Assembly (NCBI GenBank): GCA_023231475.1
Contig: JALJEE010002657.1
Location: 1 to 38,015 of the forward strand
Reading direction: 5' to 3'
DNA from: Seison nebaliae
Lineage: Eukaryota
Length of the DNA stretch: 38,015 nt
The notes under the pieces are model-generated. The model searched no databases, was not told the origin of the DNA, and saw only the letters and a program-made list of their open reading frames with translations. A program made the translations under genes and the position numbers. Numbering within the stretch: the first letter of the stretch is position 1; every line of letters begins with the position of its first letter. Positions 1 through 38,015 of the stretch are shown piece by piece.

Positions 1-146
1 ACCGGCGCAATTGTCTGCTGAGATGCGGATGGATCGAGCATGATAATTTCAGGAACTTTGCCGGGACTCTGTTCTCGTCGGCCATTAATCACTTGTTCGA
101 GCTGCTCAATTTGTACCAACAACTGTTTCGTCATCTGAACGAATTA

Positions 147-404
147 GAGTGAAATCCTCTCCGAAAAACTAAAAATAGAGTGAATTCCTCTCCGAAATCC
201 TCAAATTTGAGTGAATTCCTCTCCGAAAAACTACTTTTGGGTGAATTCCTCTCCGAAAGCATCTTTTTGGGTGAATTCCGCTCCGAAAAATATTTTACAA
301 GGGGAACAGTCGAGTGAATTCCGCTCCGATATTTGAGTGAATTCCTCTCCGAAAATGAGAAACAGGGTGAATTTCCCCATAAGGTGAATACCGCTCCGGG
401 ATTC
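147..404. repeat. Array of 9 copies of a ~16-bp core GTGAATTCC(T/G)CTCCGA with short variable linkers; probable complex terminal inverted repeat of a DNA transposon (Mutator/Foldback-like)
   Basis: Cores start at 149, 180, 211, 241, 271, 314, 337, 367 and 384 (spacings 31,31,30,30,43,23,30,17). The array ends sharply at ...CCGGGATTC (404) before AT-rich DNA. The repeat is seen directly; the transposon interpretation is inference. Confidence 0.7.
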
Positions 405-449
405 AATTATTAACCAGAGTTTTCATAAACTACCAATAATTGAGTTATG

Positions 450-1080
450 TTATTTTTTGTGAATTTTTAATAATTTACAATGAATACAATACAATTAAAT
501 AATAATTGTCCAGTTCTTTAAATTGTAATTGTTTGATAATTTCTCTCAATGTTGTCTCTCAAGCTAAATCAAGAACAATTAAAAGATGGAATTTTTAGAT
601 TAAGAGCAATATTCTTCGCCCGCGCTTGCCTCTTTTTTTATTTAAATCATATTAACTATATGATAAAATGCAGATTTGCTTTTTAATTTCGTAAATTTTC
701 TAATTCCACGTTTTCTTATCATTATTAAAATACCACTCCTGAATTTCTCTTATTTTATCGAGGTCATATGGAAGGTTTTTAGGCAAATTAAGAATTGATT
801 TTTCAGGCGTATTATTCTCAGGAAAAAATTCTTCATCGTCGTCTAACTCATGTTTCATCTGAACCAATTTTGAGGAACATGTAGTTTCAGAATCTGGTTC
901 TTCAAATATATATCAAATATCTAAAATTCTCATCATTATATAATTCGGAATTGGGTTATCTTTCTCAACTACAATTTGAATATATACGGAATCGCCCAAG
1001 ATATTCAATATTTAATAAAACTTATCTTTCTGCACTGTGTTATCGAACAATGGATTTTCATTAAATTGTGGGTAATCAAT
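450..1080 (-). pseudogene. Decayed coding-like sequence, product unknown
   Basis: One minus-strand frame reads protein-like for ~200 codons (IDYPQFNENPLFD...HELDDDEEFFPENNTPEKSILNLPKNLPYDLDKIREIQEWYF...) with about 7 scattered stops, fewer than expected for DNA this AT-rich. Confidence 0.3.
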
Positions 1081-1486
1081 AACTTTGTTGCATATAGTAA
1101 TTGCTTCAACATTCAAGATATATTATGAAAGAGAATCTGACTATTTTCCATAGCATGATATTAATTAAAGTTTTTACAAAACCTAAATAGTACAAAGTTT
1201 TAAAATAAAAGGGTTCCTCTTTATGGGGCCGAGAACTCCTCTTTCCTTCTACTAATGACGTATTAGCCATTAATATAGAAGGTCGTTTCTTATAGGGGTT
1301 TTTGTGTGATTTGGTGATGTTCATGAAATATACTTTTCATTATCACTTGCTACACATCCCTCCTATTTCGAAAAAGCTCGTCTCGAGGTTACTTGATAGA
1401 TGATGCGGTGAGGGAGAAAATGTGGAAATATATTTGTAACTCGGTTTAAGAAATACAATGTGATTTTGTTTTAAGTTTCTTTTTCC

Positions 1487-1684
1487 TTATACTGCCGTAA
1501 CCGGGTTCTTTGACATTGCGTATTGCCGCGTTAGTCTTTCTATTGTCTTTTCGCCTCCTACCACTTGTTTGCATCCGAAGAATCTCAATACCAAGATGGC
1601 AATTATTGTGCAGGCTATGATGGAGGTTACTACCAATATTTCCCCTTTTTTCACGTGGTGTTCAATATCCGTCCATGATTTCAT
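1487..1684 (-). CDS. Possible small single-pass membrane protein or gene remnant (65 aa)
   Basis: ATG-initiated ORF with one hydrophobic stretch (ILVVTSIIACTIIAILVLRFF); no family recognised. Confidence 0.25.
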   Translation of the reverse strand: MKSWTDIEHHVKKGEILVVTSIIACTIIAILVLRFFGCKQVVGGEKTIERLTRQYAMSKNPVTAV

Positions 1685-2099
1685 TTCATTATAAGTTATA
1701 ATTTATAACTATTTTCATCTCATCATTTAACTTAAATTCCATATTACTGAATTCTCAGTGATGGACCAGTATATTTCATGTAAAATATATTTAAAAGGTT
1801 CAAACATGCCCATTAAAAAAATTAATAAAAGTAATGAAGTAAGGAATTTGGACGATCACAATTCTTCAACAAACGATCGTACGAAACTATTTAATATCTC
1901 AATTGAAAGATATTTAGAATGTAGATTATGATTTTATTATATTATTATTTAATTATTTTTAATACATAATATTATTAGCTAAATATTTGATGAGCAAAAA
2001 AACAAAGTAATTGTGGAAGATCAACGATAATTAGTTGGAAGTTACAAATTCAAAAGTTTGTGATCATTATATGAATGACATACGAACTTAAATTGTATA

Positions 2100-3161
2100 A
2101 TGAATTTGCACTTACTTCCATTGAGCCAATCGTCCATTAATTTGGGCTGGCACATTGAACGTTCAGTTGAAGGATATTACTTATACAATCGATTTACACA
2201 TAAGTCTCTTTGGTTGAAAGATAATAAAGATGTTCCCTTTTCCTTTATGCATTCAACAATAATTTCTTCTATTTCTCAAGGAAAAATATGAAAATTATAA
2301 AATAAAATTTTCCATTCCCGTCGTCCAGTTAGTGGAAGATTATCTCAAACGAGTAGTTAGTCATTTATATTAGTTAGTATAAAAACTTTTAATTTTCATT
2401 ATCAGCCGTGGTATTCATCTTATGTAAAACATCGAAATTATCGATTTCTGAGTATCGACACCAATTTCCTGATTTCGGAAATCGATAAACTTTTATTACT
2501 TTTCCAGGAATGGAAATTGAGTGCAGCAGAAATGAAATGTATCGAATATACTCATGTTAATCTGTCGTCGAAAATGGAACTAGACGATAATACAGAGAGT
2601 GAGAGTATACGTAAAATACATTCGATGCGACCTATTCCAATTATTCATGTGTCATGGATCGTCTTACAGGAATTGGATGGTTTGAAGTTACGGGATGAGA
2701 ATATCAGAATAAGAACGAATTACGTACTGAAGAAAATCAATGAAATTATTGTAGAGCAGAAGAAGATATTGAGGAATGCATTAATTATTACCGGTTTCAT
2801 CGAATTCCTATTACTTGAGACAAATCAAGAAAGTTTTAACGCGTCACTATATCGAGAAGTTTGTGGAAATGATGATAAGATTATGAATTCAATCATTCAA
2901 TTTAGAAACAAATACAGTTCCTTTAAATTTCTTTATCTTCATCACTTGAACTTATCTCGTCCATATACAGAGTCACCTTGCTTGTTTTTGACAAAAGACA
3001 ATGGACTGATAACAAAATGTCATTGCGAAAAGATTGAAGTCTCTCAATCATTTCCGGCGTTCTTCTTCGAGAACAAATATAACATTTATCCGGAAAAATT
3101 TCTCAAAAATCATCTCGAGATTATAGAGAAAGAATGTATTCCAATTGCACCTCTAAATTAA
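2100..3161 (+). CDS. SWT1: SWT1-like RNA endoribonuclease (WW-like domain plus PIN domain)
   Basis: Exons 2100-2231, 2281-2352 and 2406-3161 join in frame; small in-frame introns inside the last block are possible. WW-like GWHIERSVEGYYLYNRFTHKSLW; PIN motifs IDTNFLI, VLQELDGLK, NDDKI, LTKDNGL. The 5' start is uncertain. Confidence 0.75.
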
Positions 3162-3761
3162 AAACTGAAAACTCTAAAGAAATTTGTAAATAAATCTGTA
3201 AAGAATATTCGAATTATTTGACATTTGTTTCTTGATAACAATTTTCTTCAACTTTTACATGATAAAATAACAAGATTATTTGAAATAATGAACATTCTTC
3301 ACATCACTTCTCCGACTGTAAAATAAGAGAAAAAATATTTCGAGAGAAAAGCTTCGACTTACGATAAGAAAAGATTTTTTTTTGACGAATATATCGAGTT
3401 TGGAGGAAGGCAAATCGAAAGAAACAAATGAGAGAACATTATAGAAGACTATTAAGGAGAATAATAGAAGAAGAATAATCATAATGTTTCCTCGTCATTG
3501 AAAAATGTAAATTGATAAGAAAGAAAAAAATAAATTGAGATAAAAGAGAATTGTTTGGACGAATCAGAAGATTATCTCATTTTAATTTCTATTAATTTTT
3601 AATTTTTAATTTCATGTTTCTTTTCTTGAATTCGGACAATAATAATTGATTAAATATCTTTTAATGTAGAAAAATTGTATTGAAAAGAAAAGATTAATTG
3701 GAAATAAGAACATATTTCATTTTAATTATTATCTTTTACTATTATTTTAATAAGAACCACC

Positions 3762-5144
3762 ATGCCTGAGTATGCAGAGGACGAACATGTTTCCAGTAAA
3801 CGTCTCCAACAGACCCAAGCACAAGTGGATGAAGTTTAATCCAACTCTATCAAACACCTCATCATTAACTCTCATTCAAATTAGGTTATTGGTATTATGA
3901 GAAATAATGTCGAAAAAGTTTTGGAAAGAGATCAACAAATCTCTCAATTAGATAATCAAGCAGGTTCCCTATTTACTTCTCATTCATTTACTAAAATTAC
4001 GAATAACATATATTTTCGTGAAAATTTTATTTGATGGTTTGATGATTTGATGGAAAATAGATGAATTGCAAGCAGGCGCTTCGCAATTTGTTATGAGTAC
4101 AACAAAATTGAAAAAGAAGTTGTGGATGAAAAATCTAAGGGTAATAATTGAAATAAAAATCATCACCTCTGAATTGCATTTGCTTCCTTTTACTTTTTCC
4201 TATGAGATCATTCACATCTCATTCGATATATCCGATCACAAAAATGTTCACGGGATGAAAAAATATTTAATTCATTTCTTTTTAATGCTTCTTATAGTTG
4301 ATTTGGTAACAAATGCACATATTTTTGCTGTAACCGCTCAAGAGTTGAAAGTAGCGATGCGTGTGAAAAAATCACGAGTATATTATCTGATTATTATAAA
4401 TTAGCTGATTAATTTATTTTATGTTGAATTGAATATTATCAATAAGTTTATTAATAAGGAATGTTGATAATTTTCTTTTTAGTTGAACTAATTCCACATT
4501 TATTTTATAGCAAAATTGAATGATGATGCTAAGAAGTTCCAGCACATGGCTAAACAGATTAAGCGTAATTTCTGGTATGATAATATGAAGGTTCCATTCT
4601 TGAACTCCAATCCATTAACTTAACCGTTCTTAAAACTAACCACTCCAACTAATCAAATTACTTTAATTTCTCACATCAATCCCATATTAGAGTCGACTAA
4701 CTTTTATCTGCTATTTACCTCTCAATTATTGAGTGAAAAAATTGAAATATTCTTTATTTAATTTAGATGTGGCTACTATTAATAGTGACATTACTCTTCA
4801 TTATATTATCAGTCACCAGTTAGTTCATTCTTCATTCATTTCTTCTCAATTTCCTTTTTAAAGTTTATTTCGTTGTACATTCCCATTCGGTTCATAGCGA
4901 TGGAGGTGGAGGAGGAGGTGGCGGTACGAAAAATTTGCAAGGCGAAAACCAAAATGCTGTTCAACCACCTCCCCAACAACAAGTTTCAATTGAATCAAAT
5001 AATAATGAAAATGAAGATCAATTGCAGCAACAGGCATTACAACCACCACAAGCTCAGGCACAACAAGCACCACAACCCCAACAACAAATATTGGTCAGTA
5101 GAAGAAATAGAAAGAAACGATTGACACAGTTCAATTTTAATTGA
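3762..5144 (+). CDS. VAMP: Synaptobrevin/VAMP (R-SNARE) with three alternative third exons and a long luminal tail
   Basis: Exons 3762-3833 (ACCACCATG; ...KRLQQTQAQVDE), 3885-3963 (VIGIMRNNVEKVLERDQQISQLDNQA, zero-layer Arg), one of 4061-4140 / 4298-4377 / 4511-4590, 4767-4818 (TM MWLLLIVTLLFIILSVT) and 4864-5144 (IYFVV then Gly-run and Q/P-rich tail). All GT-AG and in frame. Confidence 0.95.
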
Positions 5145-5273
5145 TATTTATTTTCTGTTTTGACATTGGCATTCCAAATTATTTAACCGGAAGTAGAAAT
5201 CTGATAAATTATAAATGAAAAAATATTTATTATGGAATCAACTGAAAATTTTCGTTTCTTTTCAATCTGCCAC

Positions 5274-6014
5274 TCACTCAATTTCCGGAGCCACTGCTAT
5301 TTCCGAATCTTCCACAATCGTCTTGCGTTCTCGTAACTTATCCTCACAATTCCTCTCTTCTCCATCACCATTTTCATGGTTTTTGACGAGATGTCCAACA
5401 ATTCGATATTTCTCTATAAAAGTAATTTATTCATTTCGAATAAAAAGGAAATTGTGGAAAACCTTTAAATCGTTCTATCCAGTTCTCCAATGTTTCCATT
5501 TCATCTTTGTCGAAATCAGATTTACAATAATTTTTCTTGACATCTTCTGGATTGACTGACATCGTTGCCAACAAATAAGTACAATCATTTCCGGCGAAAA
5601 GTGAATATGGTCCATCTAAACATTAGGAAATGATTTTAAAGAAATGAATAAAATCATTTAACTAGGTCCATAATATGGTGATGCTGATGTCACATCATAT
5701 ATGATTCCATCAGCTGCTAGGAATATACGGGGATTATCAATACCATTAAAGATCTTCAATTCTTCCAATGTCAAATCAGCTGAAATTATTTCTAACTCCT
5801 CATCAATCTTTTCAACATTACCTATCGTTGCTCGATATCGATTAATGATCATTTTATATAAGAGATAAAGAATGATACATAGAAGAAATCCATTGAGTGG
5901 TGTCACTTCTTCAATTAAATCAGCCATCATTCGTTCCGAAAGAGAAAGTTTGATATTCTTTTCTAGAATGTCGTCACGGGAAGAGTATAGAGGTAAATCG
6001 TCTTTCATTTCCAT
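5274..6014 (-). CDS. PGRMC: Membrane-associated progesterone receptor (MAPR/PGRMC-like) cytochrome b5-like heme-binding protein
   Basis: Exons 6014-5663, 5615-5463, 5413-5274. N-terminal TM, then LTLEELKIFNG..RIFLAADGIIYDVT..YYGPNGPYSLFAGND..LENWIERFKEKYRIVGHL. Confidence 0.9.
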
Positions 6015-6351
6015 TGAGATTTTGAAGGAGAAAATTTTCCAAAACGAAATTCGAGCGTAAAAATTAAAATTAAAAAAAATCCAATTAATTTCTCTTGCAA
6101 ATTTTAATGCATTAATATGAGTGGACTTTTTTTTCACTTTTTATCAAAATCATTTCTTTAATTAAATTTTCAATTCGACTGATTAATTCAGTGACACAAC
6201 GAAATGATAATGGAAATTTTATTTATAAATAAATTGTCATTAGAATTTGTCATTTGTCTAATACGTAATGAAAGAGCGTAGACATAATAATAATAGAAGT
6301 AAATGAAAACTGTTTATCTTTTGAATATCATGATTGAAATGAAGATAAATA

Positions 6352-7416
6352 TTAAAATTTGTCTTGAGTATTAACACGATAATTGACTGCATCGTCAATG
6401 GTGGGGAATATGTGAGGAATGGGAGAGAACAATAATTTATCGTTGAATCCCATTTGTTCTAGTCGATAGAGCATTGATGATTGACAGGCTGCTAAAACTA
6501 ATTGAATTTTCGCTGTCTCCATTATTTCGATTAATGAAACGAGAACTTTTATTCCCGCACGATCGATATAACTGATAGCTGATGCATCTAAAATGACATA
6601 ATCAACAATCTTCGTTGGAAGGAGATTGTTAGATGAGGTACAACTAATCTTATTCTTTCCTTCTGGACAGATGTTGAATAATTTCAACAACGACCGTTTA
6701 AATACATGAACATTAGGGAAGTAAATATTATCTTCATAACGAATAATTCTTATTGATTGATCATTCGTTTTATCGACATTTTCATAAAAATCTTTATTGA
6801 CATACACTCCATCAATCTTTATCAGTTCGATAACGTTCTGTGTTTGTGTTCGAATTATCATAAGAAGGAAAGTAGCAAGCAGTCCAATAATGAGACCATA
6901 TGTTACATCGAGAATGGCTGTAGAGAGGAATGTGATCAACCAGATGGAGCCTTCGATTCCATTCGTCTTAAAGAATTCACCCACATCGATAATTTTCAAC
7001 ATCATTCCTTTCAACGCCACAATGACAATTGCTGAGAGAGTCGTCTTTGGTAACGGTTCGAATAACGGTCCCAAAAAAATAAGAACGAAAAACAAAATAA
7101 TTGATGAGAAAACATTGGTCAATAAAGTACGACAACCAGCATTCACTTGTACCAACGTCCTTGAAATAGAAGCACCCATTGGTATACAACTGAAGAAGGA
7201 ACCGAAACAATTGGCGAGACCAATAGCAATCAATTCCTGATTAGCACTTATTCGATAATTATATTTCTTTGCAAATAGATCTGCTAAAGAGTATGACATA
7301 GCATAACCGATAATGGCAATTGATATACTCGAACTAATGACATCATTAAAGACATTCCAATTCATTAAAGTAACTGATGGTAATCTGAAACAAAGAGAAA
7401 AATTAAAAACAAGAAC

Positions 7417-7458
<42 letters not shown>

Positions 7459-8556
7459 CGAACCCTTTTGGTACATACTCCAAAACTGAAACACCAAATT
7501 TATCAGAAATACCAGTCACATAACTGACAGTTGTCGATAGAATGACGACGATTAATTCGATTGGAATTGGCATAAACATTTTCTGTTTAAATGGTTTATT
7601 AATACTTTCTTTACAAATGATCATTGCTCCGATACAAACGATGGCCACCACAACCGTAATACAATTTGATCGATGAATATTGGAGAGAATTCCATAACTA
7701 TTCTATTAGAGAAGAGAATTAGATTAGAAATTTCAATGGAAATATATTAATTAACATGTATCAATTTAAATATTCCACTATGTTTCTTGATAGTGAGACC
7801 GAGTAGACCTGGCAACTGACTAACGAGAACATGTAAAGCACATCCACAAATGAAACCAGCCACCAACGGTTCTGATAAATAGATGCTGATAATACCTAAA
7901 TGTAAGACGCCGAGAATTAATTGAAATAATCCATTCAATAGAGTTATCAAAGTAGCTATGTTAATTCGAGTCAATTCGTTATCAACGAGATCATCTCTCG
8001 TATTAATTATTCTCGTTATACATCCACCAGTCATCAACGACGTTATAGCAAATGTGCCAGGAGAGACATGATTGGAGGTAGCAAATAAGACATAAATCAA
8101 TACGGGAAAAAATGACGAGTATAATCCATAAATTGGCGCTACTTCAGCTAACATAGCATATGCCATACCTTGCGGTATCTGCATTATGGCCACCGTCATC
8201 CCAGCTACTAAATCACCAACTATATCTTCTTTAAATTTATAGTTCGGTAACCATTTCGTCATAGGAAGATATTGATGTAGACGATTCAACCATGCTCGTC
8301 TAGTACATTTACACGATTTCTCACAATACTTTCTCACTATTCCACTCTTGTCCTTTTTTGCTCGTCCACGTTTCTTCAATCGCTCTTGACAATCTCTCTC
8401 ATCAACCCATTGCAAATGTATTTGATTCTTAACTTTCTCATATTTACTGTCAAATTCACATTGGGTCATGTAATTCTTATTTATTCCATTTATCTCCGAT
8501 TCATTCACCACTTCTTCTAACGTCTTCTTCTCAACCAACAATTTCTCATTCTCCAT
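6352..8556 (-). CDS. SLC26A: SLC26 (prestin/pendrin-like) anion exchanger with C-terminal STAS domain
   Basis: Exons 8556-7756, 7702-7464, 7384-6352. Motifs GDLVAGMTVAIMQIPQGMAYAMLA, YGLYSSFFP, NQELIAIG, SISRT, and STAS VILDASAISYIDRAG...FPTIDDAV. Confidence 0.95.
7417..7458. repeat. (AAT)14 microsatellite in SLC26 intron 2
   Basis: Perfect 42-nt AAT run inside intron 7385-7463. Confidence 0.95.
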
Positions 8557-9856
8557 TGTCTTTATTACAATTAAGAATGATTCGAATTCCCCTACTCCTC
8601 CTCACAACTGTGCTATTCCGTCTATTAGCATGATAACTCAATTCTAACTCTTTTTTTTTTTAATTTCCATTCAATTCTTAATAGATATTTTACTAAAAGT
8701 TTTCTGTTAATTTATTGGCCTATTTTTATAATAATTTAAAATTTTTTTATTTACACAATTAGAATCTTATCTACTTTGTCATTTTTATAGTACGTTCCTT
8801 GAATTAATGATTTGTGTTCTTAAAAATTATAAAACAAACCAAATAAACGAATAACAATATAAAAAAGAATATATATAATTAATAAATTCCTTAAATATTT
8901 TGAAATGAAGCTTAAATTTCAAATTTAAATTTTATAAATTGCTCCAAAGAAAGGCTAGTTTAAAGTGGGACCTTATAATTCATAAAATTCGTCCATGAAT
9001 AGAATTAACGTATGACAATCACATGTTATGACCTGAATGTTTCAACTACCATTCTTGTAATAACTATTTTATAAATTTACTCATTCCAGTTAAGAAAAGT
9101 TTTTATATCTTGGTTCTCATGTATCTTAATTACGATGATTGGAGTTTTAAAAAATGAACAAGATTAAGTTGGATGATTAAAGGTTTGTGTTTGCTTGTTT
9201 CTTCATTTGCATTATGTTGAATGATGAATGAATTCTAAATGCCTTAGGACCCCTTGTCATAATTCTTTTCATGACATTAACCTACAATTTACTGATAAAT
9301 ATTTTTACATATTTCTGTTTATGAATAATAGTGATCGAACAATTAATTTTAATTTAATTTTTGTTTGTAGATATTCGGGAGAATAACGCATAGAGACGCA
9401 TGTTAGAATTGCTAAATTTCGGTTAGTTATTTACTCGTAATCTTTTTATTCTATATGTAACTGATGATAAAAGATAATTCGCCAAAATTTTTTCTTTTGA
9501 ATTTTCGATAATGATAATAAAATATCTCTTAGCTGTCTGATTGGTACTGTAAGTGAATAAGTAATACATAGTTATTCTCAATGCTAATACTTTTTTCTTT
9601 TTAATAGAGAAACCAATGGAATCGACCAACCGACTAAGGGAAAATATGGATGAGAAAGCGAACGATGGAATTGGATCACATTGATTTTAAATGAAACTAA
9701 ATTATTTTGATTTAATAAAATAAATTTTCGCTCCCTATTAACCGTGTTCTTAAGAGAGAAAGAGTGATATGAATTTTAATTAAATACTGACATTTTTTGC
9801 GTTATTTTGAAGAAGTCATTTAAATATTTTACTTTTAACGAGAACCTCTTTTGATT

Positions 9857-10792
9857 ATGGAGAAACGATATTTGTTCCTTTTAATTAATTTTTGCATTTC
9901 AATTCAGTTTTGCTGTTCGTTATTCACAATCTTCCATCTTTCTGGTAGGAAAATAACGATTCCGTATGGATTGCACTCAGTGGTTAGGAAGTATTTCACC
10001 AAGAAAGCAGAACACTGGTTTTATACTGAATGTTTCTGTCGACACGTTTGTAACTGTGAAGATTTAGCAATGTCGAAACATATTTGTATTCGACGAAAAC
10101 CGTATACTGAAATCTTTACGCGACATCAATGGAAGTATTATCCGTATGAGGAAAGACCACATACGACGTATCGATCTCGAGAGATGATACTTAATATGAT
10201 TTACAATCAATATATTTGTTTCTTAATGAAGAAATTGAAATATGGTTATATCGAGTTGAAAGGTCATCATCATCTGGACATAACGAGTGGTAATGTTTAT
10301 GATATTACTGCTCCGACAAAACTATTGGAATGTGGTGTGTTGAAGTTGAATTATATATTAAGACAGAGTTCATCTGATTGTGCGATTGATAGAGCAGGTA
10401 CCAAAGCACTCAGATGGCGAATGACTCATATGAGAACTTTTTCATTATGTAACAGATTTGATGAAATTAATTCTTTGGAAATCACAAAACATATTCATCA
10501 TTTATGTCCAAAAATTGGTCATCTCAGACCAGATAGATCAATCACATCTAATCACGTATTGAAACGACGTGATAGAAATTTCATAAGTAATTATCTATTC
10601 AATTTGTATAATATTCCGATAGGAAGATGGAAACGAGGAATAAGTAGGAAACGAATGAGTATTCCATTTTTACCATATTTGGCTGAATCGAAATGTTGGG
10701 AACTTGGACAGACGACAATTCAGGATGATAGAGAGGCGAGAGAGATAGTGAAAAGAAATTTAAGATTCTCTCCTATGATGAGATGTATATGA
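9857..10792 (+). CDS. Intronless orphan protein (~311 aa), probably secreted, Cys/Arg/His-rich
   Basis: Long stop-free ORF in AT-rich DNA with a signal-peptide-like N-terminus MEKRYLFLLINFCISIQFCCS; no recognised domain. Confidence 0.65.
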   Translation: MEKRYLFLLINFCISIQFCCSLFTIFHLSGRKITIPYGLHSVVRKYFTKKAEHWFYTECFCRHVCNCEDLAMSKHICIRRKPYTEIFTRHQWKYYPYEERPHTTYRSREMILNMIYNQYICFLMKKLKYGYIELKGHHHLDITSGNVYDITAPTKLLECGVLKLNYILRQSSSDCAIDRAGTKALRWRMTHMRTFSLCNRFDEINSLEITKHIHHLCPKIGHLRPDRSITSNHVLKRRDRNFISNYLFNLYNIPIGRWKRGISRKRMSIPFLPYLAESKCWELGQTTIQDDREAREIVKRNLRFSPMMRCI

Positions 10793-11054
10793 TTTAAAAT
10801 CATGTATATATATGATGTATGTATATGAGATGTATAAGAAGTTTTTAAAACGATTTTAATTATTTTGTTCCATTAATTTTTCACAAAATTCGAAATGAGT
10901 TAGATGATTTGTTCAAATGTCTATTACATGTTGAACTAGCAGGACTATATTGTATAATAGTGAAGAAAAAATAATTTTTTATCAACTTACTGAGCAATGT
11001 CTTAAAATTTTGACCAAATAGTTCATGCAATCTTTTGACTGTATCGTTCAATTT

Positions 11055-14000
11055 TTAACCACCAAAACACACTGCAGACATGGATAAACCAAATGCGGAT
11101 TCGTCCGATCCAACATTCTTCAATCCAATATCTTTAATTGGTAGAGCTTGAGTATGTTTCGTTCGGACTTCCAACACAGCATTTCCCCATTTGTTTTGTT
11201 TCTATACAAGTAAATGAAACAAATATAATATAACATAAATAATATAAACCATGCAATTATCTTCAACTGTATTATAGAATTTTCTTCCTTTATGAGTGAA
11301 AATTGCATCGTTGATTCCTTTCAATTTTATTGCACCATTGTGAATTTTATTGTTCTCATTCTTCACGGCAATTGTATTGAAACAATTATATGTAAGTCGT
11401 TGATATCCATATTCACTCAATAATTGTAAGAATTTCAGTTGATTTTTGGCAATATGATATTTGAACTAATAGTGTATTATATTTAGGTAGAATAAGTAGT
11501 TAAGTTCAAACCTCATTTGTGCCCAAGATGTCCAAGTTGAACCAAATATGTTCTTCTGGTTCACCTTTGATCCAATCTGATTTCTCAATTGAACTCATAG
11601 GTTCGATACAACTTTCTCCTTTCGCCATATCGCAAAAAACAACAATTGAATCTTCTGCATTACCTTCATTGGGATCAATGTAATACATTCCTTTAATAAA
11701 TGATAATGATACAAAGTAATAAAAGAATCTTTTTAAAAAATAACCTGAAGTTGCATCAGGATTTACTGTTTTTATATGTTGACATGTTAAACCAGGATTT
11801 TCCTTTGAACCAGATGGTTTTTTTTGATTTCTTAAAAACATACTTAATTTTTCAATTCTATGGAATAGTTCTTCGTTAATCTCATTATGAACTAAAGATG
11901 ATTCATCATGTCGAGCAGGACCTTTTTGTCCATCAGGTGCAGTGTACATTCGGGTAAAGAGTCGGTAGTCCAATTGTGCTGCAGGGCCTGGGGGACCAGG
12001 AGGACCTGGTGGTCCATCATCTCCTAGGATTCCTTTTGTACCCAAATTTCCGCGAATTCCTCGATGTCCTGGAGGACCTCGAGAACCCAACAATCCAGGA
12101 ACTCCAACGGTACCATATTCTCCTCGATCTCCCAAGCGGCCCTGAGTTCCTTGGGGCCCTCTTTCTCCCGGTTGACCAACTGGACCTATCGGTCCCATTA
12201 ATCCCATTTTTCCAGGAAGACCTGGAAATCCAGTATTTCCTTTATCTCCTCTGTTACCAATTTGTCCTGGACGACCTTGTTCTCCTGAGAGTCCACGTGG
12301 ACCTATAGGTCCATATTCTCCTTCTAACCCTTCTGGACCACGTTTACCTGGATCACCAACAAGACCCATTTTGCCCATCATTCCAATGGGACCAGCAACA
12401 CCGGGCTTTCCCACTGGACCTTTTGGACCAATTAAACCTGCGGTTCCTTGCTCTCCTTTAGGTCCTAGAGATCCTCTCTGACCAGGTGGACCATCAGATC
12501 CCACATTGCCCCTCGGACCTTCAGGTCCTGATGCACCAGCTTTGCCTTGTTTTCCACGGCTACCTCTTATTCCACGAGGTCCCGGTAATCCGTGGGGTCC
12601 TACGCTACCTTTGGCTCCGTTAGTTCCATCCTTTCCTTTAGGACCTAGAGGACCGCGTTCTCCAGGTAATCCTGGCGAACCTGTTGGTCCTTTTGCTCCC
12701 AAACTTCCTAATGCACCCATTATGCCTTTAGCTCCAGCAATTCCTTCTCTACCTTGGACTCCTGGTCGACCATCATCTCCTCTTGCTCCTTCTTCACCCA
12801 TCACACCGGTTTCTCCATCCAAACCTTCAGGACCAGTTAAACCCTAATAATATTGATAGTATCATATAATTGATATCTATTACATTAAGAATTATAATAA
12901 CTTTTGGACCCTGAGAACCCACTTCTCCGTCAGAACCTACATCACCGGCTGCACCTGGAAAGCCACCTGCTCCCTTTTCGCCATCTCTTCCTGGAGCTCC
13001 TTGAAGTCCAGGGCTTCCACTATTCCCTGTTTGACCACTTGAGCCCAGCAAACCGGCAGCTCCAGGAGCTCCTCGTTTTCCTTGAACACCTGGTAGACCT
13101 TCCTTGCCTTGTGGACCTGGATGGCCGTCGCTTCCCTTTGCTCCCTTTTCTCCTAACATTCCAGCTGCGCCCTATAATGAATTTGGAAACCTTAATTGTA
13201 TATGATGGTAATAATGGAATATTTAACTTGAACACCTCGGGCACCTGCTTCGCCTTGGAGTCCTTGGAGTCCTGGTTTACCTCTGTCTCCTCTTTTACCA
13301 GTTTCTCCCTTGTTACCTGATGGACCTGACAAACCTTGTTGTCCTTGGCTACCTTTTTTACCTTGGTTTCCAGGACTTCCATCTTCGCCATCGTTTCCAT
13401 CGTCTCCAACTATACCTTGGATGCCTGCCGGACCGGGATTACCCTTAATATATTGGTCATTTAAACAATAACGCGATAAAGAACAATTTCCTAACTTTTT
13501 CTCCCAATTCGCCTTTCGCGCCAATCTTACCTCTTTTGCCTTGGGAACCCATATTACCAATTGATCCTGCACTTCCAATAATTCCTTTCATACCTCTATA
13601 TCCTTTGGCACCTGCGGGACCAATATCACCCGAAGATCCAGATTCACCTTTCTTTCCTTCATTTCCGGTAGGTCCTCGTTCACCAGGTGCTCCAATAACT
13701 CCCCGTAAACCTTGAGGACCATTTATACCTGGTCGACCAATGGCGCCAACATCTCCGACGCTTCCTGGTTTACCGGTTCGACCTCTTACTCCTGGAGCAC
13801 CTTGTGTTCCTCTAGTACCAATCATACCTTCTTGTCCTCGATTGCCCTTTTTTCCAGCAACACCTGGTTTTCCTGTTTTGCCTGGAACACCAATGACACC
13901 AGAAGAACCTTTGGTACCTTTCCTACCACTCTTTCCTCGTTTTCCTTGAGGTCCAGCACTTCCGTCTGCGCCAATTTTACCGGGCTTTCCAATATCTCCA

Positions 14001-15672
14001 AGACTTCCATCAATTCCGGTTTGTCCGATTTTCCCACGTACTCCCGATTCACCTTGAAGTCCAGTAGGTCCTGCTTTACCGGATTCACCACGAAGACCTG
14101 GATTACCTATTTTCCCTTGTAAACCTTGTAATCCTTTTGCTCCTTGTGGTCCCGTTGCACCCTTTTCTCCCATCAATCCTTGAATACCTCTTGGTCCGAT
14201 TTCTCCTTTTTGACCAGTACCTCCTTGCATTCCTTCGGGACCTGATAGACCCATATCGCCATCTTTACCTGATTCACCAGCTGGTCCAACACTGCCTTTC
14301 ATACCAATATCGCCTAACGGCCCACGTAATCCTGGTTCTCCTGTAGATCCTCGTTTGCCTTGCTCGCCAACTGCTCCTGCATCCCCAGGTTTTCCACGAG
14401 AACCGGGTGGTCCAAAGTTTCCAGCGTCACCAGTTACTCCAGGATGTCCAACTAGACCATGGATTCCAACAGATCCTTTTTTTCCAACAATACCTCTTTT
14501 TCCTTGTGGTCCCGCTTGACCTGGGTTTCCACTTTCACCGCGAGAACCAGTTAATCCTTTGAGTCCTGCTTTGCCTTCACGACCTTCAGATCCAGGAAAA
14601 CCTGAATGTCCATCAGATCCTGCTATTCCCTTTGGTCCCTTGGCTCCCATTGGTCCATAACCGCCAACGTCCCCTTTTCTTCCAGGCATTCCTTGGTAAC
14701 CGACAATACCTCTAGCTCCGGTGTTGCCGTCAATGCCCTTTTCGCCTTTTAATCCTGGTTTGCCAGATTCTCCGGGTTTTCCCGAAGATCCAACAGATCC
14801 CCGAAATCCTAAGGGACCTCTTAATCCATCACCTCCTCGATTACCCTGAGGTCCAGCCGGCCCTCTTCTTCCTGGGAGTCCAGTTGGACCTTCTTCTCCC
14901 TTTTCTCCGGGTACACCAAGTAATCCTTTATGTCCTGGCATTCCCATTTGTCCGGGTAATCCTGCTTCGCCATGTTGACCAATTTCTCCTCTATTTCCTG
15001 ACTCACCATCACTTCCTCTTGTGCCTTTAACTCCCTGTAGTAAAATAACAAATATTATGTAGTAACTTCAATATTTATTTATTTTTATCCAACCATAAAT
15101 CCAAGAGGTCCTTGTTCGCCTCTAGCTCCTCTAGGTCCTGGTAATCCAACTGTTCCAGCTTCTCCTCGAGGACCTTTTGGTCCAGAATATCCACCTAGAC
15201 CGGGAGAACCTGGTGAACCAATGGCACCAAGACTTCCTGGCTCACCTTGAGTAAAATATTCCAATACTGGTTGTGAAGCTAATTGAGCTTTATTTGATGA
15301 GTTTAAATGAGCAGATAATTGAGTTAGATAATCAGCATTAGGTTTCTAAAATTTTTCAACATATTTTATAATAATTTAAAATAAATATGAATGAACCTCA
15401 CCAGGCAAGCCTGGATCACCGACTTCTCCCGATTCTCCAGGAATACCATCATCTCCTGCTAATCCTGGTAAACCAGCGTCACCATCAAAACCTCGGAAAT
15501 CTTTCGTTCCTACATCAACGTTGCCATCTGCACCCGGTTCCTGACCACGAAATATTAAATTATCATTTCCATAAGCATCTTGTCGGCTTAATAATTCCAA
15601 GTCTATTTCACTTGGTGGTTTGGCATAAGCACTGACTATACAAAATACCAATATCGGTATAATTGCATTCAT
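11055..15672 (-). CDS. Fibrillar collagen alpha chain A (signal peptide, short minor helix, 1014-aa major helix, COLFI C-propeptide)
   Basis: Helix-coding segments 15246-15094, 15034-13496, 13443-13228, 13171-12902 and 12843-11980 total 338 Gly-X-Y triplets. COLFI motifs GSKENPGLTC, YYIDPN, QLKFLQLLS..QRLTYNC, LPIKDIG, AVCFGG*. Confidence 0.95.
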
Positions 15673-17360
15673 TATACAATGCGGTACAATATTATGTGGA
15701 AATATGTTAAAATATTGCCATCAACCTTAAAGAATCATATAACTATCTTTAAAAAGAAACTGCAATTGATTGTAAAGAAACAGAATATAAGGAAAAGTAC
15801 GATCTCTCTATTCACATTCATCTCATTCTTCTCTTTTACATCGTTAAAAAAAATTTTACGAATATGCCATTTGCAACTGAAAATCACTTCCACTCATCTT
15901 TTCACTTCTGACATCTGATCTCATCTTGAGATATTTGTGTTATGCATTCTAAACAAAGTTATCTAACTCCATAAGTTAAACGCTGTTACATTCTCTCTCT
16001 TCTAAAATTTCACACAGAATAGTGGCAATTATAATATATTTGATTTCTCTGCATTCTACTATAAAGATATATGAAATATTCTTGGAAATAAAGCACTTCA
16101 CATATTTTTATCTCAGGCGTGTTTACAGTCGAAGGTTAACTTACCTAATGGCGTTATTTTTCTACGAATATTCTTTTTATTCAGTTAAACTTCTAAGAGT
16201 TATAAATAATTATCTTGATCATTTCTTCCAGAACATAACAATCAATAGACAAAAAATTAACTGGATAATTATGCATATGCGATTTCGACGCAGAACGAAC
16301 ATGGATTCGAAACAAGCATAATCTATTCATCAGAGAGTTCACTATATCACCCTCTTTTTTTCATCATTAGTTGAATTAAGGAATATTATAAAATATGAAC
16401 CAGATCATCTATTCTACTATAAAGTTTCTTCCTTCATCTCCAATCTTCTAATAAAAATAAACTTCATTTAATGATAACTATTATTAATTTTATCAATCTC
16501 AGAATTAAGAGATTCTAAAGGAAAATATCTTTTCCAATACTCCCTAAAGACAGTGTTTCAGACAGTATTAATAGCGTTTCAGTTGTAATATAAAAAGTTG
16601 ACATGTTGAATAAATTGATAAAAATATCCCTGAAGAAAAATCGATATAATTAATCGAACACTATCGATGTTGTATTTCCAATTGTGACTATATAATTTAT
16701 AAATTCGATTATTTGAAAATAATGGGTTCGTTTTTCAAATAGTACAACATATTCTTAGTTGATCGGACCAGATAACTCATTAGCACTGTTGAATTTGACA
16801 TGTTGGCAAAATTTCTTTCTGCTAATAATTTAGGAATCTCTGTTAAAATTTCGGAAGTTAATTCCTATTCAACTATCTTTTTTCTGAAAAAATCTAATTA
16901 TAAGATATTCCTTAGTTATGTTTACAACTAATTTGTATGCATTTTTTCTACATTTTTTGATCAAAACTTTTGAGAAGTTTTACTTTAGTTAGTTAGTTTT
17001 ACTTGTTTTACTTAATTCTTATTTGTTTACGTCTTACTGTTGATTGTAGTAGAGATCATTTCCAGTTCGATCAATTATCCATTCTTTCCGAGGATGCGCT
17101 TTAAGATATAGTTCATGAAAAATAAATAAAAAGTTTTTTGAAATTATGAATTTATTAATAAAAATGATGAAAATTAGTGAGCAAATAAGTATGAAATTAT
17201 ATTGTCGTCGTTGTAATGTATGAAAATAACTATTCACAAATTTGGTATGTAACAAAGTAAGAAAAATGAGTAGAAAATAATAAAATGGAGATGAATGTCG
17301 TCAAGTGAAATGTGAAAATATTATAAGATGTTCATGCAAAATGTTTTAATTCAAGAAAGT

Positions 17361-20300
17361 TCAGTGAATGAAACAGACTTCGGATAGTTCAAATCCGAAT
17401 TCTGATTTCGATGAGTCGATTCCTGTTAAGCCAATATCTTTTATCGGAAGACTTTGGACTTTGTTCGTATCGATTAATAATTCCGCAATTCCATCATTTT
17501 CCTAAAAATGTTAATAAAAAATTCAATGTAGAGAAAGAATTGTTTAAACCATGCAGTTGTCTGAAGCAACTTCATATTTAAATGATGATGTGGGAGAGAA
17601 TACAGCATTGTTCATTCCTTGTAATTTTACTGCGTTTTCAGACACTTCATTCATGTCGTTATTAACCGCAGTGGTATGTTTACAATGCATCGTAAGACTT
17701 TGTCGAACTCGTTTACTTTGGAGTTGCAAGAAGATGAGTTGAACATCTTTCATTTCGTATGAAAACTAAAAACAGTAAATTATATAATATTATTATTAAT
17801 AAATTTGTTTGCCAAACCTGTTTCTGATTAACAATATCATCGTTAAACCATAAGAGGTCTTTAGAAGATCCCTTGAACCAATTATTTTGTGGAACATTTC
17901 CTGTTGGTTGAATACATGTTTCTGTTTCTCCCTCGAAGGAGCAATATACTCGAACAGCGTCATCTTTTCCCATACCATTAGGATCGATATAATAGAAATC
18001 TTTTCAAAACAGTGAAAAATTATATGATGAGTTAATAAAACAAAACCTGATTTGATATTTGGATTTTTCAATTGTATATCGTTACATGTTCGTGCTGGAT
18101 TTGTGATGGTTCCCACTGAATCAGATGGGTTTGATAATAATGATGTTAGGTCAGTAATTTGTTTAAGAACACTCTCATCAATGGAATTCTCAGAACGCCT
18201 TCGCGGTCCTTTTGTTCCCGTTCCGGGAGACATTAAACTGCTTAGTAATCTGTAATCCATTTGGGCAGCTGGTCCTGGTGCACCAGGAGCACCTCGCGGA
18301 CCTGGTTTTCCAACTCCACCATTTCGTCCGGAATATCCACGTTCTCCTCTTGGACCAGCTTGTCCAGTTGGCCCTTGTGGTCCTTGAGGTCCTGGTGGTC
18401 CTCCTTCACCTCGACTTCCTGGTGGTCCTTGTGAACCTCGTGGTCCAGCTGGACCAGCAGGACCTTTAGGACCTTTCTGTCCGTCTAAACCTGGCTTTCC
18501 TGGCATACCAGGGAAACCGATATGACCCTTTGGACCCATTGAACCAACAGAACCCTTGTCTCCACCAGGCCCTTGTTCTCCAACATCGCCTTGAGGCCCA
18601 GCTGGACCGGCTGGTCCAACATCTCCAGTATCTCCTTTGTCCCCAGCTGGTCCTTTTGGTCCTTCTGAACCTGTTGGACCTTGACTACCTGCAGGACCTG
18701 GAGGTCCTTTCATACCTTCAGGTCCCATTGGTCCGCCGTCACCCTTTTCTCCTGGTTCGCCCTGCATACCTGGAGGTCCTTCACGACCTTCATCTCCTTT
18801 TAGACCCGGACTTCCGCTTGTTCCTGGTGGACCCTGAGAACCTCGAGGACCTCTTGAACCTACTGGACCTGGTTGGCCGGCAGTGCCAGCTGGTCCTGGT
18901 GGACCTCCAGGACCTTCTGGTCCAGCGGGACCCGATGGTCCTTTTTCACCAGTCAAACCTACTGGACCAGCAGGTCCTTTTTCGCCAGCTGGACCCTTAT
19001 CTCCCGGTTCTCCTGATGATCCTTGTTCACCGGGTGGACCTGGTTCTCCAGCTTCACCAGCTGGTCCTTGTAAGCCATCTTTTCCATCTGCTCCAGCTGG
19101 ACCCTGAGGACCAGCATCACCGGTATCACCTTTAGGTCCAGCATCTCCAGCTGGACCCATTTCTCCTGGAGCGCCAGCCGGTCCTTCGTTGCCAGCAACA
19201 CCTTTAGCTCCTGCAGGACCTGGAATACCAGGTCGTCCGGCATTACCAGGAGATCCTGGCAGTCCTCGCATACCTGGTGAACCATCTCGTCCCGAAGATC
19301 CCTGTTCACCCGGATTTCCAGTTTTACCTGGTTTTCCAACTCTTCCTTCTAGACCTTGTGCACCTTCACTACCTCGTTCTCCTGGTAATCCTTGTAAACC
19401 CTATCATCAACGATTTAGTTCAAGTTTGTTATATTTATTTACTAACAGGTGCACCCATAGGACCAGTAGATCCTGCTGGACCAGTTAATCCAGTGTTTCC
19501 GCGTTCTCCAGGACTTCCAGTATCTCCTTTTGGTCCTGGTTGTCCAGCATCACCTTTGTCACCTTTTCCTCCCATTGGTCCCATACTTCCTGGTTCACCA
19601 TCTCTACCTGGCATTCCATCGCTACCAGGCATTCCATTTTCTCCTGGTCCACCTTGGATACCCTGCATGAATTGAGTCAGATGATGAAGTATAATTTAAA
19701 AATATAACTTTCGGTCCTTCTGGTCCAGCTAATCCTGCAGGTCCTACTGGACCCATAGGGCCAATTGATCCCATTGGACCTGATGGGCCTATTGCTCCTC
19801 GATCACCAGGCTTTCCAACATTTCCTTGAATACCTTGCATTCCAGCACTTCCACGTTCACCCTTTTCTCCTTGTTGTCCTAATGGACCTCTTGGTCCAAT
19901 TGGACCGATTGGACCCATTGGACCATCATTTCCAGCTTTTCCTATTTTTCCAGGAGCTCCAGTATCTCCAGCACGTCCACGTTGACCAGGACGACCTTCA
20001 TTTCCTTGAGGACCTGGTTGACCTGTTGGTCCCATTTCGCCTGCTTGACCTTGGGGGCCTGGTAACCCTTGTTTACCTTCAGGCCCTTGTTTTCCTTCTG
20101 CTCCATCTTTTCCTGATTCACCAGCAACACCTTGTTCTCCTGATGGACCAATTGATCCAGGTTCTCCTGTCGGACCTGGAGGTCCTGCAGGGCCCGGTCC
20201 TCCATCTTTACCAGGAGCACCTTCGGTTCCATCATTACCATTCAAACCAGGTTCTCCTCGTTCTCCGGTATTCCCTCTTTCTCCAGCAGGTCCTGGAGCT

Positions 20301-22040
20301 CCACGAGGTCCACCAGGACCAGCTTTTCCTGGACGACCGGCTCTACCTGATGGACCACGAAGTCCGGTTGGTCCTTGTTCTCCGGCGACACCTGGTTCTC
20401 CCTTATCTCCAGCATCTCCTTTGTCTCCTGGAGCTCCTGCCGGACCAGTTTGTCCGAGAGGGCCAGCAGGACCTTCTTTGCCATCAGCACCTTCTTTGCC
20501 TTGTTCACCAGCAGATCCAGTCTCTCCTTGAGGTCCAGCTTCTCCCATTGGACCAGCCGGTCCTGGTGCTCCAATTTCTCCTTGCGGTCCAGCTTCACCA
20601 TCTTTTCCTGCTAAACCAGTTTCACCTTGGGGACCTAATTCACCTTGGATACCTTGAGCTCCAGCATCTCCAGGTTTGCCAGCCAAACCAGGAGTTCCGG
20701 GAAATCCACGAGCACCCATTAAACCTCGAGGTCCAGTTGCACCGGGAGCGCCAAGAGGACCTTGTGATCCAACATCTCCTTGGACTCCAGGAGCGCCCTG
20801 TGGTCCCATGTCTCCTCCAGGTCCTTTTTCTCCTTGAACTCCTTGTTCTCCTTTCTCTCCAGCAGCACCAATAGCTCCCATATCACCCTTAGCACCTGCC
20901 AATCCGGGAAATCCTCGTTCACCCATTGGTCCTGCAGGACCAGGGCTACCTTTACCTCCAGGGTAACCTGTACTACCTGGAGAGCCTTGTGCGCCTCTGG
21001 GACCAGGTGGACCTCGGAATCCAGGATTACCACGTTGTCCTTCATCTCCTCTAGGACCTGATTGACCAATTAGACCTCTTGGACCTTGTGGACCTGCAAC
21101 ACCTCGCTCTCCTTTGGCACCTAGATGACCTTCATTTCCTTTCACACCTGGAATACCAGGAGGACCCATCATGCCAGGTTCACCAGGTTTACCGTCTTCG
21201 CCATCCTTTCCACTGGGACCAATACTACCAACGTCGCCCTTTTCGCCCTTAAAAATAACAAAATTTGTAAATTCGAATATATTTAAGAATTAAACCGCTG
21301 GTCCTCTTGGTCCTTGTTGTCCTCGTGGACCTTGAATGCCTTGTAAACCGTTACTTCCAGGTTCGCCTCTTGATCCCATAGGGCCTCTTTCGCCCCGTGG
21401 TCCAGATGGTCCAGCTTGGCCTGGTTCTCCATCACGACCAGGTTCCCCTTGAGAATAGTACTGCATTTGTGGCATAGCAGCCAAAGGACCTTTATTGGAT
21501 TGTCCTACTTGTGCGTTTACTTGTTGAATAAATTCGTCATTTTCGTTCTATTTTCGGATATTAAACCTTTAAAAAATGAATTAAAAAATAAACTGTTGGT
21601 TCTTCTCCGGCTTCCGGTTCTTGTCCGCGAGCAATTTTTCGATGAACACTGCCCTCAACTTCAGCTGTAATGGAAAGAGAAATAACAATAAATTGGATAA
21701 TCACAACAAGACGTTTTATTGAATAAGTTAATGTTTTAAATGAATGAATAATGATCATTTATTATCAAAAAGAATTCATTGCTTTGTAGCAGTAATTAAG
21801 ATTAGGAATTTCTATGCATTGAAAACGACGATCAAATGTACAACGACAAGCTGCACATCGATCGTTCCAAAGTTCGGTGCCTGCTTCATAGTAGATTGAT
21901 TGGCCATTGTCACTCGTCAAATGACATCGATTTTGTACTTCTGAAATAAAAAGCAAAAACAATTACTAACATTTCGGTGCAGCGAAACATCGATGTATTA
22001 CAAGAACGGATAAAAGTAGATAGATTGCCAAAGATTTCAT
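17361..22040 (-). CDS. Fibrillar collagen alpha chain B (signal peptide, 1014-aa major helix, COLFI C-propeptide)
   Basis: Exon 1 22040-21971 ([23 protein letters not shown]) splices in phase 1 to 21664. Helix segments 21448-21296, 21247-19709, 19662-19447 and 19400-18267 total 338 triplets. COLFI motifs [41 protein letters not shown]. Confidence 0.95.
21765..21937 (-). CDS. vWC-like six-cysteine exon inside intron 1 of collagen B (alternative terminal exon or relic)
   Basis: [56 protein letters not shown] matches the C..G..W..D.CxxCxC...C...C pattern of the first vWC subdomain. Preceded by TTTATTTCAGAAG; TGA followed by AATAAA. Confidence 0.55.
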
Positions 22041-22737
22041 TTTCCTCAATTAACTGAGCTAGTTATCAGTGAATAAGAAAACGAATTCAAAGAATCTGTT
22101 AAACTACAAAATAGACTAACAAACTATGTATCATGTAAATATAGCGGCTATCGATCCCCCATGAAGAGGGAATTCCGCCAACTATCGAATGACTATCAAA
22201 AGAAAAGTCTGTTAAGAATGATAATAAATTGCTCAAAATTAAAGACGATCTCTTCATTTATCAACACATAAAATAATTTGTAGAGATTTTCGAAACTTCA
22301 CATAAACTTTACAATAAATTCCACTACTTTTACGGAGGATTAAGTAGAGGATTCTGTTAAGGAATAAGAAACTTTAAAAGAATAAGAAAGCAAAGTAATG
22401 TTATGAATATAGATTATTAAACTTCACGTTACATTATATAGACATTACTAACGCTCCCCATTTGCTAACACAAGGGAGGTCGATTACGCATTTTCCGTCC
22501 TACTCCATCCAACTCTTCTCTTCTCTAATAGAAATATTATTATGAAACACATCTTAACAGAGTTCACACTTAATAAAATTGCCGACAGATTTACATTCGG
22601 CAGATTATTTCATGTTCTCTCTCTCTCCCTCTCTCTTTCTTCCTCCCATAATGGGAACACGTCTATAATAAACTAGCGAGGAATTTCGTAAAAACTTCTG
22701 CAGCTACATCAGTTAATTGATAGTAAAAGTAAATGCG

Positions 22738-25700
22738 TTAACCTTTTAAACGAAGATCATAATGATAATCAGTTGATAGAATCCAGTTGAGTGTGCGCAT
22801 CTCTATTTCCAATTTCCATACTATGACGTGCATGCTACTTGGTAGTTTCTCATCTCTGCTAAGAACACCAATCATCGTTTCGCCTAGCGTACTGAACTCT
22901 GGTGTTGGTTCCTTTAACGATCGCTCCTGCATTTCCGTCGATGCATTTACTATTCGATTCCCATTAATTTGAATTACTAGTTTGTCTTCCGTTTGTTCTT
23001 CTTTCAGTTGAGGTGCTTGACTGACATCGACTGACAACCATCGTTCGTTCAGATCTAATCCGTGTACCACTGATGATTTACATAACAGTTCCGCACAATA
23101 AGTGATGTTCAATGTCTTCAGGAAATCATTATACATTATCTTCAAACCATCTCCATGAAACAATGTTAGATGTGAAGGTAATAATCCACTCCATTGTAAA
23201 TGAACACGAACAGTGAATCCATTATTCACAGCAGACAACGATTGGAGCAGACTCTGATAATGATAAGTTATATTGGGTTTATCAGCATAAACTCTTCCGA
23301 AGTCATTGCTCGTGATTAAAGTAATTTTGGGAAAAATATCTGAATAATTATAAATTTAACTTTCTCATTCACAAATCGAAACCTCCATAAATTAACGATT
23401 GCATATTGTATGCAATCTGAGAATAAGATAATAAATTTATCTGGAAGTTTCCTAATTCAAACGACGCACTCTTCAACAGTTTATGATAACTTTGTCCAAT
23501 GATTAATGGTTGCTCGATGGAGAATAAATTATAATCGGATAATAGTGACATATCAGAAATTCCAAATATTGATAACTAAAATTAAATTGATTAAAATAAA
23601 ATTTCATGATACTCTCACTAACACGACGTTTATAATCAGCTATGGCTTCACTGTCAATATACTGAATTGTTTTGAGAATATCCTCAAATTTCTTGTATCT
23701 TCGTGTCGTCTTCGCTTTCATTTCGTTATTAACTGAAATACTTAATGTTGATGATTCATCGAACATGATTTCTACGTAAACCCAATCATTCTTCATCTCT
23801 GAAATATGTTTCGTTGCCAGATGGAAATAATCTTTTCTTAATTCACTGTAAAATAGAACGACAATATTTCCACCACATGACAATGACAAATGACGGGTAC
23901 TAAAATTAATAAAACATATTAAATATTTTTAAGTTAAAAAGAAATTTAAAATATTATAACCGAAGGATATGTAAACGATATTCGTTACATTTTAACCAAA
24001 ATGAAATATAAAAGTTATGAATATGTCCCAATAAGTTTAATGAGGCATCTTGTTCATCATCTTCCAGAATGACAAATGGCATATATTTCGGATTAAATTT
24101 GAAGACGTTTAATTTAATATGTCCTTTAGTCTCATCAGAATTGGTGGCGATTCGTTCGGAGAGAATCCATTTCCAATAAATATTATTGTTCAAAGTGAAT
24201 TTGTATTCCCGCGTTGTTGTTGTGAATCGATCAATTTCATATGGTGAAGATAAATATCGTTTCTCATATAAAATATCGTAATTCCTGAGTATGATAGGTC
24301 CGAATGATATTCCCATTGATTGATATCCAAAATGTAATTTATTTTTCCGATAATATCTCATTTTTGGCACGTCGATCCTTATACAATTCACATGATTCTT
24401 ATTAATGAACAACAACAATTGATTGTCGAAATAGGAAATGATATAAGAGAACCACATATCATATAATGCCAAATCGTTAAAATTTATTTGACATCGATTT
24501 ACACTGAAAGCATTAAACTTTGAGATTAATTTATCATTTTCTAAATAAACATGAAAATTTGGCGATGTAATAATTACATTTGCTGATTTTCGATATTTCA
24601 TTGACGAATCAATTTTTATGAAACATTCGAAATAGAATCCACTACTTTTCATTCGAATGATATTGTACAATATCGATGATTTCGTTAAATATGACACTTC
24701 CGCTAAATTAGTTTTCGTTCGATTTGACTTTCCTGTAATATAATAAAACTTCATGAACATATCATATTCGATCTTGTAAGAAGTGGATTGGAAGACCACG
24801 TCGATATCATACAAATTTAATTCATCTCTTGGGAATTTCCAATCGAAAGAAATTTTCCTTAACGATTTATGTTTATCGAATTTCCCATTTCGTTTCAAAA
24901 CGAATTTGAGATCTTGTAAGATTAATGGATATCCTTCCAGTGAATATCGTAGAGCGTACCGACCAATTTTTTTGTCCAATTCAAAACTAGAAAATTCCGT
25001 ACACTTCTCATATTTCACATTATCAAGTGAATTGGGTGTATTCATGAATGAGGTTTGATGTTCGTCAAGAATCGTCTTAAGACAAATTCGTCTATTATCC
25101 AGTTCAATATAAATATTGTAAAGATGTTGGAAGGATATTGGAACGGATAAACGTTCAAATTTCTTCTTATTACCTTTCTTAAACAGCTGCAAAGTGAGAA
25201 CGGTTTCATATTGCTTCAATAAATAATCGTCATTGACAACGTACGAATTCTCTTCTACTGACAATTTCATCAACGGATAACGATTATGTCGAAATGATTT
25301 GTAAACATCTAATAAATTTTTTTGAGATGTTCGATTAAAATCATCAATGACTTTCGTTTCTACTTTCAAGTCACTATTTCCAAATAAACGTAATTTCATG
25401 TAAATCATAAATTCTATTTGAAAAAGAACTCAATATCTAAAAAATAAAGAATTATTTAACTTTTACATTTGTCCAATTGCCAGAAGGAACATTTTAGATA
25501 ATAACGTCGATTCTTTTTCAAAGCGGAGTATGTTGGTGAGAATGTCAACTTTTTCTTAAAAGGCAGATATAAAGGACTTTCTTCAAATGATCATCGTTAA
25601 AATAATCTTCTTCTGAATTGAATGTTCAACACGGAAAGGAAAACCTGAATATTTATCGTGACGATGACCACCGTTTGAAATACGAAGTTGAGATTCCACA

Positions 25701-25858
25701 TTCTCTTTACTGATAATTTTCATTTTAGTAACATCCAACGAGAAATCTGATAACAGTTTCGCTTCATTGATAATAAGAAGAAAGAATATGAGAATTATAA
25801 ATTTTATATTCTTCCCTTCAAATTGAAATTTCATTGATTTATTTAATAAAGTTTTCAT
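22738..25858 (-). CDS. Large multi-exon secreted protein (roughly 900 aa) with divergent laminin-G/concanavalin-like repeats
   Basis: Collinear minus-strand ORFs separated by short introns. N-terminal hydrophobic segment KFIILIFFLLIINEA. Recurrent W-x-strand-strand-ING-like motifs: MWFSYIISYFDNQLLLFINK, DWVYVEIMFDESSTLSISVNN, RWLSVDVSQ..LVIQINGN. The domain call is tentative and not all junctions were resolved. Confidence 0.6.
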
Positions 25859-26498
25859 TGACGATACTTGGTGAGATGAACAAATGAAAGGATCAATAAA
25901 ATTCAGTTTACTACACTTGAGAGTTTCGTTTAGAAATTGAGCATTTTAGAAAGTTTCCCTTTTACTCGTAATTAGTACACATTCTGTTTGGTGAAGTTTG
26001 TAAATGATATATGTGCATTAATGACGGTTCCTATGATTAACATGATTCGCCTGTTGTATGATAGGTTTAAGCAAACATCCACATACATTACATAGAATAA
26101 AAGGATACGGTGGTTGGTTGAATATGTCTAATTGTTTTCTCTAAACCAGCAACAAAACAATTAACTTAATTTATTTATAGATATTTCATTTTTCTTCAAC
26201 TTATCACTTCAGCTTATTTCCAGTTCTTATCCGTATCAAAAACAAAGGAAAAATTGAATACTGTCAGAAATTTAAGAAATCATATGAAAACCGGAAAAAA
26301 GACAAGATGGAAGCAGAAATATAGTCCCCACTAAAAATAGAGTTTTGATTTGATGTAGCTTAAAAAATCAGTTTATGAAGAGTCGAAAAGAACGTTTGAG
26401 GAAAAATTTTTTTAAACCATAAAATTAGAATTAGTAGCTGTCAATAATCACGAGAAATAAAAGTGATGATATAAAAAAGAAGTTTGAAAAAAAATAGA

Positions 26499-28670
26499 AT
26501 GGGAAAAAAGAAACAAAAGAATGTCGATCGTTTATCGAAGAAACAGGAGAAGAAGAATGCAAAAGAATTAAAGAAAGAAATTCAACAATCGGGAGAGGTT
26601 TACTAATTTGATTTTTAAATAAAGTAATTTCAAGTTGAGAAATTCAGATTCCAATCGAAGAATTAATTAAAAAGAAAGAAATCGAATCGAATGATAAAGG
26701 AAATCATGTCAAATTCCATCAGATGGAAAGTGGTCCAAATAGGAGATGTTATGGCAGTTTCACAGCTCATCCGGTTAAGAATGAATTGATCATGTTTGGA
26801 GGTGAATATTATGATGGCGAGAAAGTTAGAGAATGAACAAATTTGAAATATATCAAATTCATTTTAGATGTATGTTTATGATGATCTATTCATTTATCAA
26901 GTTAAAAAGAATCAGTGGGTGAAAGTGGATTATGGAACTGGTCCAACGGGACGCAGTTCTCATCAAATTATCGCTACGAGTCGTGGAAAAGGTGGTGAAT
27001 TGTGGATGTTCGGTGGTGAATTTACATCAGAGACTCAATCACAATTTTATCATTTGAAACAATTATGGCGATTAGATTTAGACACGTTTCAATGGGAGAA
27101 GATTATGTTAAACTTTTTTCTTTCTTCCTTTACATTTCACTCACTCTTATCCTAACGTTAGTGCTCCCAATGGACCGAGTGCTCGAAGTGGACATTCGAT
27201 GGTTTTACATCAGAATCATTTAATTGTTTTTGGAGGATTTCATGACGATTTGAGGTTTCATTTTCATATTCTAACTTTAATTTATTCCAAACGATTTTAT
27301 TTCAAAAAGAATATGTCGATATTTTAATGACCTTCACATCTTCTCATTAGATAATAGAGAATGGATTAAAGTAATCGATTTTGGTCTTGTCTGCACATCA
27401 TTTCCAACCGAACGATCGAAAGCTCATTTATTTTCTGTTCCATCGTGTGAGAAGTTTCCCAATGGTAAAATAATATTATTTGGAGGATATTCGAAAGAGA
27501 TTCCGGCGGAATTAAGGACAAAATCGATTGAAATTCAAGATGAGAATTCGGTGGGACATACTCATCGAGATATGTTCGAATTTATTCCATCTTTCGAAGT
27601 CATTCAATCCACCACTACCACAACATCAAGTTGTATCGTTAAAAGTAAGAAGAATCAAAAGAAGAAATCGGCGAAAGACAATTCTCGAAATAATATTCAA
27701 TTGAAATCATGGACATGTTCGGAAGTGAAACAAAGTAAAACATCATTCCAACCATCAGTCAGAACGTCAGCACTTTTTCTTCCTTATTTGCAAAAGATGA
27801 ATTTAGAGAAGAAAATTCCAGCAATTTATTCCGTATATTTCGGAGGAGTTGCTGATTATTCGAAGAATAATAAAAATGAATTAGTGACAGATTATGAGGA
27901 CGGATTATGTGAAACGACTTTCTTTAACGATCTCTATTCGTATGATTCATCACGTAATAAATGGAGACGAATGTATGAACGAAAGAAATTGAGTAAAGCC
28001 ATCAAAGATGATAAAATTCATAAAGATGATGATGATAATGATGAAGAGATGGGCGAAGGTGATAAAGAGAGTTTAGAAATCGAACAATCATCAAATGTGG
28101 AAGCGAAAGAAGTTTCTGGTGAAAAATTCAATTTGAAAATCGAAACGGAAAAAATTGAGAACGATAAACGCATCTTCATCGACGAACACAATTATCAGGA
28201 CGATGATTGTTTCTTTCTTTTTCTAATTAATTTCTAACAATTCCAATCATTATCTTGTTCAGACGAAACGGATGAAGAAGATATTAACAAGAAAGTTATG
28301 GTGAATGCTCCCAGACCACGAATGTCATCAATGGGATGTGTGAAGAACTCGATTCTTTATATTTTTGGCGGAATTTTCGAAACTAAAACTTCGAAACAAG
28401 TTCCTTTTTTATTACAATTATTCAAATTTATTAAAATTATTTAAACTTTAGATATTTCTTCAGGATTTCCACTCCGTCAATTTACAGCAAATCAATAAAG
28501 GATGGAATGAAATCATCAGAGATGATATTCAAGAAAAAGTTTCGATTTTTTTTTCTACTCTTCAAAAAAATGATGTGTTGAAACAGGACGTGAAGAACGA
28601 GGACTCAGAATCAGATTCAGAAAGTGAGACAGATACAGAATCGGAAAGTGAAAATGAATTAATGGATTAA
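26499..28670 (+). CDS. KLHDC4: Kelch domain-containing protein 4
   Basis: Eight exons join in frame. MGKKKQK start, FTAHPVKNELIMFGGEYYDG, RSSHQ..LWMFGGEFTSETQSQFYH, GPSARSGHSM..FGGFHD, FFNDLY, PRPRM..LYIFGGIFE, acidic C-tail. Confidence 0.92.
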
Positions 28671-28806
28671 AATATTTCCAAATAAACATTCAAATTGACC
28701 ATAATCCAATTAAATGTATCATTGAATTTAAGTATAATATTAAAATGAATTTATTGAAAATAAAAGAAAAATATGGCACGGAAGAGAAGAGAATTTGACT
28801 GAAAAA

Positions 28807-29088
28807 TTAATTTTTATATTTCCTTCTCGAATTGACATGAATGTAGAAAATGGACAATTGCTCCAATCGTTTTAATGGTTTTGTTGCTTTCCATAATTTT
28901 TTTCCTTTCGCTTTTTGAATTAAACGAGATCTCGTTATTTGAGTTGGATGAACGATATATTTACGATCGTTAGATTTTTTGGGGTTTGTGCACATAATGG
29001 GTTGGAAGATGGAATTAATGACATCAGCATTTCTCTTCCAATTCTGACTTGCGTACGTGATAGTTGACGTGACTGCTGTTCTTTCCAT
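28807..29088 (-). CDS. Hypothetical basic protein or terminal exon
   Basis: 93-aa ORF whose frame stays open ~40 codons further upstream; no family recognised. Confidence 0.25.
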   Translation of the reverse strand: MERTAVTSTITYASQNWKRNADVINSIFQPIMCTNPKKSNDRKYIVHPTQITRSRLIQKAKGKKLWKATKPLKRLEQLSIFYIHVNSRRKYKN

Positions 29089-30090
29089 TTCGTCGATTGT
29101 CTCACGATTATATGAAATGATGAAGTTGATGAAATGAAATGTTGGAAGGAATCGACTTAAATAGTTGGAACAGTCAGGAGGATGAAAGAGTCTTATTATG
29201 ATTGAAATGCTTTCATCTCAACATTTCACATCAAAGGAACATTGTCGGGTAGTTTGATGTTTTGAACGACAATAATAAAGTAATAGTCAAAACTACAAAG
29301 TAAACATTTTCAGTTTTTGCTGAGCTTAGTTTAATGACAGTTGTGATTGATTAGTTATTTCGTTATTAATTAAATCTTAACTTGTTGGAAATGAATAATG
29401 ATATGTAGGAATGAATCAACAAATATTCCACCTACTTTCTCCTTCCCCCACAACTTACAACGAGATTTTATATATTTATCTTTTTTCATTTATCCTACTC
29501 CCACTCTTCTTATCCTCTCAATTTACAACTATTCAACAATATCCATTCTCAATTCTCAATTAAATTTCATTAAATTCTTGAATGAAAATTCTCTGTAAGT
29601 TTTCATGTATGTTCCTAAACGAGTAGTATTCCTAATAATCATTATTATCAATTGGCTGACAACTTAAATTTTTTTCTTAGAAATACCTCATCATGTAAGA
29701 ATGTAAAAAAAAATTTCTAATTTCTAATTTTTCTTAATTTCTCGATAAATAACATGTATAGTTCATAACAATTCAATATGTGAAAAAAATTTGATATAAG
29801 TAAAAACATTTAGTTGTTTGTTATTATTCTGGTGAGGAGAGTTAATAGAATAAAGGAGAAATAAGACAATTAAATTGAGCAAGATTATTTATGGCACGTG
29901 TTGTAAAGCTTATTAAAGAAAAAAAAGAATTGATGGAAATAACCTTCCAATTATTCTACGCAGTGTAGTCGATGAAAGAAATTAAGAGCGGAAAAAGAAT
30001 TGTTCGACAACTTACAATTCCAATTCACGGCTTCACACCATTTCGTTAAGAAGATTAATCAATCTTATTGAAAGATTTGATCGGACAACA

Positions 30091-32217
30091 ATGGCAAAGA
30101 ATGACAAGAAGGAATGTGTATCTGTAAATGGAGACGGAGCGTCCGTGAATCCAATGAATGGACTAACAAATGATTTGAATGAGAAGATGAAATCAGAAGC
30201 ACTTGAACTGAAGGAGAAAGCTAATAAATTCTTCAAAGGTGTCCTTCTTATTTTTTTCTCCTTCATCTCTAATATCATCTTATAGAGGCAAATTATTCGG
30301 AAGCTGTCAACTTGTATACCGAGTGCATTAAATTAGATGGGACGAATGCAATCTTCTATTGTAATAGAAGTCTCGCCAATTTGCGACTCGAACTCAATGG
30401 AGCGGCATTGGCTGATGCAGCTGACGCACTCAAATTGCAACCGGGACTTATTAAGGCGTTATATCGTCGAGCATCAGCTAATGTAGCTATTGGACGATTG
30501 GGTGCAGCAATGAATGATTTGGAGACGGTTTCCAATCTATTATTCGAAATAATAATTGTTAAATTTCGTTAATAATCTAAATGAAAAGGTGTTGGGCAAA
30601 TTGCCAAACAATCCAGAAGTTAAAAAAAAATTGAGATTATTAAAAGAAATGGCATTCCTTCGTTCCATCAGGAATCCGAACGCTGAAAAAGAAACATATT
30701 CGAATGATTATTACAAATCAATAAGTTTCTCAAACTATTTAAATTATGTTCATGACATTTTCATATAGATATCAATGAGAATTACGAAGGTCCACGAATT
30801 CAGGATGATGGCGAGATTACTGAACATTTTATGTCGAATCTCCTCAATTGGTTCGAACAAGGCAAAAATTTACATTTGAGATATGCATTCCAAGTTAATT
30901 TCGAAATTGATAAACTTCATTCGATTATCGATCAAAATAGATGTTGTTGAAATTTAGAGAATTTATGAAAAAATTACCGTCGCTTATCGATATTACATTC
31001 CCCGAAGAGAAACATTTTACAGTTTGTGGTGACATTCATGGACAATTTTATGATTTATTGAATATCTTCAAAATTAATGGGAAACCGTCTACCGATAATC
31101 CGTATGTTAGTTCTTAAACATATTATTTCTTACATTTCCATTCTTACATATTTGAGCATTGTTAATTGAACAATTCTCATTGAATGATGATATTGCAGGG
31201 GTACGTAAACATTCAGAATGTCGAATGTGCGAATAATTATCGATGGCGTTATCATGTAAATAGCTGAATTTTCGTATGATAATACATCGTAAAATTATTT
31301 GCGGACAAAGCAATCACTGATAAAATAAATGGAATTATATTATTTTCATTAGAAAAATGAGAATTTGCAAATTTTTTAATTTTTCTCTTTTCTCTTCAAA
31401 GTTATTTAATGGAGATTTCGTTGATCGTGGATCATTTAGCGTCGAATGCATCTTTACATTGATCGGTTACAAATTATTATATCCCAATCACTTCTACATG
31501 TCAAGAGGTTCGTCATTCAAATAATTTTCCTCAAATCATAATTCAATTAATTTCAGGTAATCATGAATCGATTCATATGAATCAGATGTATGGTTTCGAA
31601 GGAGAAGTAACGGAGAAATTAAATTCAGCATGTGCATCACTCTTCCATGACGTTTTCAATACATTGCCGTTATGTCATGTGATCAATAAGAAAGTTTTCG
31701 TAACTCATGGTGGTATCGGGAAAGAGGAAACGTTCAATTTAGAAGAAATAAGGAAAGTGAATCGCTTCCGTCAACCACCAGATAGTGGAATCATGTGTGA
31801 TTTGTTGTGGAGCGATCCATTTGATGGTGTTGGAACATTCGCTTCAAAACGAGGCGTAGGAATCCAATTTGGTTCGGATATTACAGAGAAGTTTTGTGAG
31901 AGAAATAATTTGCTATATGTGATCCGTTCACATGAGGTGAAGATGGAGGGCTATGTCGTCCAACATCATGGCAAACTGATAACAGTATTCTCTGCTCCCA
32001 ATTATTGCGATCAAATTGGAAATAAAGGAGCGTTTATTCGATTGACAGGATCAAAACTCACTCCAAATTTCACTTCTTTCGAAGCAACGGTTAGAATTCA
32101 TAAAATATTTTTATTGTGAAAAAGAACGATTGAATTTCTTCTCTTTTTAAGGAACATCCACAAGTACGAGCCATGAAATACGCAAATCCAATGCTTGGTT
32201 TACTCGGTATGAGATGA
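30091..32217 (+). CDS. PPP5C: Serine/threonine protein phosphatase 5 (TPR plus PPP catalytic domain)
   Basis: Exons 30091-30238, 30286-30527, 30589-30724, 30769-30893, 30941-31105, 31402-31507, 31557-32089, 32152-32217. TPR residues [24 protein letters not shown] motifs GDIHGQ, GDFVDRG, RGNHE, HGG, DLLWSDP, RSHE, FSAPNYC; C-terminal [11 protein letters not shown]. Confidence 0.97.
31180..31324 (+). ncRNA. Intronic box C/D snoRNA candidate, SNORD94-like (U6 snRNA 2'-O-methylation guide)
   Basis: Box C ATGATGA 31184-31190 and box D CTGA 31317-31320, in the only long (296 nt) PP5 intron. GCAGGGGT after box C is antisense to U6 GCCCCUGC. Long internal hairpin present. Resemblance to SNORD94 is from memory. 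Confidence 0.65.
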
Positions 32218-34570
32218 TGATTTCGATAATAATAATAACGACTCATCAATTCGATTACGGTAACCACCTGTAAGTACACGATATAAAGATTTATTATAAT
32301 TTATTAATTGAATTGTAATTAATAATGATTAGAGCCGAACGAATATTGATTATGATTTATTTATATATTGGTTTATTTTAATAAAAATATTTCATGGAAG
32401 TTTACTTTTGTTCGTAACAAATAAAAAAAATACATACCTGTTATCAACGATACAATACCACCACAAAGTACAGTGGCAGAAAATCCAATAAGCGAATACC
32501 ACATAAATGATATATGGAAAAAATAATTATTGGGATCTTTGCTGATTGTATCACCAAACGCATTAGATAAGGCGACAGCCAAACCGAAAAGTGTTCCTAT
32601 ACCTGCTCCCTATTATGGAAATGAAATGTTACTTCTTATAAGATATCGATTGAGCGGAAAATTGAGAAACAATTGAGTTAGTGAAAGAGAATAAAGATCC
32701 CAAAATAAAGAGACCGAGTAAAGGAGACCCAAGAGCTCCATTGAATTTGTAAGACATTGTAACTAAAGTGTCTGGGTATTTGCTGAACATTAATGCAAAT
32801 GCAATACCAATTGCTCCATAAAATGCCACTGCCAATTCCCAAATGGAATAATTCATTAAATTTTAATATATATATTTAAAATTATAACCTAATAGTTTGG
32901 TAATGAGGATTGGTTTAATAAAACGTTCGAATTTCTTCTGCCAAATCGGTTCAATATAATCCTGCCACGTAATAGTGGATAAAGCATTCAGGATGGAGGA
33001 TACAGAACTTAAAGATCCGCTAAATATTGCTGCTAGAAAGATACCAGTTACACCTCTAGCGTTTCCCAACAAGTCCAAAACGAAATAGGGTAATAACTGT
33101 GTCGTATAATGGAGAAATATTAAGACGGAAATATTAAATATTGAAAAAAAGAAACTTGGTTACTGTTCGTGATGTATCGATGTTTCAATGGATCTCCATT
33201 TCGAAAATAAGCACTCATAATCAGTCCGGTTATTGTGCAAATTAACATGAGAAAGACTCCACCAGGAATATTTAATAAGAATGCACTGAAAATTAATAGA
33301 AGTATTGAGGAGAATGTTGAATGAAATTTAAGAAATAACATTCTCCCGTGCAGGACGGTTTTCGCTGCAGAAAATCGTTGAATGACCTGTTGATCAATTG
33401 CATAAGGAAACATCCAATTAAAAATTGTGCCAATCATCATATTTGTGTATGTGTAGCGATTGATTAAATTCTCACCTGAACTATAAACTTTGAAGAATGA
33501 ACAATGTTTTTTGGAGTTTTTGATTTAACCTTGGAAAATTTAATTTCCCTTGTTTTTTGATAATTGAAAAAGTATTTGACCATCCACCGATCTTCGACGT
33601 CCCCTTAATTTATCTATTATTAATTAAAACTTTATAAATAATCGAACAATGAAGATGACGAGAAGCATTCCGAGAAACATTATACCTGTTTGTACAACAT
33701 CCGTCCAAATAACGGCACGCATTCCTCCCTAAGAAACGAATTAGTAAAATTAATCCATATCAATTTATATGAATTAACAATAGATGTATATACTATGCAA
33801 ACGATACCAATCACAATAATGGCTAAAGTTGTATCGAAAGTTGTGACTGTAGGAGAGAATTTAAAGTTGAATTATTAAAATTACAAATAATGATACCTCC
33901 ACTGATGGCTATTGCTGGACCATATAAAACCATTCCACATGCAAGTAACTACAAAACTGATTGTAGTAATAAGATATTTTTATAAGAATTAACTGCTCTC
34001 ATTATATAAATCAGAGAACCGAAATATTTGATAGATATATGGAATCTTCTTTCTAGATACTGATCAGAAGAAATCATAGAAATGTTAGATGAATTAGAAA
34101 GGAAATATAACTTCGAACACAGATACAACTTTTAATCTTCGGAAAAAAGGCCCGAAAACCAATGCTCCAACAATCGGCGCTATAACAATTCCAGTTGTCG
34201 ATAAAAAGAAGAATAATCCATATTTATAAACTTCGGCCGGCGTTCCTAATAAGGTACTCGCCGAAAAGAAACTAGCTAATATGGAAATGGCCAATGGAAA
34301 TGCTCCTAAACTCTCCGAGGCGACTAAAAAATCCTTTATATCTTCTTGCTCTTCTTTTGCAGTACTGGGTTGTGAAACATTTTTATCAAAACTTTTTAAT
34401 TCAATTGTATATTCTGGACGATAATCTGTGTGTGTAAACTCTTTTCTTTGTTTCGTTCGACGATCCTTTCTAAATCGTTCAATTGCAAAATATAAACCGA
34501 CAAACACGGATAGCGACAATAATAAGGAGAAGGTGACATAGTCATACACGGATAATATTTTCGTTGACAT
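32200..34570 (-). CDS. SLC5A: SLC5 sodium:solute symporter (SMVT/SMCT/NIS-like)
   Basis: Multi-exon. Motifs DYVTFSLLLSLSVFVGLY, SILASFFSASTLLGTPAEVYKYG, GGMRAVIWTDVVQ, DQQVIQRF, GIFLAAIFSGSLSSVSSILNALS, PLLGLFILG, ISFMWYSLIG..VSLITG. Last exon modelled at 32267-32200. Confidence 0.93.
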
Positions 34571-34990
34571 AATTAGAAATTTAACTATTTAAACTAATAA
34601 AGTGATGATATGTAGAACGCATTGTTGACATAGTTTAAGATTACTCAAAGTAGAACTAAAAACTTTTATAAACTTCACAATATCAATAATTTTCACATTT
34701 CTAAATTCTTGTAATGAATTGCCTTTTCTCTTTTCCCTCACTGGTCTGGTTCCTTTTCCGATCATATTTGCATGGAGGATCTTAAGAATCTTGGATGGAG
34801 TTTCGACGAATCCGTCGTTTCAAAGAAATGGATTCGTTAATCGTAGAGATGCTCGAAAATGATCGGTCGATTCTAAGACATGTTCGAGATTATTATGATC
34901 TACAGTTCTCACCAACTTCCTCTGAGTTCAAAAATTTTATTTTTAACTTTTCTCCATCTAATTTTCTTCCTCATCTCTTCGATGTCAGGA

Positions 34991-37050
34991 TTATGCTCGA
35001 ACGGAATGATTATACCGGGCTCTCAGAATTCTTAAACGCCGACACTCTACGACACAAAAACGACGGCACATGAGAATAGGAAGTGGTGCGATATTTACTG
35101 TTGCAAAGAGAAGGGAACAATTGCATCTATGAAAACAACAGATAGTCCTCCTAATCAGCCGATTATAGGCCCGATCGAGAGAGAGGAATGAACGATGTGA
35201 ACAGAGAAAAATCGTCTCCAAGGAATACATCGGTAGAACTAAACTCTTAAGAAGCGAAAGACGGATCTTCAACTGAAGGAATTTGGATTTAGGAGAAAAA
35301 GAGAAGAACGCTCTACAAAATTTATTTCGAATACGATCGAGAGCACACGATGAGAATGGCCGAATATCGAACAAAGAGCCGAGAAAGACGTATGAAGAAC
35401 TGAGAGGAATGTTAAAGAAAGAACGATTGCCAGTCGACAACAACCAACATTTGGATTCATTAATGGAAATACCTCTTTCAGCTAGAAGACGAGTAATGCG
35501 TAGATATGAAACTTTTAGTTTGCGAAGCGACCGATGGATGATAACGAAATCGTCGGCATATGGCATAACGTGAGGAAATGGAGAGTTTCCAATATCGATC
35601 AGATTGTTCTCATTTAGTTCACGGAGAACGCCATCGATAGCCAGTCCGAATAACCAGGGACCCAAGATAGTTCCTTGACGAACACCCGAGTTGATTTGGA
35701 ATGTGGAACTGAAGTTGTCACCATGCACTACACGTCCAGACGAGTTTTGAGAAAGATGAATGAGGAGCTTGATGACCGGTAATTGTACACCTTGACGCTG
35801 TAAGTGATCGAAAGCGAAGGAAACGTTGACGGAATCAAATGCCTTGGAAGCATCGAGGAAAAGTAGATGTAAGGACAATTTCTTGTCTCTCGCGATAGAA
35901 ATAGCTGAACGAAGAATCAGCAGGAGAGGATATGTTCCTCGACAGGAAGAGTGATAAGCAAATTGATATGATGACGAATACAGAGCATTTCGATAATGAA
36001 ATAGAATAAGATTCTCCAAAATTTTCAGTAGGAAAGAAGAGATACAAATCGGTCTGTAGGAACGTAAAGAAGATTGATCGATATTTGGATTCTTTAAGAT
36101 AGGAATTATTTTAAAGAGAAGAGAAATGGAACGGAAATTAAGATGAGAGAAAATCCAATTCACAAAATTGGTGAGGTCGATTACGAGTGAAGGAAGAAGA
36201 CGATCAACCAGTTTGATACAGATATTATCAAAAGCATGTGCCTTCGTTTCATCAAGCCCCAGAACGGATTCAGAAATTTCTTGAGGAAGAAAAAGATCGC
36301 AATGAGAGTTAAGATTGGAATAATCATAGTGATCGAATGAAGTGCGATACATATATGCGCCAAAATACTCAGCAAATGATTCAGCTGGAATAGAGGAGGA
36401 TTGAATTGAATTGGAAGAGCGGTTGCTGATTAGCTTCCAAATATTAGATGAATGAGAAGAAAGGCAAGCGGCTTTCAGTCTACAATGGAAATGATCACGG
36501 ACACACTCTCTCACGGCTCTACGAAAGACTTTCCGCGATTTTAGGAGAGACTCAAGATTGAAAGAGGAAGGATCGACACAAAACTTTTTCCAGCAATCTG
36601 TTGCTCGACGTTTAAGGTGGATTATAGATGAGAAATTGGAAACAGGAGGACGAGAAAAATGTTTTTGATGAGACATTACAGAAGATGAACAATGAGCAAT
36701 AAGGGAAAGCTGTTCAGGTACCGAGAAAGCGGTGTTCAGTAACGAAAAGAAGACATCAGACACGATTGCATCTTGTCGAATGGGAGAAAATTTGCAATAT
36801 TTTTTACAAATATTGACTGTTGTTTGGTGTTTATTCAGCGAAGGAAGATCTTTTGACACAGATTGGGATGAGATGGGAATGGTTAGAGCGATAGGAAGAT
36901 GATCTGACAAGGAAGATAAGAAAGAATCGTGAACAATTTCGTAGACAACTGCAGATGTACTTAGACTGTCATTAATGATGAAGTGATCAATCCAGGAACT
37001 GCTCGAATGGGATGTGAACGTTACGGAGTCATTCTTACATAATTTGTAGC
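34991..37050 (-). mobile_element. Non-LTR retrotransposon (LINE) ORF2: C-terminal part of APE endonuclease plus intact reverse transcriptase; 5' truncated
   Basis: Frame is open upstream of the called ORF and gives TFTSHSSSSWIDHFII...SDHLPI (APE motifs). RT motifs YRPICI, FLDASKAFDSV, GVRQGTILGPWLF, YADD (35549-35560), YVFLG. Confidence 0.93.
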
Positions 37051-37055
37051 TTCGA

Positions 37056-37727
37056 TTACGGAGAGGGATGAACAGAAACTCGAGTGATCGATCGAATGAT
37101 CGAATATTTCGATGTCAATGATCGTTGAATGAGAGTGAGTATATGGGGAAAGAATCCCGATGCCGAGAAGTTATCAATGACGCGGAAAATACGTCGACAA
37201 TATGTAATAGGAAATGGAAGAAACTCGGTGACCGAGAATGTCAGATTTCGATTGATTCTCCTGAAACAACCTAAGAGGCGACGGATGATGTTGTTGTACG
37301 TTCGGTCCATTCTGAGGAATGAGTTGTTGGAGACGAACAGTAGCGAGTCCAGTCCGTATAATGGAAGAACGAGTGAGGAGAAAACACGCAAACGAATAGT
37401 CAATGGAAGATATTTAGATCGTGACGAGAATGAGAAGGAGGCTCGAACTAATTTGTTCCGAATATGATCGAGTGAAGCTGATGCTATCATTTTGGAGTCT
37501 AGGAAGACACTGAGGAACGTATGAGTTTGTGCTGGAAGAGATGAAGTTAGAAATTTCCTCAGCGTTGAGGGAGTTGTGGAAAGGACGACAGTCTTCGTCG
37601 GATTGATTTTGATGGAAACTTCAGCCAGAAGAACCTGTGCTTTTTCACGAATTTGGTTGAGTTATCGAGGAGAAGTAGAAAAAATTACGATGTCGTTAGC
37701 ATATGCTACAATCGTCGTTTTGAGTCG
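37056..37727 (-). mobile_element. Second, diverged and inactivated LINE fragment (C-terminal RT/thumb region)
   Basis: One frame: IVAYANDIVIFSTSPR*LNQIREKAQVLLAEVSIKINPTK...HTFLSVFLD..SLDHIRNKLVRASFSFSSRSKYLPLTIRL. Collinear with the neighbouring LINE (PYADDFVII..LLAERGISINESK..ALDRIRNKFCRAFFSFSPKSKFLQLKIRL). YADD changed to YAND; stop at 37662-37664. Confidence 0.88.
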
Positions 37728-38015
37728 AAATATCATTAAGCGACCGTTCGTAATTGAGTTATAATTTTCGTCAATATTAGTATTTGAGTCGTAAATCACC
37801 AAATCGGATATTAACGGCGTTAATTGGCCATATTCATCTGTTTTCTCACATCTATGCCTTTGGCATTGTCTTGTCAAAGAAGATTTTGGCGGTAATTTCA
37901 ACTTGACATCAGTCGATAATGGACCCACGGAATTTATAATTATGTCTTCATTTCGAAGATTTGTTGTCTTCGCCGTTGTGCGAATCTTCTCTCTTAAATT
38001 CCTCAACTTTTCCTC
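37728..38015 (-). mobile_element. Mutator-like (MULE) transposase fragment, running in from beyond the window
   Basis: LREKIRTTAKTTNLRNEDII..LSTDVKLKLPPKSSLTRQCQRHR..LVIYDSN..GRLMIF resembles the helical segment and YDS..RILIF motif preceding the DDE domain in animal FLYWCH-type MULE transposases. Confidence 0.6.

Follow-up and report, generated by a model that had tools for sequence, protein, structure and literature searches.

Three tandem 80-nt exons in a synaptobrevin gene of Seison nebaliae encode alternative versions of the membrane-proximal SNARE layers and are predicted to be used one at a time

The DNA analysed here, called the window throughout, comprises positions 1 to 38,015 of the forward strand of contig JALJEE010002657.1 (assembly GCA_023231475.1) of Seison nebaliae, i.e. 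38,015 nt in total. Around the synaptobrevin gene, which is read from the plus strand, it is an AT-rich, compact, animal-type locus. The gene is flanked by a PIN-domain gene (2361-3161, plus strand) and by a small convergent gene for a membrane protein (5215-6140, minus strand), for which the frame tested gave no Pfam match. Further downstream lie a gene for an SLC26 sulfate transporter with a STAS domain (6352-8601, minus strand) and two blocks that encode collagen triple helix in very long exons (11506-15067 and 17796-21289, both minus strand); the C-terminal domain of a fibrillar collagen comes after the first of these. In addition, the window contains a Kelch frame at 27281, a metallophosphatase frame at 31463 and a reverse-transcriptase ORF of 707 codons (34991-37661, minus strand), apparently LINE-like, which adjoins a sodium:solute symporter.

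In a protein search, two public models of Seison nebaliae under the gene label SNEBB_010426 matched frames of the window. Model P0001 (172 amino acids) contains the first of three exons described below (exon A), while in model P0002 (184 amino acids) 36 nt from the start of exon A are spliced to the third (exon C). An accession lying between those of these two models did not turn up in the searches. Both proteins were reproduced exactly by exons 1 and 2, the respective cassette sequence, and exons 4 and 5 within the limits given in Table 1, with an in-frame intron of 45 nt (4983-5027) removed from the tail encoded by exon 5 as in the public models. The luminal tail is long and rich in Gly, Gln and Pro, with a basic cluster at its end. 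P0001, i.e. the isoform with exon A, aligns without gaps to VAMP2 (synaptobrevin-2) over VAMP2 residues 27-114 (E 3e-29), and the offset of +17 in this alignment makes the cassette equivalent to VAMP2 residues 68-94. It scored 92 bits against Pfam family PF00957 (cut-off 26.4). Its SNARE motif includes the zero-layer arginine (Arg39, equivalent to VAMP2 R56) and is followed by a linker and a C-terminal transmembrane helix, which places the protein among the R-SNAREs. A single-sequence fold of P0002 gave one long helix (residues 8-116; pTM 0.34) and was not informative. Read-through at the donor of exon 4 (4818-4823) would lead to a stop after one codon and hence to a short form with a clipped anchor and without the luminal tail.

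Table 1. Features of the synaptobrevin gene and pieces matched by contigs of a second lineage (positions in the window).
Feature	Position	Strand	Remarks
Exon 1, coding part	3762..3833	+	Start codon to N-terminal SNARE layers; agrees with P0001 and P0002
Exon 2, constitutive, 79 nt	3885..3963	+	SNARE layers to +3, including zero-layer Arg (VAMP2 R56)
Three TTTGATG copies	4030..4052	+	Read directly; in the acceptor region of exon A
Alternative exon A	4061..4140	+	Canonical VAMP2-like, residues 68-94; used in P0001
Internal GT in exon A	4097..4098	+	Donor in P0002; gene-model evidence only
Alternative exon B	4298..4377	+	Most divergent of the three
ACTAAT before exon C	4487..4492	+	Branch-site-like; shared with second-lineage flank; putative role
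Alternative exon C	4511..4590	+	Used in P0002
Three ACTAAY motifs, intron after C	4635..4701	+	First two fit bipartite QKI/STAR consensus; putative role
Exon 4	4767..4818	+	First part of transmembrane helix; same in all isoforms
Exon 5	4864..5144	+	End of transmembrane helix; Gly/Gln/Pro-rich luminal tail
Second-lineage match, exon 2	3882-3967	+	2 of 4 runs
Second-lineage match, exon A	4094-4138	+	1 of 4 runs; GT donor at the same place
Second-lineage match, exon B	4291-4351	+	1 of 4 runs; one 2.2x contig ending within the exon
Second-lineage match, exon C	4497-4598	+	3 of 4 runs
Second-lineage match, exon 4	4762-4822	+	2 of 4 runs

Between exons 2 and 4 the gene contains three exons, termed A, B and C, of exactly 80 nt each, preceded by AG, followed by GT and in phase 1 to 0, with coordinates and translations as recorded in a first-pass annotation of the window. 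As is typical of mutually exclusive clusters, these homologous exons are arranged in tandem, agree in length and phase and have their own splice sites. The region from 3300 to 6300 was spanned by single contigs without any difference in runs X3 and X5 (sample S2). In run X1, which stems from the other sample (S1), two pieces cover it and show a single intronic variant; an assembly artefact is thereby ruled out. Coverage in run X1 was even across the introns and lacked splice joints, and this run was treated as DNA; all sequencing runs compared with the locus behave as DNA.

Homology of the three exons was evident from several comparisons. Both strands of the window hold 152 segments of 80 nt bounded by AG and GT, 52 of which are free of stop codons. 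Scored against a VAMP profile built from 40 distinct homolog segments, A (73), C (53) and B (11.6) ranked first, second and third among these 52, the lead of B over the segment on rank four (10.6) being narrow. Among all 22,448 stop-free 26-mers the ranks were 1 for A, 2 for C and 8 for B, and out of 20,000 shuffled peptides none reached the score of A or C and seven reached that of B. Nucleotide identity amounted to 40/80 between A and B (as good in 0 of 20,000 shuffles), 37/80 between A and C (p 0.0004) and 28/80 between B and C (p 0.09). The Pfam Synaptobrevin family was matched by A (E 1.3e-4) and C (E 3.9e-4). In a PDB search, exon C gave weak matches to VAMP4 and synaptobrevin (E 0.3 and 1.3), which ranked behind designed coiled coils, and exon B gave no match. 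A profile-free search of 1.84 billion representative sequences with exon C returned two matches, both to unrelated repeat proteins, and in a metagenome scan with P0002 none of 596 pattern matches was confirmed. The sole public protein with C is the hybrid of P0002, in which C is joined to part of A and not to exon 2; on its other side, this model splices C to exon 4. The triplicated exon is real. As judged from gene structure, its three copies are probably spliced one at a time as a mutually exclusive cassette, which would yield three synaptobrevins; tandem exon duplication may have produced them.

The cassette covers SNARE layers +4 to +8, which we take to be L70, A74, F77, A81 and L84 in VAMP2 numbering, and the linker to the membrane. 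Since layers +1 to +3 are encoded in exon 2, the swap is smaller than the whole C-terminal half of the helix that the first-pass annotation had assigned to it; likewise, K18 of the exon peptides, counted there as a heptad core position, does not form a core layer. Its central observation, namely that homologous alternative exons keep the core and change the surface, held: A, B and C share 5-7 of 27 residues and differ at 20-22, and the five layers are kept at four positions in A (Thr at +7), at all five in B and at four in C (Ile at +8). Compared with a homolog consensus derived from rows filtered on Phe77, B matches at 7 of 27 positions, among them every one of the five core layers (hypergeometric p 2.6e-4), a pattern unlike neutral decay, and C matches at 9 of 27 with four of the five layers (p 0.03). 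Conservation of the segment in general was high: among 87 distinct homolog segments (filtered on Leu70 and including a few mis-registered pieces from fused models), A74 and F77 were present in 84 each, A81 in 81, L84 in 83 and W89 in 82.

Outward-facing residues differ between the exons. In the order A, B, C they are D/V/A at position 68, G/N/D at 73, S/H/K at 75, Q/I/K at 76 and V/A/Q at 78; Asp68, as in exon A, presumably contacts complexin. The net charge of the linker decreases from +6 in A to +4 in B and +2 in C, and the number of its aromatic residues is one, zero and three, respectively. Trp89 and Trp90 act at the membrane surface. W89 is kept in A and, accompanied by F88 and Y90, in C, and B has neither Trp89 nor Trp90, as noticed in the first annotation. 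The pair Gln76-Phe77, which we take to be the toxin-cleavage site, was correctly described there as being kept in A alone; nothing in these data suggests toxin cleavage as the reason for the cassette.

Conservation of the cassette was examined in contigs from four runs of one sample, compared at 80% likeness, with the consequence that only pieces of at least 80% can appear. Short contigs at 2-4x depth, compared with 27x for the main genome, matched exons 2, A, B, C and 4. They stop matching in the introns and continue into unlike intron sequence. Since they carry intron flanks, these contigs are genomic DNA and not transcripts, and derive from a second lineage or from a congener; their low depth argues against a paralog. 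Such a source is plausible given the two lineages of Seison nebaliae, with 82% mitochondrial identity, that are reported in the available text of PMC8351084. The acceptors of B and C and the donors of A and C lie inside or right beside matched pieces. The match to B ends before the last 26 nt of the exon and its donor, leaving the acceptor and 54 nt of exon conserved. Presence of the cassette in a relative, proposed as a check by the first-pass annotation, was thus observed in full for C, and in part only for A and B.

Differences near the ends of pieces go unlisted, and the position is missing for five of ten differences in C and for all nine in B. The five listed changes in C are all synonymous third-position changes (p 0.003), indicative of purifying selection on this exon; A and B are covered in part only. 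The same holds for the three listed changes in exon 2 (3/3; p 0.04). Third positions diverge between the lineages at 8 of 22 sites (about 36%). Exon B differs at 9 of 61 nt, with p 2e-4 against a rate of 0.36 and p 0.04 against 0.25, its differences being unplaced. An intronic stretch of 39 nt (4380-4418) was also matched in all four runs with unrelated flanks, and short AT-rich matches may accordingly be due to chance. Based on these data exon C is very likely functional, and for B a function can be assumed with good, if lesser, confidence.

It is unlikely that only A and C are used and that B represents a duplicate which is silent or in decay. Such a duplicate would account for the absence of a Pfam Synaptobrevin match for B and of any public protein containing it in the protein searches, for an identity of at most 8 of 27 residues to any of the 87 homolog segments, for the loss of aromatic residues from its linker and for the highest divergence between lineages (15% vs 7-12% elsewhere). 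However, it would have to have retained five core layers among just seven consensus matches, the exact length, an open frame and both splice sites, and its acceptor and adjoining 54 nt are conserved in a lineage in which third positions have diverged as strongly as given above.

The reading frame bears on how these exons can be combined. Inclusion of zero, two or three whole exons leads to a stop by codon 78-80, i.e. both omission and multiple inclusion break the frame, as expected of a mutually exclusive cluster. After double inclusion the stop is located 120-200 nt upstream of the exon 4/5 junction, which is the geometry of an NMD target, and doubly included transcripts might be cleared via these early stops. 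The statement that exactly one exon must be used accordingly applies to whole exons, but not to two in-frame escapes that exist on paper: either C or B could be spliced to 36 nt of A, or A could be read together with the retained intron and B.

These escapes are the basis of a second alternative, in which splicing is not strictly exclusive and hybrids with a lengthened helix are real. It was considered improbable. Public model P0002 represents the form with part of A joined to C, and the intron between A and B is stop-free in frame within the window (2% of shuffles), giving a reading of 266 amino acids with A and B. Yet the hybrid of P0002 would carry 12 extra residues in the SNARE motif, and its second set of layers +4 to +6 would not keep the heptad register. 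An intron in A can also be an invention by which a gene finder reaches exon C, which is how we read this model. The retention frame is closed by an in-frame TGA (read by eye) in the second-lineage flank shortly upstream of B, and read-through of the A-B intron was judged to be probably a matter of chance.

For the proposed mutually exclusive use of A, B and C, potential mechanisms of control were considered. Steric exclusion was rejected, since the two introns that separate A, B and C (157 and 133 nt) exceed the shortest introns of the gene, which are spliceable at 45-51 nt, and their size hence does not enforce exclusivity. Docking and selector pairing of the Dscam type was not significant for any of 21 region pairs tested against shuffles: the best pairing, of B with the intron downstream of C (-20.9 kcal/mol), was reached by 1 of 60 shuffles, and significance was lost after 21 tests. 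Inverted repeats are short and AT-rich.

The acceptor of exon A is purine-rich and hence weak, with a pyrimidine fraction of 0.29 vs 0.65-0.82 in the other five introns, and the TTTGATG copies near it are a possible splicing-control element. In the intron after C, three ACTAAY motifs were observed and 0.29 expected (p 0.0024; 5,000 shuffles; one of five introns tested), and one ACTAAC is also present in the second-lineage flank downstream of C. A bipartite consensus is described for QKI, whose ortholog in the worm, ASD-2, acts as a processing switch in muscle (PMC3875643, available text). As ACTAAY doubles as a branch-site motif, the QKI/STAR reading is a lead only; as such a lead, the A acceptor and the ACTAAY cluster may point to protein-guided exon choice. 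Exclusivity would then result from competing splice sites under the influence of RNA-binding proteins, with the weak acceptor of A and the STAR/QKI-type ACUAAY cluster after C as candidate control elements. The branch-like motif before C is immediately preceded by a run of pyrimidines that includes an additional AG (4476-4492); this run with its AG is shared with the second-lineage flank, at a spacing that would correspond to a different frame, and is a possible decoy acceptor.

Exons that alter SNARE motifs are known from other systems. The vertebrate SNAP-25 exons 5a and 5b are a tandem mutually exclusive pair whose exchange changes secretion, and like the cassette of Seison they represent a duplicated exon that overlaps the SNARE motif and linker (PMC2581893, available text). 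SNAP-25, the textbook example among SNAREs, is a Q-SNARE with two such exons, which differ in nine residues at the N-terminal helix end, whereas the Seison cassette belongs to an R-SNARE, has three exons differing in 20-22 of 27 residues, and affects the membrane-proximal end. Among R-SNARE genes with alternative splicing, variants of VAMP1, VAMP7 and Drosophila n-Syb change the extreme C-terminus or skip domains; unlike in Seison, an in-register swap of C-terminal SNARE layers is not among the variants described in the available text of PMC3123573 and PMC6025963. A full-text search that extended to few subscription journals and to articles without their supplements revealed no mutually exclusive SNARE-motif exon in synaptobrevin.

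Within the synaptobrevin family, the RefSeq isoforms X1/X2 of a tick and X3/X4 of a spider differ solely in the upstream SNARE exon, at three residues. Both copies of this upstream exon together with one C-terminal segment were found in 8 of the 120 listed matches, all from arthropods (models with two upstream copies: P0008-P0014, P0106, P0090/P0121, P0110/P0129). The arthropod pair resembles the Seison cassette in that alternative exon copies lie inside the SNARE motif of the same gene family, but it concerns the neighbouring upstream exon (layers to +3), consists of two copies and is known here from database models. In Seison, the corresponding 79-nt exon is single and the next exon, of 80 nt, is triplicated. 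No description of the arthropod pair was found in the literature searched. In view of this pair, the remark of the first-pass annotation that no such cassette was known in VAMP genes was too strong: an exon swap in the SNARE motif of synaptobrevin has precedent, and the novelty of the Seison cassette consists in its C-terminal location, the choice among three copies and their extreme divergence.

No duplicated C-terminal exon within one gene was detected among the 120 listed of 2,065 matches, and the listed models with two C-terminal segments correspond to whole tandem genes. In the best 80 of 274 loci, a set selected by similarity to canonical VAMPs, the two SNARE segments are contiguous, and being without an intron these loci cannot reveal a cassette; two of the 80 contain two whole synaptobrevin copies (L070 and L078). 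Exons B and C, with scores of 12 and 53, fall below every one of these 80 loci (67-113). In bdelloid rotifers, a nematode and a mosquito there are models in which two tandem synaptobrevin genes have been joined into one (P0005, P0007, P0015; P0003, P0004, P0006).

There is little chance that the cassette is a remnant of merged tandem synaptobrevin genes, with A and C going back to two ancient paralogs of rotifers. In favour of such an origin, bdelloid models P0005, P0007 and P0015 do have two tandem synaptobrevins each, C has its best match in L013 and the second bdelloid paralog within its five best matches (12 and 11 of 27), and A is nearer to the first bdelloid paralog (14-16 vs 13). However, these margins are small over 27 residues, no leftover of exon 2 or of a transmembrane exon is present between A, B and C, and the transmembrane exon after C starts like that of the first paralog.

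With alternative exons A, B and C as the preferred explanation, the three predicted proteins would have the docking half in common, and their differences would concern the last step of zippering and the contact with the membrane. As the N-terminal layers, the zero layer and the anchor are common to all isoforms, partner recognition should start alike. Isoforms B and C are predicted to enter the four-helix bundle with syntaxin and SNAP-25 through their kept inward layers, and in view of these layers they likely complete it. Effects of single changes in this segment are known for VAMP2 (PMC12595502, available text): in neurons, spontaneous release increases 44-fold with E78A and 9-fold with G73W, both of which bind partners more strongly, and S75P and F77S do not rescue; single changes in residues 68-94 cause human disease and shift the balance of evoked and spontaneous release. 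From these mutants, outward changes of the kind found here would be expected to alter the mode of release. Exon B carries Ala at position 78. The changed outward positions 68, 73, 75, 76 and 78, together with the linker, may alter the binding of regulators and the rate of fusion in particular cell types.

The best reading of the sequences is that A would be the standard form for triggered, regulated release. B and C would then be variants that serve particular cell types and differ from A in kinetics, and the fusogenic activity of B may be weak. More tentatively, and with considerable doubt, this epizoic, gene-poor rotifer may rebuild a family of functionally distinct v-SNAREs from a single gene by exchanging the power-stroke end of the helix, with A for triggered release, C for another mode of anchoring and B, which lacks Trp, as a built-in modulator or decoy. 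If this were true, B would assemble with t-SNAREs but fuse spontaneously or poorly, and the gene would amount to a three-way experiment of nature on that part of VAMP2 in which change is least tolerated in people.

Residues 68-94 perform the last zippering, couple it to the membrane and are nearly invariant across animals. Three variants of this segment on an otherwise identical protein separate the contributions of core layers, outward face and aromatic/basic linker. Exon duplication has been recruited independently in two neighbouring exons of one gene, in arthropods and in Seison, and in a reduced genome such splicing may offset gene loss.
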